IMG/VR virus record: IMGVR_UViG_3300032123_000052
Coordinates: 128,001-192,000 of that record
Reading direction: 5' to 3' (one strand)
DNA from: a virus
Lineage: Duplodnaviria > Caudoviricetes
Length of the DNA: 64,000 nucleotides
The notes below the pieces were generated by a model. That model was not told the DNA's origin, did no database searches, and saw only the letters and a program-made list of their open reading frames with translations. Position numbers and translations under genes: made by a program. Below are positions 1 to 64,000 of this stretch, one piece after another. How positions within the stretch are numbered: the first letter of the stretch is position 1; each line of letters opens with the position of its first letter.

Positions 1-200
1 GGATCTGTTCTTTTCGAACAAGTGTTCGATATCATTCTTATTCAAAAAATACCCTAATGGTAAATTCATTATTATATGGGCAAATTTTTCCCGAGTTGTA
101 TTATGATAATATCTCTGCAAAAATTCATATAGGAATTCTTTGAATTTCGATTCCACCAGAGGATCGAAATTTTTCATTAACTCATTAACCTGCTGTGACA

Positions 201-590
201 TTATTTTTCCTTATTCTTTTTGTACAAAATAATAGGAATTCGGGTTTTACACGTTGGACATGTAATAGAGGCGTTCTCGTTGTCATACAGCGCAAGCCAT
301 ACATTTTTACAGCGATGACAACGAACATGTTTGGTAAGATATCCAGCTCTGGTGTATTTTTGTAAACGGATTTCTTTCTTAATCGCTTCAAGAATATTGT
401 GTGCCATAAGATCGTCACAACGACGTTCTTTCGTACGCTTTTCCTCGTACGCTTCTACCATCGCAATCATTAAACTCAAGTCTTGATCGTTTTCAAAAAA
501 TACAAACATAAGTATCCCTAACACTTTAGTTATTACAATAAATTTACAAATATCACACAGATAAAAAAAAGGTAGTGAGATTTCTCCCAC
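201..590 (-). CDS. Zn-ribbon-containing hypothetical protein
   Basis: ORF track; CxxC pairs (CDIC, CHRC, CPTC); matches the local minus-strand orientation. Confidence 0.6.
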   Translation of the reverse strand: MGEISLPFFYLCDICKFIVITKVLGILMFVFFENDQDLSLMIAMVEAYEEKRTKERRCDDLMAHNILEAIKKEIRLQKYTRAGYLTKHVRCHRCKNVWLALYDNENASITCPTCKTRIPIILYKKNKEK

Positions 591-625
591 TACCTATAAT
601 ATACTATAAAATGTCATATTTGACA

Positions 626-1222
626 CTAAGTCTTGCTTTCTGGTCCGGGCTCACCTTCTTGCATTTCTGGCCCACCTTCTTGCATTTCTGGATCACCTTC
701 TGGCACTCCTCCCCCGAGCCCATTTATTAGCGACTCCTCTTTTGGAAACGCACCTTTCTCAGGTTTTGTATTCGTATCATCAGGAACTTTATTTTCTTTG
801 TCCGGCGTTACGATAGACAAAGGCTGTTGATCTGATGGTGTTGGTTGTTGAGATGAAGTTTTTACATCTCTGTTTTCAACAGGATGGTTATGTTTTCCCG
901 GAGTTACATTTCCTTGTGGGGGTACTGTCGGCATTGGTGGTTGGTACCCGCCTTGTGGAACCTGCGGCGGTGGATAGTCCTGTGGCAACACAGGTTGCTG
1001 AGGCAGTGTTGATTGTTGTGGCATATGCTGCCGTGGCGCCTGTTGCCCCTGTTGTGAATCAGGTAAAATAGTTACCTTGAATGCATCTTGCCCTTGGCCT
1101 GCCGCATACTCGAATCCAGGGACATACAAACGGACCGATTCCGTGTTGTAGCCCAGTGGGTGAACAAATAATGATCCCCATCTGGCAATTAGATTATCGT
1201 TGATATCAATAACAACCCTCAC
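626..1222 (-). CDS. Pro/Gln-rich low-complexity hypothetical protein
   Basis: ORF track with GGAGG RBS upstream; PQ-rich middle; short internal duplication EMQEGGPEMQEGEP. Confidence 0.7.
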   Translation of the reverse strand: MRVVIDINDNLIARWGSLFVHPLGYNTESVRLYVPGFEYAAGQGQDAFKVTILPDSQQGQQAPRQHMPQQSTLPQQPVLPQDYPPPQVPQGGYQPPMPTVPPQGNVTPGKHNHPVENRDVKTSSQQPTPSDQQPLSIVTPDKENKVPDDTNTKPEKGAFPKEESLINGLGGGVPEGDPEMQEGGPEMQEGEPGPESKT

Positions 1223-1299
1223 TAACCCTCCTTTTTTTTGTTAAAATTAATCTACAAGAAAAAATACATTAACTATACGCAAATCGCATCATGTTTTTT

Positions 1300-1335
1300 A
1301 AAAAAAAGGGGTAGTCGGTATTATCCGACACCCCT
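1300..1335 (-). terminator. Intrinsic terminator after the ligase gene
   Basis: Minus strand AGGGG-TGTCGG...CCGACTA-CCCCT followed by T8; overlaps the ligase stop codon. Confidence 0.7.
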
Positions 1336-3003
1336 ATCCAAATGCCATTCAACCAGCTTGGCTGATCTTCCCTCATGCCCTCTTTTAGAACGTATTTTCG
1401 CAACCATCCCAATCAGATTGTCCCCGGCCCGCATAAACTCTACGCACTCGTTCTCCTTTCCGATCTGGCCAGGTCCGAGCTTGAACTGTTTACCAGAATC
1501 AAGAGATCTGAACCAGATTACCCCTGCAACTTTCCCTTTAGGCCCCCATTTCAAATTGACCGATTCAACCTGCCAATCATAAGCCTCGGCTCTGGTAGTG
1601 TGTTTTCGGCCTTCGTTAATACCCTTCCCCATAGGTACACCAACAAACCCTTCAACCATATTTATGATATGCTTGAATTCAGACGCCGGAACTATTTCAG
1701 GTGGCCTAACAAAATCGCTCAGTTTAGAGAACGCCTCTTGTAATTTACGGTTATCAAAAAACTGTAGATTAGACACATCATTACTGTTCCATTTATCCAT
1801 ACGATAAACAACAAATAGGGGTAATATATCAAGAGGTCTTATCTTATCCGAATTAAGAATACCACCTGTTTCAGCGGCTGTGAGGGTTAATGGTTTGAAT
1901 GGTCTGAATATATTGAACCTTCTGTAGAATACCAATTCACCCATGCCACGAGCACTATCTTCACGCTTTATTCTATAGAGCTCTGGCAGTTTTCCGGTAT
2001 ATTGAATCCTATCACCAGTTTCGATACTTACTCTCGGAGACCAAAAAGTAGTCTCTTTGGAACCTGAACTAAAATGAACACCAGCACCATCATACTTCAA
2101 GGTCACAGTACCAGAATCAACATGGTTCAAAAAAGATTTAAGGTCTTTATCAGATTTAAGATTAAGCCGTTCGCCAAAAGACGGAGACGGCTTCTTTATC
2201 ACACCCCATGTTACTATAGGGGCTTTTTTATTATCTCCGTGGTATAGTTTGTGCAAATAGAGTAACCTATGTTTATTAAGTGTCGGGCAATACATCTTAA
2301 TTGTCTTACCATCACCATTATCAACAGACATTATCTCTACAGGCTTGTTAACTACAGTCTGCCTGGTTAACCCTGAGCCGTAGCCTTTGATTCCAGCTTC
2401 GCCAACATTCCATGATGTTTCAGCGTTCCTTATCGAATGATCAGCATTCTGTGCCATTCTGGAATTGTTCATCACCTCTTCTCGGAGAAAATTCATAATA
2501 GCCATCTTACTTTTTTCGGTAAGCTCGCCACTCTTGTTGAACTTTATATCGTTCATAATTGATTTTCCCCCGATGTTGATGATCAAGCTCAGATGGCCGA
2601 TATGGATATCCAAATGAGGATTGGTCGCATGATGAAACACAACCCTCATCCGTTTTACCACCCGCCTGTTTTGATCAATCTCTCCATCTATCCAGGTTTT
2701 ACTACTCCTGCCATTAATGTTGATAATTGGACGGCGGGTAACCTCCGTCTTTTTACAGACACGCTCTATACCTTTACCAATATTGCCAAACACAACACCC
2801 TTAATAAGACCCTTTGAAAATATTCCAACTACATCATTAATCGATTTTGCTTTATGGTATTTCTTGACAATGGATACGGCTTTAACCACCAACAGTATCC
2901 GCTTTATTTTGCATACTTTAAAAACTTTAGGCCAAGCCGGGCTTATTTCTTGATAAAGGCCCTTTCCCCTAACCAGCCCTTTCGCCAGTAGCCTCATGCT
3001 CAC
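1321..3003 (-). CDS. lig: ATP-dependent DNA ligase with N-terminal LigD-type 3'-phosphoesterase domain
   Basis: Motif I KYDG, GEL and EGFV motifs, C-terminal OB-fold-like segment (YDWQV...KLGPG). N-terminal FHHATNPHLD (H-x5-H-x-D), RMAQNADH and GYGSG match LigD PE-domain motifs. Confidence 0.8.
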   Translation of the reverse strand: MSMRLLAKGLVRGKGLYQEISPAWPKVFKVCKIKRILLVVKAVSIVKKYHKAKSINDVVGIFSKGLIKGVVFGNIGKGIERVCKKTEVTRRPIININGRSSKTWIDGEIDQNRRVVKRMRVVFHHATNPHLDIHIGHLSLIINIGGKSIMNDIKFNKSGELTEKSKMAIMNFLREEVMNNSRMAQNADHSIRNAETSWNVGEAGIKGYGSGLTRQTVVNKPVEIMSVDNGDGKTIKMYCPTLNKHRLLYLHKLYHGDNKKAPIVTWGVIKKPSPSFGERLNLKSDKDLKSFLNHVDSGTVTLKYDGAGVHFSSGSKETTFWSPRVSIETGDRIQYTGKLPELYRIKREDSARGMGELVFYRRFNIFRPFKPLTLTAAETGGILNSDKIRPLDILPLFVVYRMDKWNSNDVSNLQFFDNRKLQEAFSKLSDFVRPPEIVPASEFKHIINMVEGFVGVPMGKGINEGRKHTTRAEAYDWQVESVNLKWGPKGKVAGVIWFRSLDSGKQFKLGPGQIGKENECVEFMRAGDNLIGMVAKIRSKRGHEGRSAKLVEWHLDRGVG

Positions 3004-3415
3004 CCTCCTTTATTTTATTTTCGAGTAGTGTGACTAGCAATAGGATTATCAAGACAGATATTACCGGAATAACCATTGGGGCCTCTATAAATGCGGGTAT
3101 CCATATAAAGTTAGGCAATTCCCCTATGAGGAATATGAGACCTATTGTGGCAAGCGACAATATTACAGCCGCCTCCCAATTATCAATAATATCTTTCCAG
3201 ATATCCTTCGCTTCCTTCATTATAACTTTGGCCAGCTCATCTGCCTGTTTCTTTATGTTATCCCAATTTGCTTTACGGCCATCTTCTGTTTTCATATTCT
3301 TTGAGAAATTATACACAAAAGTTGAGACGTTTATTGTAATATTAATTGTCTGGTTAATTGCCTCTGCGACCAATTCAGTGGCGGTTTCACACTTTTCTTT
3401 GAAATTAAATTTCAT
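2969..3415 (-). CDS. Membrane protein with two hydrophobic segments
   Basis: ORF track; two hydrophobic stretches near the C-terminus; AGGAG RBS. Confidence 0.65.
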   Translation of the reverse strand: MKFNFKEKCETATELVAEAINQTINITINVSTFVYNFSKNMKTEDGRKANWDNIKKQADELAKVIMKEAKDIWKDIIDNWEAAVILSLATIGLIFLIGELPNFIWIPAFIEAPMVIPVISVLIILLLVTLLENKIKEGEHEATGERAG

Positions 3416-3455
3416 TCTATTCTCCTTTTCGTAAATGATTATTATCCTCTTAATA

Positions 3456-3483
3456 GTTATACCAAATTTAGGCTATTAATAAC
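3456..3483 (-). promoter_or_regulatory. Bipartite promoter motif GTTATT-N13-TGGTATAAC
   Basis: One of about 10 copies with identical 13-nt spacing in intergenic regions upstream of minus-strand genes. Confidence 0.7.
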
Positions 3484-3484
3484 T

Positions 3485-3510
3485 AAAAAAAAGGCAGAGA
3501 AAACTCTGCC
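3485..3510 (-). terminator. Intrinsic terminator
   Basis: GGCAGAG-TTTT-CTCTGCC followed by T8 on the minus strand. Confidence 0.8.
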
Positions 3511-3738
3511 TTAAATCGAATTGAACAGACCAAACCATTCGAAAAAACCCATTATCTTCTTATGTTTTGTTATGATCAATTTGTAACCTTTCTTCTGACA
3601 CTTCCAGCATGGGAGGAAGATACCATAGTTAGTTTGATACACAGCATGTTTCTTACCGCAAACCGCACATGGCATATTATGATGAACAACAAGGCCGTCA
3701 CTATCAATCTCGATGACAGCCAAAGGTTTTAAACCCAT
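3511..3738 (-). CDS. Small Zn-finger protein
   Basis: CAVC...CWKC; GGAGG RBS. Confidence 0.65.
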   Translation of the reverse strand: MGLKPLAVIEIDSDGLVVHHNMPCAVCGKKHAVYQTNYGIFLPCWKCQKKGYKLIITKHKKIMGFFEWFGLFNSI

Positions 3739-4003
3739 GTGTCACCTCCTGAAATAAAAAAAGGCAGTACAGACTCGCGTCAAAGGTATTTTAATGGGAG
3801 ACAAAATAATACCTTCTCAGCTAGTCCATACCGCTCGTACAGAACACGTCAGACCTAACGGATCTCACCCCACCCACCTTCGTACTGTGCTATGTTGAAT
3901 AGTTCCATTCCACTCTATCCAACGCAAGAAGTTGCGCAGCACCCGATTAAGCAGCCCATGAGAGTGTAGCACACACTCGTAGGGGTGTGTTCCTTTTATA
4001 AAT

Positions 4004-4077
4004 TAGCAGCGGACGGATTCGAACCATCGACCTCAAGCTTATGGGGCTCGCAAGCCCCTTGAATGGTTTCCGCAACC
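4004..4077 (-). tRNA. Degenerate tRNA-Met(CAU)-like gene, possibly a pseudo-tRNA
   Basis: The 3' half is clean: CGAGC-CCCATAA-GCTTG anticodon arm, AGGTC variable loop, GATGG-TTCGAAT-CCGTC T arm. The acceptor and D stems each carry a mismatch; C33 replaces U33; no CCA encoded. Confidence 0.5.
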
Positions 4078-4175
4078 TTTATTACAGATATCTTATATGT
4101 TGGCACATATTCTCCTTTTATGTAAAAATAATTATTATCTAACACTATGGATATATCAGAAAAAAAATAATAGCC

Positions 4176-4204
4176 AAAAAAAAGCTGGCGATTAAACGCC
4201 AGCT
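4176..4204 (-). terminator. Intrinsic terminator
   Basis: AGCTGGCG...CGCCAGC followed by T8 on the minus strand. Confidence 0.8.
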
Positions 4205-4602
4205 CTTTGTTTATTGATTTTGCTTCCCCTAGTTTCTTTTATCCCCAGCTTACCATCAAAAGGTTGTTCGTTAATATACTGGCGAACCGGCATGGCAATG
4301 TAGCACCTGTATGGGTACCTGATGGCGCCCACCATAACAACATCTTTGAGAAACGGCATAATACTTTCAATTCTGCATGATTGTATATATTTACACATAT
4401 GGCCAGCGGTATTTTGAAAATTAAAATATTCAGTTGACAATATCTTCTCTTTAAACACGAGACTTGATTGTACAGTAAAACAGTTTTTACTTAATTTGGT
4501 CACATCATCATTTACCGGGATTCCTTCTATTACTTTAATAATTGTAGCTCTGGTCTTTTCTTCGACGTTCTTTAATTTATTAAGAGTCTTTTCCAGATCC
4601 AT
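4192..4602 (-). CDS. Hypothetical protein
   Basis: ORF track; GGAGG RBS. Confidence 0.65.
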   Translation of the reverse strand: MDLEKTLNKLKNVEEKTRATIIKVIEGIPVNDDVTKLSKNCFTVQSSLVFKEKILSTEYFNFQNTAGHMCKYIQSCRIESIMPFLKDVVMVGAIRYPYRCYIAMPVRQYINEQPFDGKLGIKETRGSKINKQRAGV

Positions 4603-4611
4603 GTCGGCCTC

Positions 4612-4962
4612 CTAGCCGACACCTTTATCCCAGGCGCCGGCGGCTTTTACAAATTTGTCGTACTGATCACCAAGTAACGCACGAACCATATGGTCCATAG
4701 CAAAAGCTTTACGCTCGCTTTCTTGGGCAGTACCGTAATCCATCGCTATTTTAAGCGCTTTGATGATTCTTCCGGTAGGTTCACCTATTTGAAAAGGATC
4801 GATGCCAAGTGCGTCAATGCAACCAACATAGCATATACCAGTTCGTGTGCATTTGAGGCAATCGTGCGGCTCCTCATTATTGAAGTGCTTGTTTTCAACC
4901 TTTATATCAGCAGCTTCCTGATGCATTTTAAGCCCGTTTCCTGGACCAGCATTCTCATTCAT
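4612..4962 (-). CDS. Hypothetical protein
   Basis: ORF track; ATGA overlap with the upstream gene. Confidence 0.65.
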   Translation of the reverse strand: MNENAGPGNGLKMHQEAADIKVENKHFNNEEPHDCLKCTRTGICYVGCIDALGIDPFQIGEPTGRIIKALKIAMDYGTAQESERKAFAMDHMVRALLGDQYDKFVKAAGAWDKGVG

Positions 4963-5327
4963 ACTGAAACCTCCACATCAGGTTTTTTCTCCCTTACCAA
5001 CTTATCCCGCATAAGGCGCTCAGTTATCAGCGCTTCAAGAAGAATCAAATAATTTATCGCATCACCGATTTTATCATCAAGCCATTTTTGATTGATGTAA
5101 TCGTAATTATCAGCTTCGATATCACGGATACCATCGAACACTGACAAATTATGCTTCTCGGCCATTCCGTGCAATGCAAATTCCGGTGTTTCATGCTTGC
5201 GCATCCCGATTTCTTTAAAATGATGTAACCGATCCTCGCGCCCATACCCTTTGCCTTTACTGGCAAGAATAGCTAGGCTTTTCTCTATACGCTGTTTTAC
5301 CAGAGCATCAAAAGTGGTATCGTCCAA
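4959..5327 (-). CDS. DUF1599/nucleotide-modification-associated (MazG-like helical) domain protein
   Basis: KGKGYG near the N-terminus and DKIGDAINYLIL near the C-terminus resemble this family (recognised by eye). Confidence 0.5.
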   Translation of the reverse strand: MDDTTFDALVKQRIEKSLAILASKGKGYGREDRLHHFKEIGMRKHETPEFALHGMAEKHNLSVFDGIRDIEADNYDYINQKWLDDKIGDAINYLILLEALITERLMRDKLVREKKPDVEVSV

Positions 5328-5339
5328 ATTATCCTCCTT

Positions 5340-5687
5340 TTATTTTTTTTTGTAATAATCAATAATATCTTTAAGGGATTTCATTCCCTTCTTTGCAACA
5401 AATCCCACAATCTCATCAAAATAATCCATCCCTTTAGGATCATGGTACAACTCGTAATACTTATCACCATCCATGAAGAAATGGTCAGTGCTTGACGACC
5501 TAATAACGAATAGGTGGTGTTTATCAATATATTTACAATAATCCACCCAGTCGATAATAGGGTCGCCTGTATCGAACTTTATTGTCTTTTTTCCAACTTT
5601 CAAGTCGAACGATTTGTATGATGATTGACTTTTATCATCATAATCTACTGATAGGAATCCCTGTTGGTTCATGGCATTCTTTCGCAT
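5340..5687 (-). CDS. Hypothetical protein
   Basis: ORF track; tightly packed in the operon. Confidence 0.6.
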   Translation of the reverse strand: MRKNAMNQQGFLSVDYDDKSQSSYKSFDLKVGKKTIKFDTGDPIIDWVDYCKYIDKHHLFVIRSSSTDHFFMDGDKYYELYHDPKGMDYFDEIVGFVAKKGMKSLKDIIDYYKKK

Positions 5688-6037
5688 TCCGGGATTTGGT
5701 GCACTACACCATCACAGTCAGGGTAAGGACACTTTTTGTGTATGTCTGTATAAAACCCGAGACAATCTCCGAAACATTTTCCACAGGTAAGAACAATAAG
5801 CTCATGAAATTTAAGAGGACGCATTGCATTAAAAGTTTTCTCAATACACTCTCTTTTCTTATCAATGTTACCACCATCACTAATTCGTGGGCCCCCTGTT
5901 CTACATGTGGCACATTGAAGAAAATATTCTATTTGAGCATTATTGTCTATATATTCGCGTTTTAACTCCATCTCCCCACTGCAATATATGCAATAATATT
6001 TAACTTCAGGCAAACTTTCTTCTGCTTTTTCTGTCAT
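5669..6037 (-). CDS. Multi-CxxC Zn-binding protein
   Basis: Four Cys pairs (CIYC, CATC, CGKC, CPYPDC). Confidence 0.65.
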   Translation of the reverse strand: MTEKAEESLPEVKYYCIYCSGEMELKREYIDNNAQIEYFLQCATCRTGGPRISDGGNIDKKRECIEKTFNAMRPLKFHELIVLTCGKCFGDCLGFYTDIHKKCPYPDCDGVVHQIPECERMP

Positions 6038-6047
6038 TTTATTCTCC

Positions 6048-6602
6048 CTATTTTATTCTGAATACAGGCTTTATCCATGGCTCCTGAACGAGCCGATAAA
6101 ATTCTTCTTCAGTCGGTGTTGGCACTACCACGTCGGTTCCTTCCCAACGAAGGTATCCACCTTTCGATTCCATCCCAACCTTCTTAGTCTCCTTGTCAAT
6201 CATACGTTTTGAATACTCAACCGGGCCAGTACGGAACATAACCATCAAGCCATAGTTGTCTCGAGTAACCATGTATAGGTTAATTGTGATATCATGTTCA
6301 GGATGAAGCCTCTGAGTGTATTTGCCTTTCAGCGGATCGCCCTTCATCCTCAACCATGAGTTGACTAACTTTACAAACCCGTCAACACGAACAGGACCAA
6401 AAGTAAAGAGATCTGTATCCATATTAATAGTTTTCGGGATGCAAACAATGTCAATACTCTTTACTTTACTTCGATCACGCCTGAGATCGCCAACAATACA
6501 CAAACCCTTCTCCTCGCAATGGTGATACAAGCTGATGCATATTTCCTGGGCAATCTTTTTTGCCTCTTCTCTCAAAATGTATCCCGGATCAAGCTTCTTC
6601 AT
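6048..6602 (-). CDS. Minimal PolX-family nucleotidyltransferase-like protein, catalytic residues degenerate
   Basis: VGDLRR...KSIDIV...INLY...FRTGP match PolX GSxRR / DxD / TGS motifs. Start placed at MKKLD behind an AAGGAGG RBS. Confidence 0.75.
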   Translation of the reverse strand: MKKLDPGYILREEAKKIAQEICISLYHHCEEKGLCIVGDLRRDRSKVKSIDIVCIPKTINMDTDLFTFGPVRVDGFVKLVNSWLRMKGDPLKGKYTQRLHPEHDITINLYMVTRDNYGLMVMFRTGPVEYSKRMIDKETKKVGMESKGGYLRWEGTDVVVPTPTEEEFYRLVQEPWIKPVFRIK

Positions 6603-6969
6603 TTGAGCCACGCCTCCTTTTGTCTGCTGGCCATTCAAAGTCTTCAGGGGTCATAGGTTCTTCTCTTTCAAAAAAGAATGATAGCGCATACCCATGAGTA
6701 TCGTATCCCATCGCAATCATTATATTCTCTACTTCACCCTGAATATCAGTGTAGAAAAAGAACTCCTCATCATCCCAGGTATGTGCCCTGATACCGCTGT
6801 GTGGGAGCACATAGGTTTTATCAGGGGTATCATCGACAACAGGCAGTTTTTTCTGCTCGAGGAATAGTCCTTCCTTCCCGGCTGTTTCGATAAGCCCCTT
6901 TCTATCTTCTTCGTTTATTGTTTGTTGATATGCCAATATCTCTATTATCTTCAGTAATGTTTGCTTCAT
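6589..6969 (-). CDS. Hypothetical protein
   Basis: ORF track; GGAGG RBS. Confidence 0.65.
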   Translation of the reverse strand: MKQTLLKIIEILAYQQTINEEDRKGLIETAGKEGLFLEQKKLPVVDDTPDKTYVLPHSGIRAHTWDDEEFFFYTDIQGEVENIMIAMGYDTHGYALSFFFEREEPMTPEDFEWPADKRRRGSNEEA

Positions 6970-7000
6970 TATTATCCTCCGTCCAAATTTTGTTTAGCAT

Positions 7001-7567
7001 TTATTTTATAAATTTTTCTATCATCGCCATAGTGACTTCAGGCAAATTCATTCCGGTGTAACGAATTACCTGCGGGTGCTTAAGGCGTTTATTGTAGTCA
7101 TGGGCAGGCATTATGACGAGCCCTCTTGGTCTCCATTTCAACCACCCTTCTATATAATCCTGATAGTCATCAACTAGTATATTGCCGTACACCTGGCTTT
7201 TATTACGGGTGATGGTGATGTCAACATCCTCACCGAGATGTGTGTCTACCCACATCTTTTTTCCCATCCATGACTTTGGATTCCTTTTCGGCCCCTGGGT
7301 TAATACCATTCTCTGGAATCCTATATTTCCAGCAACTGTCCAAATGTCCATACCGAGCTTAAATGTTTTAAGACCAGTCCACCAACTTGCTTTAGAGCGT
7401 ATTAAATCCATTCTCGCCCTCAAATATGTTGGGTGGTTTTTTCTTGACAACACGGTAATAACATCTTCATTTGGCGATCTCAGACCCTCTAAACTTTTGA
7501 GTAGCGCCTGATCATAATCACACAACGTTCCATCAAGATCAAATAGTGCAATATTATCTGATTTCAA
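7001..7567 (-). CDS. HAD-superfamily 5'(3')-deoxyribonucleotidase-like phosphatase
   Basis: Motif I FDLDGTLCD, K in RNKS, motif IV ILVDD. Confidence 0.8.
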   Translation of the reverse strand: MKSDNIALFDLDGTLCDYDQALLKSLEGLRSPNEDVITVLSRKNHPTYLRARMDLIRSKASWWTGLKTFKLGMDIWTVAGNIGFQRMVLTQGPKRNPKSWMGKKMWVDTHLGEDVDITITRNKSQVYGNILVDDYQDYIEGWLKWRPRGLVIMPAHDYNKRLKHPQVIRYTGMNLPEVTMAMIEKFIK

Positions 7568-7975
7568 TATTCTTCTCCTTTATATAAAAATAGGGTGGCG
7601 GCCGCCTTGGTAGTATAAAGCCGGAGGATAAATGGCTTAATCGCTACCAGCCACCACCCTTCTGATCAATTCGGCTCACCTTCGAACTCGAGTATCCATA
7701 CTCTCGAGTCACTCATGTTCTCCCTTTCCCGATCAACACGTTGCCACTCTTTGAAAATAGCGGGTTCGCCATCGTCTTCAAGAAGAAATGATGATTCTAA
7801 TCCCTCCTGCAGCATCAAACAGAAAAAAGGAATTTGGCCTTTATGTTTCAATAACCATTCGTAAATAACCAGCGCGTCAACACATATCGCCTCTTTCGTG
7901 GGTTGAGGCGATTTGGCTTTTTTAGCACGTTTTGGGATCGAAAATTTTATTACTTCTTCAATTACGTCCATTAAT

Positions 7976-8401
7976 TTAGGCATTTGGTAATCCTCCGACA
8001 ACAACAGGTTGTATTGTAAAAGACCCATCTTTCGAACAGGTCTCGGTAAACTCATTCAATATTTTATTAAATTCATGTGCCGCAGTAAGGATAGATATAA
8101 CGTTCTGTGCAGGTTCACTCATAATCATATCAGCCTTAAAGATGTCGATAGCGCATTTTAACATCTCTTTCTTTGCATATTTCTGATCATAATCATGGTC
8201 AGCAACCCTAAGAATCCACGGATATGTATACACCATCTTGAGAATGTGCATAAGTGCTGGATCTGGTTTGCTTTTCTTCATTTCTTTTTTAATTGTGCCC
8301 TGGTCGAGATCGAGAGCGCGCTCAACACTCGATTCGTTATGTCCAAGCTCACGTTCTATTGCCGCCCACAGTGTTTTCAGCTTTTTATATCTCATAATCA
8401 T
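7976..8401 (-). CDS. Hypothetical protein with possible N-terminal HTH
   Basis: ORF track; N-terminal helix pattern resembles an XRE-type HTH (weak). Confidence 0.5.
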   Translation of the reverse strand: MIMRYKKLKTLWAAIERELGHNESSVERALDLDQGTIKKEMKKSKPDPALMHILKMVYTYPWILRVADHDYDQKYAKKEMLKCAIDIFKADMIMSEPAQNVISILTAAHEFNKILNEFTETCSKDGSFTIQPVVVGGLPNA

Positions 8402-9779
8402 TCTCCTGCATAATGTTTATTATACGTTCGACAAATCTATCTCAAGGACATCACTGTCTACCAGACCCCTGATGCGCTCAAGCATACTGGCGAAATATGC
8501 AAGTTGCTCCACATCATCTTCATTTTCCGGACATAAATAATTTTCGTCTGTGTATATATCCAGTTCCATAAATTCCTTTTTAGTAAGGATAAAATACTGA
8601 TCATCTTCAGGAAGTTCGCCTTCATCATCCAGAAAACTATACAGCGTTTCAAGCTCCTCAGGGCTGAATTCAGGGTTCCACCTATCAATTCTTATTGCCA
8701 TGTTTCTTACTCCTTTTTGTTTAAGGTAATCAAACTTTGAATGCAAATCTGGTTTCGTCCCATTCATGGATGTTGCAGAAAACATCCTCAACGGGTTTAG
8801 GCTTATTATCACACTTCGCTGAAATATACAAATCTGCACCCTCCATACAATCAACGATTATAAGAAAATTGGAATTGTTCTTCCTAACTGCATTGGTAAC
8901 AGTTTCCATATTGAATGTACCTTCTATACAATAGAACACGCTATCCCCCTTGGTCGATTATTTGACCTAAACTCACTCGTTATCTTCCCTGTCTTCATCT
9001 TCAATTTCGTACCCACATTCCGGACACTGAGTTTCGTTTATCGATATGTCCATATTACATCCCGGACATTCGATGGTATCTTCAGCAGGCATGGTTTGCG
9101 CCCCTTTCTCTTACGAGTAGATATATCGCTCGATATGGGCACTCCCGAACAGGCTCCAGCCTCAGGTTGCCACCACACATAATGTATTGGCCATCGCAGA
9201 AATCTAATGGAAATATCGCAGAATTGGTGCAGGTGGCTGGGTCTGCCAGCTCACATATCTGAACAACATCGTTCTTTTTCTTTGGTTTAGTATGTTTTTT
9301 CGGCATTAAATTATGCCCCTTATCTTCAGCAGGCATACCTTGCCTCCTTTTCTATTTTGAGACGATATATAGACCGATATTGACACAGCTTAACATTATC
9401 ATTATCCTCGGGCCCAATACGTATGTAGTGCCATGGACAACTCGCATATCGGAACTATATACCCTTTCGGTTTTGGGTTGATTTTCTTATTAGGCATTAA
9501 ATTGCACTCCTTCCAATTTGATTAGTTTCGAATCTCTGAGAAGATGACGCATGCCTCCCCCATCTTTTGACTCTGCAGTATCATCCCAATTAGCGATAAC
9601 ACCATATACAGAGAATCCTTCGTTTTTGTCGCAATGAGCTTTCGCTTCTTCAAATGTCTGCCACACACCCCCGCCGGGATAATCATTTGTTCTCCCCTGC
9701 TTGATTACCCGGTCCTGTGATAAGAAATACCTTTCGTAATCGAGCGTGAAGCCAATTGTATAAATAATATCATTAGGCA

Positions 9780-10274
9780 TTAATCATCGTTCTCCTCATC
9801 AACTCTTTTCTGTTCTTCGAAATAATGATCAACGATTTTTTTGTTATTGTCAGGGTGACTCTCCCATGCTTGACGAGCTTTAAATTTATCGCCACCTATA
9901 TCAGTATACTTATCCACATAATCAATACCATCAGTATCACCATCGAGAGCCAAAATGTCCATATGGCCATCTGCTGTGATATCTTGGATACGGCCGCCTT
10001 TTACATAGATAAATATTCTCCCAGGGCGCTTACGGGCTTTTTCGAGCTCATTCTCGATATACTCGATGTATTCACTATCTTCAGCACAGTAGCTGCATAT
10101 TTTATTATTATCATTAAAATACCCGATGAACTCATCACCAAATTTACGTTGTGACATGCTTATCTCCTTTTTTTTGCTTTGTTCCTTTTTAATTGGATAA
10201 TAATGACATGATTTCTTCGAATGTTTTACGAAATCCAACCGAGCTGAATTTATATTGCATGGCATTTTCTCCAT
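9780..10274 (-). CDS. Hypothetical protein
   Basis: ORF track; the real start may be internal (MSQRKF). Confidence 0.6.
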   Translation of the reverse strand: MEKMPCNINSARLDFVKHSKKSCHYYPIKKEQSKKKEISMSQRKFGDEFIGYFNDNNKICSYCAEDSEYIEYIENELEKARKRPGRIFIYVKGGRIQDITADGHMDILALDGDTDGIDYVDKYTDIGGDKFKARQAWESHPDNNKKIVDHYFEEQKRVDEENDD

Positions 10275-10314
10275 TTTTCTCTATTTTTCTCAATTTTACA
10301 GTTTAACATGCTCA

Positions 10315-10671
10315 TCACCAATTGCCCTTTTCTATTGGTAGTGTGAATTTAATCTGGGCACTTTCCGCCTTACGATAGTTTAATGGTATCGGGGCTTTTG
10401 ATAGGGCTATTATCGCAAGCTCTACTGACATCATATTGTCTCCATATGTATCCCAGAAGAATCCTTGTTTAGGCCCGCATGAATACCTTAAAAATGTACC
10501 CTTATGCTTATTTGGATATTTAACTACAACGGTTGGTTTTGTGTCAGCATTAGGATATGGCGGCATGTAATCAGGAATTATTTCACACTCTTTATGCCAC
10601 CTCTGATCCAGAAGTAATTCGATCAGCTTTTTTATGCTGAATTCAGGAATATTAATTGGTTCAATATTCAT
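10315..10671 (-). CDS. Hypothetical protein
   Basis: ORF track; GGAGG RBS. Confidence 0.65.
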   Translation of the reverse strand: MNIEPINIPEFSIKKLIELLLDQRWHKECEIIPDYMPPYPNADTKPTVVVKYPNKHKGTFLRYSCGPKQGFFWDTYGDNMMSVELAIIALSKAPIPLNYRKAESAQIKFTLPIEKGNW

Positions 10672-10704
10672 TGATTTTACCCTCCATTTTGTTAATATTA
10701 TACT

Positions 10705-11148
10705 TTATGCGCGTGGAACGCTCACAGTGCCAAGTATATTTACATCATTGTAAGGCCACGGCTCTTTACAATTTGTTTGAGTAAACCAGTCATGAAGAGG
10801 TTTGTTTGAGAAGGCCTCCTGTTCAGCATTAACAAACGCCTGCCATTCAGGGTCAGTTTTCTCATTCATAGCGTTTGTAATTCTGTCATAATGGTCTTTA
10901 TCAATAAGATTTGCATGCACCTCGTCTGACTCACCCCACATTAACAGATACCCTTCTTTAAAATTTATCACACTGCCCACTTGGTTTTTTTTATTTAGGG
11001 CCTTATTTGCTGATTCTTTTAAACACTCAAGAGTATTTTCGGCTTCTTCAACTTCTGCATCCATTCCCTCTTTTTTAAGATTGGTGATCAATTTTTCTGC
11101 TTCTTCAATCTTCTTTGCGATGTAGCTTAGATCTGTTACTTTTGACAT
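10705..11148 (-). CDS. Hypothetical protein with N-terminal coiled coil
   Basis: ORF track. Confidence 0.65.
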   Translation of the reverse strand: MSKVTDLSYIAKKIEEAEKLITNLKKEGMDAEVEEAENTLECLKESANKALNKKNQVGSVINFKEGYLLMWGESDEVHANLIDKDHYDRITNAMNEKTDPEWQAFVNAEQEAFSNKPLHDWFTQTNCKEPWPYNDVNILGTVSVPRA

Positions 11149-11320
11149 AGGTATCCCTTCTTAATTAAACGTTAATACCGTGGCTGCGATTATAAATCTC
11201 ACTTTTCGTTTTCCATAATAGTTTATAAATATTCCAAATTTATTCTGCTAACATGGACAAATCTGCTGTTTAAACAGACAATATTGCAATAGTTTACCCT
11301 ACATAATAGTTATGCCAGCT

Positions 11321-11701
11321 TTATCCATAAGATAACCAGCTCTTAAGTTCAGGCTCAACATTCATACCACCAAGATTTTCCATTAATTCAGAGCGCGTAC
11401 TGATAAACAAATCGTCCTTATCAAATAAAAAGTACGAACCTTCATCTAAACTATCTTGACTGTAGCATTCGCCATAATAGAATAATTCTACATTTATCTC
11501 TTTATGGCGAATTGTTAGTTTTAAATCCTCACACCCCATTGCTAATTCATCAAGTATATCTAAAACAGTTTTATCTTTATCATTCCATCCTTTTTTACCA
11601 AATCGATCAACAAGCATCTCTTTTGTAATATTGAATGCATTTATAGAATCTTCATTAATTTGGATAACATATCCAAAGTTAGTAATAAAATCACTGCTCA
11701 T
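11321..11701 (-). CDS. Hypothetical protein
   Basis: ORF track; GGAGG RBS. Confidence 0.65.
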   Translation of the reverse strand: MSSDFITNFGYVIQINEDSINAFNITKEMLVDRFGKKGWNDKDKTVLDILDELAMGCEDLKLTIRHKEINVELFYYGECYSQDSLDEGSYFLFDKDDLFISTRSELMENLGGMNVEPELKSWLSYG

Positions 11702-12101
11702 AAAACCTCCTTATAATTTGTTGCCTGTTCCAGGCATATTGAATATTCTTAGAATCAAAGAACTCTCGGTATTCGTTAAAAAGATGCGTCGAGATGATAC
11801 ACTTTAGCACAACATCGCCATGAGCCCAATGTAAATTAAAAAACTTAATTCTTCCCAAAAAGAAGAATGGAACCTTACGCTCTACTGTTGATAACATTGC
11901 CATTATGCAGAACTCATCTTCCATTATCATAATCGCCTCTACCTGCCTCTTAGGCTCATTTGGGAGATATCTATGTATGTGACCTTCCAGAAGCCCTTTT
12001 GTTATATTCAACACCATTACATCATCATTGTTTTTTAAATATATACTCACATCATAATAGTCCATCCAAATCCTCCCTATTCCCTCACAAGAAAATACCA
12101 A
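11691..12101 (-). CDS. Hypothetical protein
   Basis: ORF track. Confidence 0.55.
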   Translation of the reverse strand: MVFSCEGIGRIWMDYYDVSIYLKNNDDVMVLNITKGLLEGHIHRYLPNEPKRQVEAIMIMEDEFCIMAMLSTVERKVPFFFLGRIKFFNLHWAHGDVVLKCIISTHLFNEYREFFDSKNIQYAWNRQQIIRRFYEQ

Positions 12102-12147
12102 GGGCAGGCAGTTTGTGCCAGCCCCTGGTTTTGAGACATAGTGACAC

Positions 12148-12918
12148 CTATTCTACATTCAGCATATGTTCGGAAATTGTATCACCAACAGTTATTGCAT
12201 TGAAACCTTTCAGCTCATGCGAAGCGATAAATGTTAATGCAGAATACAGGCCGAACAGCGTTGCCTGTTCGGTAGCAAGACGAGCGATTACATTGCCCCA
12301 TTTGCTGTGTGGAATCTTTGTATTTTGATAAGCATTGACGATATGGCCGGAATTAAGCTCAATATTGGAAAGCTCCTGAATTCGTGGAGCAACCCTTATG
12401 AGATTGTCAGCGCCGGTCGAGATATTCTCAATAGCATCATCAATCTGCCATGAATCAGCATCATTGTGATAAATAGCAAAATAACCAAACCGTTTGCGTG
12501 AAACAAACTGGTTGGTGCATGCGTAATCACAGGCAAACATTTCCATACCGAATTTTCCACTGCCGTCGTATGCATTGCGCATCATCATTCCAAGATGCAA
12601 CTGGTGGATATCACTATCCTGACCACCAACCACAACCTGGGTAATGGGTGCTTCTGTAATGAAATAATGCGCATACCTCTTACCGTCCCATAGAACTTTC
12701 AGTTCTTTCCATTCATATGGTGAGCGACTCATTATGTTGTCTCCAACATCTTTGGCAATTGAGTTTTTGATAAGCTGCCATCCCGCATGCTGAATACCAG
12801 CTAATCGCCAATCTCCATCGTCATCTTTGACTCGTACGCCTACTTTTGCGACTTCATCTCCGCCAACCTCGACGGGCTCCTGTACCACTTCCGCGAACGG
12901 ATCGCTGAACTTTGCCAT
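12148..12918 (-). CDS. DUF932/DUF945-like phage protein
   Basis: NAYDGSG...CTNQ resembles the family motif NxxDGS...CxN. Confidence 0.6.
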   Translation of the reverse strand: MAKFSDPFAEVVQEPVEVGGDEVAKVGVRVKDDDGDWRLAGIQHAGWQLIKNSIAKDVGDNIMSRSPYEWKELKVLWDGKRYAHYFITEAPITQVVVGGQDSDIHQLHLGMMMRNAYDGSGKFGMEMFACDYACTNQFVSRKRFGYFAIYHNDADSWQIDDAIENISTGADNLIRVAPRIQELSNIELNSGHIVNAYQNTKIPHSKWGNVIARLATEQATLFGLYSALTFIASHELKGFNAITVGDTISEHMLNVE

Positions 12919-13025
12919 GCATAGCCTTTCTGTTAAAAATATTAATAACTAGTGTACACATTATAGTAATTCCAGAATAGTTGATTTGATAACAGCTAAA
13001 AAAAACACAGACCACTCTGCGCTTT

Positions 13026-13559
13026 CTAACCATCTGGAATGCCTAACCAGAGCATCGTAACATCAGACAGGTTGGGTAATTTTAATATATCTTCGATCCT
13101 CATAAACAGCTGCTTGTTGTGTTTGTGGGGTTCTTTATTCTCAAGAGTTCCAATGTATTCCAATGCCTCAAAGACATGACTGTGCGTATTGACTATTACA
13201 TTGTTCTTTTTATATACAAACATTCTGTCTTTTAGAAATACAGTTTTGGTTATAATCAAACCTGTCTCTTCAAACATTTCCTTACTTATTGTTTCCTTGA
13301 GAGAACTTTCCGGCACCACTTTACCAGCAGGAATAGTCCACTTGCCGATCTTGACATGCTTCTGCATTAAAACTTCATTGTTTTTATTTTTAATAACGAC
13401 AGCAACGCCCGAATGGTCCTTCAGGTCTTCTTTGGTATACAGCGCGCTGTACGATTCTCTATGTATCATAATGACTCCAGTATTGTTACACCTCTGTTGT
13501 TTTTGGGTAAAAAAAAGCGCAATACCACTTGCGCTTCTTTCCAGAATAGTTGAAAACAT
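13026..13559 (-). CDS. NUDIX hydrolase
   Basis: Nudix box AGKVVPESSLKETISKEMFEETGL; the real start is probably MIHRE. Confidence 0.85.
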   Translation of the reverse strand: MFSTILERSASGIALFFTQKQQRCNNTGVIMIHRESYSALYTKEDLKDHSGVAVVIKNKNNEVLMQKHVKIGKWTIPAGKVVPESSLKETISKEMFEETGLIITKTVFLKDRMFVYKKNNVIVNTHSHVFEALEYIGTLENKEPHKHNKQLFMRIEDILKLPNLSDVTMLWLGIPDG

Positions 13560-14173
13560 TAAACCGTCGAATAATTATACACTATAGTCTTACTGTGTAC
13601 ATTTGGGTTCAACCCAGATTCTATAACAGGTTTATTTGGCTCACCAAGCAGCCTTTTCGCAACTTTTTCATAATACCTCTTATCATAATTGTTGCTTTTA
13701 CTACGAATATCCAGCCAATCTGAAACGACAGATATCGCATTGTCCTCGTCGACAGTTTTAAAGGTGTGGCTGGTAAAGGATTCGCTAAACTCTTCCCGGT
13801 TCATAAACTCAATCTCTGCACCATTAAGCACATTTTCTATCTTTTTCAGATCATCAACTGACATCGCTGACCATGGGCCGCTCATATTCGCCCCGGTACT
13901 TGTAAGCACATCGCCTCTCTCAGGATACCGCTGAAAGATACAGAATATTTCAGGATATTCTTTAGGGGCTTTCATAAAAGAAGCGTTCTGAACTACCCAC
14001 AACAAACCTGTGACAAAGAACATGCGACCATTCTGATCAATTCCCCAACACGCCTTCTTTGGCATTGTTGACCACCTGTCAAGATATCCAGTGCTTCCTG
14101 TTTGTGGGGCGTCAACCTTTGGAATATCGAGTGTATCAATTAACTTTTTTAATTCTTTAATTGTAGCACGCAT
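13559..14173 (-). CDS. Hypothetical protein
   Basis: ORF track; GGAGG RBS. Confidence 0.65.
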   Translation of the reverse strand: MRATIKELKKLIDTLDIPKVDAPQTGSTGYLDRWSTMPKKACWGIDQNGRMFFVTGLLWVVQNASFMKAPKEYPEIFCIFQRYPERGDVLTSTGANMSGPWSAMSVDDLKKIENVLNGAEIEFMNREEFSESFTSHTFKTVDEDNAISVVSDWLDIRSKSNNYDKRYYEKVAKRLLGEPNKPVIESGLNPNVHSKTIVYNYSTV

Positions 14174-14418
14174 ACCATCCTCCTATTAAATTAATTATTT
14201 GGTTTTTTAGTTATTTGGGCTTCAGCCATATCTCTCATTTCTTTAATAATTTCATACGTTTTAATATTAGTAATAGCTTTGTCACATTTGAGCATGAGGA
14301 CACAGGTGTGACATGCGTTAAATCCATTGAGTATAAAGTTTAATGAACACACACTACTATTTGCTCCATGTTTAAACGTCATTTTCGAATCAGGCATACA
14401 ATCTCCAGGTTAATGTTT

Positions 14419-14658
14419 TTAGTATTTCTTAATAACCTCCACATCATAATGATCAAGATATTTATCTATTAATTTGTTAACAACAAAGTTTAGGCTGAGC
14501 GGCCTTTTCAGAATTAATTTTTTAATATTTCCAGCAGAAGCTTCTGCAAGCATACCAATATTGTCAAGCTTGAATTCTTTAATAAGTTGGTTCTGTATCA
14601 TCTCACTAATCATGTTCAGGTTTTTAGAATCAATCTTTTGTTTTTCTTTGTTAAGCAT
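14419..14658 (-). CDS. Hypothetical protein
   Basis: ORF track; AGGAGG RBS. Confidence 0.6.
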   Translation of the reverse strand: MLNKEKQKIDSKNLNMISEMIQNQLIKEFKLDNIGMLAEASAGNIKKLILKRPLSLNFVVNKLIDKYLDHYDVEVIKKY

Positions 14659-14682
14659 ATACTTCCTCCTAAAATTTTATAG

Positions 14683-14755
14683 TACTTCCGGTAGGATTCG
14701 AACCTACGACCCCCTGCTTAAATGGCAGGTGCTCTACCAACTAAGCTACGGAAGT
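14683..14755 (-). tRNA. tRNA-Lys(UUU) with A33
   Basis: Full cloverleaf: ACTTCCG/CGGAAGT acceptor, GCTT/GAGC D stem, CCTGC-CATTTAA-GCAGG anticodon arm, GTAGG-TTCGAAT-CCTAC T arm; no CCA encoded. Confidence 0.9.
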
Positions 14756-14882
14756 ATATAAAAGTTTAATAAACATAACCATTCTATTGTTACACAAAGG
14801 GTTGGTGGCGCCTTTCAGCAACCACCGCACCTTTCCTGTATTTTATGTATCTGTGACAATATCAATAAGACCACCATCGGCG

Positions 14883-15503
14883 TTATCGAGCATTGTTCTT
14901 CGATTTTGTGGCTTTCTTCTTGGTTGTCTTTTTCTTTGCTGTCTTTTTCACCTTGGTATTTTTCTCATCAGGATCATCGCCACCAGGCAATATCCCAGCC
15001 TGTACGAGTTCACCCTTTTTCTGCTCGAGAACCTCATCGGGAATATCCAGATTCTCTATGAATGTGGCGAGGAAGCTTTTTCCCATCTTGGCCATTATTT
15101 CAGAACGGTCCTCAACAGCATCTTCGACATAATCACTTATCGACTCGCCACAATTCGTCGATAATTCAGCCATTACATGACCGACGTTTGGTTGTTTTTC
15201 ATAAGCGTCAGTAAGCTCTTGAACTGCTTCAAAGAGTTCTATACACTTATTATAAGTGTGCTCAGCAGGGCCGGCAAGATCAGCGACTATCGTCGCAACC
15301 TCGTCAGCATTCTCGTGAAGTGTTGCTTCCATAGCATCAACACCAGCCCCCATGGCTTTGAAAATATCTGAATACATCATCCCAAATTGATTTATTATCC
15401 CAGTAAGTTCTCTGAGATTGATTTTCTGGATACGGCTTTTAACAACCTTTTTGACGATAAGTTTTTTTACTGATCCAAATAGGTTAATCATAAAATCCTC
15501 CAA
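14883..15503 (-). CDS. Hypothetical protein with Lys-rich (histone-like) C-terminal tail
   Basis: ORF track; C-terminal KKTAKKKTTKKKATK. Confidence 0.7.
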   Translation of the reverse strand: MEDFMINLFGSVKKLIVKKVVKSRIQKINLRELTGIINQFGMMYSDIFKAMGAGVDAMEATLHENADEVATIVADLAGPAEHTYNKCIELFEAVQELTDAYEKQPNVGHVMAELSTNCGESISDYVEDAVEDRSEIMAKMGKSFLATFIENLDIPDEVLEQKKGELVQAGILPGGDDPDEKNTKVKKTAKKKTTKKKATKSKNNAR

Positions 15504-15756
15504 AGATATGCGCCAAAGCGTAGCGCGTTTATAAATGAAATTCCATCAGCAATTAAACCGCCACGATTTTTCATTATCTCAATGATTTTATTATCACCGA
15601 AATTGTCATCATGATAATGGCGGCGCAAACCGTAATGATACCCCTGAAAATATTTGGTATCACTATGTTGCATGATCCATTTTATACCTCATGTTAAATG
15701 TTGCATTTTACATTTCGCAAATGTCAAGCATTTTCTTTTCTGTCGGCCAGTCGTTT

Positions 15757-16137
15757 TCATAAAGGCCATTCCTGAAATAATGCTATGGAATTTGCGTAAT
15801 ATTGTGTGCCGTCATGAGTGGCACACTTTTTCAATAATGCCCATCCCCACAGACGATTTGCCTGAAAGGAATAATATGTTTTTGTTATTTGAGGGTTTGT
15901 CCCTGTCTTTTCCACGTCCTCAAAAATGAACAACATCTCCATCTGGGTTTTTATCGCTTCGTGAACAGATGGGGAAATTCTAATAAGTTTTCCCTCATTT
16001 GCTCTCTCTTTTAATGTTAATTCGATGTATTTTTCAAAATCGTCATCGTTAAGTGATTTTCTTGATTTTTTCCAGTCGCTTATCGTTGCCGCGTCGGTTC
16101 TGAGTTTCGCAAGTACTTCCAATCTTGTGTGTTTCAT
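15757..16137 (-). CDS. Hypothetical protein
   Basis: ORF track; AGGAG RBS. Confidence 0.65.
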   Translation of the reverse strand: MKHTRLEVLAKLRTDAATISDWKKSRKSLNDDDFEKYIELTLKERANEGKLIRISPSVHEAIKTQMEMLFIFEDVEKTGTNPQITKTYYSFQANRLWGWALLKKCATHDGTQYYANSIALFQEWPL

Positions 16138-16717
16138 TTACAATCTCCTGTTAATTGTTTTTTACATTTCGCAATTGCGAACACAATTATTCTTTCCGAC
16201 TCTTATTATCTGAGAACTATTTTCATATAACAGTTGAATGATATAGCTGCCCAATATTTCATCCAATGTTAATTTTTTAATGTTAACTGACTCAACCATT
16301 TCCAAAAAATCACCGTTTTTATAAACTGAAAACGTGCCTTCGTCATTTATTTTAATTTCTATCATTCTCCACCTCCTGTTAATTGTTTTCGTTTTCGCCT
16401 CTCGCCGGCCTCTCAACCTGGGGCGCTATCCTGTTTGCCGGGGATTCGCCTCGGCACGTGGTTAATTATTTAATTCGTTTTCTCCATTTTCTCTGCACGT
16501 CTCTATCCATCCAGTTGAAGAGACAATAGTCAGCAGGAATCGGATCCCCTGCATATATTTTCCGAGGTTCATTGTTTTGAATTTTTTAATATCCGTTAAT
16601 GATAATTATTTCTCTTACAATATACTTATACCAGATTCCGAGACTTTCTAACACCCTGATGGCTAAAAAAAAGCTCAACTCATAGTCAAGCGACGCAACC
16701 TCTTAGCGCGTCATCAA

Positions 16718-17494
16718 TTATAGAGATAGAGCTTCTTCTGGTATACTGATGGGAAGTGTTGGTTTTTCTATCCGCACACACGGTGCGTTAATTACATCCG
16801 CAAATGATTTCATATTATTAATATCTATATCAGGACTATGCCACTGAACGGGCTTAATCATTTCTGGGGACAGAAAGGTTTTTGCAATAAATACGTTACC
16901 AAAATCCTCGAGCACAACTACACCAGACACTATGTTGAGATGGTAATGGTTCTCAATTTTTCCATATTCAAATGGAGAACCAATTATCATCATTGATAAG
17001 ACATCTACTGTGGTTGGGAAAGAGCCGGCAATTGCCTTTATCCTATCCATAATAAATTCGTACACAATAGGATCAACACGCTCTTCAAATCGCTCAAGAC
17101 AATGTTCGGTATAGAAAATATTACCACACGCTTTGTGATAATTTGCACCGAACAACCTGCCATGATCTGTAACAGTAAATACTCGATCAAGATTGGTTTT
17201 GAACTGTATGTGATAATTGCCTTTTAGTTTGAAATTAGTCATATTGACCCATTTTCCGTATTTTTTACGAATTCGTATAGCAACATATTCTTTTATTTTT
17301 TTCTCTTTACGTTTACTAATCCGTTTCTTGGCAAAGGTTTTGCCAAGCGTTTTATTACACGCCTCGCTGAAGATAAGATTCATCATCGCATCATTGTATT
17401 TCTCGAGGGAAACAGTTTCAAAGTGTTCGTTCAACAGGGCAAGATAAACCTGCTCCTGCTCTTTATTTCTTGTGATAGAGCTTTTTCTTTCCAT
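16718..17494 (-). CDS. Hypothetical protein
   Basis: 258-aa ORF on the local coding strand. Confidence 0.7.
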   Translation of the reverse strand: MERKSSITRNKEQEQVYLALLNEHFETVSLEKYNDAMMNLIFSEACNKTLGKTFAKKRISKRKEKKIKEYVAIRIRKKYGKWVNMTNFKLKGNYHIQFKTNLDRVFTVTDHGRLFGANYHKACGNIFYTEHCLERFEERVDPIVYEFIMDRIKAIAGSFPTTVDVLSMMIIGSPFEYGKIENHYHLNIVSGVVVLEDFGNVFIAKTFLSPEMIKPVQWHSPDIDINNMKSFADVINAPCVRIEKPTLPISIPEEALSL

Positions 17495-17693
17495 TTATTT
17501 ACTTTCGCACCCCTTTTGGTTAAAGTAAGGAAAGCCTCGCCCGAGTCTCGGGTGAAACAAAACGTCCGGTAGTGAAGTTGCAGCCGCACCAACCGGAAGA
17601 CGCATGCCTTTTAAGGCGAGGCAGTCCTAATTTTTAGTCCAGAAAAGCTACATCCTATTTTTGTATTGTTGTAATATTTTAAAATATTTATAA

Positions 17694-18602
17694 TCACTCC
17701 ACCTTATATTTTTTACTTACTACTTCAGATAGCTCGGGACCCTTCCAGTACGGAAGTATCCAGATTCTTTTCCGCAATAAATACCCTTTCCCGTACGCCT
17801 GATTAGTCCAATGTCCACGAACAATAAAGCGCTTATCAATTGTGCGACCAGTCTTCTCGCTGTGAATAGATATATATCTCTTCGGCGGTCGAAGCAGAAT
17901 GAATTCGCTTCTTACCTTATTCTTCTTACCACCCAGTTTGTATTGAACGCAATGTCTGGATTCTGTTTCGGCGGGAACTCTGGTCGAATCATTGATATAC
18001 ATTATTGTGTTGAAAAAGATATTTACTGCACGTTGGGCCTCAGGAAGCGTTACCACACCCCGATTCTTAACTCTTGGTGCAACTTTACACGCCGTCTTAA
18101 TAGTTTCATTATTGCGAAGATTAACCCACATATGGTCGAGCCCGTAATCACCTAAACCTGGAGACAGGCCTGAAATTGACACGTCCCAATCTACGCTATC
18201 GCGCACTTCTCCATCTCTTGTTATTATCATTGTATCAACAGCAGTGCTAATTGCAGATCTGTCAATAAACAGTAGTGCGTAAACACTCGCGTCTTCATTT
18301 TCCCTCATATCGACTTTGTACAATGGCTTCTCACCCTCTATTAGAAAAGTCTTAAATGGGTATTTAAAATCAGAAGGTTTGATATCAAGAGGAACATCAG
18401 TTAGCGCAAATGCATCAATAAGCTCTTTCGATAACCTGAATGTTTTGGCGCCATTGTCAAGCCACACCTGCAACTTTGCATATAACGTAGAAAACTCATA
18501 AATAATACTCATTGCGTAGTTACTCATACTTTGGGATGTTGTTTTTTTTTTCATTGATAACACAAGAGCTTTTGTCTCCTCCATTCTCTTAAATATATTC
18601 AT
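17694..18602 (-). CDS. Conserved phage hypothetical protein (VRGHW motif)
   Basis: C-terminal FIVRGHWTNQAYG...WILPYWKGP, a motif I recognise from phage proteins; GGAGG RBS. Confidence 0.7.
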   Translation of the reverse strand: MNIFKRMEETKALVLSMKKKTTSQSMSNYAMSIIYEFSTLYAKLQVWLDNGAKTFRLSKELIDAFALTDVPLDIKPSDFKYPFKTFLIEGEKPLYKVDMRENEDASVYALLFIDRSAISTAVDTMIITRDGEVRDSVDWDVSISGLSPGLGDYGLDHMWVNLRNNETIKTACKVAPRVKNRGVVTLPEAQRAVNIFFNTIMYINDSTRVPAETESRHCVQYKLGGKKNKVRSEFILLRPPKRYISIHSEKTGRTIDKRFIVRGHWTNQAYGKGYLLRKRIWILPYWKGPELSEVVSKKYKVE

Positions 18603-19096
18603 ATTATCCTCCTAATTAAAAAAGGCGCCTTTAAAGCGCCATTGTGTGGGCAAGGTTTATCATGAATAACACTATGACGATACATACCCAGAATAAAATC
18701 TTCCACTTCATGCTACCCTCCTTAAATAATGGCGGCCAGGATCCATAGGCCAGACATACCTAAAACATAAGTATGGCTACCCTACTTATCAACCAGCCGC
18801 CGTACCCGTATTTCTACGAGTCCAATAAGTGCGAAAATTCAGAATCGTCGTCTATTGATACTTCCTGCCGATACGATGTTTGTACATCGTTGCCAAATTG
18901 GTCCTCAAAATTATTCTCTGGAAAATAGAAATAATTATCTTTCTTCTGAATCCTATCTTCCGGATCTTGCAAATCTTCAAAGAGTGACACGCATCCTCCT
19001 ATTAATAAAAAAATTATACTTATCCGTTAACATTATTGTTATACCATGAATATAAAAATAATCACACCAATTTGCTACACTTTCATTCTTTTTTTT

Positions 19097-19717
19097 CTAC
19101 GATCGATTTAGAGGAAAATACCCTTGTTTTATCAGCATTTTCTTAACAAGTTGTAATTCAACACGATATGCGTCACGATCATCGTGGTGCTTCTTCTCGA
19201 ATTCTCTTACATACTTTCTCGCCTCCTTAATATTCTTTGCCACGAAATAGAAATAACCGTTCAGATAGTTACTGTAAACATTTTTGTAGATATATATGAA
19301 TATCTGTTTCGCCTGTTGTGGTTTGAGCTTCCTCTTCTTGTCTATACGTGCTTTAAAATCTTCTGGAGCTTCGACACCTTCAGTTGGTTCAAGCAGTTCA
19401 GGTTTATAATCTCTCGATCCGGAATGATCTTTTGGATTTTCCATCATCTGTAATGGCCCACCAAACCAGCTAAATACCACCATCCCATCATTAGCTTTAA
19501 ATACATCAACATTACCAATGCAGTCGCTAGATCTTGGAACTTTACTGAGCCAATCAATTGCCATTTGCTGGAACTCAACCTTGCTGGCGTCCATTACAAA
19601 CCCCAATTGGTCCTTTTCCATCGGTTTGTTTAAAAGACCTACTGATTGTGGTGATGATTGAATTCCCAACACACCTTTGTAAACAAACACTTGTGTTTTC
19701 ACATTTACCCCTTTCAT
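19097..19717 (-). CDS. Hypothetical protein
   Basis: ORF track. Confidence 0.6.
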   Translation of the reverse strand: MKGVNVKTQVFVYKGVLGIQSSPQSVGLLNKPMEKDQLGFVMDASKVEFQQMAIDWLSKVPRSSDCIGNVDVFKANDGMVVFSWFGGPLQMMENPKDHSGSRDYKPELLEPTEGVEAPEDFKARIDKKRKLKPQQAKQIFIYIYKNVYSNYLNGYFYFVAKNIKEARKYVREFEKKHHDDRDAYRVELQLVKKMLIKQGYFPLNRS

Positions 19718-19795
19718 GTTAGTTAAAAAAAAGGAATCAAGCCTGTACAGCGCTCAATTCCTGATCTTGTCGTAAATATAGCCGGGACAATCAAT

Positions 19796-19915
19796 TTACT
19801 GCTCGTCAGTCTTCTTTTCTTTCTTAGTTCTCTTTTTGAAGATTTTCGGAGCAAAAATAGTACCCAACACGCCAACAGCAACGCTACCAGCATATTTTAA
19901 GATCTCCTTAACCAT
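19796..19915 (-). CDS. 39-aa membrane-associated peptide (not in the ORF track)
   Basis: MVKEILKYAGSVAVGVLGTIFAPKIFKKRTKKEKKTDEQ; has its own promoter motif (19969-19996) and a downstream hairpin plus T8. Confidence 0.55.
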   Translation of the reverse strand: MVKEILKYAGSVAVGVLGTIFAPKIFKKRTKKEKKTDEQ

Positions 19916-20237
19916 AATGGAGCCCCTTTCTCCCCACAGTAGTGAGGACTGTTTGTGTCTACATTATACTTATACCAGATAATGCAGAATAATCACGATT
20001 TTTTTTTGATAGTTAAATGAAATCTGACACATTTCTTCCATTGACTTTTCACTACTCTCCTACTACTCTTGCTTCTTTCGTTTTACTATACTACTCTTCA
20101 CTCGTTCTTCCGTTTTCGTTACTTCGTTTGCGGCTTATGTGTGCTCCATGCCAGTTGCCCGGCTGGAGCTACAAACTCCATTACTATATTTATACCAGAT
20201 TATGTGCCAAAATCACACAACTTGCAACCAAATTTAT

Positions 20238-20639
20238 TTACATATCTTCCAGCATCTTTTCCAGCGTCACTTTATCCATATCTTTGAGAGCGCCGACCTT
20301 CTTCTCATGAAGAATCTCCAATATTTGCTCTTTCTTAGCTTTGGTAGCAGCGGCCTTCTCAACCCTGGCGGCAACATCGATCTTATAATCTATCACACGC
20401 CTTACGATACCGAGACTAACCTTAGCATCTGTATTTTCAACAGTCTGCTTAACAACATAGGATTCTTCATCAGCACTGTTCTTCAGTGCCTTATTCAAAC
20501 CCTTCTCAATATAATCGAGAGAAATTCCATCATTTTCAAAAGTCAGTGGCAGGTCCCAAAGGTCTTCAGTCGTAAGATTACCAATTCTTGTTCCAAACCT
20601 TAATTTCTTGCGACTGGCATATTCGAATAGCTCAACCAT
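20238..20639 (-). CDS. Conserved large-phage hypothetical protein
   Basis: FEYASRKKLRF...LTTEDLWDLPL, recognised as typically paired with the upstream 671-aa gene. Confidence 0.75.
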   Translation of the reverse strand: MVELFEYASRKKLRFGTRIGNLTTEDLWDLPLTFENDGISLDYIEKGLNKALKNSADEESYVVKQTVENTDAKVSLGIVRRVIDYKIDVAARVEKAAATKAKKEQILEILHEKKVGALKDMDKVTLEKMLEDM

Positions 20640-20651
20640 GAAAAACTCCTT

Positions 20652-22667
20652 TTAAAAGTTTATTTTGATTGTGCGGGAAAAGCTCCCGCTTAATTTGCAA
20701 AGAACCGATGCGTCTTTGGTGCTTGAGAATCCTAGACCACTTAGTTGATTATCAGCCTTTTCAACCTTCAGTTTGGATCCCAATACCTCGAACACTTTCC
20801 GATGCTCAGTTAACTCATTGCTAAGGAATTCGTTGAAGAACCCCCTGGCTCTTTTATCATTTTTACATCCATCAAGTATGAAAAATACATGCCTGTTACC
20901 TGTTTTATGACCATCCCAATGATTGGGAGAATTCATAATAAGAGAAGCCTTATAGAACTGCTGTGTTGAAATATTCCAAACGGCTTTCTTTGCTGCGGTC
21001 GATGGCAGTGATTCGATGAACTTTATCCCATCCTTTTTCGATAACTCAAATTCTGCCACAGTGACATCGCGAGATACACGCTTGCCATAATGGAACTTAT
21101 GGATATTCCCACCGTATTCAATCTCAGCATCGAACCCAACATCAACATCTTCACGCTGACCATATTGACGTATGAATAATTTGTACTTACCTTTATTCAT
21201 TTTGGCCAAGTTGGGCCATACAATATTCTCAACAGCGTTTCTTGAACCAGAGTTCTCAACATTCATATCAACATCAAGATTTCCGCCTGTATTAGATATC
21301 TTGTTGGCAAAATAAATATCATTACCACCAGGCTCTATAACATGAATATCCAAATCGTCGTAATTAAACCACCCGAGTGAGCACCGAAGTACCCCGTTGA
21401 TATTGCCACCAGCAGTCTTCACCCTTTCCTTAATAGAATCGGCAACCTCACCGCTATATGCCCAGGAAAAGTTATTATCCCATTGAAAAATATGTTTTGC
21501 ATCAATATTCATTGGTGCTATGAGACTCATTAAATTGTTTATATGACGGTTCTCAAACATCAACTCAACAGTATCTACCCTCGGAAGAATATCACTTATA
21601 AAAGTGTCAATTCCAACCTCCTCGACTTTATCAAACTTCTTTGCATCAAGCGGAACATTGCTTTCAATAGCGTCGAATACACCCATCGACTTTCTCGCCT
21701 CCCTATCTGCGAAAAGAACATTATTAACAGCGATGTCCTCAGTAACCGCAAACCTTCTTGTAAGAGAATCTTCGATGCCAAGTTCGGCAACCTTCTTCTG
21801 TGCTTCTGTTATCATACCTTTGGTAATAAGTGCAGTTGGGCGCTTATAGTTTTCTGGAGCAACCTTCGATTCGAACATCCTGACAGCTTCGTTAAGATCC
21901 ATATCGCTGGACATGTCAACAAGCAATGTTCCGATAACAGAATTCTTCATCCGTGAGCTTCCTCCAAGTTCCATTGATTCAACCCAGCAATAGTTATCAC
22001 GATCTTTTTCAGGAATTTTGTCAAATTTCTTTTTCTTTTTTATAAATAACTCAACTGTAGCTTTATGCTCTTCACCCCTGTACAGAGAATTCTGTTCAAT
22101 AAGGTCGAGGCATGTCTCAGCAGCCGATAAAGATATTTCATTCATACCTCTTATGAACAAATCTTTATTGGTATTTAAATGAGACATCGTAGTGCCCATT
22201 TCATCATTTGGCTTTATAATTGTTTTAGGGAGCTTTATAAAGAAGTGCTCCCACTTTATTGTTTCCCCGTCTTCAAGGAGTTGAATATTATAATCATTCC
22301 CAACAGTGTTCTGAAAATATAGAAACGGACTGGTTATTGCTTTAGACTTTACAACCTTTGACAGCGCCTCAGCAACAATTTTATACAGCCCATCTATTTC
22401 AATATCCCAAATAGAAACCGGTTTATTATTCACAATCGCAACCATGTGTCCACATGCTCTTATGAATTGTTTGCATGACTGGCAATCATACTCAGCGCGC
22501 TCTCTAAACATTTTATTAACACCTTCAGGAAAGCTACTGAGATAAGTTTCCCATAATAAATCTTTATCAACATCTACAGTGAAGAGCTTTAATCCCTTCA
22601 TAGAGTCGAACTGCTTTTGCACAGCGACCTTAAAATCTTTAAAAATTAATTCTTCCATTTTACCCAC
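20652..22667 (-). CDS. Large conserved phage protein with DUF2135/YfaP-like segment
   Basis: 671 aa; DDLDIHVIEPGG...LDVDMN...ENIVW segment. Confidence 0.75.
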   Translation of the reverse strand: MGKMEELIFKDFKVAVQKQFDSMKGLKLFTVDVDKDLLWETYLSSFPEGVNKMFRERAEYDCQSCKQFIRACGHMVAIVNNKPVSIWDIEIDGLYKIVAEALSKVVKSKAITSPFLYFQNTVGNDYNIQLLEDGETIKWEHFFIKLPKTIIKPNDEMGTTMSHLNTNKDLFIRGMNEISLSAAETCLDLIEQNSLYRGEEHKATVELFIKKKKKFDKIPEKDRDNYCWVESMELGGSSRMKNSVIGTLLVDMSSDMDLNEAVRMFESKVAPENYKRPTALITKGMITEAQKKVAELGIEDSLTRRFAVTEDIAVNNVLFADREARKSMGVFDAIESNVPLDAKKFDKVEEVGIDTFISDILPRVDTVELMFENRHINNLMSLIAPMNIDAKHIFQWDNNFSWAYSGEVADSIKERVKTAGGNINGVLRCSLGWFNYDDLDIHVIEPGGNDIYFANKISNTGGNLDVDMNVENSGSRNAVENIVWPNLAKMNKGKYKLFIRQYGQREDVDVGFDAEIEYGGNIHKFHYGKRVSRDVTVAEFELSKKDGIKFIESLPSTAAKKAVWNISTQQFYKASLIMNSPNHWDGHKTGNRHVFFILDGCKNDKRARGFFNEFLSNELTEHRKVFEVLGSKLKVEKADNQLSGLGFSSTKDASVLCKLSGSFSRTIKINF

Positions 22668-23234
22668 CTACCGTTAAATTGGATTAATTGACATTAAAAA
22701 AAATGTATAATACGAATTGATATTTACACAATAGTTATACCAAAACAAATTCTATTATAACCATTTTTTCTTTATTTTGCGATAAAATGGGGGCATTGAC
22801 ACCCTCCAGGCAAGATGTTTCGCACCGCAGCGCAAACAGAGTTTCCCGAAGAAAAGAAGGTATAGATAACTTACCTTCGATATTGATTTGCAGAATGGAC
22901 AGTTGATAAAGCTATGCTTACTCTTCTTCTCTATCTTCCATCGGTTGTGAATTAAAGCCGCGGGGTAAAATTTCAAGATTATACTTCGAAAGGATATTTT
23001 CTCCACCATTACCTCCATGTTCTATAGCATTAAATAACAACTGATCATTATCATGGTATATTCTGTTATTTCTATTTAGATCAGCATAAAACTGATCAAG
23101 ATATTCTTTAGTGAAAATTCTTTGAACTTGACTGTGCCCACGCGCCATTTCCTGTTGCGGTGCCACTGCCTCTTTATCCTTACGAATAAATCCGGCCTGA
23201 TACTCAGCCCAATCTTCAAAAATCACATCCATAA

Positions 23235-24821
23235 TTACCCCACTATTGATTGAATAAAATATTCAGGGAAAAAGTGTTTATTCCTAATAAGAAAACTTCT
23301 GAATGCAGAGTCGAGGATGTAAACATTACACCAATCCTCCTTATGGCGGACTCCGCGGCCAGTAACCTGGATTAAAGTTAGTGAGGTTTTCCAGAGATAC
23401 CAGTCTGGATCAATTTCTTTTCTTCGCTTGATCTGCGGATCGCCAAGGAATCCAAATGGCATCTTGCAAATTATGATGAATCTAGCAAGATCATCTTTGA
23501 GATCAACCCCTTCACTTAACGATGGAGATATCATAACCTTTGGATCTTTATGTTTTATAAAATATGAAAGCGCCTCACTGCGATCACCACCATCATGCCC
23601 AACCAACCTTCTTTTATTTGTTATCGCAACACTATCCGTGATGTATCTCGATATTTTAAAACTATGTGTATAAATAAGACCTTTATGAGGCATATGGACA
23701 TCCATAATCTCATTTACTGCCTTTGTTACTTTTGGTAATGTCTCATCAATATTAGTATAACTCATTGATCCGGTATTTACAAATATCGTCTTCCGGTTCT
23801 CAACAGGAAAGGTTGGTGGTACCTGATAGAACTCAGCTTCATCGGGAGGTATCCCAAGGTTGCGACAAAAGTTCTTCTTATCCAGTATAGTGGCAGACAT
23901 CATAAGATGACGCTTGCCAAAACTGAATAAAAGATCATCAGCATACGGTGCAACAGTAACTGGTTTAAAGAATATCTTATCGTCATCAGGGTTATTTTTT
24001 CCGCGCTGAATTTCGTGAACCCATTCGTTCTGCTCACAAGTCTTAAGGAAATTATCAATCTTCTTGATCTGTGTATTCAGTCTGGTATTCATCGATGATA
24101 GTTTTTTTATCTGCTCGATTATATTGTCACGACCAGCGACAGAAACTAATAGGTCTGATTTTAAACTCAGTATGTCAGATAAGTTACTTTTAACCTCATC
24201 AGCAAAACAATCTGAAATCTGATTAAGCCAGTCAATATAATCTTCAACCTTATCGTATTCTGGTATATCAGAAAGTGACCCTAGTTTTCTCATATATTTC
24301 GATGTAAACTTGATTTCAACAAAACCCATTAACTCTCTATCCACCCCATGACATTCATCACAAACGATTAGGTTTGCAGGTTTAAATATTTTTGCATATT
24401 GAGTTGCATAAAGAAAATATGTATAATTTAACAATGCTATTTTAGCATTAAGCGCAGCACCCTTTGCCGATTCATATGGACATTCGGTGATATCTGGACA
24501 CCTTCCTGTTTGACAAAATCCATTGTTACAAAAGCTATCCATATGAGCGCAGCTGTAATTGTTACGGCCCATCAACTCAACAAATTCCGGCGATCCGTAA
24601 TCATATACGTACTGGGTCTGCAGGACTTTCTGAGATGTTAATAGGTATGTTGGCGCAAAGTGCATACCAAGGGCAACAGCGATCGGGGATTTTCCCGACC
24701 CTGTTGGTGCCTCTAATATTACATATTTAATCCCACTGTCAAAAGCTTTTTCTATCGTAAGAATGGTCTCGCGTTGATACCGGCGGTAGGTGCCATGCGG
24801 AAAGTGAGTTAGTATATCCAA
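23235..24821 (-). CDS. DinG/XPD-family SF2 helicase
   Basis: Walker A APTGSGKS, Fe-S-like Cys cluster, DECH, MSAT, EGVD, QVTGRGVR. Confidence 0.9.
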   Translation of the reverse strand: MDILTHFPHGTYRRYQRETILTIEKAFDSGIKYVILEAPTGSGKSPIAVALGMHFAPTYLLTSQKVLQTQYVYDYGSPEFVELMGRNNYSCAHMDSFCNNGFCQTGRCPDITECPYESAKGAALNAKIALLNYTYFLYATQYAKIFKPANLIVCDECHGVDRELMGFVEIKFTSKYMRKLGSLSDIPEYDKVEDYIDWLNQISDCFADEVKSNLSDILSLKSDLLVSVAGRDNIIEQIKKLSSMNTRLNTQIKKIDNFLKTCEQNEWVHEIQRGKNNPDDDKIFFKPVTVAPYADDLLFSFGKRHLMMSATILDKKNFCRNLGIPPDEAEFYQVPPTFPVENRKTIFVNTGSMSYTNIDETLPKVTKAVNEIMDVHMPHKGLIYTHSFKISRYITDSVAITNKRRLVGHDGGDRSEALSYFIKHKDPKVMISPSLSEGVDLKDDLARFIIICKMPFGFLGDPQIKRRKEIDPDWYLWKTSLTLIQVTGRGVRHKEDWCNVYILDSAFRSFLIRNKHFFPEYFIQSIVG

Positions 24822-24864
24822 TTATTCTCCTTTTGTGTTTCTATTGATCGAAGTTTTTCAGTCA

Positions 24865-25518
24865 TTATTTTAATCCGTATACTTTATCAACCATATTCAG
24901 AAGAGTTTTAAGAGCAGACTCAAACCGAAGTTTCGATATCTTTTCCATCCATTCAAAACCATCGAGTGTCCTGATTGGTATAATATCTTTTATTAATCCA
25001 ATCGCCACACTCTCACCTTTAATGTTCTCAAACTTTATGATCGTGGCGTATTGTAAGTTGTCAATCCCAATAACTTTGAGATATGTCCACCAGTAATCCG
25101 TCTTTTCTTTCGAACTGGTGTAGCTGTTCTTCCTGCGGAAATGTTTTCCAATATATTTCTTCTCGAGGTCAGGAATTAGAAATTCAGCATCAATATTGCC
25201 GATTTCCATATGGAGCTTCCTGCATTGTAACTCAACTTTCTTGTGTTTCTTTACAAGCCCAAGTCTTTTTTGGACCATCTCGATTCTTTTAAATGTCTCT
25301 TTTTTCATTATAATCCTTTCGTGCAGGCATCGTCCACCCACAACCACTGTAACGTTACTTTTAAAATCATCACCCCATGGATTTCCACCCTTAGCCCATT
25401 TGACTTTGAATTTCGTATTCTCACAATACGCGTGTAACGCAAGCGCCACACTATCCGGATTCAACCATAGTGGATCGTTCGGCGAGTCATATTCAATCAC
25501 AACTGATATTTTAGGCAT
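24865..25518 (-). CDS. Hypothetical protein (may span two genes)
   Basis: ORF track. Confidence 0.55.
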   Translation of the reverse strand: MPKISVVIEYDSPNDPLWLNPDSVALALHAYCENTKFKVKWAKGGNPWGDDFKSNVTVVVGGRCLHERIIMKKETFKRIEMVQKRLGLVKKHKKVELQCRKLHMEIGNIDAEFLIPDLEKKYIGKHFRRKNSYTSSKEKTDYWWTYLKVIGIDNLQYATIIKFENIKGESVAIGLIKDIIPIRTLDGFEWMEKISKLRFESALKTLLNMVDKVYGLK

Positions 25519-25591
25519 AAATCTCCTTTGATGTTAATACTGTACGCAAAATCACTTAGTTATAATGTATTAATCACTAATCTTTATAATA

Positions 25592-26113
25592 TTAAGATTT
25601 GAGAGCTGGCTCTTCCCCATTAGCCTTTACACCATTATCAGGTGCAAGGAAATTGCCTGCGCCAACGGATGCGCCGCTTGGCAGATGAATGAATTCGACA
25701 CATCCATCTATCTTTTCATCCAGGGCTAATGGTAATAACCAATTGAGGCAATAAACGCAGGAACCGTCGATACAGAATCCTATATCTCCACGGCCTCGAA
25801 TTATACTTTTAACTATTGTTTCTGTTTCCACAGTATGAGCATCAAAATATGCTTTACGGTCTGATGCTGTGTAGAAAATCACTTTAAAACTTTTCATATC
25901 TGTTATAATTGCGAATCTTTTCCAATTTTCATAATGAACACCAGTTTCTTCTTTAAATTCTCTGATCATAGCGACGCGCTCGTGCTCGCCTTTTTCTACT
26001 TTTCCACCAACACCATTGAGCATGCCTGCTTGCCACTCAGGTTTTTGTTTTCTAATGAGGATGACACTACTCATTCGCTGGTTAAACATGAAACCACATA
26101 CGTATTTTTGCAT
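25592..26113 (-). CDS. NUDIX hydrolase
   Basis: Nudix box GGKVEKGEHERVAMIREFKEETGV. Confidence 0.9.
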   Translation of the reverse strand: MQKYVCGFMFNQRMSSVILIRKQKPEWQAGMLNGVGGKVEKGEHERVAMIREFKEETGVHYENWKRFAIITDMKSFKVIFYTASDRKAYFDAHTVETETIVKSIIRGRGDIGFCIDGSCVYCLNWLLPLALDEKIDGCVEFIHLPSGASVGAGNFLAPDNGVKANGEEPALKS

Positions 26114-26245
26114 ATTTAATATAGTATTCTTTCTTCAAAAATCTTCTTCACCAAATTATAATAATGTTTTCATAATATTTTAAAAAAGCGAGAAGGTATT
26201 TAGTGTGTATCCTCCTCGCTTTTGAAATGATATTACCCTAACCCT

Positions 26246-27220
26246 TTATTTTCGTCTCCATTTATCATTTATATATTCGTACAAAACCCTATCTTGATGG
26301 CTGAGTGTTGGTGCTCCGGATACTATCTCAACAACTTTATAGCCTATCTGTGGCATAGGCATGAGATATTTATCACCATTAACACTGGCGAGGGATGTTT
26401 CAATATCCAGAAAGTGGTCACGTATCTCAACATTAACATTCCCTTGCCCTTTGACCTTTTCAAATGATACGGTGAAGCCTGTCATTTCATACATCTGGCT
26501 GTAATCAGGAGGCGCTTCGCTTGGAATAACCTGTGCACCTTCAGGTTTTCCTCCTGAGTTAAACTGATTTCCAGTAGTCCTGTTTCTGGCTATTCCACCC
26601 TCTTGACGCTGGTTATTTCGTGCATCCTGCACCGACTGGGAGTCAAATCCAGGTTTTTTGGATTGAGTGAGCCTCTGCTCTTCAATCACATTATCCATAT
26701 TAATACAAACCTCTGGAGTTATGGGTTTCTCTTCAGACTTTCCAGGCATACTTCCTTTAATTATTGTTCCATCTTCATCATTTTTTACCGGGATGTCAAT
26801 TTGTTCGAGTTCTGCAATTGCACCTTCAAGACTTTGGTTCGTCTCTTCGGCAACTGTCTCGTTGGTACCATTGGCAATTTCATCCATAGGTGTTTTTTCA
26901 ACAACCTGTTCTTCATCATCATCACCTGGAGGCTTCGGGGCTGAATATTCAACTCCATCAGTTGGGAGTTCGACATCAGATTCATCAATCTCTTCATTGC
27001 CGCCAATTTCTAAATCCGGACCTTGCACAGTTTCCCCTGGTGTATTTTCACTACCAGTGTTATCATCAGTCTCTTCTAAAGACGGCCCGCCTGTCTGCGG
27101 CGTATATTCACCCTCACCATCAAGGTGCGCTTCACCAGTGTTTAAATCTTGATCATTATTGTTCAAGACTACTCCTTTTAAGAAATTGTTCAATATCAAT
27201 CCATACGCCATGCATTTCAT
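26246..27220 (-). CDS. Acidic low-complexity hypothetical protein
   Basis: D/E-rich N-terminal two-thirds; likely start at GTG after AAGGAG. Confidence 0.7.
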   Translation of the reverse strand: MKCMAYGLILNNFLKGVVLNNNDQDLNTGEAHLDGEGEYTPQTGGPSLEETDDNTGSENTPGETVQGPDLEIGGNEEIDESDVELPTDGVEYSAPKPPGDDDEEQVVEKTPMDEIANGTNETVAEETNQSLEGAIAELEQIDIPVKNDEDGTIIKGSMPGKSEEKPITPEVCINMDNVIEEQRLTQSKKPGFDSQSVQDARNNQRQEGGIARNRTTGNQFNSGGKPEGAQVIPSEAPPDYSQMYEMTGFTVSFEKVKGQGNVNVEIRDHFLDIETSLASVNGDKYLMPMPQIGYKVVEIVSGAPTLSHQDRVLYEYINDKWRRK

Positions 27221-27509
27221 CAGTGAGTATTTGATTTTTGACGATTATATATATAGGGTATTCCAATGTAATAATACCGGTCCTATCAACAAACCCAACT
27301 TCACAATCCTCACTCAGTTGTCTGCAAAGAGCTACGAGCAATTCATCATTTGTTACCTTGTCGCCATTCACTTTGAGATGATATTCATTCTTAAGTTTAC
27401 CATTTACATATACTATCTCAACATCAAATCCATCAAACGATTCGTAACCATAGGTTACATTATCAGGATTGATCTGCAGGCTCTTTCCAAACGGATGGTC
27501 CATTTCTTT

Positions 27510-27998
27510 TTACTCCTTATTATTTTTAGGAATTTCCCATTTCAAACTTTTGCAACATGGACACATTATTGGTTTTTTATTTTTTCTCGGAATCCAGATG
27601 TGTCCACATCTTTTGCATTTAGTTTGCTCCAAATGGTATATTTTATTTTTTAGCTCCACCCAATGAAGGCTTTTATCACTATGGTGTTTAGACCTATCAA
27701 TTCTAAGTAAGTTCTTAGGTCTATTATCCCTTTTTATTAAATTTATATGATGAATTATATCACCAGGTCCTAAAATCTCATTATAATACCTCTCATAAAC
27801 AAGCCTGTGTAAAGGAATATTTTTTCTTTTAAAATATATAGATCTATACCCATCACCATCAGATACCAAAGATCTTTTTATACTCCATTCCATCTGGCAG
27901 ACCACACACCGGTAGTGTGTTATATATACTTCGCTTTTTATTGTATAATCAATTACTTTGTGAGGTTTACTTTTACACCCAGGACACTCCAACATCAT
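27510..27998 (-). CDS. HNH endonuclease flanked by Zn ribbons
   Basis: LHRLVY...IHHINLIKRDNRPKNL HNH motif; CxxC pairs at both ends. Confidence 0.8.
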   Translation of the reverse strand: MMLECPGCKSKPHKVIDYTIKSEVYITHYRCVVCQMEWSIKRSLVSDGDGYRSIYFKRKNIPLHRLVYERYYNEILGPGDIIHHINLIKRDNRPKNLLRIDRSKHHSDKSLHWVELKNKIYHLEQTKCKRCGHIWIPRKNKKPIMCPCCKSLKWEIPKNNKE

Positions 27999-28081
27999 TT
28001 ATTATATCCTTAAAATATAAGTAAGCTTACTTATAATATAAGTGTGTTTGTTTCAAAATTCAAACATTTTTTTATATATTT

Positions 28082-28852
28082 TCAATAAATATCATCAATA
28101 CGCTTTATGCTGTTAATGTTAATCTCTGTGATTGAGCTACCATCCCACATTCTGATACACAAAGCATCGGCATACCTGAATTCTCCAACATAAATCACAC
28201 CACTATACTGATGGATAGCATAGTGATGATTTGTCTCAAGGCATTTTCCTGCAACATCCCGCCGCCAGTAATCACACATCTCAGAATAGGTCATCAGGAT
28301 GACATTTTCAATATTATCAATATTAACAATGTGAAACACACCTTCAGCCTGTGTCATCCTTATCGTACCGTCGCGCCCAAGGCTGCAGAATTCTCCAATA
28401 ACATCATTACCACCATTTTTATCTTTAATCTTATAATGGTTTCCGGGGCGCATTTTGGTATTATTGATAGTAACTCCCTGTTTACCATCGAAATGCTGAA
28501 AGCCCATCCAGTCCTGTTTTGGGATATCATCTTCATCCTGGGCCGCCGTCTCAAGTATATTTGATTCAACTAGATCGTCATCACCATTCTCATCATGATT
28601 TGTTTCATAGTAATCCCACTCTTCTTCTTCAAACATTTCTCTCTTCCATGGTATATATACCAGAAGAGCTTCAATTACCGGACAATTCTCCGGTTTATTC
28701 TCTATACACCACACTCCGAGACTGCAATTACAATCCTGCTCACCACGAGCGTCTGTATGCATATCATCATAATTTAAGTGTGGGCAAGGCATATTTCTGA
28801 GTTCATTGAATATCTGCTCAGTTCCGCTGGTTATATCGGTCTTTGTTATCAA
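28082..28852 (-). CDS. Hypothetical protein
   Basis: ORF track; GGAG RBS. Confidence 0.65.
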   Translation of the reverse strand: MITKTDITSGTEQIFNELRNMPCPHLNYDDMHTDARGEQDCNCSLGVWCIENKPENCPVIEALLVYIPWKREMFEEEEWDYYETNHDENGDDDLVESNILETAAQDEDDIPKQDWMGFQHFDGKQGVTINNTKMRPGNHYKIKDKNGGNDVIGEFCSLGRDGTIRMTQAEGVFHIVNIDNIENVILMTYSEMCDYWRRDVAGKCLETNHHYAIHQYSGVIYVGEFRYADALCIRMWDGSSITEININSIKRIDDIY

Positions 28853-28907
28853 AATATTCCTTTCTCCATATTAGACATAATACCATCATCAATCGCGTCG
28901 TCCCAAT

Positions 28908-29348
28908 TTACCATATACCACCTTTCTTTTTAATTATTCTCTCCACATGTGGAATACCATATTCATACATTGCTGTAAATTGATTTGGGCCCCATCCTGC
29001 TTTTTTAAATATTGTAATAAGACTTTCAGCTAATTCGCCCATTTCTCCCAACAATACTACCTGTGGGTGTTTTATATTATACAAAGCTTTAATTAAACCA
29101 TTAAAATCATCAGCGCTTATTTTTTTTTCCTTTTTTATATAATAATTAGCGATAGTTTCGGTTACAGCTTTTTGATTTATCTCAAAACACTGGCTAATTA
29201 ATTGGATCATTCTACCTGCCAGATTCATATGAATCATACACCCATATGTTTTTCCAATTATCCCACGGATACACTGACAAGATAAATATCGTGGGGACTG
29301 CTCTTCCTTTTTTTTCAACCTAAACCTCCGTTCAAAATCAAAAATCAA
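28908..29348 (-). CDS. Hypothetical protein
   Basis: ORF track. Confidence 0.55.
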   Translation of the reverse strand: MIFDFERRFRLKKKEEQSPRYLSCQCIRGIIGKTYGCMIHMNLAGRMIQLISQCFEINQKAVTETIANYYIKKEKKISADDFNGLIKALYNIKHPQVVLLGEMGELAESLITIFKKAGWGPNQFTAMYEYGIPHVERIIKKKGGIW

Positions 29349-29349
29349 T

Positions 29350-29975
29350 GACTTATTTTTACAACATTTTTACTAATCTTCTAAAAATCAATGCCCCAAA
29401 TTTACAAATTCCTTTACAAAATGAATGGTTCTGAGAACCTGCAAGAATCGTGCCAATCGTTTATTAAGCGATTAAACCAAAACTCGAGCCTTGTGACATG
29501 ATTGCAAGTAGTTTTGCTGTTATGTCACTATACCTACTGTTCGAGTAGAGCTTTTTAAACCTTGCCTTGAATTTACGCTTCTCAGAACTATTCATTTTGT
29601 CAAGCCTTATATAAACATAAGTCTATACTATATATATAATTAACTAATATATATAATAATAATAATATATAATAAGTAATTGATATTAATATACTTATAT
29701 AGTATTAATATATCTTTTGTACTTTTTTACATATGTATGTTATACATACTCTAAAGATTCACAAAAATTTAGTGACACATTAGCAAGGAGAAAGTGTGTT
29801 TGTAGATAATAGATATTTCCCGCGCGTTATATACAAAAAAAAAGTACAAAAAGTTTGAGGGTATTTCTCTTTAATAGACCAGAAGGTGGTCAAGAGAACC
29901 GAATAATATAATGGATTTGTATTTTAGAAGCAAGAGGTTTTTTTCTTTTTTTCAAAGTTTATATCTATCAGGTAT
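29350..29975. other. Long AT-rich intergenic region (origin or regulatory candidate)
   Basis: No long ORF; nearly pure A/T core at about 29625-29720; short direct and inverted repeats. Confidence 0.4.
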
Positions 29976-29978
29976 CCT

Positions 29979-30437
29979 TTAACCTCCTGAGAATATCTCA
30001 TCAATTAATTGATTAAACGATTCGACCACACCTGCAGGTTGAGAATTATCATCACACTGTATTGTGTTGCAGCTCACACACCTTTCGTCCCAGTGTTTCC
30101 ACATATCACCACAACCGGCACATAATGGTTTCCTAACACGACTCCAAGATGAACAATTTATCACTGTGATCATATATTTAATTCTTTGCCAGAAGAATGG
30201 GTTAAATGGTATATGTTCGCACGATATTCTTTTTTTATCACGAGAGCATGTGCACGAATAACATTCATCACCGTACAATTCTGCGTTAGTAACAACAAAC
30301 GTGCTTTTGATTTTATCATAGAAATGTAAAAAAATTTCTGTATTAAACATTACATATTCACCAGGGTCTCCAGATATTGTTGCATAAAATGACCCCCATG
30401 GAGGGTATGCTTTGACTTCATATTTTATTCGTACCAA
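29979..30437 (-). CDS. SWIM-like Zn-finger protein
   Basis: CTC...CEH SWIM pattern; C-terminal CxGCGDxWxH...RCxxC shared with the next gene. Confidence 0.65.
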   Translation of the reverse strand: MVRIKYEVKAYPPWGSFYATISGDPGEYVMFNTEIFLHFYDKIKSTFVVTNAELYGDECYSCTCSRDKKRISCEHIPFNPFFWQRIKYMITVINCSSWSRVRKPLCAGCGDMWKHWDERCVSCNTIQCDDNSQPAGVVESFNQLIDEIFSGG

Positions 30438-30894
30438 AAGTTTCCTCCATTAAGATATTAAATTCCGTTGCGACATCCAAATTCTGTGCACACCTACAGC
30501 CATTGCACCTTTTCCCAGGGAAATGAAGCCACGCATCACCACACCCGTGACATTCGACACAAAACATCAACCTGAATTCCTGTATCATATTGTACACATC
30601 TTTCCAGAAATTATAAGCAGGTATTTTATTAATCATTATTGTGGTTTTTGTTGTATCTATATCGATAATACAAGCCCCATGAATATCTAAAAAATTACAC
30701 CCAATAATATTATTATTATAAGCGGTATAATAATTTAGATTAATTTTTTTGTTATATTTTGATATGGTGGCTTCAGGAATGGCCCCTTTTTGCATTTCAA
30801 TCAACAAAACTCCATATTGGGTAATTTTACTCAACGCGGATTTGAATAACACTTTTATTGGTGGACTGTTTGGTTTTATCAATTTATCAGACAT
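30418..30894 (-). CDS. Zn-finger protein sharing a C-terminal module with 29979-30437
   Basis: CHGCGDAWLH...RCNGC versus CAGCGDMWKH...RCVSC. Confidence 0.65.
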   Translation of the reverse strand: MSDKLIKPNSPPIKVLFKSALSKITQYGVLLIEMQKGAIPEATISKYNKKINLNYYTAYNNNIIGCNFLDIHGACIIDIDTTKTTIMINKIPAYNFWKDVYNMIQEFRLMFCVECHGCGDAWLHFPGKRCNGCRCAQNLDVATEFNILMEETFGTNKI

Positions 30895-31649
30895 AAGAAC
30901 TATCCTCCTGAAATTAATTAAAAAATAATTACCTCATCTATAATTGTTATATCAGATTTGTAGATGCAATAACAGCTAAAAAAAAAGAGGCAAGTTGTTC
31001 TGCCTCGATTTTCTACGTTTACAGTACCACGCAATGGCGCAGCTTATAATTCCACCATCGTATGTGAAATGTGTGCTGTTACGCTATGACCGCATTGATA
31101 CGCTCATTATTGTCGAGAAGCCACTCTTGACGAAGAGCCGGGCCGTGAATAGCTGCACACTCTTTAAGCAAAGTAATGGCATCACTTTCGTTGTTGGTTG
31201 ATGTGGAGCGTAATGCTGCCTCTACATCAGAAAGTTTGACATACACTGGTACCCCTTCACATTTACCACGCATCATACCATCAACAGTATCAGGATAGTA
31301 TCTAGTAACTTTTTTCAAACTTTTTATCATAATATTCTCCTTTAAGCGGAATTTCAACCATCTGCTGATATACCGTGCTTTTGTGCTACGGTTATTGTGT
31401 GACGTTTGCTTCGATTCCACCCAAAACGCGGTTTGATTCCACCTTAAACAATGGAAAAGGGCTGGTAGTGTCTACTAACCAATGGCGGCCACACGGACAC
31501 CTAGCGATATATACTGTTTTGCCAGAAACACAGTCTACAAAGTCAGGCTCGTGGCCGGTCATAAACCAATGAAGACCTAAATTACATGTTATCATATCAC
31601 CTCCAATTTTAAAAAAAAATAAATATGTGAAGTGAACGTACAACGTTTG

Positions 31650-31979
31650 CTAAACGGCTGATAGCTGCCGAAGCTGATCAACAACCTCGGCAATGTCTTT
31701 AATATGATATTTTGCACCATAATGATTTTGGGTTTCTAATACATCTGCGGCCTTGGAAATTTTTGTCTTTAGCTGTTTTGTGACCGTTTCTGTTGATTCC
31801 TTATCTAAAATCACAGCGGCTTTATAAGCCGCTTCCACATTGCACTTTTTTTTATGCTTAATATCACTGATGAGCCACGCCTTTTCTCCACATCCACGAC
31901 ATACCGACAGAATATTGTCGCTATCATAAAGCCATTCACCAAATGCATATTCTATTAATACTTCGACTAATTTGCTCAT
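31650..31979 (-). CDS. Hypothetical protein
   Basis: ORF track; AAGGA RBS. Confidence 0.6.
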   Translation of the reverse strand: MSKLVEVLIEYAFGEWLYDSDNILSVCRGCGEKAWLISDIKHKKKCNVEAAYKAAVILDKESTETVTKQLKTKISKAADVLETQNHYGAKYHIKDIAEVVDQLRQLSAV

Positions 31980-32027
31980 AATTTTCCTTTCTGGTAGTAT
32001 TATTTGTAGAGGATTGTTCCCACAGCT

Positions 32028-32870
32028 TTATTTGCAGACGATTTCGAAGAACATCGCATCAATGTGTTTATAATCATCATCAGTTAATTCTTTAACGTCT
32101 AATGCATCTGCGTAATTTCCATACACATCAAATTGTTTTTCGCAAAACGTGTCAAGAGTTTTAATTCGTGGGCCGCGGCCAAGCTCATCACCACTCTTTT
32201 TCTGTGAAATTAGATCCTTAACGATATTCTCTATATCGGTAAATTCATCAGATTGAACCGTTCCAATATATTTGATTATCTTATCAAATTTCATTGGGGG
32301 GATGTCGCCACCATGCCTCATCATCCATTCACACGCATAAATAGGCCTGAGTACGTACAGGTATTTTTTAACTATTACATCACCTTCGACGTTTTTAATG
32401 TACTGAGTAAAATTCTTCCTGGCCATATACTCGTAATGATGAATACCAGATTTGGTTTTAAAAAACTTTTCAGCCAATTGTTGTATAGTATAAACGATGA
32501 ATGGTTTTTTTATATATACTATAGGAGAATGTAGCCACTCAGCTACTGCTGGGTTTCCTTTTGATATTAACCTGAGTGCTTTGCTGATATCAAAACCAAC
32601 AAAATCTAACTCCTCATCCTCGAGAGATCGTATGTACTTACTTGTACCAATGTTACCTTTGTTACGGTCGATAACGTCACGCACTGGATTTATTGAGAAG
32701 TACTTGCTAATCGGCCGGGTGTAAACAAACCGGATATCATAGTCACTATCATCAGATTCAAAACCCCAAGCCCTGCTACCTGACTCACAAGCGTAGATGA
32801 TTTTTATATTCTCCATTATTTCGATATTTTTCAATATCTCGATAATTCTATTTATTTTTGTAAATTCCAC
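32028..32870 (-). CDS. Predicted nucleotidyltransferase (YcgL/COG3541-like)
   Basis: CESGSRAWGFESDDSDYDIRFVY motif. Confidence 0.85.
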   Translation of the reverse strand: MEFTKINRIIEILKNIEIMENIKIIYACESGSRAWGFESDDSDYDIRFVYTRPISKYFSINPVRDVIDRNKGNIGTSKYIRSLEDEELDFVGFDISKALRLISKGNPAVAEWLHSPIVYIKKPFIVYTIQQLAEKFFKTKSGIHHYEYMARKNFTQYIKNVEGDVIVKKYLYVLRPIYACEWMMRHGGDIPPMKFDKIIKYIGTVQSDEFTDIENIVKDLISQKKSGDELGRGPRIKTLDTFCEKQFDVYGNYADALDVKELTDDDYKHIDAMFFEIVCK

Positions 32871-32966
32871 AAAACCCCCTTTATAGCGCTTGGTTAAAGA
32901 GATTGAATTATTATACGATTTTTATTATCATAAAATCTATTAACACATATTTTTCTGCTATCCTTC

Positions 32967-33497
32967 TTATTTATTTACAGGGTCCCTAAAGGATTGGCTA
33001 TCTTTTTCTTTAGGGTCTGTACAGATCTCAAGCATGTTGGGAGACTCAAAAACGTCATACCCTATATGGCTTTTACAGGGTATGAAGTCCAATATGCCAT
33101 ATACATGCTGTTTGAACATCTCATCTTTTATTACAAATAGCTTTTTGAGTTTCAGTTTACTTTTATATCTTTGCGCCACCTTCTCCGTTTCTTGCGATTC
33201 ATTATTGTTATAAAATGAAGACGTTTCCACTTTTTGTATTATACAATCCTTATTGACTATTATTTTTAAAGGAGAATCGGATGTGTGGCTAAGGCCGCCA
33301 CCCCAATCTCCATATCCGCTATACACCCTGCCTATCCCGATTTCTATAAAACAATTGTCATATAGATAATCATCAGAAATAAATCCGAATCCAACACCAT
33401 TTCGGATATACGACTTTCTACCAAACGCCTTAAACAGACTAATATCAGAAACAGTATCTAAAATCTTGTTTCGAAATAAAGCAAATGGCCATTTCAT
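32967..33497 (-). CDS. Hypothetical protein
   Basis: Start re-placed at MKWPF behind AAGGAG; the longer track ORF reads through a terminator hairpin. Confidence 0.6.
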   Translation of the reverse strand: MKWPFALFRNKILDTVSDISLFKAFGRKSYIRNGVGFGFISDDYLYDNCFIEIGIGRVYSGYGDWGGGLSHTSDSPLKIIVNKDCIIQKVETSSFYNNNESQETEKVAQRYKSKLKLKKLFVIKDEMFKQHVYGILDFIPCKSHIGYDVFESPNMLEICTDPKEKDSQSFRDPVNK

Positions 33498-33792
33498 TAT
33501 TTTCTCCTTATGAATAAAAAAGGTGAGCAAGTGTTCCAAGCGAATGGTAAACACCTCATTAATTAAAAATTGCGAATGTGTTTTCTTTTTCATTCTTCTT
33601 TTTATTTTTCAACTCTTCCCAATGCTTTCTACTCTTACTGCAGGTTTTGTATAGTATACAATCTGTCCCGAAAAAAGATATTTTATTAGGGCCTGCCCGC
33701 CAAGCCATACCGCAACGCAACTTAGAGAAATCAACATCACAAGTATCCTCATGATAGCATTTAGGCTTTTCCAAATTATCCTCCTTATTAAT

Positions 33793-33825
33793 AAAAAAAG
33801 GTGAGCAGACGTTTCAGGCGCTCAC
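33793..33825 (-). terminator. Intrinsic terminator
   Basis: GTGAGC...GCTCAC followed by C-T7 on the minus strand. Confidence 0.7.
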
Positions 33826-33899
33826 TAGAAAAACGGTGGTTTGAAATCTTCGTACCAACATTATCCTAATTTATAATATATAATGCCTATATAACAACG

Positions 33900-34520
33900 G
33901 ATGTATTCAAACTCATCAGACCGCCATTACCTCGGAAATCACAGCTAATCCTCGACTTTGCTTTCGCCTTCAGCACTTATCAGCCCCCTGTGTGGGTACT
34001 CCGTGCCAGCGTTGCTATATAGGTGTTTGTGTCGGCTTTGCGGAGTCGAACCGCTTCCACCAGTCCCTCAATAATTAAACTGGTGTGTTTTTGACATCTG
34101 AACCGCCTGATGAGTGCCGAAGTGATGGGCCGGGAGGGGTTGGCCTAGTCCCGTATCAGCAGTCGCTTATAGCCAACGTTGGGCCCCTCTTGTAATCACT
34201 CTTCGGTTTAGTCGGACTTTTACCGAACCTGACTGGCAGGAGTTGTATTTTTAGAGGCCTCGGCAAGGGCAGGAGCTTATCCCCACTCACTTTTATATAG
34301 CGACCTCGGCCGACCCAGCGCTTTGTTGATAATAAATTGATACGTGTGCTTCTACGCCAAAAAATCCACCTACACGTCCACATTAATACCTACTGGATAC
34401 TACGTGATAAATATTTGATTCCCAGTACCCCTATATAAAAATAGGATTCACGATTCTATGTGGAGGCGATTTACTCATTAAAGATGGCTGCCTCTAAGCC
34501 TACTACGTATCAATCAACCT
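33900..34520 (-). ncRNA. Candidate large structured ncRNA (~600 nt) with 23S-rRNA-like motifs
   Basis: GC-richer, no credible ORF, many helices including a 9-bp long-range pair (33911-33919 with 34107-34115), a T-arm motif, and GGCTTAGAGGCAGCCATC. Confidence 0.65.
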
Positions 34521-34538
34521 TTATATATCGACATTTAG

Positions 34539-35024
34539 TTAAAGTTTAGCCGAATTAACCGCAGTTTCTATAATATCTATTTTTGTTTTAAGATCGTTTA
34601 TCAGAATGGCACTTTGTTCGACATTTACTATAATTTTGTTTTTATTAACAAACATTTCGCAAGCTTTTGGATTTATAAATCCTATACTAACATCACCATC
34701 ATTAAATCCTAATATTACACCAAGTTGAAGTGTTAAAGATTCCTTGCCCCAGTTTGGTTTTATGATTTCATTTATCTTTTTTTCAATTTGACGATTTGCG
34801 CATCTAATATTAATAAATGAACTATCGGCAGATGTTAGAAGCATCCACCCAGAACCATGAAGCACACCGCTGTCAAAAAGGACATTTATTTTTTCTTGTA
34901 ATGTTCTTGCGGATAGTGTATTGATATCATTTTGAAGCACATCAATAGCACCTCGATGATAATTTATTTTATCTTGTAATTGGTTAATTTTATCTTCCAT
35001 TAAATCCTCCATGCAAAAAGACAT
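34539..35024 (-). CDS. Hypothetical protein
   Basis: ORF track; likely start MEDKI after GGAGG. Confidence 0.65.
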   Translation of the reverse strand: MSFCMEDLMEDKINQLQDKINYHRGAIDVLQNDINTLSARTLQEKINVLFDSGVLHGSGWMLLTSADSSFINIRCANRQIEKKINEIIKPNWGKESLTLQLGVILGFNDGDVSIGFINPKACEMFVNKNKIIVNVEQSAILINDLKTKIDIIETAVNSAKL

Positions 35025-35117
35025 AGGCCGGATTGGCTACCGGCCCACGCATTACTTTTTCTTTGCTTTAAATAGTTAAAAAAAGATGTTCGGGAGAATC
35101 ATTTTTTTTATAATACA

Positions 35118-35363
35118 TCATAAGGGACAGCATGCTAAGCGAACTCTGGCAGTTACACGCATCCGGTCGTCGTGACGCGCCCTGACGAGATTAGTCATGG
35201 CTTTTATACTTTTATCTACAACAGCAACACTTGCCATTGTATTGCACATATTTGCCTTGCCAGTTCTGTGGTCTTTTAAGATACTACCAACCTCATCAAC
35301 AGTGTCAAGACATTTTTTCTGCGCCTCAAGACTGATAGCATTTCCGTTTCTTGACACAACCAA
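35118..35363 (-). CDS. Hypothetical protein
   Basis: ORF track; AAGGAGG RBS. Confidence 0.55.
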   Translation of the reverse strand: MVVSRNGNAISLEAQKKCLDTVDEVGSILKDHRTGKANMCNTMASVAVVDKSIKAMTNLVRARHDDRMRVTARVRLACCPL

Positions 35364-35565
35364 CCTCCTTTTTTAATTGTTTAAATGATACTTTTCCAGT
35401 ACGAAATACACGTCGTAATTTTGCATCTTCTCCAAATCTTGGAAAATACCTTCTCCTTGACCCGTGTTCGTTCCTTCTACACCGCTCATTGTGATACTCT
35501 TGCTTCGGTGTTTCAGGAACGAACAATATTCCGCAATGTGGACAGATTTTACTTTGTAAAGGCAT
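35326..35565 (-). CDS. Small Zn-finger-like protein downstream of the CRISPR locus
   Basis: CPHCG..F.P....Q.YH...C pattern; AGGAG RBS. Confidence 0.65.
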   Translation of the reverse strand: MPLQSKICPHCGILFVPETPKQEYHNERCRRNEHGSRRRYFPRFGEDAKLRRVFRTGKVSFKQLKKEVGCVKKRKCYQS

Positions 35566-35583
35566 TTTTATCTCCTATAAATT

Positions 35584-35665
35584 AAAAATGCGCGTGAGGG
35601 TGCTCCGTCGGAGCATTATGTCGCATCGTGGCGACACATACGTTAAATGGTAAACGCTAAACAAC
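35584..35665 (-). ncRNA. tracrRNA-like RNA, copy A (downstream of the array)
   Basis: Three hairpins; CCAUUU in a loop and CCCUCACGCGC are complementary to adjacent parts of the repeat; ends in a U-run. Confidence 0.75.
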
Positions 35666-35699
35666 ATTTGGAACTATTTTTAATTTATTTAGGAAAAAA

Positions 35700-36399
35700 A
35701 ATAAGCCTTTTGCGTGCGCGGAAGAAACAATCGTTCTAAAATAATAAACGGATTATACCACCCATTTCCCTCGCGTGCGCGAAAGAAACGAGATAAAAAA
35801 CAGCCTGGTGATGTTTGCCTCCCCATTTCCCTCGCGCGCGAGAAAGAAACTGATACCGTAGTGCTATAAGGCATAACGCCTCCCCATTTCCCTCGCGCGC
35901 GCGGAAGAAACCCATGGCCAGTGAGAGTTTGACATTTTTCCTTCCCATTTCCCTCGCGCGCGCGGAAGAAACTAGAGAGAGAATTGTTAGATAACTGATA
36001 AGAACCCATTTCCCTCGCGCGCGCGGAAGAAACAGATCGTCAATGGCAATAGGGTTACCTTCACCCCCATTTCCCTCGCGCGCGCGGAAGAAACCGTCAC
36101 CAAATATTTTGCATAGTCTTTCGAAACCCATTTCCCTCGCGCGCGCGGAAGAAACGCCAGCAGGTGCCCACGACCTTGGATCCCCAGCCCATTTCCCTCG
36201 CGCGCGCGGAAGAAACTTTTCAATTTTCTCCTTATTCATTGTCAACCCCCCATTTCCCTCGCGCGCGCGGAAGAAACCGAAAAAATTAGGAGCCTCGCTG
36301 ACCTCCTCACCCATTTCCCTCGCGCGCGCGGAAGAAACAGTGGAAGCGAATTTGCGGGCAATTGGTGCTGCCCATTTCCCTCGCGCGTGCGGAAGAAAC
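35700..36399 (-). CRISPR. CRISPR array: 11 clear repeats plus 1 degenerate repeat (29 bp) and 11 spacers of 32 bp
   Basis: Plus-strand repeats CCCATTTCCCTCGCGCGCGCGGAAGAAAC start at 35761, 35822, 35883, 35944, 36005, 36066, 36127, 36188, 36249, 36310 and 36371, with a decayed copy at 35700; exact 61-bp period. Left-end decay and G-U pairs in the hairpin indicate minus-strand transcription. Confidence 0.97.
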
Positions 36400-36502
36400 T
36401 GCTGGCAATTGGCCCGTCGTCACTAAACAAACAAAATACGATCTGCATTCTTAACTATAGAATTTGTATATAAAGCCTGAAATTGCATAAATTATTATTT
36501 TT

Positions 36503-36584
36503 AAAAAAGGCGCACGAGGGGGAACCGTCGGTTCCTTATGCTGCATCGTGGCAGCACATACGTTAAATGGTAAACGCTAACAAC
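36503..36584 (-). ncRNA. tracrRNA-like RNA, copy B (between effector gene and array leader)
   Basis: 920 bp from copy A; 59/71 identical with 5 compensatory pair swaps; anti-repeat CCCUCGUGCGC pairs with the repeat over 11 bp (one G-U). Confidence 0.8.
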
Positions 36585-36596
36585 TTGTTTAATAAT

Positions 36597-37925
36597 TTAT
36601 ACAACTTCAGTTTCAATCTGGACAGCAACTTTCTTATCGTCCGGTGTGGCAAAGACAGCGTCGCCTGACGTTTCTTTTTCTGGAGCTTTGGCAAGAATGG
36701 TTGTTAATTGTCCTTTTAGCTCATCTTCAACCTTATATCTCAATATGGATTCAAACTGAGATAGCTGCCATTCCATACCGCATAATAATTTTGAAGGTAG
36801 ATTGAGAATAATTATATGGCCACAGCCCCATGACTGCGCGTTGGAAATAATTCTTCTGGTCCAAAGATGGTTCTTCTCCTTTTTGCCGTTAAGCTTTCTA
36901 TTAGTAATATTTTCACTACGACCATTAATTACCTTTAGAATTTTACGGGAACCCCAATTATTAAATTTACTTCCGACAGATGCTCTTTGGTCTTTGAATT
37001 TGCTGGTAAGAATAGCCAACTCCTTGTTCCAAGCACGAGCCTCAGTAACATCTATCTTATCTGAATAATGAAACTTCTCATCACAATACATCGTAATGGC
37101 ACACTCAGGATCATCAGTAAATTCAACATACATAACCCTGTTTTTAAAGTCTTCAACAACCTTTTCCGGCATTTTGTAAGTTACTGTAAGGGTTAAATAT
37201 CTGTGCTTCTGGCCATCAGACCCATTCTTATAATTAGACCCAAGATACATTGTACCAGGTCTCCACACGTCGTCACGGAGATTTTTAAACTTCCAGAACA
37301 TGTTGTTTGGAAGACTACTCTTAACATGAAACTCTACAGGGCCAATTGAATGGTCCCATTTAACAATAATACTTTTTTCCATAAATTTCGGCTTTGCCGT
37401 CAATCGCGGCATGCCAATGCCTATTTTTCGAAACCTGGCAAAAGCACGAGATCCTTGAAGGGTAAGCCAACCGCGCGTGATTGTTTTTTTTTTAGTTGAA
37501 AATTCCGGATCTGGGTGTTTCCATGTTCCAACCACCTCATCCTTACATGAGGTCCACACGTATGACAGGACTGTAGGCATTTCCTCTTTATTTGCAAAAT
37601 CCCGAAGTTCATAAGCGTCGGCCTTATATCCAACTACACCATATGCGAGTTCAAGGATTTTTTTTGCAGATCCTTTAAATCCTTTTTTTGGTGTTAAAGT
37701 TAAATTGCCTTTTTTTGTTGTTATGGTCGCGCCTGTTGCCATTGCCATTGCTATAGCAGAAAACATTTTTCGTGCTGTAGCACGGTATAAATCTATTGAT
37801 GCAAAAATTCTACGTACCAACCCTGTTTTATCAGGATCATCAACAAAAACTTCAAACACTTGTGCCCTTGTGACTTTGTAATAGTCATCTTCATATCTTT
37901 TCTTTTGGCCTTCTTTCTTATTCAT
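36597..37925 (-). CDS. Compact TnpB/Cas12f-like type V effector, RuvC apparently inactivated and truncated
   Basis: Adjacent to the array. C-terminal NHLWTRRIISNAQSWGCGHIIILNLP and WQLSQFESILRYKV match the TnpB RuvC-II region. RuvC-I reads VMYVEF (not GIDxG), the RuvC-II Glu is replaced by Leu, and there is no Zn finger or RuvC-III. Confidence 0.75.
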   Translation of the reverse strand: MNKKEGQKKRYEDDYYKVTRAQVFEVFVDDPDKTGLVRRIFASIDLYRATARKMFSAIAMAMATGATITTKKGNLTLTPKKGFKGSAKKILELAYGVVGYKADAYELRDFANKEEMPTVLSYVWTSCKDEVVGTWKHPDPEFSTKKKTITRGWLTLQGSRAFARFRKIGIGMPRLTAKPKFMEKSIIVKWDHSIGPVEFHVKSSLPNNMFWKFKNLRDDVWRPGTMYLGSNYKNGSDGQKHRYLTLTVTYKMPEKVVEDFKNRVMYVEFTDDPECAITMYCDEKFHYSDKIDVTEARAWNKELAILTSKFKDQRASVGSKFNNWGSRKILKVINGRSENITNRKLNGKKEKNHLWTRRIISNAQSWGCGHIIILNLPSKLLCGMEWQLSQFESILRYKVEDELKGQLTTILAKAPEKETSGDAVFATPDDKKVAVQIETEVV

Positions 37926-37970
37926 TCATCCTCCAATATCTGTTATTAGATAAGGCTATTTGTTACTATT

Positions 37971-37998
37971 GTTATACCACACTAGGGTATGGAATAAC
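37971..37998 (-). promoter_or_regulatory. Promoter motif GTTATT-N13-TGGTATAAC upstream of the Cas12-like gene
   Basis: Exact match to the window-wide bipartite motif, 45 bp upstream of the start codon. Confidence 0.7.
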
Positions 37999-38008
37999 AG
38001 CATACAAG

Positions 38009-38515
38009 CTAAACTTCTATTATGTTAATTCCTCTTTCACAACTATCTTTTGTTTCTATAACTTTGTCAATAATTTTTTTACCAATCTCTTTGGCTTTAT
38101 TGACAAAAGGATCGTTTTTCCCATTCTTCATATCATCAACCATCTTCATAAACATCTTCATACCGCGTTCTTCAGGAGCAACATCATAAATTTCCTGGAT
38201 AACATTCTCTGCGCCTTTGGGTGGCGAAAATTCGATATAAGCATACGTGCTATCAATATCACAGTTATAATTTTTAATATAGCACGGGTGTTTTTTCATT
38301 GCTTCAAAAACATATTTATAGTCAGATCTATTCCCGCCACCATTTCTCGTAAACAAGATTATTATCAAATCATTATCTCTCTTTACGATATATATATCTC
38401 GGATTCTTCCTACTGGATACTTACCATCTACCACATTTTCCATATTAAAACTCATTATGGCAAATAGATGTTTTGCAAACGGATGCACACCAAGTATTTG
38501 GTTATATAAACTCAT
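38009..38515 (-). CDS. Conserved phage hypothetical protein
   Basis: GRIRDIY...FTRNGGGNR...DSTYA segments. Confidence 0.7.
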   Translation of the reverse strand: MSLYNQILGVHPFAKHLFAIMSFNMENVVDGKYPVGRIRDIYIVKRDNDLIIILFTRNGGGNRSDYKYVFEAMKKHPCYIKNYNCDIDSTYAYIEFSPPKGAENVIQEIYDVAPEERGMKMFMKMVDDMKNGKNDPFVNKAKEIGKKIIDKVIETKDSCERGINIIEV

Positions 38516-38534
38516 ATTTCCCTTTTCCCTTTCG

Positions 38535-38933
38535 TTAATCGATTATTTCAAAACCGTTGAAATATTTCATGTGAACTGTTATTATGTAGAATGATTCTGT
38601 AGATAGAGGCCAAAAAGTATTATACTCATATTCTATCTCAATGGGGTTTTGGCAGATATCCCACAAATCAAATGGTGCCGGATAGTCACCAAACATAAGC
38701 CTGTATGTTATACGCCAATTATCTGGATTTTCGTAATGCTCATCACACCCATTTGTATGAGTCTTGGTTATACTCGAGCGGAATATGAGAAGGTCTCCGT
38801 AAAAATTTCTTTTTTGCTTTATACTCCAACATTGTGGATACGGTAGTTTTAGCGAGTCCTGAACTAAAACCACCGTTTTCTTTTGTACAATTTTGCTCAG
38901 CTGCAATGCGACAGGCGCATCTTTAGGTTTCAT
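38535..38933 (-). CDS. Hypothetical protein
   Basis: ORF track. Confidence 0.55.
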   Translation of the reverse strand: MKPKDAPVALQLSKIVQKKTVVLVQDSLKLPYPQCWSIKQKRNFYGDLLIFRSSITKTHTNGCDEHYENPDNWRITYRLMFGDYPAPFDLWDICQNPIEIEYEYNTFWPLSTESFYIITVHMKYFNGFEIID

Positions 38934-39400
38934 AGGTTGCCTCTATTTGCTGAAATAAGGTTCACCGTAATTAGGATCGTCTTTTGGTAAGTCCCAGGCA
39001 TATGTGACTTCATAATTAGTTTCTTCTTTCTCATCATACCAATTAAGGGTAGCGTCAGTCAAATCAGCTAACTTATAGCCAATCTTTTCACCAAAATATT
39101 CTAAGGTCCCATTATTAACCGAAATCAGATCACCCGGTCCAAGAAAATATTTATCACCGATTTTGTTTGGCATTTTTACCATCCTTTTTTATAACTATTT
39201 TGAATCAGTTACCACCCAACACTCAAGCGCTGCATCTTCAATATCAGCACCATCAGTCTGAGAATTGAAATTATAATCCATACCCTCAAGAATATCAGAA
39301 ACTTCAATGCCCTCATCGGCCCGAATAATAAGGCGGGTTTCAACTGTAACATAAATTTTTCTAGCCATAATTATTTTTTCCTGTTTTAATTAATCAAATT

Positions 39401-40009
39401 TTACCAGGTGAATATTTCTAGCCCATCGTACTGTGGGCCATCCCTGTCTATTCTGATATATTGACACTTATGTGTTTTGGCGAGCTTTATTAATTTCTTA
39501 AATGTTGGTGAAAATCCTTTATAATCAGGAGACGTAAACTTTGGATCAACCCAGACGAGCCACCCGTACTCGAATATATATACAACAATTCGATACGGAT
39601 GCTCCTCATCACTACCGACACTGCTCTTGGCATAAAAATCTATACCATCACGATCCTTTTTGTTGATATGACCTGTTGACACAACAAGGCTTCTTTGTAT
39701 TTCATATTCAATCTTTGGCGGATCTGGCTTTTTCTTTGTAATTGCGTTCTTTGCCTCTTTGACACGCCTGGTAACCCTACCAGTCCCGGCGCACCAATCA
39801 CACTTTTCTTTGAAATTATCATTACATCCACAATCAACAAGGGATGCTATGCACGGTCCGATTGAATACGCTCCACCACTATTATTTTTCAGTTTCTGCT
39901 GCCACAGACTTGAGGCTGTTGACATCACATTCCCATAGCCGAACTTGTCGCAGACTTTTCTTATTTTTTCGGTACCACCTTCGGTGTATTTGGGTAATGG
40001 ATCATTCAA
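39401..40009 (-). CDS. Hypothetical protein
   Basis: ORF track. Confidence 0.65.
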   Translation of the reverse strand: MNDPLPKYTEGGTEKIRKVCDKFGYGNVMSTASSLWQQKLKNNSGGAYSIGPCIASLVDCGCNDNFKEKCDWCAGTGRVTRRVKEAKNAITKKKPDPPKIEYEIQRSLVVSTGHINKKDRDGIDFYAKSSVGSDEEHPYRIVVYIFEYGWLVWVDPKFTSPDYKGFSPTFKKLIKLAKTHKCQYIRIDRDGPQYDGLEIFTW

Positions 40010-40010
40010 T

Positions 40011-40853
40011 TTAATCTCCTTTCAACATGTGGTTTGCATAATCAAAAGTTCTCTTAAACAAACTATCAACGGATCTAAAATCTGCAGATAACTGCATTAC
40101 GTTTGTGAATTTGTAATGCTTTGCTTCCTCAGACTGGCCAACAAGCTCAAGAAACTCTTTTTGTTCATCTGGGGAGAACCCGTCATATTCCCCGTTCTCA
40201 AATATGAACGAAGCCCCCTGGCTATGCCCAAGCTGATACGATTCGTAACAAGTACCAAAGGCGCCAACATCATTACCAAGAAGGTTTTTTTTTAATTTAA
40301 CAATACAACCAGGAAGCAATATTGAGTTTGAAGACTTTGATATATGCTCCAGGCAGTGTTTATGAACAAGCTTACAATCAAGATCACCGACCCCTCCACA
40401 TACAGGGCACAATGTAGATACAAGGCCTGGACGTTTTGTAGCCCATTTAGCGACAAGCGACCTAACGTACTCGAGCAAATCATGTTCAGTTCCTTTTTCA
40501 ATAACAAGTGATAAGTTATCAAGAGCATCAACACTATGAAGTGTGTTGTGAACCTTTCCATTATCATGCATTTTTTCCTGAATAAACTTGATCGAACCTT
40601 CATCGCCATCACAGTGGATCTCACCGGTTTTTGTATTCATATAAATATTTACAGACACCCATGGCTCAGGATAATTTTTTGACTGAAAGGTTGATACGGA
40701 CCGCGCCTGTTGTATTATAACATGTTTAATATCGGCAAAGTCACTATCATTGCCAAATATTCCACGGTCCATATTATCGATTAAGCAACGAAGCATTTCT
40801 TGCGGATTTTTAATTTTTTTTATTTGTGCGATAAATTCATTATCGTTCAACAT
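40011..40853 (-). CDS. Hypothetical multidomain protein
   Basis: ORF track; GGAGG RBS. Confidence 0.65.
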   Translation of the reverse strand: MLNDNEFIAQIKKIKNPQEMLRCLIDNMDRGIFGNDSDFADIKHVIIQQARSVSTFQSKNYPEPWVSVNIYMNTKTGEIHCDGDEGSIKFIQEKMHDNGKVHNTLHSVDALDNLSLVIEKGTEHDLLEYVRSLVAKWATKRPGLVSTLCPVCGGVGDLDCKLVHKHCLEHISKSSNSILLPGCIVKLKKNLLGNDVGAFGTCYESYQLGHSQGASFIFENGEYDGFSPDEQKEFLELVGQSEEAKHYKFTNVMQLSADFRSVDSLFKRTFDYANHMLKGD

Positions 40854-41055
40854 TCCTCCTTATTAAAAGACAAATTTAATTCATAAAACTTGGCATGTAT
40901 CTTTTGCCATATGCGGTACCTGGCCATATCCTTACGAATAAGGCATCTGGTCAGGCACGTACATATTCGGTTAGTACGCAACAATTCTCTGCGTATTATA
41001 CCTCTTTCTGGTTTTGGTATATCTTCAGTCCATACCTTTAACATGAGTTCTCCTA

Positions 41056-41859
41056 TTACAGTTCTGGCAAATAAATCATTTCTTTTTCCCACGCCCCTAA
41101 AATATGGTAATAGAAACCGAATGGAGATTGAGCAACGAGTATTGGGTCTCGTTTTGCGTATTGTTTCTGAAAATCTTTAGCCGATGCTATAACATAAAAT
41201 CTTGGCTTCTTATCACACAGCGCTTGTACAGCCTCATTATATGATGTCATTATTTTAACAGCTATATCAGGAAACTCTGGAACAAAAATATCGGCTGACT
41301 CAAACATAAGGTTGTACTTATTAGTAAGACTTATAATTTTTTCTTCGTTCGTAGCATCCCACTGTTCAAAGAAAGTTTTAAATGTTTGGCCATCTTTATA
41401 TTCCTCACCACACTTTTTACGATTCTCGAGACAATCAATCATCGCTGCAAGGTCGTTTTTAGGCTGACTTTGATTTATTAATTTACGCTTAAATTTTAAG
41501 ATGTTAATCTTATCGTCGAGCGCGTTTAACGACCAATTGGTCGGGGTACGCGCAAGTTCCCCAATAACATCAATTGGTTTTACAGGAACTTTCCTTTCTT
41601 TCGGCAATTTATCATTAGTTTTGCTTGAACCAAGAGCGCCTGTTACTATACTTACGCCATACTGATCCTCTTTATAACTGATCATGTAGGATGGATACAT
41701 AGTCTCCGTAGACGGCGTTTGGACGCCGGTATTTAATTTCTCTTCTTTTGATTTTAATTTAGCCACAAACTTTTTCTCTAACCGATTTTGCATATAAAAA
41801 GTAATCAGTAGAAACAATATCAATACAAAAACAATAATTGCTGCATCAAAAAGTGTCAC
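41056..41859 (-). CDS. Membrane-anchored conserved phage protein
   Basis: N-terminal TM segment; C-terminal DPILVAQSPFGFYYHILGAW. Confidence 0.7.
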   Translation of the reverse strand: MTLFDAAIIVFVLILFLLITFYMQNRLEKKFVAKLKSKEEKLNTGVQTPSTETMYPSYMISYKEDQYGVSIVTGALGSSKTNDKLPKERKVPVKPIDVIGELARTPTNWSLNALDDKINILKFKRKLINQSQPKNDLAAMIDCLENRKKCGEEYKDGQTFKTFFEQWDATNEEKIISLTNKYNLMFESADIFVPEFPDIAVKIMTSYNEAVQALCDKKPRFYVIASAKDFQKQYAKRDPILVAQSPFGFYYHILGAWEKEMIYLPEL

Positions 41860-42229
41860 GATATTCTCCTTTTATTAATTATTTACCCTTACCTATACCA
41901 TACCTGCGTCGAGAGGCGCACATTCCGTCCTGCTTGGTATTTTTGCTCATGGTTCTAAGAGCCCGCTTTCTTGACTCTCGTTTATTCCGCTTCCTCGTTT
42001 TCCTATTTCTTGCCATTTTGTGCATCCTCACTATTTGTTTCCGGATTAACAGGTTCCGTATTCGTTACTGCGTTCTCATTACACCTGTTGTCATACTCCC
42101 AGTCTTTACGAAAAGCCTCCCACTCACCAGCATCATTTTTGATGATTATATCTCCAGGACAGACCTTCTGCCCATCATTTGACTTGTCAATCCACCCATG
42201 CATATGTGTAAAAAAACCACAATGCTGGC

Positions 42230-42359
42230 ATAGTACTCCAGTACATATTATCACTATTAGTTCAATTTTTCTTTTGCCAACTTTAACAATTCTTCTATTT
42301 CAGAAACCATCCAACCTGGTGTTTCGCGAATAGTACTCCAGTACATATTATCACTATTA
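42230..42359. repeat. 30-bp exact direct repeat, 100-bp period
   Basis: ATAGTACTCCAGTACATATTATCACTATTA at 42230-42259 and 42330-42359. Confidence 0.9.
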
Positions 42360-42517
42360 CACACCAAGATAGAAACGCGAAAAGCGTTTAACTCAGCGCC
42401 AACCTTATCAATATCTATTACCATGACCGGATATTCTTTACTGTTGCCAGCCTCTATATAATATCTGGATACTACAAGTTGGGCTTGATCACACGGCTCC
42501 TTAGTTTGTACCCACAT
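42257..42517 (-). CDS. Small hypothetical protein, paralog of 42519-42785
   Basis: Shared W-V...SRxYIxA...EYP...IDIxK...EE pattern. Confidence 0.65.
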   Translation of the reverse strand: MWVQTKEPCDQAQLVVSRYYIEAGNSKEYPVMVIDIDKVGAELNAFRVSILVCNSDNMYWSTIRETPGWMVSEIEELLKLAKEKLN

Positions 42518-42518
42518 T

Positions 42519-42785
42519 TCACACCTCCCTTTTTATCATCTCATTTGCAATAGCTATCATTTCTTCGAATTCTTTTTCAAGCCCTTTAGGTAGGGTGTCA
42601 ATGTGGTAATATGATCTATGCGCGCTCTTTGCCATATAAATACTATGCGCTATGCCGGAATCTTGTTCTTTCTTCCTAATATCGATTGCGACATTTGGAT
42701 ACTCAACACAATCCGCCCTGATATATACACGAGAGAACAAAGCCCTAATGTTTTCAGGATCTGCGGCTTCAACCCACGCCGTCAT
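42519..42785 (-). CDS. Small hypothetical protein, paralog of 42257-42517
   Basis: Same shared pattern as the neighbouring gene. Confidence 0.65.
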   Translation of the reverse strand: MTAWVEAADPENIRALFSRVYIRADCVEYPNVAIDIRKKEQDSGIAHSIYMAKSAHRSYYHIDTLPKGLEKEFEEMIAIANEMIKREV

Positions 42786-42883
42786 TTAATTGGCCGCCAT
42801 GGAATGATAAGTGTTAAAAATCTAATTTGTGAATCCATTTTTCCACTAACCTTTCTATAGTATTCGAACCGATTAAGATTCGC

Positions 42884-43654
42884 TCATTTGTTGTTGAACT
42901 TGTCAATTATTTTTTGACTTAATCCCTTAATCATTAATCCATACCACCAGTGGCTTTGTATAGGAAGGAACCGCCATCCCCAGGCTTGGCTGATTTCAAA
43001 TATAGGACACTCTTTTACATAGCCCCATTCCTCAGGTGGAACATTTGGTACAGGGTCGAACCTATTTTCAACACGCAGGAAGTTCTTACCAGTAGAGCCA
43101 ATGCGAATTTTCCATCTTTCATCACCATACATCGGAGCGCCGTAAAAGATCCCGGATACGTTACTTTTCCATGGATAATTCTCAGCTATATTTGCGGCGA
43201 ATTCGGCCATACCAATACAGATAGCACCGCCTCGAGAGTGACCACGGAATTCAATACTTTTAACTTTTCTCCAGGCAGATACATGTTTGATTATGATATC
43301 TTCCCAGATTTCACGTGCAGCATTGTAAAAACCTTTATGCCTACCCATACCATCAATCTTTGTCTGGAAGTTTTCTTTCCAGTCCTGACTATCGTCGGTA
43401 CCAGCAACAGAGACGGTCACCTTTACACCATATGGGTGTTCTGAGAAAGCGATATAACCACGATCGTTTTCGCAAGTGAAATAATAGTAAGCTCTTGGTT
43501 TTTTACCTAAACCTTTTATTATCAGCTTAGGGTTGTCATTGGCTTTACACAACAGCCAGCCGTCTTTAAGAAGTTTTTTGCTAACTTTCATTCTGAACAC
43601 CTTCTTCTCCTTTTGCGATTTGGGATTGACTGCACGATAATAACTACCTATCAA
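42884..43654 (-). CDS. Class 3 lipase-like alpha/beta hydrolase
   Basis: GHSRGG nucleophile elbow, YGAP, ENRFDPVPNVPP (Asp), SHWWY (His). Confidence 0.85.
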   Translation of the reverse strand: MIGSYYRAVNPKSQKEKKVFRMKVSKKLLKDGWLLCKANDNPKLIIKGLGKKPRAYYYFTCENDRGYIAFSEHPYGVKVTVSVAGTDDSQDWKENFQTKIDGMGRHKGFYNAAREIWEDIIIKHVSAWRKVKSIEFRGHSRGGAICIGMAEFAANIAENYPWKSNVSGIFYGAPMYGDERWKIRIGSTGKNFLRVENRFDPVPNVPPEEWGYVKECPIFEISQAWGWRFLPIQSHWWYGLMIKGLSQKIIDKFNNK

Positions 43655-43770
43655 AATAGTTATACCACATAGTTATCAAAAATCACATTCATATTTTTTT
43701 TATTTGCATTACAATAAAAAATTGACTATTTTTCTATAAGATTTCTCATAGTTAAAAAAAAGGAGTATAG

Positions 43771-44598
43771 ATGAACGATAAAAACGACAATCAGCAGAGG
43801 CAGCCGCGCCAGGGTGTATTTGATCAGAAAAATAGCAATCTGAAAGCACCAATAGAGCCTGTGCCAAAGCCTGCAGTAAGACAAGAACAAAACAATGCGC
43901 CTTCATCAGAGCCGAAAGAAGATTTTAAAGATCCTTTTGAGCAGCAGGGCACTGATATAAAAGAACGTGCCCGTAAAGCAAAAGAGAACACAGATACTTA
44001 TGCGGACGAGACTGCCTCTAAGATTAATAAATCATTGAGTGATGGCGACATCAGCCTTGAAGAACTTCCTATTACTGAGGATGATATAAAGCTCGCTGAG
44101 AAACTTATATTCGACGGGTACGCTGAAACAGAAGTATTCATGGATAGTTTTCCTAATAATAAGTTTACTATCTGCTCTACCAATGCTGAAGAGATCGGTA
44201 TGATTGATGAAATTATATACGATGTAATGAAAAAACATGAGACCAACGATGGTATGATTGATATACCTCAGAACAAAGTACAGGCTTTGAGAAATGCAAT
44301 ATTTGCATGTCTTGGATATCGCGGCCGTGATGGCGAAGATTTGTGCGGCGTCGATAGATCCCGAAACCTTGTAGTTATTAAAAAAGCGATTGTAAGACGC
44401 GGCGATCTTGAGCAAACTGGAAAGTCTGAAGAAGTTGAGACATTAAACAAAAGCCTTAAAGAAGCTATTGTTATCAGGGCGCGGCGTATACAACAGCTCC
44501 CAACGCCGATGATTGATTTTATCACGGCGGAAAAATACAAGTTCGATAAAAAGATGTACAAAATTATGACCATGAAGGGGGTAGTCCCAAAATCTTAG
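43771..44598 (+). CDS. Putative tail assembly chaperone (G-like)
   Basis: AGGAG RBS; ends in the slippery heptamer C CCA AAA just before the stop. Confidence 0.6.
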   Translation: MNDKNDNQQRQPRQGVFDQKNSNLKAPIEPVPKPAVRQEQNNAPSSEPKEDFKDPFEQQGTDIKERARKAKENTDTYADETASKINKSLSDGDISLEELPITEDDIKLAEKLIFDGYAETEVFMDSFPNNKFTICSTNAEEIGMIDEIIYDVMKKHETNDGMIDIPQNKVQALRNAIFACLGYRGRDGEDLCGVDRSRNLVVIKKAIVRRGDLEQTGKSEEVETLNKSLKEAIVIRARRIQQLPTPMIDFITAEKYKFDKKMYKIMTMKGVVPKS

Positions 44599-44924
44599 GG
44601 ACCCCTACGGGTGCTGCGAGGGCTTACTTCCTGTTTAGCGGTAGAAAGTTCAAATATGACTCCTTAGAGGAGTCAATAGCCATATCGGTATTTGAGCGCG
44701 AAAGAGCAAGGAAATTTATAACACCACTTATATCCGTAGCCGGTCCCGATGAAGTACAGAGCCTGCAGAGAAAGCTACGGAGTTTATTGTTCCCAGAAGA
44801 CAAGTATGACGATTTTGCCCATGTTCGTAAGGCGAAGAAAGTTTTTGAAAAGCTTAAGGATATTAATTTACACATCAAACCTTTTCGTGATAGCCAGGCC
44901 GGATGGAAGAGGGTCCAAAGATAA
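44586..44924 (+). CDS. -1 frameshift extension (GT-like), ~110 codons with no ATG
   Basis: The -1 frame is open 44550-44924 with no in-frame ATG; it stops directly before the RBS of the next gene. Confidence 0.7.
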   Translation, partial: PKILGTPTGAARAYFLFSGRKFKYDSLEESIAISVFERERARKFITPLISVAGPDEVQSLQRKLRSLLFPEDKYDDFAHVRKAKKVFEKLKDINLHIKPFRDSQAGWKRVQR

Positions 44925-44930
44925 GGAGTT

Positions 44931-45251
44931 ATGGATTATACCACAAAGCATGATAAGAAGTTTATCGGCCCTACAAAAGAATCGGATATAGAAGAACAAA
45001 TAGGGAAAACCCTTGCTGATGAGGGTGGTGGAGAATACGGCTTCGTATGTATCTGGAGAATAGGCGATAACAGCAACAGTTCGAGAGAATGTACTGTGAA
45101 GGAATTTCTATCGAGGCCTGATAACCAGAACGGTACATGGTTAATCGATGGTGGTTGGGGTGGTCCTCCTGGCCCGATCCATGTAAGATGGAATGGAGAG
45201 TTAAACAAATGGGAGAATGGTGGATTTTGCGGAAACGGATTTGATAAATAA
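44931..45251 (+). CDS. Hypothetical protein
   Basis: AAGGAG RBS. Confidence 0.65.
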   Translation: MDYTTKHDKKFIGPTKESDIEEQIGKTLADEGGGEYGFVCIWRIGDNSNSSRECTVKEFLSRPDNQNGTWLIDGGWGGPPGPIHVRWNGELNKWENGGFCGNGFDK

Positions 45252-45330
45252 TGTTAGATTGAGATCTTATCAGGAATAACAATATTGAGACATCTAATCA
45301 TTATTAAATTAAAACGAACAGGGGTAATAA

Positions 45331-46122
45331 ATGAATCCATATACTGTAGTAACAGTCATGCTCGGAATGAATCGGTTTCATCAGAAGGACGCTGACTTCC
45401 CTTTTGATATGACTGCACTAGATGGTTACAACACCATTTGGATGCCTGAAGTCGATGAGGAGGAGCGGGTTTGCTCGACTCTTTTTTACGAAGCACTACA
45501 GGCAGTTGAAATAGTTCGCAATAGCACGAAAGATGATGTCGTCTTCATATTCGGCAGGGGAACGATTGGCCGGTCTCAAGAGGAGAGGTTGTTTGAAGCC
45601 TGGCGCAGTTGTATGCAGCATTATGGAAACGATGTCCGCCACGTTATTGTAGCAAAGAGTTTTGGTGTTGGTGACACAATGACGGCACTTAAAATGTTTA
45701 AGAGATATCATAAAAAACCAAAGGTTGAAGGTCTCTTTTTAATTGATGGATTCATACCGCCATCACGAAGGAGAAAAATTGCGAAGAAAAAAAACGGTTA
45801 CTGGAGGATCAAGATTCCTAAGTTCGTTAATTGTTACTTTAACGTCATACAGCGGGCAAAAGGCACTAAAGGGATTAGCGTTCTTAATCCTGCTCATAAT
45901 TTTGTGGTTACTCAGAAACACATAGAAAAATATGGAAAATATTATTCCGAGTATAAAGGTGATTATAAGCGGCTGCTTACCGTTTCCCATTTCAACATGG
46001 AGGAAATAGTCAGCGCGGTGCCGTGTATAAAGATAGAAAATGATTGGTTAACGTTGCGATTTGCAATTCAGAGAATAATCGATAGATGTGGTGGTTATTA
46101 TAAAGACAGGGGTAAAAAATAG
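45331..46122 (+). CDS. Alpha/beta hydrolase-fold protein
   Basis: VIVAKSFG elbow, LFLIDG strand, SHF His candidate. Confidence 0.6.
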   Translation: MNPYTVVTVMLGMNRFHQKDADFPFDMTALDGYNTIWMPEVDEEERVCSTLFYEALQAVEIVRNSTKDDVVFIFGRGTIGRSQEERLFEAWRSCMQHYGNDVRHVIVAKSFGVGDTMTALKMFKRYHKKPKVEGLFLIDGFIPPSRRRKIAKKKNGYWRIKIPKFVNCYFNVIQRAKGTKGISVLNPAHNFVVTQKHIEKYGKYYSEYKGDYKRLLTVSHFNMEEIVSAVPCIKIENDWLTLRFAIQRIIDRCGGYYKDRGKK

Positions 46123-46664
46123 TAATGCGCGAAGATAAGAATTGTACGACGTGTGACGCTGAGGATGCTCCGAATGATGAATATCCGTGTAATGGATGTG
46201 ATCCGAGATGGCTTGATAAATGGAGAGAAAAACAAGAAGAAGGAACTGATCTGTGGGATTAGAAAGGAGGATAGTGGAAAATGCAGCAAGCAAAGGTATT
46301 TATAACTCTTTATTCGAATACGAGAACTGAGCAGGTAAAAATGTTCTTAGGGATCGTGGCGAAAATTGTTCCTCTTTTATTAACCACAAAACCAAAACAT
46401 ACCGGTAGAGAAGGTGGTGGTATGAGGGGGCAACATCTACACAAAGAGGAAGCGTACTGGACTGTGGAGAGGGAGTAATCAATGATTTCTGTTGAGAAGA
46501 TTGATAATAAAGATATCAAGTATTGCGCCAATTGTGATAAATTGGCTAAATTTAAAATCCATATTAATAACCTTGAGATGGTACTATCAAGGCAAGGTAT
46601 ATGTCTATGTGCTAAATGCATAGCAACACTAACACGATGTTTAAAACTTAAGGAGTAAGCTTTT

Positions 46665-47168
46665 ATGGATGATTTCAATAATAATAGACCACCTGATGAT
46701 GACAACAATTTGCCAGATGGAGTATATCCTGATCAGCCGCCAGATATTCCTGGTGAAAATGCACACTTAGAAGGAATGCCAGACTTTATTAAGAGTGCCA
46801 TTGATGGTTTAATGAGCAAGATTGGCGCTACTGGTGGAATTGCAATACCGATAGGGTCAATACCAAAGGACATTCGTGACAAAATATGCTCGATGTGCCC
46901 ACAAATGGTTGAAGATGAAGTTGCAGACCTTGATCCAAATGAGATGGATGAATGGAACTCTATCAACGCTGAAACAGACCGCCTGCTTACTGAGGCTGAC
47001 AAGATTCATAAAGCCCTTGATAGAGTTGATTTGCGTAAATCTATTTTGAGTGCCAGCCTTGAATTAAAGCATGAGGTTATTGGCAAGCGGTTGAAGATCG
47101 AGAACGGCAAGCTGATAAGAAAATATTGTGATATACCCAAAGGAGACAAGTGTAATTTCAATGGATGA
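46665..47168 (+). CDS. Hypothetical protein
   Basis: AAGGAG RBS; C-terminal coiled coil. Confidence 0.65.
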   Translation: MDDFNNNRPPDDDNNLPDGVYPDQPPDIPGENAHLEGMPDFIKSAIDGLMSKIGATGGIAIPIGSIPKDIRDKICSMCPQMVEDEVADLDPNEMDEWNSINAETDRLLTEADKIHKALDRVDLRKSILSASLELKHEVIGKRLKIENGKLIRKYCDIPKGDKCNFNG

Positions 47169-48162
47169 TTATAATTCGAGATTAAGCCCATTGGAAGCCC
47201 TGATGAAGGTTTGGCGAAAACGCCGGGAAAAACTGCGGAAAGAAGCTGTGGTCCTTGATAAGGATGATACGCAGGATAATCAACGCAACTGTAACATTGC
47301 CTATGGAAGATTTCAAGAAGCTTCCAAGTGCTCATCAGATCTGAGAAGAGTACTGAATAAAATGTTAAAAGATAGCATAGTACATAAAAGTATGGCACAG
47401 CACAGCAATGATCCGAAGCACAAGCACCATAATCGGTGCTTATTGTATTGTTGGTCATATAAACCCCATCACCATAATGGGGTTGAGATAGTCTTGTCAT
47501 ACTGTCTGAAGTTGAAGAGATGCATTTATCCCGAGCTGTTTGATCAGGAGCATCCGGCAGATTGTCCTGTCAATTCTATAAGGGAATTGGCTGGATTGGA
47601 GAAAATATAATGATAAAGATAAAGGATTAACATGCCTGATAATGCAATTCGATGTGATAAGTGTGGGGTTGTGTTAGTAGACCCTCGTAGGAAGAAGATA
47701 CGGAGTTGTTCCCACTATCCATTAACAATTGAGAAATTGAACGTGGGAGGTGAAGATGCTTCTCACATTGGTCTTGGAACAACCAAATCTCAAAAGTATA
47801 GGGATGTGGCAGTTGTTGATTTTGATTTTAACCATTGTTTTAATGTGGCTATGGAATGGGGCAAAAAATTAGGAGGTGTAAATGATTAAAGTTAATAAAG
47901 AACGTTTTATAGAAAGTCAAAAAAAAATAAACTATGTTGTTTTTGAAGTTACCACAAAACAACTTTATGTAATACCAAAAGGTGCACATCAATCAATAGA
48001 AGAGTTAAAAAAAGAATGGTTTGTAGAATATGAGAATAGAAGCCATGCATTTAAAGATGGCTGTCTTGTACAATTTTCTAATAATGTAATAGAGGTTAAA
48101 GAATTATAAAAGTAATGATAGGTGTTATTGAAACAATTAACCGAGAATGGAGTTATTGATAA

Positions 48163-49317
48163 ATGTTAAAAAGTATTTGGCTTTGGGGAACAGGATCTCT
48201 GATTTCTATATTTGTATTAATAAGATCATTGATCTTTTTTACTATACGGATACGTGGTCAACGTGCGAGCATTTTGTTCGACATAGTGAAACAGGATGGA
48301 AAGTTCTTCAAAATAAAAGAGGAATTTTGCGATGACGCTGTTCCAAAAGAGTTCAGAGCCATAGGGTTTCTGAAAGGTATAATGTTTTATATAGACATTA
48401 CAGAGCGCATGCTGCAAGCCGGATTTTCCGGTACCGATAGTATAATAAATATCACATTGTTAAGATGGAGAGTCAAGAAGTTAAAACACATGATACTCAC
48501 CAAGAAGATTATCAACACCGAGATTCCGGTGTATATTATGCAGTCGTGGGATTCTGAGAAGATTGGCGTAGTAAAGGCGCCAAAGTTTTTTTGCCCATCT
48601 GTATATGGATCAGCGTATAGCCAGATAGACCAGTACATTCAAAATGTTATTAATGGCCGTATGGATAAAACCGGTACTATTTTGTATGGTCCTCCTGGAA
48701 ATGGTAAGAGTCATCTTGTTAAGCATTTTTCATGTAAATATAATCTACCCATATATCTTTTGTCATTAATGAGGGATGTGGATAATCACAGCCTTATTCG
48801 GATGTTCGCTCGAGCAAAGGGTCCTGGTATTGTATTGATTGAGGATTTTGACACAACATACAATGGTAGGAAATGCCTGATAGAAGAGGCGAAGTTTACA
48901 TTCGACACATTGCTCAATGTAATTGATGGTGCTTATTCGAATAATGAAAAGTTGATATATTTCATGACAGCGAATTGTATCGATAAAGTTGATTTCGCAT
49001 TGAAGCATAGACCTTCCCGTTTTCGAGTAGTTGCTGAGGTGAAAAATCCAAGTCAAGAAGATTGCGCAAAAATTCTTGAGAAGTATAGGAAGTATGATAA
49101 TAGTGCGTACAAAACTAGTATCATAAAAGGTGGATATACAATGGATATCGTTATGTTTGCCAAAGAGATGCTTGAATATGGCCACACATTCTCAGATGTA
49201 TGCAATAAATTTATTCCTCAATTTCAGGAAAGCACGAACGGAATCAGAAAAGATTCCGCAGAACAATTGAAAAAGCAGAATGAGAAACCACCAGAAGGAG
49301 TACCATCCGCATCATGA
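48163..49317 (+). CDS. Membrane-anchored BCS1-like AAA+ ATPase
   Basis: N-terminal TM segment; GPPGNGKS; IEDFD; LLNVIDG; MTAN; RPSR arginine finger. Confidence 0.85.
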   Translation: MLKSIWLWGTGSLISIFVLIRSLIFFTIRIRGQRASILFDIVKQDGKFFKIKEEFCDDAVPKEFRAIGFLKGIMFYIDITERMLQAGFSGTDSIINITLLRWRVKKLKHMILTKKIINTEIPVYIMQSWDSEKIGVVKAPKFFCPSVYGSAYSQIDQYIQNVINGRMDKTGTILYGPPGNGKSHLVKHFSCKYNLPIYLLSLMRDVDNHSLIRMFARAKGPGIVLIEDFDTTYNGRKCLIEEAKFTFDTLLNVIDGAYSNNEKLIYFMTANCIDKVDFALKHRPSRFRVVAEVKNPSQEDCAKILEKYRKYDNSAYKTSIIKGGYTMDIVMFAKEMLEYGHTFSDVCNKFIPQFQESTNGIRKDSAEQLKKQNEKPPEGVPSAS

Positions 49318-49628
49318 AAGGAAAAATAAAACAATTAAGAAAAAAATATTTGAATAAATTCTTCGCTCATCAAAACTCTGCCGGAAGCATTCTAATATGC
49401 CATGTGGTAAAAATTAATTATTCCGGCAGCACCTATTACATCAAGGTGAAAGAGCTATACATGAACAATGAATTTAATCAAAAAAGAGTTAGCTCATCTG
49501 AAAGCACATATCATCTTGATTCGTTTGTTTCAAAATACAAAATATTACGAAAGAGAGTATGGGTCAATAGTATGGTTAGTCAAGCTATTGAAGACGTAAA
49601 GTATTTCTTAAATACAGAAACGGATTAA
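49314..49628 (+). CDS. Hypothetical protein
   Basis: ATGA overlap with the AAA gene. Confidence 0.6.
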   Translation: MKGKIKQLRKKYLNKFFAHQNSAGSILICHVVKINYSGSTYYIKVKELYMNNEFNQKRVSSSESTYHLDSFVSKYKILRKRVWVNSMVSQAIEDVKYFLNTETD

Positions 49629-49760
49629 GGGGTAATCGATGTTTGAGTTTGCTCTTCTTACAATATTGGTTTGTATTATCTGGGCTATTAGCAAGATTGC
49701 GAAGGTGTTAGAGGAAATTAGAGACGCCATTAATAATCACAAAGGAGGCACGGTACTGTA

Positions 49761-50072
49761 ATGGGTTTAGGCCGCGGTGTATCTGAGAATAAAAGAATGT
49801 GGTATGAGCATTATAAAAAGCTAAATGCAGGATTATTTACTTTTGAAAACTGTGGTAAAAACAGTGGTGAAATACCACCATATACAGATATAACAGATGA
49901 TGATTTATATATAGTTTCAATCGAAGGTAAATATGGAATGGATAAAGAATGGAAAGTTATAGGATATTCAGAATCAATTCCTTTTCCGGCACAAAGCTAT
50001 GAAGCAATAGGGATAATGTTTGAAAACCAAAATGATTTTACAAAAAGATGGTGGCATTATCCAAAACAATAA
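49761..50072 (+). CDS. Hypothetical protein
   Basis: GGAGG RBS. Confidence 0.6.
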   Translation: MGLGRGVSENKRMWYEHYKKLNAGLFTFENCGKNSGEIPPYTDITDDDLYIVSIEGKYGMDKEWKVIGYSESIPFPAQSYEAIGIMFENQNDFTKRWWHYPKQ

Positions 50073-50556
50073 CAAATGGAGGTTTTTATGTCAACAGATG
50101 AAGCAACCAGGATGGTTGAAACGTTGTTGAGTCTCAAGAGAGAAGATGTTATAACTGCAGAAGAGGTTAAATCGGCTTTAAAGAAGATTGAATATTATAA
50201 AGATGTTTTAGCCGAATAGCCACCTTTGGCAAGCTCCCTGCACATCTCCAAACAGCTGCATGTTGCTATTGCGGGGTGTGCTGATGAGTTTGTCAACACT
50301 AACAGCAGTGAGGTTAGAATATGTTGTTCGCAAGAGTTATTAAACATAACAGAATCAAAAACGGTATGGAGGCAATCCATGCCCCTGCTTCAACTGCAAA
50401 GAACCACCCGGGCACTGTGTGTGGTGTCTGGGCGGAACCTGGCAGCCATGTAGAGTGGTACAAAACACTTCTTCCATATAGTAAATTTGCAATTACCGGA
50501 TATAAGATACACTCACCTATTAAATAGAAGTTTTCCACGGTTTTATAATTATTTTA

Positions 50557-50991
50557 TTGATTATGAACATATATAGTGCTAAAATTATAGCAAACGATAA
50601 GATAGTGCCTTTTCAAGTATTCCAAGCGCATTGCGATGAGAGAAGATTTATATATGCAGGAAAACCGGGCAATTTCAATGTTCTGTGCAAATTGGAAAAT
50701 TATAAATGTAATAAAAAAAATTGTCCTATATGGAACTCCAACAGGGTGTCTGATATACCAGAGAATATGATATCTCTTCGTGATGTTAACTTGGCTTTAC
50801 GGTATCAGGAAAACGGGATGAATGATTCAAGAATGAAACGATTTATGGCGGATCAAAGGAAAAAGATAAAAGAATATAAACACAAAAAAGAAAAAGAGGC
50901 TGGAAAGGATTTGGGTGACCAGCCTATATATGAATGGATCGAATCGCAAAGCGAAGAGTTCAGGCAGAAATGGGAAGGCCGTAATAGATAA
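50557..50991 (+). CDS. Hypothetical protein
   Basis: ORF track; followed by a bidirectional terminator. Confidence 0.6.
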   Translation: MIMNIYSAKIIANDKIVPFQVFQAHCDERRFIYAGKPGNFNVLCKLENYKCNKKNCPIWNSNRVSDIPENMISLRDVNLALRYQENGMNDSRMKRFMADQRKKIKEYKHKKEKEAGKDLGDQPIYEWIESQSEEFRQKWEGRNR

Positions 50992-51022
50992 AAAAAGAGG
51001 GTTGAACCTGCCTCTTTTTTTT
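50990..51022. terminator. Bidirectional intrinsic terminator between convergent blocks
   Basis: A7-GAGG...CCTC-T8. Confidence 0.75.
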
Positions 51023-51027
51023 AGCTA

Positions 51028-52530
51028 TTAGCCATCACTTACGACAGCGGGGAGATCGCCAACCGAATGGAATTCCCACCATACTGATGGGTTCATACCG
51101 CTGTTCTTATTTTTCTTTGTGACAATGGGCTTTTCCATGTATAAGATTTGATTTGGGCATTTGGCACTTCGAAAGCCCTTCCCGTCTTCTGAGTTCCTGA
51201 GTTTATAGACACTTATCTGGACATCATCGTTACATAAGCCAAATTCATAGTTTTTTTTGGGCAAGGAAACCCCATCCACTTGTGGGTGGGGAGGAATTGC
51301 CCCCTCCTTGTATAATTTAGATGCTATTAACATTGTATTGCTTGATTCTAATAATTTGAGCTTTCTCCAAACTGCACTTGCATGTATCTTGTTGCCGTCT
51401 AATTCCCGAATATCAAAATATCCGGTTTTGCGTCTGCCAAAAATAAAACACTCAATATTGTTGTATAAAACCTTATCAAACCTCTGAAATCCGTGTATAA
51501 ATCTTTCAGCAGTATTTCTTATATGGCTTCTAATCCCTTTAAATAGTTTTCTATTATTTTTCCGCACTTGTTTTTGTAAATATTGAGTTTCTTCTCTCTC
51601 TTGACCTTCTCCACCTGCTATAACAAATGCATCGTTAATATGACTTTTGGGTATATTGTTTTTAATCCGGTTATTCTTTGTAATATATCCATATGTATGA
51701 TTGACCTGATTCCTAAGTTCTCTTAGTTTGTCTACAATCTTCCACCTGACCATAGACATAAATGTTTCAGCTTTAAATCCATTAGGCTGTTTTGCTTTAA
51801 GTTTGATTTCACCCTTATGATGTTGCTGGTGGCAAGTTTTACACAGAGTAATTAGGTTAGCAGATCTATCACCACCTATCTGTCTTGACTTAATATGATG
51901 TACGTTTAGAATTGGGTCTTTAGATTTACCATTACATGACTGACAAGTATGGTTATCTCTATACAAAACATATTCTCTTGTATTCCAGAAGCCTAACTTT
52001 TCTCCTTGTTGATATTCTGCTCCGGCTATCTCAGGATTCTTAATTCTTTGAATATCAAAAGCAGCTACTTCTACATTAATTTTTGTGATAGGTAATATTT
52101 CCTTAACTCTATCGATTATCTTAATGTGTGAATCAAACTTGTGTTGTATAGAAGGTGCTAACCAACCCTTCTTTTTACTTTTCACTCTGTTTAAAAAACG
52201 GGGTTGCCTGTACCAGGTTTTTCTACTCCTTCTTGTCCTCCTGCACATTCTTCTTTCTGATATGAGTTTCACAATATCAGTTCTAAGCTTTACTTCGGAT
52301 GCAAACAATTCTTTCTTGTCAGTAACAGCAGATAATCCTACATTAGCATATCCACTATCTACACCAAGTATAATAGGCTGTTTATAACCACTTGAACCAT
52401 GGAGCAATTGAATTGTAAACGGTGTTTTCTTCACCACTTTAGCTTTTCCTTCTTTAAGCAATGTTCTTACTTTTCTTGGTCTGCATGGCATCAATGGTTT
52501 ACCATGCTTGTTAATAACAAAAACTAACAA
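51028..52530 (-). CDS. iscB: IscB RNA-guided endonuclease with a C-terminal extension from the interrupted gene
   Basis: PLMP N-terminus, RuvC-I GVDSG, RRxRR bridge helix, HNH (HHI...NLITLCKTCH), RuvC-III SHINDA. Confidence 0.93.
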   Translation of the reverse strand: MLVFVINKHGKPLMPCRPRKVRTLLKEGKAKVVKKTPFTIQLLHGSSGYKQPIILGVDSGYANVGLSAVTDKKELFASEVKLRTDIVKLISERRMCRRTRRSRKTWYRQPRFLNRVKSKKKGWLAPSIQHKFDSHIKIIDRVKEILPITKINVEVAAFDIQRIKNPEIAGAEYQQGEKLGFWNTREYVLYRDNHTCQSCNGKSKDPILNVHHIKSRQIGGDRSANLITLCKTCHQQHHKGEIKLKAKQPNGFKAETFMSMVRWKIVDKLRELRNQVNHTYGYITKNNRIKNNIPKSHINDAFVIAGGEGQEREETQYLQKQVRKNNRKLFKGIRSHIRNTAERFIHGFQRFDKVLYNNIECFIFGRRKTGYFDIRELDGNKIHASAVWRKLKLLESSNTMLIASKLYKEGAIPPHPQVDGVSLPKKNYEFGLCNDDVQISVYKLRNSEDGKGFRSAKCPNQILYMEKPIVTKKNKNSGMNPSVWWEFHSVGDLPAVVSDG

Positions 52531-52758
52531 TTAGTTTTTCTCCTTAACAAAGAGTTAGAGCCACATCGGGATTGTTGTAAAGACTTGTCATGTTGGCCAC
52601 ACCGTTCCTTACCCTCAGAACTTTTAATAACCAACGATAGAGCATGGAGCTTGTGGAGTACTTCAAGGTATCTTGATCTAAACAACTTCTGCATAATAAT
52701 TACGCTCCCTTGTCAACTAAGGCTTCAAGCCTCGCCCCTTGTGGGCGGGGTCGTTGAC
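51249..52758 (-). mobile_element. IS200/IS605-superfamily IscB element (non-autonomous; no tnpA seen)
   Basis: Left end GTCAACGACCCCGCCCACAAGGGGCG, right-end hairpin CCCCACCCACAAGTGGATGGGGTTTCC, followed by ATGA; the empty site rebuilds an open reading frame. Confidence 0.85.
52535..52758 (-). ncRNA. omega-RNA / HEARO scaffold
   Basis: GTCAAC...GTTGAC terminal helix and typical HEARO layout directly upstream of iscB. Confidence 0.85.
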
Positions 52759-52864
52759 GCTGCTGTATTTCAATACTCACTGAATATTGCTGATCGTTCG
52801 CAGTCTTTATGTCAAGAATGATAATGCTGTCATCCTTTTCCTCAAGAACTATATCTTTATGCAC
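52759..52864 (-). pseudogene. 5' fragment of the gene interrupted by the IscB element
   Basis: AAGGAG + GTG start, 35 codons plus 1 nt, in frame with the sequence after the right end (C|AT GAA). Confidence 0.7.
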
Positions 52865-53923
52865 ATTTCTCCTTGATAAATTTGTAAGAAAATATATCTT
52901 TATATACCTACCGGATAATCCTCATTCTCACCACTAGCAGCTGGCGACAACGCTATAGCAATAATGATTCCAATAATCGTTACAACAAATGCCAAGATTG
53001 CTACTTTTTTAAACAATTGAACTCTCCTTTCTTCTGTATATGGTAAAAATTTTTTAATTCTTTAAAACAATCCCTTGTTGGTTGCAAAGTGTAGGAGGCT
53101 GCCCCAATATTATAAATAATGTTTTTACAGCATGTCTAACCCTAGCTATTGGGTACATTATCGGTGTTACTCCCCGTCAATCAAACGGAAACATGAAAAC
53201 CTATAATAGAAAAGCAGTCTCCTATTTCTTACAACAACCAGTTTATCACCACCCAAGTGACTTTGAGATTTTAGGTGTCATTCCACCATTTTCTTTGAAC
53301 TTTTCCACAAAATAATTAAATAAATCTCCATTTCGCTTATCAAAATATGGATGACAAGATGGGGCAAACCGATATAATGATGCCATTGAATATTGGGACA
53401 TATTATCAATATCATTTTTTGCTGCGATAATTTGTTCTTTTGTCATATTTATCTCCATTCAGCCGCAAGCGATTCGAAATGCTCATACAAGCTTGTTTTA
53501 TCTTCCTCAACAGCTTGCACCATATGCTCTTCACAAATAATGTTTTCCTCTTGTGGCGGCTATAACTGGAAATTCGCCTCGGCGTAAATTATGCCTCTTC
53601 AAGGTTTGTGTTCGGCGGGAGAACAGATACCCCCACAAACATACACTTAGTTTGATTTTTCATCAATATTAAATCCCTTTGGCGAATGGCTTATGAATCA
53701 ATTCCATCAATCCACCATGTTTTTCCACAGTCCAAACATTTATAATTATAATCTTCATATCCACCACAAGACGATTTCAAAGTACGGTATTCAACATTTT
53801 TACTTTTACAATCAGGGTTGCGGCATATTGCACGTTCACACTTGATCCATTCTCCATAATCACCCATGCTTTTACTCCTTTAATGAGCCAAACTATAATT
53901 ATAATCGGGAAAAATCAAATTTC

Positions 53924-53985
53924 TCCCAACGTTCGATAAATGTTTGACCATTATCTTTACCAATGGCAAACTTTATTTGTTATAA
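53924..53985 (-). repeat. attC-like hairpin site
   Basis: TTATAAC ... GTTGGGA; inner stem TTTG-CCATT / AATGG-T-CAAA with a bulged base; 62 bp. Confidence 0.5.
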
Positions 53986-54049
53986 TATTTATTGAAAGCT
54001 TCCATATTATTGCGAAACACGGGTTAATTAAAATTACCGATAATATTTC

Positions 54050-54115
54050 TCACAACGCCCGATCAGTGTCCATTGTTTCCGACTATATTTGGACTTGATT
54101 TGCTGGATGTTGTGG
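54050..54115 (-). repeat. attC-like hairpin site overlapping the 3' end of the 54063-54437 ORF
   Basis: CCACAAC ... GTTGTGA; GTCCA/TGGAC stem; 66 bp. Confidence 0.5.
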
Positions 54116-54437
54116 AGGATTTACCACTTATAAAGGCGCATTCTTTAGGTATTCCAGGAACCTTTTGATACACCCACCGTTCAAGCCCATCATACTCTCT
54201 TCTATCGCTCCAAGTTCCATCTTTATACCAAATTGTGCCATATAACCTTCGACCGCCAAAACCAGAATCATAATCAAAGTCTAATGAATTGATAAACAAA
54301 TCCATTTCATCATTATTAAAACCAACCGAAAGGATGTAGGACTTTCTATTATCATAACTTTCTTCATGTTCAATTAGCGCACAAATCACCGCTTTATTGG
54401 CGGATTCCTCTAAAAATTCCTCTTTTGCGTTTTTCAT
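54063..54437 (-). CDS. Conserved phage hypothetical protein
   Basis: YDSGFGG...GTIWYKDGTWSDRREYDG motif. Confidence 0.7.
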   Translation of the reverse strand: MKNAKEEFLEESANKAVICALIEHEESYDNRKSYILSVGFNNDEMDLFINSLDFDYDSGFGGRRLYGTIWYKDGTWSDRREYDGLERWVYQKVPGIPKECAFISGKSSTTSSKSSPNIVGNNGH

Positions 54438-54757
54438 ATTTTTCCCTTCTTGCTGTTCGCCAAAAGTTCAATATAAAAAGCCTTAATTTTTGGCATGAGA
54501 TATTTATCTCTAACCCTCTCAACAACACAGCAAATTCCGTTGTGATGTTCCTCCCATCTTCGGCAGGAGTCTTCATACAATGTTAATAGATCCCAAAACT
54601 GATATATATTTTGTGGTGGAGATAGAGCAGCGTCATATTTGAAGAACCAATGCTTCTCTAATTCCTTTTTGGTTTTGGAATATAATTTTTTGTCGAAGGA
54701 GGAACTTATCGAGGTGATTACGTTTTTTATATTCTTTTTTAATTTTTCTTCATTCAC
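54434..54757 (-). CDS. Hypothetical protein
   Basis: ATGA overlap with the downstream gene. Confidence 0.6.
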   Translation of the reverse strand: MNEEKLKKNIKNVITSISSSFDKKLYSKTKKELEKHWFFKYDAALSPPQNIYQFWDLLTLYEDSCRRWEEHHNGICCVVERVRDKYLMPKIKAFYIELLANSKKGKI

Positions 54758-55030
54758 ACAATACCCTTTTGATTAATTGTGTACAACATTTACAAAAAGA
54801 ATGACACCACAGAGACACTTCCAATAATTATACACACCCAAAGCACAATAGCTAAGAAAATGCTATCACGACATTGGAATGTCAAAATCTCGAACAAAGA
54901 TTCATAATATTTTACAATCCATTTAATCATATAAGCCGCAAAAATTACCAGAAAGATATAGCGAAGCCCATCAAGATAGTCCCAAATTCTCATATAATCC
55001 TCTTTCGTAAATTATAATGCCGGTTTTATG

Positions 55031-55744
55031 TTATAGAGATATTTTTATTTTACGCTCTTTGCAAAGAGCGACAAACAATTCGAGCCCTCGTAGTTTTGGT
55101 TTTCCCTTTTTCCACAACGATCTTTTTTCTGCGAAATAAAAATCTCTCATTTGTGTCTTATATTGACATGGACCACCCGTAGCCCATGTGTCCATAGCCT
55201 TATACCCAATGAATTCAGCATCGTGTCGCATGAGTTCCAGAATCAAACTATCGGACAAAGTGCCCCAAGAAATTTTCAAAATTGTAGAGATAGAATACCT
55301 GGCGTAATTCAGCGAGGCGCCATTAAGCGAGGCACAATTCAGCGATGCCTCAATCAGCGAGACGCGATCCAACAACGCGTCAATCAGCGATGCCTCAATC
55401 AGCGATGCCTCAATCAGCGATGCATCAATCAGCGACGCGCCATTCAGCGATGCGCGATTCAGCGATGTGCGATTCAGCGAGGCACAATTCAGCGATGCGC
55501 CATTAAGCGAGGCACAATTCAGCGAGGCACAATTCAGCGATGCCTCATTCAGCGATGCGCCATTCAGCGAGGCACAATTCATCGATGCCTCATTCAGCGA
55601 TGCGCCATTCAGCGATGCGCCATTCAACATGGCGTGGGAAAAATTGACACCTTTTGCAACGCCATCTATAAGACATTTTTTTATATTTTTTCCTGGAATT
55701 GTATGTATTACGTCGTCGTTGTCCCAACGTATAATTTCTGCCAT
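55031..55744 (-). CDS. Pentapeptide repeat protein
   Basis: About 23 tandem ASL(N/I)x pentapeptides, encoded by 15-bp tandem repeats at about 55300-55635. Confidence 0.92.
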   Translation of the reverse strand: MAEIIRWDNDDVIHTIPGKNIKKCLIDGVAKGVNFSHAMLNGASLNGASLNEASMNCASLNGASLNEASLNCASLNCASLNGASLNCASLNRTSLNRASLNGASLIDASLIEASLIEASLIDALLDRVSLIEASLNCASLNGASLNYARYSISTILKISWGTLSDSLILELMRHDAEFIGYKAMDTWATGGPCQYKTQMRDFYFAEKRSLWKKGKPKLRGLELFVALCKERKIKISL

Positions 55745-55799
55745 TTTTTTTTACCTTTTGTTAATTGTGATTATTTACCTTTGTTTGTTGTAAGATGTG

Positions 55800-56036
55800 T
55801 CAAATTTTCTCCTTAGAAATCAGCGCAATAAATTTGTCCGCTTCAGCGCGGTCAGTATCCTTTTCGGCGTTGGGTAGTTCTTGATATGATATACGCATCT
55901 GCCTAGTCCATCTTTCAACCGCCCAACGAGGCATAGTCCATGTACCATCACTGGTATTAAACGTTCCTTTTTCAAACAAATATTTCATCCATCCAGACCA
56001 TTGCTCGTGACACAGTTCAGCAATATTTTCGCGCAT
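55800..56036 (-). CDS. Hypothetical protein
   Basis: GGAGG RBS. Confidence 0.65.
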   Translation of the reverse strand: MRENIAELCHEQWSGWMKYLFEKGTFNTSDGTWTMPRWAVERWTRQMRISYQELPNAEKDTDRAEADKFIALISKEKI

Positions 56037-56397
56037 ATAACCTCCAGTGAAAAATTTATTTCCCCCAACGTTGATTAGGTGTATTGTTGTACTATTTTTT
56101 CCAGCAAACCGGTTACATCATCAGCATATTTCCCGATACCCATTATATGATTAGTATGATAATACTGGCCGATTTCAGAAAGCAATGATTCACTTTGTTT
56201 GTTGGTGGAAGTCATTTTTTTTACCTTAGTGTCAGGCTGGCGCTCTGCTTCAACATTGGCAACAGCCTGTTTAAGGGTTGAACCGCAAGTGCCAACATAT
56301 TGCACACCATCCTTCCACCATGCATGTCGAGTTAAACCTTCTATAATTCCATCATAATAATTGCCAGCCATATAACCTCCAGAGAAAAATTTATTTA

Positions 56398-56495
56398 TAC
56401 CAACATTTGAGAAACGGTTGTCTTGTCCGTGCGCTATAAATAACCGATTTTGCGACTGATTTTCGGTAGGGCATGGCAACCTTTCTTTGTTGTAT
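56398..56495 (-). repeat. attC-like hairpin site
   Basis: ATACAAC ... GTTGGTA; AGAAA-GGTTG / CAACC-G-TTTCT with one extrahelical base; inner ACCGA/TCGGT stem. Confidence 0.55.
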
Positions 56496-57313
56496 GTTGA
56501 TTTTGAAATCTCCGCATTATTCTTTTTTGGCCGTTGTTGCGCTACGCCATTCATTGACGTATGCTAAAATACCATCTGAGGAGTAAAATGTCTATTAATC
56601 CAAACCAAAACACTTGCGGCACAAATAGCCACTTTTAGACGGCTCACCTTCTCCTGGCTCCATTGGTGGCAAAACAATTCCACAGTTATTACATTTTATT
56701 TCTTCACTTTGTTTGTTGTGCGATGGTTTTTCGCTTCCAAATAATTCTTTGCGAATGGTATCACAGGCATCGCTTATAGTGCGAAAGCAACCGCCTATTT
56801 GAACAGACTCCATATCGGAATCCATTGCCAAACCTTCAATTATTCCAAATGCTTCTTTAATATTCATATAAGCAACTCCAATCTCTAAAAGAAAAACTTT
56901 TGACACAACGGTTGACAAATGTGTGTCGTTGCGCTATTTATCCCAATAGTATGCAGGGAGCCTACCTTGATAAATCTTCCCGCTTTAAATTGATAATTAT
57001 TTCAACCATCCGCGCAACGTGTCAACTATATAACTACCGCTCATTTCCAACCCATTGCGCTTATTTGCGCGATGAACTTTATTTGCAAATGCGGAAATTT
57101 TAACCTTTATCCGCTGTAGGCTGTTAACCGATTCCTTAGATTCCTGAGAATTTTTGTATTGCCATGACACATTTCCGCCAGCACCAATTACAAGAAAGAC
57201 TGTGGTTTCTTCATCAAGATCGATACTGATACCTGTTACAACTTTGCCATCCACTCTTGATAATACATCTTTTGCTTTCATAAAAATTCTCCTATCATTT
57301 AAAGGTTGATTGC

Positions 57314-57374
57314 ATACAACGTTCGACGCAATCCCGATACCAGCTTTATCAGTTTTTGGCTGCATTTGTTGTGA
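57314..57374 (-). repeat. attC-like hairpin site
   Basis: TCACAAC ... GAACGTTGTAT, 61 bp, directly after a stop codon. Confidence 0.5.
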
Positions 57375-58881
57375 GATGCATCAAGCGGTTTCAACTAATT
57401 TTTTTAGCGTTGGTTTGAACTTTGGCATAATAATTCCAATAAAACAACCAAGGCCATTCCATCTTTTAATCCTCCAACCACAAGAACATTTATCATTGTC
57501 GGAGCCATTGCCACCCCTTTCACACTCACTGCACGAGACCCACAATTTTCCCCCTGAATCATAACAACTTCTCATAACAATTCCTTTTTTTTTTGCGCCG
57601 AAATACAATATGCTTTTTAGTTTGACATTTTACAACGTTCGATCAGGTGTAAAGTTTCCGATATATAAAATTATAAACTCTACGTATCACCCCAAGCTCA
57701 ATAGTATGCTGAACCAAATCTTCAAGTGAATCGAACCTATTACAATTAATATCAACTTCCTCTAATTTAAGAAATTTCATACTTGATTTGTTGTCGGATT
57801 TTAATTTTTCTGCCGCTAATTTATGAAAATCGCAACATAGCTGACAGCCACAACTGTTACGTATAGCACATATTTTACCCGCAAAACACTCACCTCGATT
57901 TTTAGGAATTTTCACTATAAGCTCCAAGAAAAATTATTGAAACCAATGTTCCAGAAACAAATGTCCGTTTTAATGGCATTCTTTCTGTATCGTGGATGGT
58001 GTTGCCCAACCCTTGCAGAAAGATTGCCATGTGCCACAATATTCACAGCCATAGGCGCATGTATCATAATAGTTATAACTGCCGTTAAATTGGACAACAT
58101 TTGTTTTATAACAATACTTACAAATGACACTATATTTCCGTTTCATAAACACCGCCTATGATATGTTAAAAAAAAACATTTCTTACAAGTGTGTGCGAAG
58201 TTATCATTTCTCCATTTCTTTATAAATATGTTTGTAGAAGAATTCGTCTGCGCATTTATCACTGCAGAAATTTATTAATGGGTTATAAAACTTTACAAAA
58301 ACCTTCTGACTCCCATTGTGCAATTGCCATGAACTGAGACTTTAATATTTCCATTCCTTTATTACCACATTTACATTCCAATCGATACGCACACCCATTG
58401 TATGATGAGCCATTATCTCCACAGTATTTTTGAATTTCCGGTATGGTATTGCAAGTTGTACAAAAAACTCTCCCCTTATCATCTATTCGTTTCTTATTCA
58501 TAAATATTCCTTTTGTAACGAGCCAAACTACAATCGAAAAAAATCAAATTTATCACAACGTTCCGCAAAAAGATGCTGTGGTGTAAAGGTAGAGGTTGGC
58601 TCCATTAATTTTTGCCTTTGTTTGTTGGGAGATGTGTTTTGGGTTCCTTAATGTAATTTTCCCACCACAGCCGCTTCGTTGCACTTGAAGGGGGAAACTT
58701 TCCATGATAAAAATTGCAAACAGCACAGTCATATAATTCAGGAGCAGAACTATTGCAACATGGACAGAACCCGAGCAGCATCCTAAGCTTACCTATTAAG
58801 ATTTTTATTAACTTCATGGAAAACTCCTATTATAGTTCATCACAAAACTTATCCATGCTGCTTGCGAGCTATGGCATACTA

Positions 58882-59241
58882 TTACTTCTTTAAAAATTGT
58901 GCATACATCGCCCGAGTGCGTCCAAGCTCTCCTGCCCAACTCCAGTTATTCATTATCAGGTTTTGAGCCTCATGCTCATCGAGCGCGATCTTATCCTCAC
59001 ATGATACTTCAAGCATCCTGATCGCACTGTCATACTCTTCCTCATGGCACACTGGAGCTAATAGAGGAACACGTAGAGAATTGTCGCCACCAGTTTTAAA
59101 CTTTTCAAGCATCTCTTCCAAAGCTGCAATACCAGCTTCACGGAATTCTTTTTCTGCTTTTTCATACTCATCCAGATGAAGCTGTTTATTTGTTTTGAGA
59201 ATGTTAAGCAACTCTACCTTTTCAACAAGAACCTGTTTCAT
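58882..59241 (-). CDS. Conserved phage hypothetical protein
   Basis: AAGGA RBS; ORF track. Confidence 0.7.
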   Translation of the reverse strand: MKQVLVEKVELLNILKTNKQLHLDEYEKAEKEFREAGIAALEEMLEKFKTGGDNSLRVPLLAPVCHEEEYDSAIRMLEVSCEDKIALDEHEAQNLIMNNWSWAGELGRTRAMYAQFLKK

Positions 59242-59258
59242 ATTACTATTCCTTTCAT

Positions 59259-59302
59259 GATTTTTGCGAGAGGAAACCCCAACCCACGTGGTTGTAGTTT
59301 AC
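59259..59302 (-). mobile_element. 44-bp miniature IscB/IS605-type end remnant
   Basis: GTAAACTAC-hairpin-GGGGTTTCCT...AAAAATC followed by ATGA; same layout as the fused ends of the IscB element at 51249-52758. Confidence 0.45.
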
Positions 59303-59345
59303 TTATAATATTTTGTACAAAATATCTGGTTTTATAACAGTATTA

Positions 59346-59741
59346 TGGAGGTGGGGACATCCGAGAGTCCCGTCCGTCAACGCCTTCAACCGAACTTCTA
59401 CATGCTTAGTTTGTGATTTAATCTTACTGCCATCAGCTTCCACAAACAGAATCAAACGACAGCCAGCTTCTAATTTCACTTATGAGTCGAAGCGCCATCA
59501 TAAGCTATGATCCTACGACTACCCGGAGATTACGGACCCATTCCTCCCAAGGTTTGTCATCTTTAATTAGATGACGGCGATGTCCTGCTTGGTGTTTGCA
59601 TAACACATAGCGCCAAACATGACATTGAAATCTATATTGGTTTTGCCAATTAGACGTTTATCGGACGATTAGCGAGGCCAACCGATAATCCTCGGCATGC
59701 AACTCAAATCTTCAAACGTTACGTCGATACCGTTCACCCCC
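59346..59741 (-). ncRNA. ssrA: tmRNA
   Basis: GGGGGTG/CACCTCC acceptor stem with G3-U70; GAACGGTATCGAC 5' motif; GCATGCCGAGG; pk1 (CGAGG/CCTCG plus ATCGG/CCGAT); tag ORF whose stop lies in the H5 loop (GTCATCT/AGATGAC). Confidence 0.92.
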
Positions 59742-60468
59742 TTATTCGCAAATTAAACAACTTCTTTCTCTTCCTTCTCTTCATTACTTTCAAGATCGAA
59801 GTAATCTCTATTCACAGCACAGTTCTGTGCCATGTCCTTAATATTGCATTCACTAAACCAGAAGCAATCTGTGTGTTGACAATCCACAATATACCTTCTT
59901 ATGGGCCAAGAGTGTTTATCCGCCTGGCAGATGAGCCCAGGCGAGCTTTATGATTGCGATAATTGACGCAATTCCTGAATAGACAAGAAATGTCATCCAG
60001 CTGACTTCCATAGATACAACCCATGTAGGGTGCTCATTTTTTAGAATGCCAAGCAATGACAGTAAGCACCATATAAATATCAGTACCCATATTATAAATA
60101 TAACCTCCATACCGCCTCCCATTAGTGAAAATGTTGGATAATATTAAGCCCGAATATAACTACACCTCCAAACATTGTTAAAATTACAAAAATAATTATT
60201 TTTTTATTGCGTATCCGTATGCACTTCTCCCTTTTCATCTTCATTATTTCGATGTATCTCTGGTTCTCTTCCATCAGACCCATCCTTCTTGCCTTGATTC
60301 AGCAAGACAGCTGCGATAAATTTATATGTGTGTGCAATATGTGATATAATTTCTAACATAGTGTCAGACACAATCATAATTCGCTTGTTCAATATGTCAT
60401 TCTGCTCGATAACAATATTAATCTTATCAATTATTATCGACTCAAACTCTGTCAAGTATTTCCTCCTT

Positions 60469-60492
60469 AAAAAAAGGGGGCCAGAAGCCCCC
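60469..60492 (-). terminator. Intrinsic terminator
   Basis: GGGGGCT-TCT-GGCCCCC followed by T7 on the minus strand. Confidence 0.75.
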
Positions 60493-60717
60493 TGATTAAC
60501 CGTTTAATTCTATTGGCCTTGTTTATACATTCCTTTTAAAATTTCATCCTCTTTTATCCGTCGGTCTGGAGGGGGAGGTGGTGGCGGCGGTGGCTTCTGA
60601 TTTGATGGTTGAGCGGCTGCTTTTTTCAATATTTGAGCGATTATTATTGCTGCTGCGACAATAATTCCCAATACTATCCATCTAGTTCTACTCATACGGC
60701 TATCCCCCCTTTTTTTA

Positions 60718-62016
60718 TTATGGTAAACGGCTGTTTTGTAATAGTCTAACAGAATAACCGCTTCTGTTCTCACTAATGCCCCTTATAATGCGGACACAAT
60801 CATAATCTAGGCGTTGCACATACGAGTGTGATAATGGTGAGTTCGGACCTTTTGTAGAACTCCACAAACAACAGTTGTACCCAATACGCTGAAACTTACC
60901 ACTAGGAAAACCACGATAACCCGCAGGAAGCGCTGTAAACATACTTCTATTATTTTTTGACAAATCTGTACCAATAGCTCCGAGGCCTGTGTCCGGTTCC
61001 ATCCAATCTGTGTTGGCGGCTAATGATTTTGCTGCCTTATTACCCTCCGTCGTTCCATCCCAGTTGAAACCATTGGTTATTAAATAATTATTCAAAGTAT
61101 CCCACTCTGCGCTTGTTGGTACGTGCCATCCGGTCGGTGCTATTTTTTTTGGATTTTCCGAGTTTACCACATATTGGTTGTATAACGCTCCGTACTTTTC
61201 TATACTGTCGGAATTGGTTGTATTGTTGTAATAACAGTATGCCGGCGTGGCTAATGTTGACCACACAGTGTCGTTTGTTATCATTGGTATTGGCGAACCG
61301 TCATTATACCTCGTTGCGCGCAGGTTTTTCATCATCCATGTTTGTGTTCCTATTTTTACTGTGTAGTACGCATTGCCATCTATATCAACCACCATGTTAG
61401 GGCAGATTGTTAATTGTATGTTCATATCGTTTATATTTGTGCTTGTTATTGTTACTTGGTGATCAAAATACCCATCTTTAACAATTTTTATAACTTCATC
61501 AGTTGATGTACAGCTTGCTGTAGCTATTGAGCTATTCGCGCTTACTGCTGTACTAGTTAATGCCCTACTGATAGAGTTATTCTTTAATACAAATTTATTA
61601 TTACCAATTTTAATCTGATAGAAATAAATACCGACCCCTACACGCGGCAATGCTATTGAGCGCGTTCCAGCATTAATTGTTTTTCTTATTTCAGAAACAA
61701 TTCTTCCCTGAGGTGTGTATACAACCACCTCTATCAATAATTCTTTCTGAACATTTACGAACAAAAAGCCATTAAATATCTCTACAACATGTGTATAAGA
61801 AAGAGATTGTTTAATCTGATTACCTGTTATAACATCAGTAATCAAAAATTCTCCGTTCATTCCCGTAGTATCATTTAATCCAAAGCCTTCTAATATTACA
61901 TTAGCACCGACTACAGGCATGCCACTTGTATCTGTTACGATACCGCTGATATTTATATTCTGGGCAATACATATGGATATAAACATCAATCCTGTTAATA
62001 ATGTTTTGATAGTCAT
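60718..62016 (-). CDS. Secreted FISUMP-domain protein (Fibrobacter succinogenes major paralogous domain)
   Basis: Signal peptide, carboxypeptidase-regulatory-like N-terminus (ISGIVTD...VVGANV), then DIDGNAYYTVKIGTQTWM..NLR, YGALYN, PTGWHVP, FTALPAGYR, GYSVR. Confidence 0.88.
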   Translation of the reverse strand: MTIKTLLTGLMFISICIAQNINISGIVTDTSGMPVVGANVILEGFGLNDTTGMNGEFLITDVITGNQIKQSLSYTHVVEIFNGFLFVNVQKELLIEVVVYTPQGRIVSEIRKTINAGTRSIALPRVGVGIYFYQIKIGNNKFVLKNNSISRALTSTAVSANSSIATASCTSTDEVIKIVKDGYFDHQVTITSTNINDMNIQLTICPNMVVDIDGNAYYTVKIGTQTWMMKNLRATRYNDGSPIPMITNDTVWSTLATPAYCYYNNTTNSDSIEKYGALYNQYVVNSENPKKIAPTGWHVPTSAEWDTLNNYLITNGFNWDGTTEGNKAAKSLAANTDWMEPDTGLGAIGTDLSKNNRSMFTALPAGYRGFPSGKFQRIGYNCCLWSSTKGPNSPLSHSYVQRLDYDCVRIIRGISENRSGYSVRLLQNSRLP

Positions 62017-62157
62017 AAAATCCTCCTTTTATATTCAAAAAGTACGCGGGGGAGCGTTTCCATTCCCCTGCGCGTTGATTATTCTACTTAAGCTAATAAT
62101 TACATTTGGCACTCTTTCTTTTAAAATGAAAGGAATAATTATTACTCTTACATAATA

Positions 62158-62185
62158 GTTATACCACATAATTCTATATTATAAC
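62158..62185 (-). promoter_or_regulatory. Promoter motif GTTATA-N13-TGGTATAAC
   Basis: Same bipartite motif, upstream of the FISUMP gene. Confidence 0.65.
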
Positions 62186-62268
62186 TATCTGTTGATTGAA
62201 AAAAAGGTGCTTTTAACATATATTGTAATTATAACCACAATCCATCTTTAAAAAATTGAGGATGATGC

Positions 62269-64000
62269 ATGCCTCCTCCTGAATCCGGATATGGGCCAGT
62301 CAATTATGCTCGCCCGGGTAGCATAGACCCGTTTGCCGCATTTGATAATCGTATTCGTTACAACGATATGATTCGTCAACAAATGGTCTCGCAATATCAA
62401 CAGTCTACTGTCCAGCCGAAATCAATGACACTTGGGATGCAACGACACGTTGCACAGGATCCCCGGTTCCAATATGGAGTCCCGGGTGGACAAGATCCCC
62501 GCCATTACCAGAGACAGGCCCAGCTAAGACAGATGGGAGTAGGAACCGCGATTGCTAAGACGGCAATGGATATAGGAGCATGGGAAGCGGGTGCTGGTGT
62601 CGCTGCAGGGTTGAAGGCAGTAGGAATGGGTTTTTTCGGGTCGGGCATTGCTGTCCCTGCGATTGCCGCTGGAGCTGCATTATACATGCCTATGCGTGGA
62701 ATAAGCAATGCTATGGAGCGTCAGAGTTTCATGCATGGCATGGCTGCTGATATTGAACAGTACCGTGATACCCTTGGATTTAGTGGCGGATTATCATACA
62801 AGCAGACAACCAACCTTGCGGGGAGGATGCAGCGCAACATGTATCAGGGTGGTTTCTTTAATAAAGATCAGCAATCCCAAATACACAAAATAGCGTTGTC
62901 AAATAATATGATATCCGCAAAGGGTAGTGGCGCCACAGCGGGTACGATGCGCCAGTATGAGAAAAATTTTGAAGATCTGAAGGAGACAACTGAAGAGGTT
63001 GTTAAACTGATGCAGACTACGATTGAAGGTGGCATGTCTGTAATCAAAGAGCTTCAGCAAACCGGTTTCGGCACAATGCGCCAAGTGAAGCAACAGGTCA
63101 GGCAGGCTAAGGCATTCGGCGGTATTACTGGAATGGGTGCACAGAATATGATGTTACAGGGTGCTGCTGGCGCGCAGGCCGTTCAAGGAACCCCATGGGC
63201 AGCTAATGTTGGTGCGACCATGTATCAGACTGGTGCCGCACAGGCATCATATATGTCACGCATGGGCTCTGCTGGTGCGTATGCGGTACAGCGAGTTGGT
63301 GGCGTGGCTGCGGCTGGAGGTGTTCTTGCTAATGCGCAAATGAACGTTCTTTCTTCAGGCATGGGAACGAAGGCTGTTGCCTACACCATGAGTGCCGATG
63401 GTACTGTCGATCAAGATCGTATGGCACGATTGATGGGTGGAAAAGTTGGCGCATACGAAATGGTCGTTGGTGCGAGCCAGCGTGGATATGCTATGGGTAT
63501 ATCTGGTCGTGTTCTCTTTGAGAGAAACAAAGAGGACGCTCTTAACAATATGTCTGATATGGGTAGAACCCAGATGACCAATAAGATATTTCAGGCGTGG
63601 GGAAGAGGAAGATTCGGCAATGTCGAAGCGAAGGCATGGGCATTTGCCGGACAGTTCACCAATGATCAGAGGTCACAGAGATTGTTTGCAGAGAACCTGA
63701 CAAGACCAAAAGGGTTTGATGAGCAGTTTGGCGGGATGCAGGAAACGAGAGCAACTCTTACACAGCCGTCTGTCAAAAGACCATTAGGCCCTGTTGGAAG
63801 AGCGGTGGTAGGGACTGCTGGTGCTATTGGTGGAGCGTTCGATATGTTTGGTGAAGATGTTGTTTATCAGTCTGGAAGAGCAATTGGCGGGCTTTCTAAA
63901 GCATGGATGGATATTAAAAAGGGTGCTGGTGGCTTTGTCGAAGACGCACTGCAGGTTGCCGGGATTTATGATGAATATGGTGGTATTAACCGAGCCACAA
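62269..64000 (+). CDS. Tape-measure-like protein (partial, runs off the window)
   Basis: GAGGA RBS then MPPPESGYG...; open frame of more than 570 codons, rich in Gly/Ala/Met/Gln. Missing from the track because it has no stop in the window. Confidence 0.7.
   Translation, partial: MPPPESGYGPVNYARPGSIDPFAAFDNRIRYNDMIRQQMVSQYQQSTVQPKSMTLGMQRHVAQDPRFQYGVPGGQDPRHYQRQAQLRQMGVGTAIAKTAMDIGAWEAGAGVAAGLKAVGMGFFGSGIAVPAIAAGAALYMPMRGISNAMERQSFMHGMAADIEQYRDTLGFSGGLSYKQTTNLAGRMQRNMYQGGFFNKDQQSQIHKIALSNNMISAKGSGATAGTMRQYEKNFEDLKETTEEVVKLMQTTIEGGMSVIKELQQTGFGTMRQVKQQVRQAKAFGGITGMGAQNMMLQGAAGAQAVQGTPWAANVGATMYQTGAAQASYMSRMGSAGAYAVQRVGGVAAAGGVLANAQMNVLSSGMGTKAVAYTMSADGTVDQDRMARLMGGKVGAYEMVVGASQRGYAMGISGRVLFERNKEDALNNMSDMGRTQMTNKIFQAWGRGRFGNVEAKAWAFAGQFTNDQRSQRLFAENLTRPKGFDEQFGGMQETRATLTQPSVKRPLGPVGRAVVGTAGAIGGAFDMFGEDVVYQSGRAIGGLSKAWMDIKKGAGGFVEDALQVAGIYDEYGGINRAT

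Follow-up and report, generated by a model that had tools for sequence, protein, structure and literature searches.

In a 208-kb phage, roughly 600 bases of the minus strand had been flagged by an earlier note as a single structured non-coding region. They probably hold three or more small RNA genes that are distinct from one another. The first of these would encode a mimic of the GTPase-associated centre (GAC), the part of 23S rRNA that uL11 binds and on which translation factors dock, and uL11 is the likeliest ligand of the mimic. We are fairly confident of this explanation taken as a whole, that is of the island, of the family of GAC mimics and of the proposed role through a host protein; it is drawn from sequence comparisons.

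The window referred to below is the whole stretch of 64,000 nt that was analysed; it runs from base 128001 to base 192000 of an IMG/VR virus record of 208,085 bp that is rated complete. The RNA stretch lies on the minus strand between an ORF of 161 aa (34539-35024) and one of 71 aa (33559-33774), and its G+C content is 0.49-0.54 compared to ∼0.33 in the flanks. No Pfam or PHROG family was found for either of these ORFs or for a 75-aa ORF at 34156-34383. We took the latter to be spurious as it overlaps the GAC mimic and belongs to no family in the two collections. A search of the region 33500-34900 with Rfam 15 gave nothing at the gathering threshold and only noise at E≤10; elsewhere in the window it reported a tmRNA, a HEARO RNA and one tRNA. 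BLAST of the RNA stretch against GenBank phages returned nothing meaningful. Every string quoted in the earlier note was found where it had been placed, and its statement that the stretch is not an rRNA gene agrees with the lack of any LSU match at E≤10.

The GAC mimic and its family

The GAC-mimic RNA occupies 173 nt (34339-34511, minus strand; all features of the island are on this strand). It copies the whole 58-nt L11-binding GTPase-associated centre, H42-H44 (E. coli 23S 1051-1108), interrupted between U1090 and G1091 by an insert of 115 nt, and its architecture is that of 45 phage loci in which the stems of H42 and of the lower part of H43 covary. The two ends form an H42-like closing stem of 6 bp, with GAUACG as the 5' strand (34506-34511) and CGUAUC as the 3' strand (34339-34344); the equivalent stem covaries across the family. 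The H43 hairpin and loop GGCUUAGAGGCAGCCAUC (1062-1079, G at 1070; 34483-34500) contains the 23S-type loop GGCUUAGAGGCAGCC and is preceded by G1059-U1060, so that this family feature extends over 34483-34503. It is followed by the junction UUUAAUGAGU (1080-1090; 34473-34482), and the pair 1057-1081 is deleted in this copy. The variable insert (34358-34472) starts right after ...UAANGAGU, and the helix at its base covaries in the family (helix 4). Within the insert GAA (34453-34455) stands opposite AGUA (∼34398-34401) in what by eye may be a loop-E/bulged-G module. The H44 hairpin GCGUAGAAGCAC (1091-1102; 34346-34357) belongs to the second conserved block of the family, (U)UGGCGUNNNAGCAC, here at 34346-34360; the pattern GCGU...AGCAC was observed in all 36 distinct family members examined. 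A further copy of the mimic was looked for in the 208-kb genome and not found.

The earlier note had recognised a likeness to H43 at 34478-34503. The match is real, lies far beyond chance, with 48 IMG/VR contigs that contain its 18-nt core unchanged, and was understated: neither the H42 stem GAUACG/CGUAUC nor the H44 block at 34346-34357 had been noticed. The suggestion that part of the stretch imitates a ribosomal-protein binding site thus holds for one of its parts, and the imitation is much more complete than had been seen. One of the local helices listed with it, ACGUGU/ACACGU, conflicts with the covarying H42 stem, and another, GAGGGG/CCCCUC, falls in a stretch that is not conserved. A 23S rRNA gene or pseudogene was rejected, since the Rfam LSU model gave no match at E≤10. 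The only other string of at least 10 nt in common with E. coli 23S is the 13-mer GAUAAGUGCUGAA, to which we return below.

To contrast the mimic with genuine rRNA we scanned prokaryotic genomes, one per species, with the 18-mer of this locus plus NNNUAANGAG, which gave 80 loci with 81 matches listed. Among these, 74 of the 81 were true 23S genes continuing with GAGUGCGUAAUAGCUCAC, and the H43 18-mer proved to be the genuine 23S sequence of many bacterial phyla among the matches listed. As these matches are true 23S genes, the phage string represents a genuine GAC variant of 23S, the one that has G at 1070. The only mimic-like matches inside bacterial MAG contigs, again among the matches listed, were L108 and L137. 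No variation was seen among 76 true 23S sequences in the junction UAAAGAGU, at U1101 or at A1095-A1096, whereas the mimics have A at 1101 and A, U or G at 1086, and in 19 of 36 mimics the positions 1095-1097 hold triplets not found in rRNA (AGA in the copy studied here). The H44 loop, which touches factors and thiostrepton, is thus relaxed while the stems covary, which indicates that selection keeps the scaffold and not the factor-contacting loop.

Of the 48 IMG/VR contigs with an exact 18-mer, 47 have it embedded in one and the same wider motif. The flanks of this motif covary, for example gAUGuu...AUCAUc, gAGGuu...AUCCUu and aCUGug...AUCAGc. A second conserved block, UUGGCGUAAUAGCAC (the H44 loop), follows 55-251 nt downstream in 45 of the 47, together with the closing stem; the exceptions are L018, which is truncated, and L041. 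The 5-7 nt that directly follow the H44 block can pair with the bases immediately 5' of the first block, which gives the H42-like stem. The insert varies between 55 and 251 nt across the family and falls into sub-families with conserved motifs of their own, always at the same insertion point; a sarcin-ricin-like hairpin was not found in the inserts of 36 modules. In the junction A1084, A1085, A1088 and G1089 are invariant and G1087 is nearly so. The 48th contig (L012, a 4.4-kb viral contig) has at 1-60 the GAC sequence continuing like 23S, with GAAAGCGUAAUAGCUCAC directly next and no insert, and then runs into AT-rich non-rRNA sequence; from its sequence it could be either a compact mimic or a truncated rRNA fragment.

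For the covariation test we aligned 19 modules with MAFFT and imposed a structure consisting of H42, H43, H44 and the base of the insert. Paired cells reached 86.5% compared to 69.4% in shuffles, and at most 48% in slid controls. The covariation score was 0.446 compared to 0.142 in shuffles, and none of 500 shuffles reached the observed value. Changes on both sides were found for all 6 pairs of H42 and also for the pairs 1057-1081 and 1058-1080. The copy studied here is mis-registered by one column in the alignment because its 1057-1081 pair is missing, and the numbers are therefore conservative for it. The family sample was collected by the exact H43 18-mer, so that conservation of the H43 loop is given by construction. 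Judged from these comparisons, the closing stems and the scaffold of the mimic are kept by selection.

The missing pair could also be taken as a mark of decay. A piece of host 23S rDNA taken up by the phage, or a decaying family copy, without function here would fit with that loss, with the position of the copy outside a tRNA array and with the four small ORFs that a relative has at the same place. We consider such an inert relic very improbable. All features of the scaffold are intact, including the 6-bp H42 stem and both loops, and captured rDNA would lack the family-specific insert at 1090/1091. Moreover L003, L014, L020 and L035 have the same variant that is one pair shorter, which makes it a sub-type and not a sign of decay.

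The family is typically located among tRNA genes. At 8 distinct loci a tRNA or tmRNA on the same strand ends 13-21 nt before the start of the module, and another tRNA often follows within 120-320 nt. Overall, tRNAs were present in 32 of the 47 loci, with up to 34 in one locus. In L042 (10752-11311) the gene before the GAC mimic is a phage tmRNA, with a gap of 21 nt between the two, and a further non-canonical tRNA-like element comes after the mimic. The location in a tRNA array is the typical context of the family and not a structural requirement, and the present copy lies outside such an array: the only tRNA-like element is ∼220 nt downstream of the mimic and the sole tRNA is 19 kb away. This is a tRNA-Lys(UUU) at 14682-14755, the only tRNA that ARAGORN found in the 208-kb genome. 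With the mimic outside a tRNA array in a genome with a single tRNA, the processing route seen in other phages cannot be assumed here. On the loci compared, the mimic also occurs outside tRNA arrays and behaves as a cassette that is gained or lost between close relatives. Rfam 15 holds no family that matches the GAC mimic, and we found no description of a phage GAC/L11-mimic RNA in the searchable literature. The mimic thus belongs to a widespread and apparently undescribed class of phage RNA.

The tRNA-like RNA, the small conserved RNA and the surroundings of the island

The second gene is a tRNA-like RNA with a 5' extension, here called XT (∼212 nt, 34031-34242), which is conserved in the contig L180 at 6884-7087. 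L180 (19.6 kb) was reached via the 161-aa ORF and has the gene order Lipase_3, DUF5983, 161-aa homologue, RNA region and RlaP; at the position of the GAC mimic it has four small ORFs and no mimic. The segments 34031-34127 and 6991-7087 of L180 are 90.7% identical and the similarity reaches upstream to ∼34242. Between these two sequences, which are the entire evidence for XT, 5 pairs are kept through changes on both sides. The 5' hairpin (AGUCA-GG-UUCGGU ... ACCGAA-GAG-UGAUU, 34194-34234) shows compensatory changes, with AGUCA/UGAUU in the window and AGCCA/UGGUU in L180, and UUCGGU/ACCGAA and UCCGGU/AUCGGG, respectively. The tRNA-like domain (34031-34121) consists of an acceptor UCGGC/GCCGA, a D-arm-like hairpin, a 7-bp arm and a T-arm. 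The 7-bp arm has an invariant 14-nt loop UUAAUUAUUGAGGG (34058-34085) and reads CACCAGU/ACUGGUG in the window and CACCGGC/GCCGGUG in L180. The T-arm GCGG-UUCGACU-CCGC (34040-34054), which the earlier note had pointed out, is real and forms part of this conserved element; two of its local helices, CACCAGU/ACUGGUG and UUCGGU/ACCGAA, also stand, as they are the ones kept by the compensatory changes.

We do not regard the XT domain as a tRNA or tRNA-Sec. The Rfam tRNA-Sec model gave 17.3 bits for the window and 23.9 bits for the copy in L180, compared to a threshold of 47. ARAGORN missed the domain by default and detected it only at the relaxed setting -ps80 with a poor anticodon arm, though T-arm and acceptor are present. 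An SRP-like or RNase-P-like reading of the XT hairpin was likewise set aside, since it was made by eye only and has no Rfam support. In L180 two tRNA genes (7094-7168 and 7469-7542) lie 3' of the tRNA-like RNA. By our reading of the sequence the anticodon loops of both have CUA and would be of amber-suppressor type; one tRNA reaches 50.6 bits, and the other, with 22.4 bits, is degenerate. Between them are ∼300 nt of unexplained G+C-rich sequence.

The third gene is a small RNA of ∼120 nt, here called Y (33893-34015), which is 78% identical to 1740-1870 of the contig L057. We found L057 by scanning metagenome contigs with a gapped pattern (T-loop, 50-75 nt, 13-mer) that returned one contig. Its flanks are unrelated to the window, and its copy of Y directly follows an aberrant tRNA-like gene. 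The hairpins between the conserved blocks differ in sequence between the window and L057 and keep their complementarity, which suggests a tentative fold for Y from these two sequences, the only ones that represent it. Exact-pattern scans in IMG/VR gave no further copies of XT or Y, and no further copies of Y were found in GTDB genomes (pattern scan) or in GenBank phages (BLAST). Two other readings of Y were tried and rejected: TGGCAC as a sigma-54 promoter, as there is no TTGC box, and CUGAUGAG...CGAAA as a hammerhead, for which there is no Rfam support and the stems misfit.

The 13-mer GAUAAGUGCUGAA (33969-33981) in Y is identical to E. coli 23S 2737-2749 and is conserved in both copies of Y, so that the domain VI match claimed for it is exact. 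It is, however, probably coincidental on the sequences compared. A 13-nt match to 23S was reached by 3 of 500 shuffles of the downstream part, the other conserved blocks of Y do not match rRNA, and the partner with which the 13-mer forms a stem in 23S is absent from Y. Only 1 of 45 true 23S genes with the GAC variant of the mimic has the 13-mer.

The flagged bases had also been thought of as one large ornate RNA of ∼600 nt, in which the mimic, the tRNA-like domain and the 3' domain form a single particle of GOLLD/ROOL type. All parts lie on one strand with no convincing ORF, the G+C content is raised throughout and a lone terminator-like hairpin stands at the end. GOLLD and ROOL are also located near tRNAs (PMC12990946). 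Nonetheless we think a single RNA improbable, since the modules separate: L180 has XT and neither the mimic nor Y, L057 has Y alone without XT or the mimic, and the GAC mimic occurs alone in 47 IMG/VR contigs. BLAST of the downstream part (XT and Y) against 32 mimic-bearing phage records and nhmmer of the same part against the 48 loci of the 18-mer gave no match. This independent recurrence of the three modules argues against one 600-nt RNA. There is also no Rfam match at E≤10, be it to GOLLD, ROOL or LSU rRNA, and none at the gathering threshold. The 9-bp long-range helix (33911-33919 with 34107-34115) that was to hold the region together is not conserved either, as each arm is kept in a homologue that lacks the other: ACUCAUCAG is kept in L180, which has no Y, and L057 has other sequence in place of the 3' arm, with a local hairpin that covaries instead (GAUG/CAUC and CCUG/CAGG). 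The MFE z-score over the whole 651 nt was 0.0, which gives no sign of one highly structured unit; z-scores for the parts were weak as well, with -1.69 for the GAC mimic and 0.0 for the rest. That the stretch is non-coding RNA, as first proposed, is nevertheless supported, and we keep to the reading of separate small genes.

Between the mimic and XT lies a spacer (34243-34338) with G+C-rich hairpins and a TATATAA motif. It is absent from L180, and no homologue was found with nhmmer against the 48 loci or with BLAST against the 32 mimic-bearing phage records. The first terminator-like signal 3' of the island, as read from the sequence, is a hairpin GUGAGC...GCUCAC followed by U7 (33793-33825); a terminator scanner, which allows loops of at most 8 nt, did not report it. 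At the other end TATATAAAGG (34518-34527) is a possible promoter core 7 nt upstream of the GAC mimic. TATATA occurs 60 times in the window compared to 34 expected, and six of the copies are inside the RNA island. Examples are 33877-33893, 34016-34021, 34294-34299, 34432-34437, 34522-34527, 14755-14760 and 36467-36472; one copy abuts the 5' end of the tRNA-Lys and another is in the CRISPR leader. Going by its placement, TATATA may be a promoter core or a processing signal. We found no extended consensus around the copies in the window.

Several neighbours of the island deserve mention. An RlaP-family nucleotidyltransferase ('RNA repair pathway', E 4e-69) is encoded 1 kb downstream (32028-32870), which may hint that the island belongs to an RNA-repair context; in L180 (7601-8356) an AAA_33 kinase and a TnpB insertion lie between island and RlaP. 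The window also contains the tmRNA (59343-59741, 118.7 bits) and the HEARO/omega RNA (52554-52758, 113.7 bits). A locus at 35584-37998 includes a CRISPR array of 11 repeats of 29 nt with 32-nt spacers. The protein beside it (442 aa) has weak matches to Cas12f/Cas12u (E 4.5e-6), and two copies of a ∼75-nt element, whose hairpins differ by compensatory changes and which each have a possible anti-repeat, bracket the array. We found no link between this Cas12f-like locus and the RNA island. In particular, the island as its tracrRNA was rejected: BLAST gave no match of the 29-nt repeat in 33880-34530, and the duplex energy of the repeat, -21.7, was weaker than the 5th percentile of random 90-nt windows (-22.4) even though the target measured 651 nt. 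A search of IMG/VR via the flanking 161-aa ORF and RlaP found no relatives of the locus. A 208-aa ORF does have homologues, but their surroundings are no longer syntenic and leave no gap for an RNA, and the contig of a relative of the Cas12f-like protein ends before the RNA region.

Proposed role of the mimic

The isolated 58-nt GAC fragment folds alone and binds uL11 and thiostrepton tightly, and binding of the two to this fragment is a classic assay. It is the C-terminal domain of uL11 that binds the isolated rRNA fragment, and uL11 is needed for the activation of RelA and for factor function. In gene 1 (34339-34511) the two ends would refold into the GAC of 23S rRNA, comprising the top of H42, the H43 hairpin with the 1065-1073 loop, the 1082-1090 junction and the H44 hairpin, with the variable domain emerging between U1090 and G1091. 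We propose that the RNA is transcribed, that in other phages it is released by tRNA processing, and that it would adopt the GAC tertiary fold off the ribosome. It would then act via host proteins that recognise this fold, most likely uL11, either as a sponge or decoy for uL11 or as a handle that recruits uL11 to the inserted domain. Gene 2 (34031-34242) would provide a stable tRNA-like RNA, probably a substrate or decoy of tRNA-handling enzymes, and gene 3 (33893-34015) a conserved small RNA.

We found no genes for L11, L10 or L12 in the 208-kb genome, no L11 domain in 32 other mimic-bearing phage records and no recurrent protein family beside the module across the loci of the family. Without an L11, L10 or L12 partner encoded by the phage, any partner must come from the host. 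An autoregulatory leader of an r-protein operon was rejected on the same grounds, as the genome has none of these three genes and the next ORF (71 aa) belongs to no family.

Nearly all members have an insert, although a decoy could do without one, and the insert may thus be the functional part. In an alternative reading uL11 and the GAC fold would serve as a clamp for the insert: the fold would be a compact, ion-stabilised tertiary clamp, optionally locked by uL11, that ties together the two ends of the RNA and shields or displays the variable insert, which would be the functional part. The constant insertion point, the range of lengths (55-251 nt), the sub-families with their own motifs and the relaxed factor-contacting nucleotides of the H44 loop are all in line with such a scaffold. 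So is L028 (4597-5025), where the P6 region of a group I intron (Rfam 64.8 bits) contains an entire mimic module as a 192-nt insertion, and which shows the module also in use as a peripheral domain of a ribozyme. On the other hand, nucleotides of the junction and loop that are not needed for clamping ends stay nearly invariant, and L012, provided that it is a mimic rather than a piece of true 23S, is nearly free of insert and would have no cargo. We regard the scaffold as unlikely, though it is the strongest of the rivals.

The RNA could instead soak up a toxin of host defence or of a competitor that attacks the GAC (Tre23-type ADP-ribosyltransferases, nucleases), sparing the ribosomes. We rate this toxin decoy as somewhat less likely again. 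To our knowledge no anti-phage system targets the GAC, which speaks against it. The idea parallels phage tRNAs that replace or out-compete cleaved host tRNAs, the family sits among phage tRNA and tmRNA genes, and the rapid variation at 1095-1097 could reflect an arms race. Toxins aimed at the GAC do exist, as Tre23 ADP-ribosylates the H44 nucleotides 1095-1098 (PMC8661411). However, it is on ribosomes that modification by Tre23 has been shown, and in many mimics the nucleotides that such a toxin would recognise are themselves altered. On the sequence evidence the likeliest role of the mimic is therefore still that of a decoy or handle for host uL11 or another factor recognising the site.

A broader reading is more speculative. 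Large phages may carry dedicated RNA genes whose products recreate, away from the ribosome, one of its functional centres as a whole to capture uL11, a factor or a toxin, as independently exchanged cassettes of a mobile 'translation-RNA island'; we offer this as a tentative proposal that has a real chance of being right but falls short of an even one. If it were true, the captured uL11, GAC-recognising factor or toxin would leave translation reprogrammed or protected during infection, with uL11 titration, diversion of factors or the absorption of attacks on the ribosome as possible effects. The mimic would be one cassette beside the tRNA-like RNA and the conserved small RNA, exchanged independently between unrelated phages. 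A stand-alone RNA gene with an entire tertiary domain of 23S, under selection across phages that number from dozens to hundreds, would give viruses a new route onto translation. What this locus adds is a mimic beside two further conserved small RNAs.

Comparison with known systems

The closest counterpart of the mimic is the GAC of 23S rRNA itself. Many phyla have the very same H43 hairpin and loop in their 23S, and the mimic has the same U1060/U1078, the same 1082-1090 junction, the GCGUA..AGC hairpin of H44 and the geometry of the H42 closing stem. It differs in being a free-standing phage gene and not part of an rRNA, in the 115-nt insert between U1090 and G1091, in having A and not U at 1101 and in the H44 loop AGA in place of AAC or AAU. 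Furthermore this copy lacks the 1057-1081 pair, and the sequence of H42 in the mimic is unrelated and simply complementary.

For XT we noted a likeness to the species 1 RNA (rnaC) of T4, a stable tRNA-like RNA beside the T4 tRNA genes (AF158101 70908-71046). Both have a 5' extension, an acceptor-like stem, a T-arm with a UUCGA loop, a short 3' tail and no usable anticodon arm. The likeness is one of layout only, as no sequence similarity was seen.

GOLLD and ROOL are large ornate non-coding RNAs that are frequent in the tRNA arrays of phages and prophages (PMC12286853), a preference that the mimic family has in common with them. The RNAs described here are much smaller, have no motif in common with them and an unrelated architecture, and match neither Rfam model.

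The leaders of r-protein operons, e.g. L10(L12)4 and L1, mimic rRNA binding sites as well (PMC3616713) and, like the mimic, are RNAs off the ribosome that imitate a site where a protein binds rRNA. Those leaders, however, are cis-acting parts of mRNAs upstream of r-protein genes and resemble rRNA loosely, whereas the phage mimic is a near-exact copy of a whole tertiary domain, has no r-protein gene after it and is typically found in tRNA arrays.

Follow-up and report, generated by a model that had tools for sequence, protein, structure and literature searches.

A duplicated candidate tracrRNA beside the CRISPR array of a phage-borne, predicted nuclease-dead Cas12f-type system

The locus and its proteins

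The DNA studied here, called the window, is a stretch of 64,000 nucleotides (positions 128,001 to 192,000) of the virus record IMGVR_UViG_3300032123_000052. The record is 208,085 bp long, is rated complete and originates from a marine-sediment metagenome. The public sequencing runs that hold the sequence contain DNA only and come from one marine-sediment sample. On the minus strand of the window, a gene for a 442-aa effector is followed by one copy of a structured RNA element (copy B), a CRISPR array, a second copy of the element (copy A) and a gene for a 79-aa zinc-ribbon protein, together forming a putative operon. The features are listed below.

36597-37925, minus strand: effector gene P0001, 442 aa (family profile, AF2 model, Foldseek)
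36477-36610, minus strand: helix enclosing copy B, with arms 36590-36610 and 36477-36497 (21 nt, 90% complementary)
36504-36580, minus strand: candidate tracrRNA copy B, core 36509-36578 (covariance-model match of 81.7 bits, fold, co-fold with the repeat)
36400-36476, minus strand: leader that separates copy B from the first repeat (from reading the sequence)
35712-36399, minus strand: CRISPR array with 29-nt repeats (11 in full, the 12th truncated) and 11 spacers of 32 nt
35565-35700, minus strand: helix enclosing copy A, with arms 35676-35700 and 35565-35589 (25 nt, 80% complementary)
35584-35660, minus strand: candidate tracrRNA copy A, core 35589-35658 (covariance-model match of 80.7 bits, fold, co-fold with the repeat)
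35326-35565, minus strand: zinc-ribbon gene P0153, 79 aa (homology to the C-terminal tail of P0014)

The 208-kb phage genome carries exactly two copies of the RNA and this one array, and no Cas1 or other adaptation genes were found in it. No protein or DNA relative of the locus was detected among GenBank phages, and a search for viral relatives with the single P0001 sequence likewise returned none. The gene neighborhoods of the homologues have a phage-like appearance.

The array repeat is GUUUCUUCCGCGCGCGCGAGGGAAAUGGG. Its 11 full copies run from 36399 to 35761, and the shortened 12th copy lies at 35728-35712. Degenerate repeats occupy the low-coordinate end of the array, which places the leader at the opposite end and indicates transcription from the minus strand, as for the effector. 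By itself, the repeat folds into a hairpin (-8.9 kcal/mol), as in tracr-independent systems. Comparison of the spacers with the 208-kb genome gave nothing beyond chance 13-mers as self-targets. No targets were found in GenBank phages, nor in IMG/VR for the two spacers searched there. Pattern scans with GCGCGGGTGATGGG in viral contigs and GCGCGAGGGAAATGGG in genome contigs produced single chance matches, and revealed neither a host nor a donor array. A Shine-Dalgarno motif with a start codon is present in guide sense in three of the 11 spacers, compared with 4.8% of random 32-mers (P = 0.014), which weakly suggests that the spacers may be aimed at gene starts.

Searches with P0001 of Pfam, NCBIfam and, as a single sequence, the PDB gave no match; its identity comes only from the profile of its family and from its fold. 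An exhaustive search recovered at least 150 homologous clusters, and a family profile was made from 71 of them. Among PDB entries, this profile matches OsCas12f (7e-27), AsCas12f (~1e-20) and the natural dCas12f 9n9c (6.6e-16). An AF2 model of P0001 (pLDDT 89) has AsCas12f, OsCas12f and dCas12f as its best Foldseek matches, with E values of 1e-13 to 1e-11. At the catalytic columns, P0001 carries Glu268 (RuvC-I) and Leu374 (RuvC-II) and thus lacks the Asp and the Glu; both columns are variable across the 71 homologues. The protein ends ~44 aa past the conserved YK motif and is without RuvC-III. The zinc-finger/TNB end is also absent, and there is no CxxC pair in the tail. Truncation of the C terminus shortly after the YK motif is found throughout the family. 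Judged by profile and structure model, P0001 is a relative with the Cas12f/TnpB fold (WED, REC and RuvC core), and the whole family is predicted to be nuclease-dead.

The zinc ribbon, which is a separate 79-aa protein in the window, is fused to the effector in the homologue P0014. P0153 and the C-terminal tail of P0014 share 44% identity over 62 aa (E = 1e-16). Homologues of P0153 are present in 11 of the loci that carry homologous effectors (L127-L131, L133-L136, L139 and L142; such loci are numbered with the prefix L). On this homology, P0153 is a conserved companion of the effector family, and it is probably a further subunit.

A duplicated RNA and its relatives

According to a repeat finder, 35584-35660 and 36504-36580 are direct copies of each other (77 nt, 83% identity), and a direct count gives 13 differences between them. 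The original prediction, made from the sequence alone, had noted 12 differences in 71 nt between 35590-35660 and 36510-36580, ten of them forming five compensatory pair swaps. The count bears this out, and every difference within a helix is compensated. Numbered along the minus strand, the swapped pairs are 27/40 and 28/39 in hairpin 2, and 46/60, 48/58 and 49/57 in hairpin 3. The other three differences fall within the 3' tail or just past it.

Both copies fold on the minus strand, as had been proposed, into a stem-loop and two further hairpins followed by a tail (-22.5 and -22.8 kcal/mol), and in these folds the loop of hairpin 1 displays CCAUUU, also as foreseen. The hairpin-1 loop of copy B is UACCAUUU. 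After the three hairpins, the tail is unpaired and C-rich in both copies, and reads CCCUCGUGCGC in copy B and CCCUCACGCGC in copy A; the tails annotated for the two features are CCCUCGUGCGCC and CCCUCACGCGCA, respectively. Rfam gave nothing at gathering score over the region; its only match was to a miRNA, at the level of chance (E = 0.14).

The U-run predicted to follow the tail is present. However, it belongs to a helix of 21 to 25 bp around each copy and is not part of an evident terminator, and a scan of the sequence after the tail found none. The helix around copy B has a duplex energy of -24.6 kcal/mol (z = -6.3 relative to shuffles), and that around copy A has one of -13.5 kcal/mol (z = -3.0). 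The two helices differ in sequence. One arm of the helix around B (36590-36610) overlaps the stop codon of the effector gene. The ribosome-binding site of the zinc-ribbon gene lies in the 3' arm of the helix around A. Because each copy is enclosed by a helix of its own, and helices of this kind are seen again in roughly half of the loci, they suggest that the RNA may be excised from a long transcript. The three-hairpin core is present in all loci.

Two close homologues of the locus, L001 and L003, have the same RNA directly 3' of the effector gene, with further compensatory changes. A covariance model, termed R1, was built from 11 sequences and used to search the window and 25 homologous loci. 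This search, of a kind that the original prediction had called for, recovered the RNA family in 22 of the 25 other loci. Including the window, there are 34 copies, which adjoin homologous effectors. All 34 are on the effector strand, and most directly follow the effector gene or precede an array. Many G-U pairs occur in the helices, and these fix which strand is transcribed.

In alignment A7, which is fitted to the model, 91.9% of paired cells can pair, compared with 61.7% in shuffles and 31-45% when the partners are slid. In this same model-fitted alignment, 166 cells are changed on both sides, where 50.6 are expected. Change on both sides is found in 14 of the 17 pairs of the family alignment.

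Several copies per locus are common. L129, L143, L144, L004 and L126 have two copies each, L133 and L134 have three, and in L137 and L139 the effector is flanked by a copy on each side. Each copy usually heads an array of its own. As with copy A, however, the sole copy in L136 resides downstream of the array.

Predicted pairing between the RNA and CRISPR repeats

In every locus, the hairpin-1 loop can pair with the final six repeat bases that precede the terminal G or Gs. The matched sequences are CCAUUU:AAAUGG in the window, L001, L003 and L143 (module 1); CCAUUA:UAAUGG in L143 (module 2), L129, L139 (module 2), L004 (module 2) and L125; CCAUCA:UGAUGG in L138, L141, L137, L133, L132, L126 and L004 (module 1); CCAUUC:GAAUGG in L144 (module 2); CCCGAA:UUCGGG in L124; and GUAUCA:UGAUAU in L136. 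Thus, compensatory variants occur in six classes, and all 20 cognate pairs of loop and repeat form six or seven contiguous base pairs. L143 and L004, whose two modules carry different matched codes, provide a control within single loci. Because the CCAU:AUGG core is nearly invariant, the covariation of the loop derives mainly from two positions and from two radically different variants, L124 and L136.

The tail is matched to the part of the repeat immediately 5' of these bases. This pairing comprises 11 bp in copy B and L124, 10 bp in L136, and 9 bp in L138 and L144, whereas the tail of copy A forms 5 + 5 bp. The tail of L003 is a perfect 11-bp complement. Relative to this anti-repeat, copy B carries one C-to-U change, which gives a G-U pair, and copy A carries one G-to-A change, which gives an A-C mismatch. 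The original prediction had already noted the one G-U in B and the one mismatch in A, and the corresponding ddG values are -18.2 kcal/mol for B and -14.7 kcal/mol for A.

Cognate partners were compared with permuted ones by using one representative per lineage, which corrects in part for shared ancestry. Among 50,000 such permutations, none matched the energy sum of the cognate loops and one matched that of the cognate tails. Loop and tail therefore track the repeat of their own locus, and the anti-repeat pairing is conserved among homologous loci, as it should be if the prediction was correct. When each copy is co-folded with a repeat-spacer RNA, the duplex between tail and repeat forms (with an 11-bp stretch) and the three hairpins stay intact. 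The co-fold also leaves the loop and AAAUGG free to pair in the proposed antiparallel order. The putative pseudoknot between them is beyond what folding tools predict, and the evidence for it is covariation.

In three homologous loci, the repeats are far shorter. Those of L002, L125 and L126 measure 6-12 nt and consist of exactly the segments that pair with the RNA. In L125, 30 TAATGG units are found on one strand within 840 nt, compared with ~2 per kb elsewhere, and their spacing is 11-52 nt, mostly 20-30 nt. The shrunken repeat of L002 is GCGGGTGATGG. A short-repeat array of this kind was sought downstream of copy A, but AAATGG occurs 0 times in the 1200 nt inspected.

Guides of Cas12f1 combine a long repeat:anti-repeat stem with a pseudoknot, in which a short stem of 5-7 bp lies by the guide (PMC11246509). 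The proposal of two tracrRNAs, each with a two-part anti-repeat, is supported by this layout, by the Cas12f fold of the effector, by the presence of the RNA in 22 other loci and by the covariation. On these comparative data, we estimate a probability of about 0.8 that these are functional tracrRNAs.

Copy B could instead be the scaffold, in cis, of a natural single guide that resembles an omega-RNA; a single-guide transcript with copy B had been suggested originally. One molecule would then run from copy B through the leader and first repeat to the first spacer, and the other units would serve as evolutionary stock and not as crRNAs served in trans. In L138, L141, L143 and L144, ~13-25 nt separate the tail from the first repeat, which the 3' arm of the helix overlaps. 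The single guides of dCas12f systems that act with sigma-E combine a comparably sized scaffold, with four paired regions, and a 14-nt guide (10.1101/2025.06.10.658880), and a fusion of tracrRNA and half repeat has been proposed for this lineage by Altae-Tran et al. (PMC10691335). In the window, however, ~100 nt lie between copy B and the first repeat, and a 21-bp helix of its own closes copy B off. Moreover, copy A and the sole copy of L136 are downstream of arrays, where a cis guide is impossible, and the eleven well-kept repeats with identical pairing segments point to every unit being served. We consider a cis guide unlikely. It is more improbable still that the copies are processing or insulating elements (RNase III sites, or leader or terminator modules) that bracket the array without effector binding and act on transcript ends or on how neighboring genes are translated. 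A long AU-rich helix around each copy, the U-run past the tail and the location of the zinc-ribbon gene's ribosome-binding site would all fit such a role. Yet this role explains neither the compensatory tracking of each locus's own repeat by loop and tail nor the match to the two-stem design of Cas12f1 (PMC11246509). In addition, the enclosing helix is missing from about half of the loci, but the three-hairpin core is always present.

We give hardly any credence to an origin of the element as a decoy or hijacker of a host type I-E system, either as an RNA anti-CRISPR or as a mini-array that uses host Cascade, with no relation to the effector. The geometry of the window array (29-nt repeats, 32-nt spacers) and the GGGGAUAA-type repeat ends of relatives resemble type I-E repeats, and a phage without Cas1 would suit this explanation. 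However, RNA, array and effector family co-occur in more than 20 loci, and the RNA is a complement of the repeat, not a mimic. Repeats that have shrunk to their RNA-pairing segments, as in the relatives, would be intolerable for an array that directs Cascade. A tracrRNA function for copies A and B accordingly remains the reading that we prefer.

Related systems and proposed function

The type V-F Cas12f1 systems of AsCas12f, OsCas12f, SpCas12f1 and Un1Cas12f1 resemble the window system in fold, in the position of the guide 3' of the repeat and in binding of the repeat at two places. The Cas12f1 tracrRNA gene also lies between effector and array, as does copy B. Unlike Cas12f1, the window effector is without the RuvC triad and the zinc-finger/TNB end. 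The system further differs in having two or three RNA copies per locus and a separate zinc-ribbon protein, in being phage-borne and in lacking adaptation genes. Cas12f1 is described as a homodimer on a single RNA of ~200 nt (PMC12255294), whereas the tracrRNA core here is ~70 nt.

Hoffmann et al. (Nature 2026; PMC13472631, Extended Data Fig. 1a,b) depict a distinct cluster of array-adjacent dead Cas12f proteins, for which a repressor role was suggested but never tested. When compared by description, that cluster and the window share a dead Cas12f with a truncated C terminus, an array, and a covarying RNA upstream of the array. However, the published cluster, which appears in a supplementary figure, comes from bacterial genomes and MAGs only, whereas the window is from a phage. 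The report (PMC13472631) describes no two-part pairing, multiple copies, zinc-ribbon partner or phage setting.

The dCas12f-sigma-E systems (PMC13472631; 10.1101/2025.06.10.658880) also have a dead, truncated Cas12f, a short 3' guide and a similarly sized scaffold that contains four paired regions. They use one fused guide, no tracrRNA has been found for them, their array is lost, and they activate genes through a sigma factor. The window, in contrast, has a dual RNA and a true array, and there is no sigma factor in the locus. The family profile is closer to the active OsCas12f (7e-27) than to dCas12f (6.6e-16).

According to the scenario of Altae-Tran et al. (PNAS 2023; PMC10691335), Cas12f loses catalysis and RuvC-III while keeping its array and tracrRNA, and the array then shrinks to half repeats, which fuse to the tracrRNA at a later point. 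The window corresponds to the first stage, and L002, L125 and L126 to the stage of shrinkage. The scenario was presented without analysis at the RNA level, and long arrays of 6-12-nt repeats are not described there (PMC10691335). The omega-RNA of TnpB resembles the window RNA in starting at the 3' end of the effector gene, in placing a pseudoknot by the guide and in carrying the guide at its 3' end. It is, however, a single molecule at a transposon end, whereas the window has a split tracrRNA, guides in an array and no transposon. Cas12r of Thermus phages (10.64898/2026.04.20.719267), a 564-aa active nuclease that needs no tracrRNA, was not retained as a counterpart.

Array-linked dead Cas12f and its evolutionary path have thus been published already, from sequence analysis only. 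Undescribed in the literature that we compared are the two-part pairing with covariation at the RNA level, the several tracrRNA modules, the companion zinc-ribbon protein, the long arrays of 6-12-nt repeats and the phage setting.

In the mechanism that we propose, the two copies would be genes for a minimal tracrRNA of ~70 nt belonging to a phage-borne, nuclease-dead CRISPR system of Cas12f type. The RNA would be transcribed together with effector and array, and would be freed by cleavage of the enclosing helix, for which RNase III is the obvious candidate. Its C-rich tail would form the long repeat:anti-repeat stem with the 11-nt repeat stretch GCGCGCGAGGG. The loop CCAUUU would pair with the next six repeat bases, AAAUGG, which end one or two bases before the spacer, and so create a short stem of pseudoknot type. 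The effector presumably binds the tracrRNA, and the RNA duplex would present the spacer to it as a 3' guide.

With the RuvC triad missing from the effector, the complex would most likely bind matching DNA and leave it uncut. The effect would then be repression or blocking, as published relatives also suggest. DNA binding and its outcome are conjecture, since no spacer target was found in the searches described above. Both copies are probably usable, with slightly better repeat pairing by B. The two may differ in activity, as had been suggested originally, and the sole basis for this is the one G-U pair versus the one A-C mismatch in the long stem. Copy A could also be a relic, because no array of its own lies downstream.

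The observations on shrunken repeats and on loci with several modules can be joined in a wider model, which we offer tentatively and regard as somewhat doubtful in its entirety. Only the stretch of repeat that pairs with the tracrRNA, and ultimately the six bases that pair with the loop, would have to stay. Relatives would then possess guide arrays with repeats of 6-12 nt, each module could have a private code, and the difference between copies A and B would be a first step in this direction. If this model is true, relatives run guide arrays whose "repeats" are TAATGG (L125) or GCGGGTGATGG (L002), and standard CRISPR finders are unlikely to see such arrays. One locus could likewise hold several tracrRNA-array modules with their own loop:repeat codes, as in L143 and L004.

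The analysis provides a testable, sequence-level model of guide assembly for array-linked dead Cas12f, which hitherto has been mentioned in passing. The series from 29-nt through 12-nt to 6-nt repeats shows directly which repeat bases matter, and documents the stage of tracrRNA and half repeat that Altae-Tran et al. proposed between Cas12f and single-guide regulators. If it binds DNA as we infer, a tracrRNA of ~70 nt with a protein of 442 aa would be among the smallest dual-RNA DNA-binding systems, and would be attractive for compact tools of the CRISPRi type. Large phages would then carry RNA-guided DNA binders with many guides, which probably silence genes of hosts or rivals.

Helices enclosing the predicted tracrRNA copies, and the adjacent zinc-ribbon gene

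The two predicted tracrRNAs that flank the CRISPR array, copies A and B, each lie inside a separate AU-rich helix of 21-25 bp. All elements of this region are on the minus strand:

35565-35589 and 35676-35700 (minus strand): arms of the AU-rich helix around copy A
36477-36497 and 36590-36610 (minus strand): arms of the AU-rich helix around copy B
35326-35565 (minus strand): 79-aa zinc-ribbon ORF (CPHC...C), after copy A

The 5' arm of the copy-B helix overlaps the stop codon of the Cas12f-fold effector gene, and the zinc-ribbon gene has its ribosome-binding site within the 3' arm of the copy-A helix. Comparable enclosing helices are found at the homologous loci L003, L124, L136, L138, L141, L143 and L144.

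The 79-aa ORF shares homology with the C-terminal end of P0014, an effector homologue with a fused zinc ribbon, and homologous small ORFs occur at 11 homologous loci. The 79-aa protein may substitute for the zinc-finger end that is missing from the effector.

Array geometry, spacers and short-repeat arrays in relatives

The window array (35712-36399) has 29-nt repeats and 32-nt spacers, a geometry similar to that of type I-E systems; repeat ends of the GGGGAUAA type in relatives are likewise similar to type I-E repeats. Cas1 was not found in the 208-kb phage genome. The final repeat of the array is incomplete:

35712-35728 (minus strand): truncated terminal repeat

This repeat lacks exactly those segments that pair with the tracrRNA, and is followed by AAAAGGC and then a run of eight T residues. 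Among the 11 spacers (35729-36370), three carry a Shine-Dalgarno motif and start codon in the guide sense (P = 0.014 relative to random genomic 32-mers), and one starts with TGGTATAAT.

At homologous locus L125, TAATGG occurs 30 times on a single strand within 840 nt (3690-4530, plus strand), at spacings of 11-52 nt, mostly 20-30, directly 3' of a tracrRNA with the loop UCCAUUA. This run is an array with a repeat of only 6 nt; two of its "spacers" are each present twice. At L002, mini-repeats GCGGGTGATGG spaced by 23-39 nt (2950-3330 and 3500-3700, plus strand) lie on either side of the tracrRNA (3432-3495).

L002 also carries a sigma-70-family gene (7154-7702, minus strand), ~4 kb from these elements.

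Other RNAs and candidate RNA-guided elements of the phage

Further features of the window are:

14683-14755 (minus strand): tRNA
59343-59741 (minus strand): tmRNA, 118.7 bits
52554-52758 (minus strand): HEARO RNA (Rfam RF02033), 113.7 bits
51028-52530 (minus strand): 500-aa ORF, with the HEARO RNA directly upstream

A 378-aa ORF (125252-125608 of the whole phage record, G000:C1, plus strand) lies just beyond the window and matches the effector-family profile weakly (E = 4.6e-9) in its RuvC-proximal part. This ORF may be a TnpB-like gene.

Given the nature of the HEARO family, the HEARO RNA and the 500-aa ORF are a putative omega-RNA and IscB-type gene. If the ORF is indeed of the IscB type, the phage would carry a second RNA-guided system, unrelated to the Cas12f-type one.
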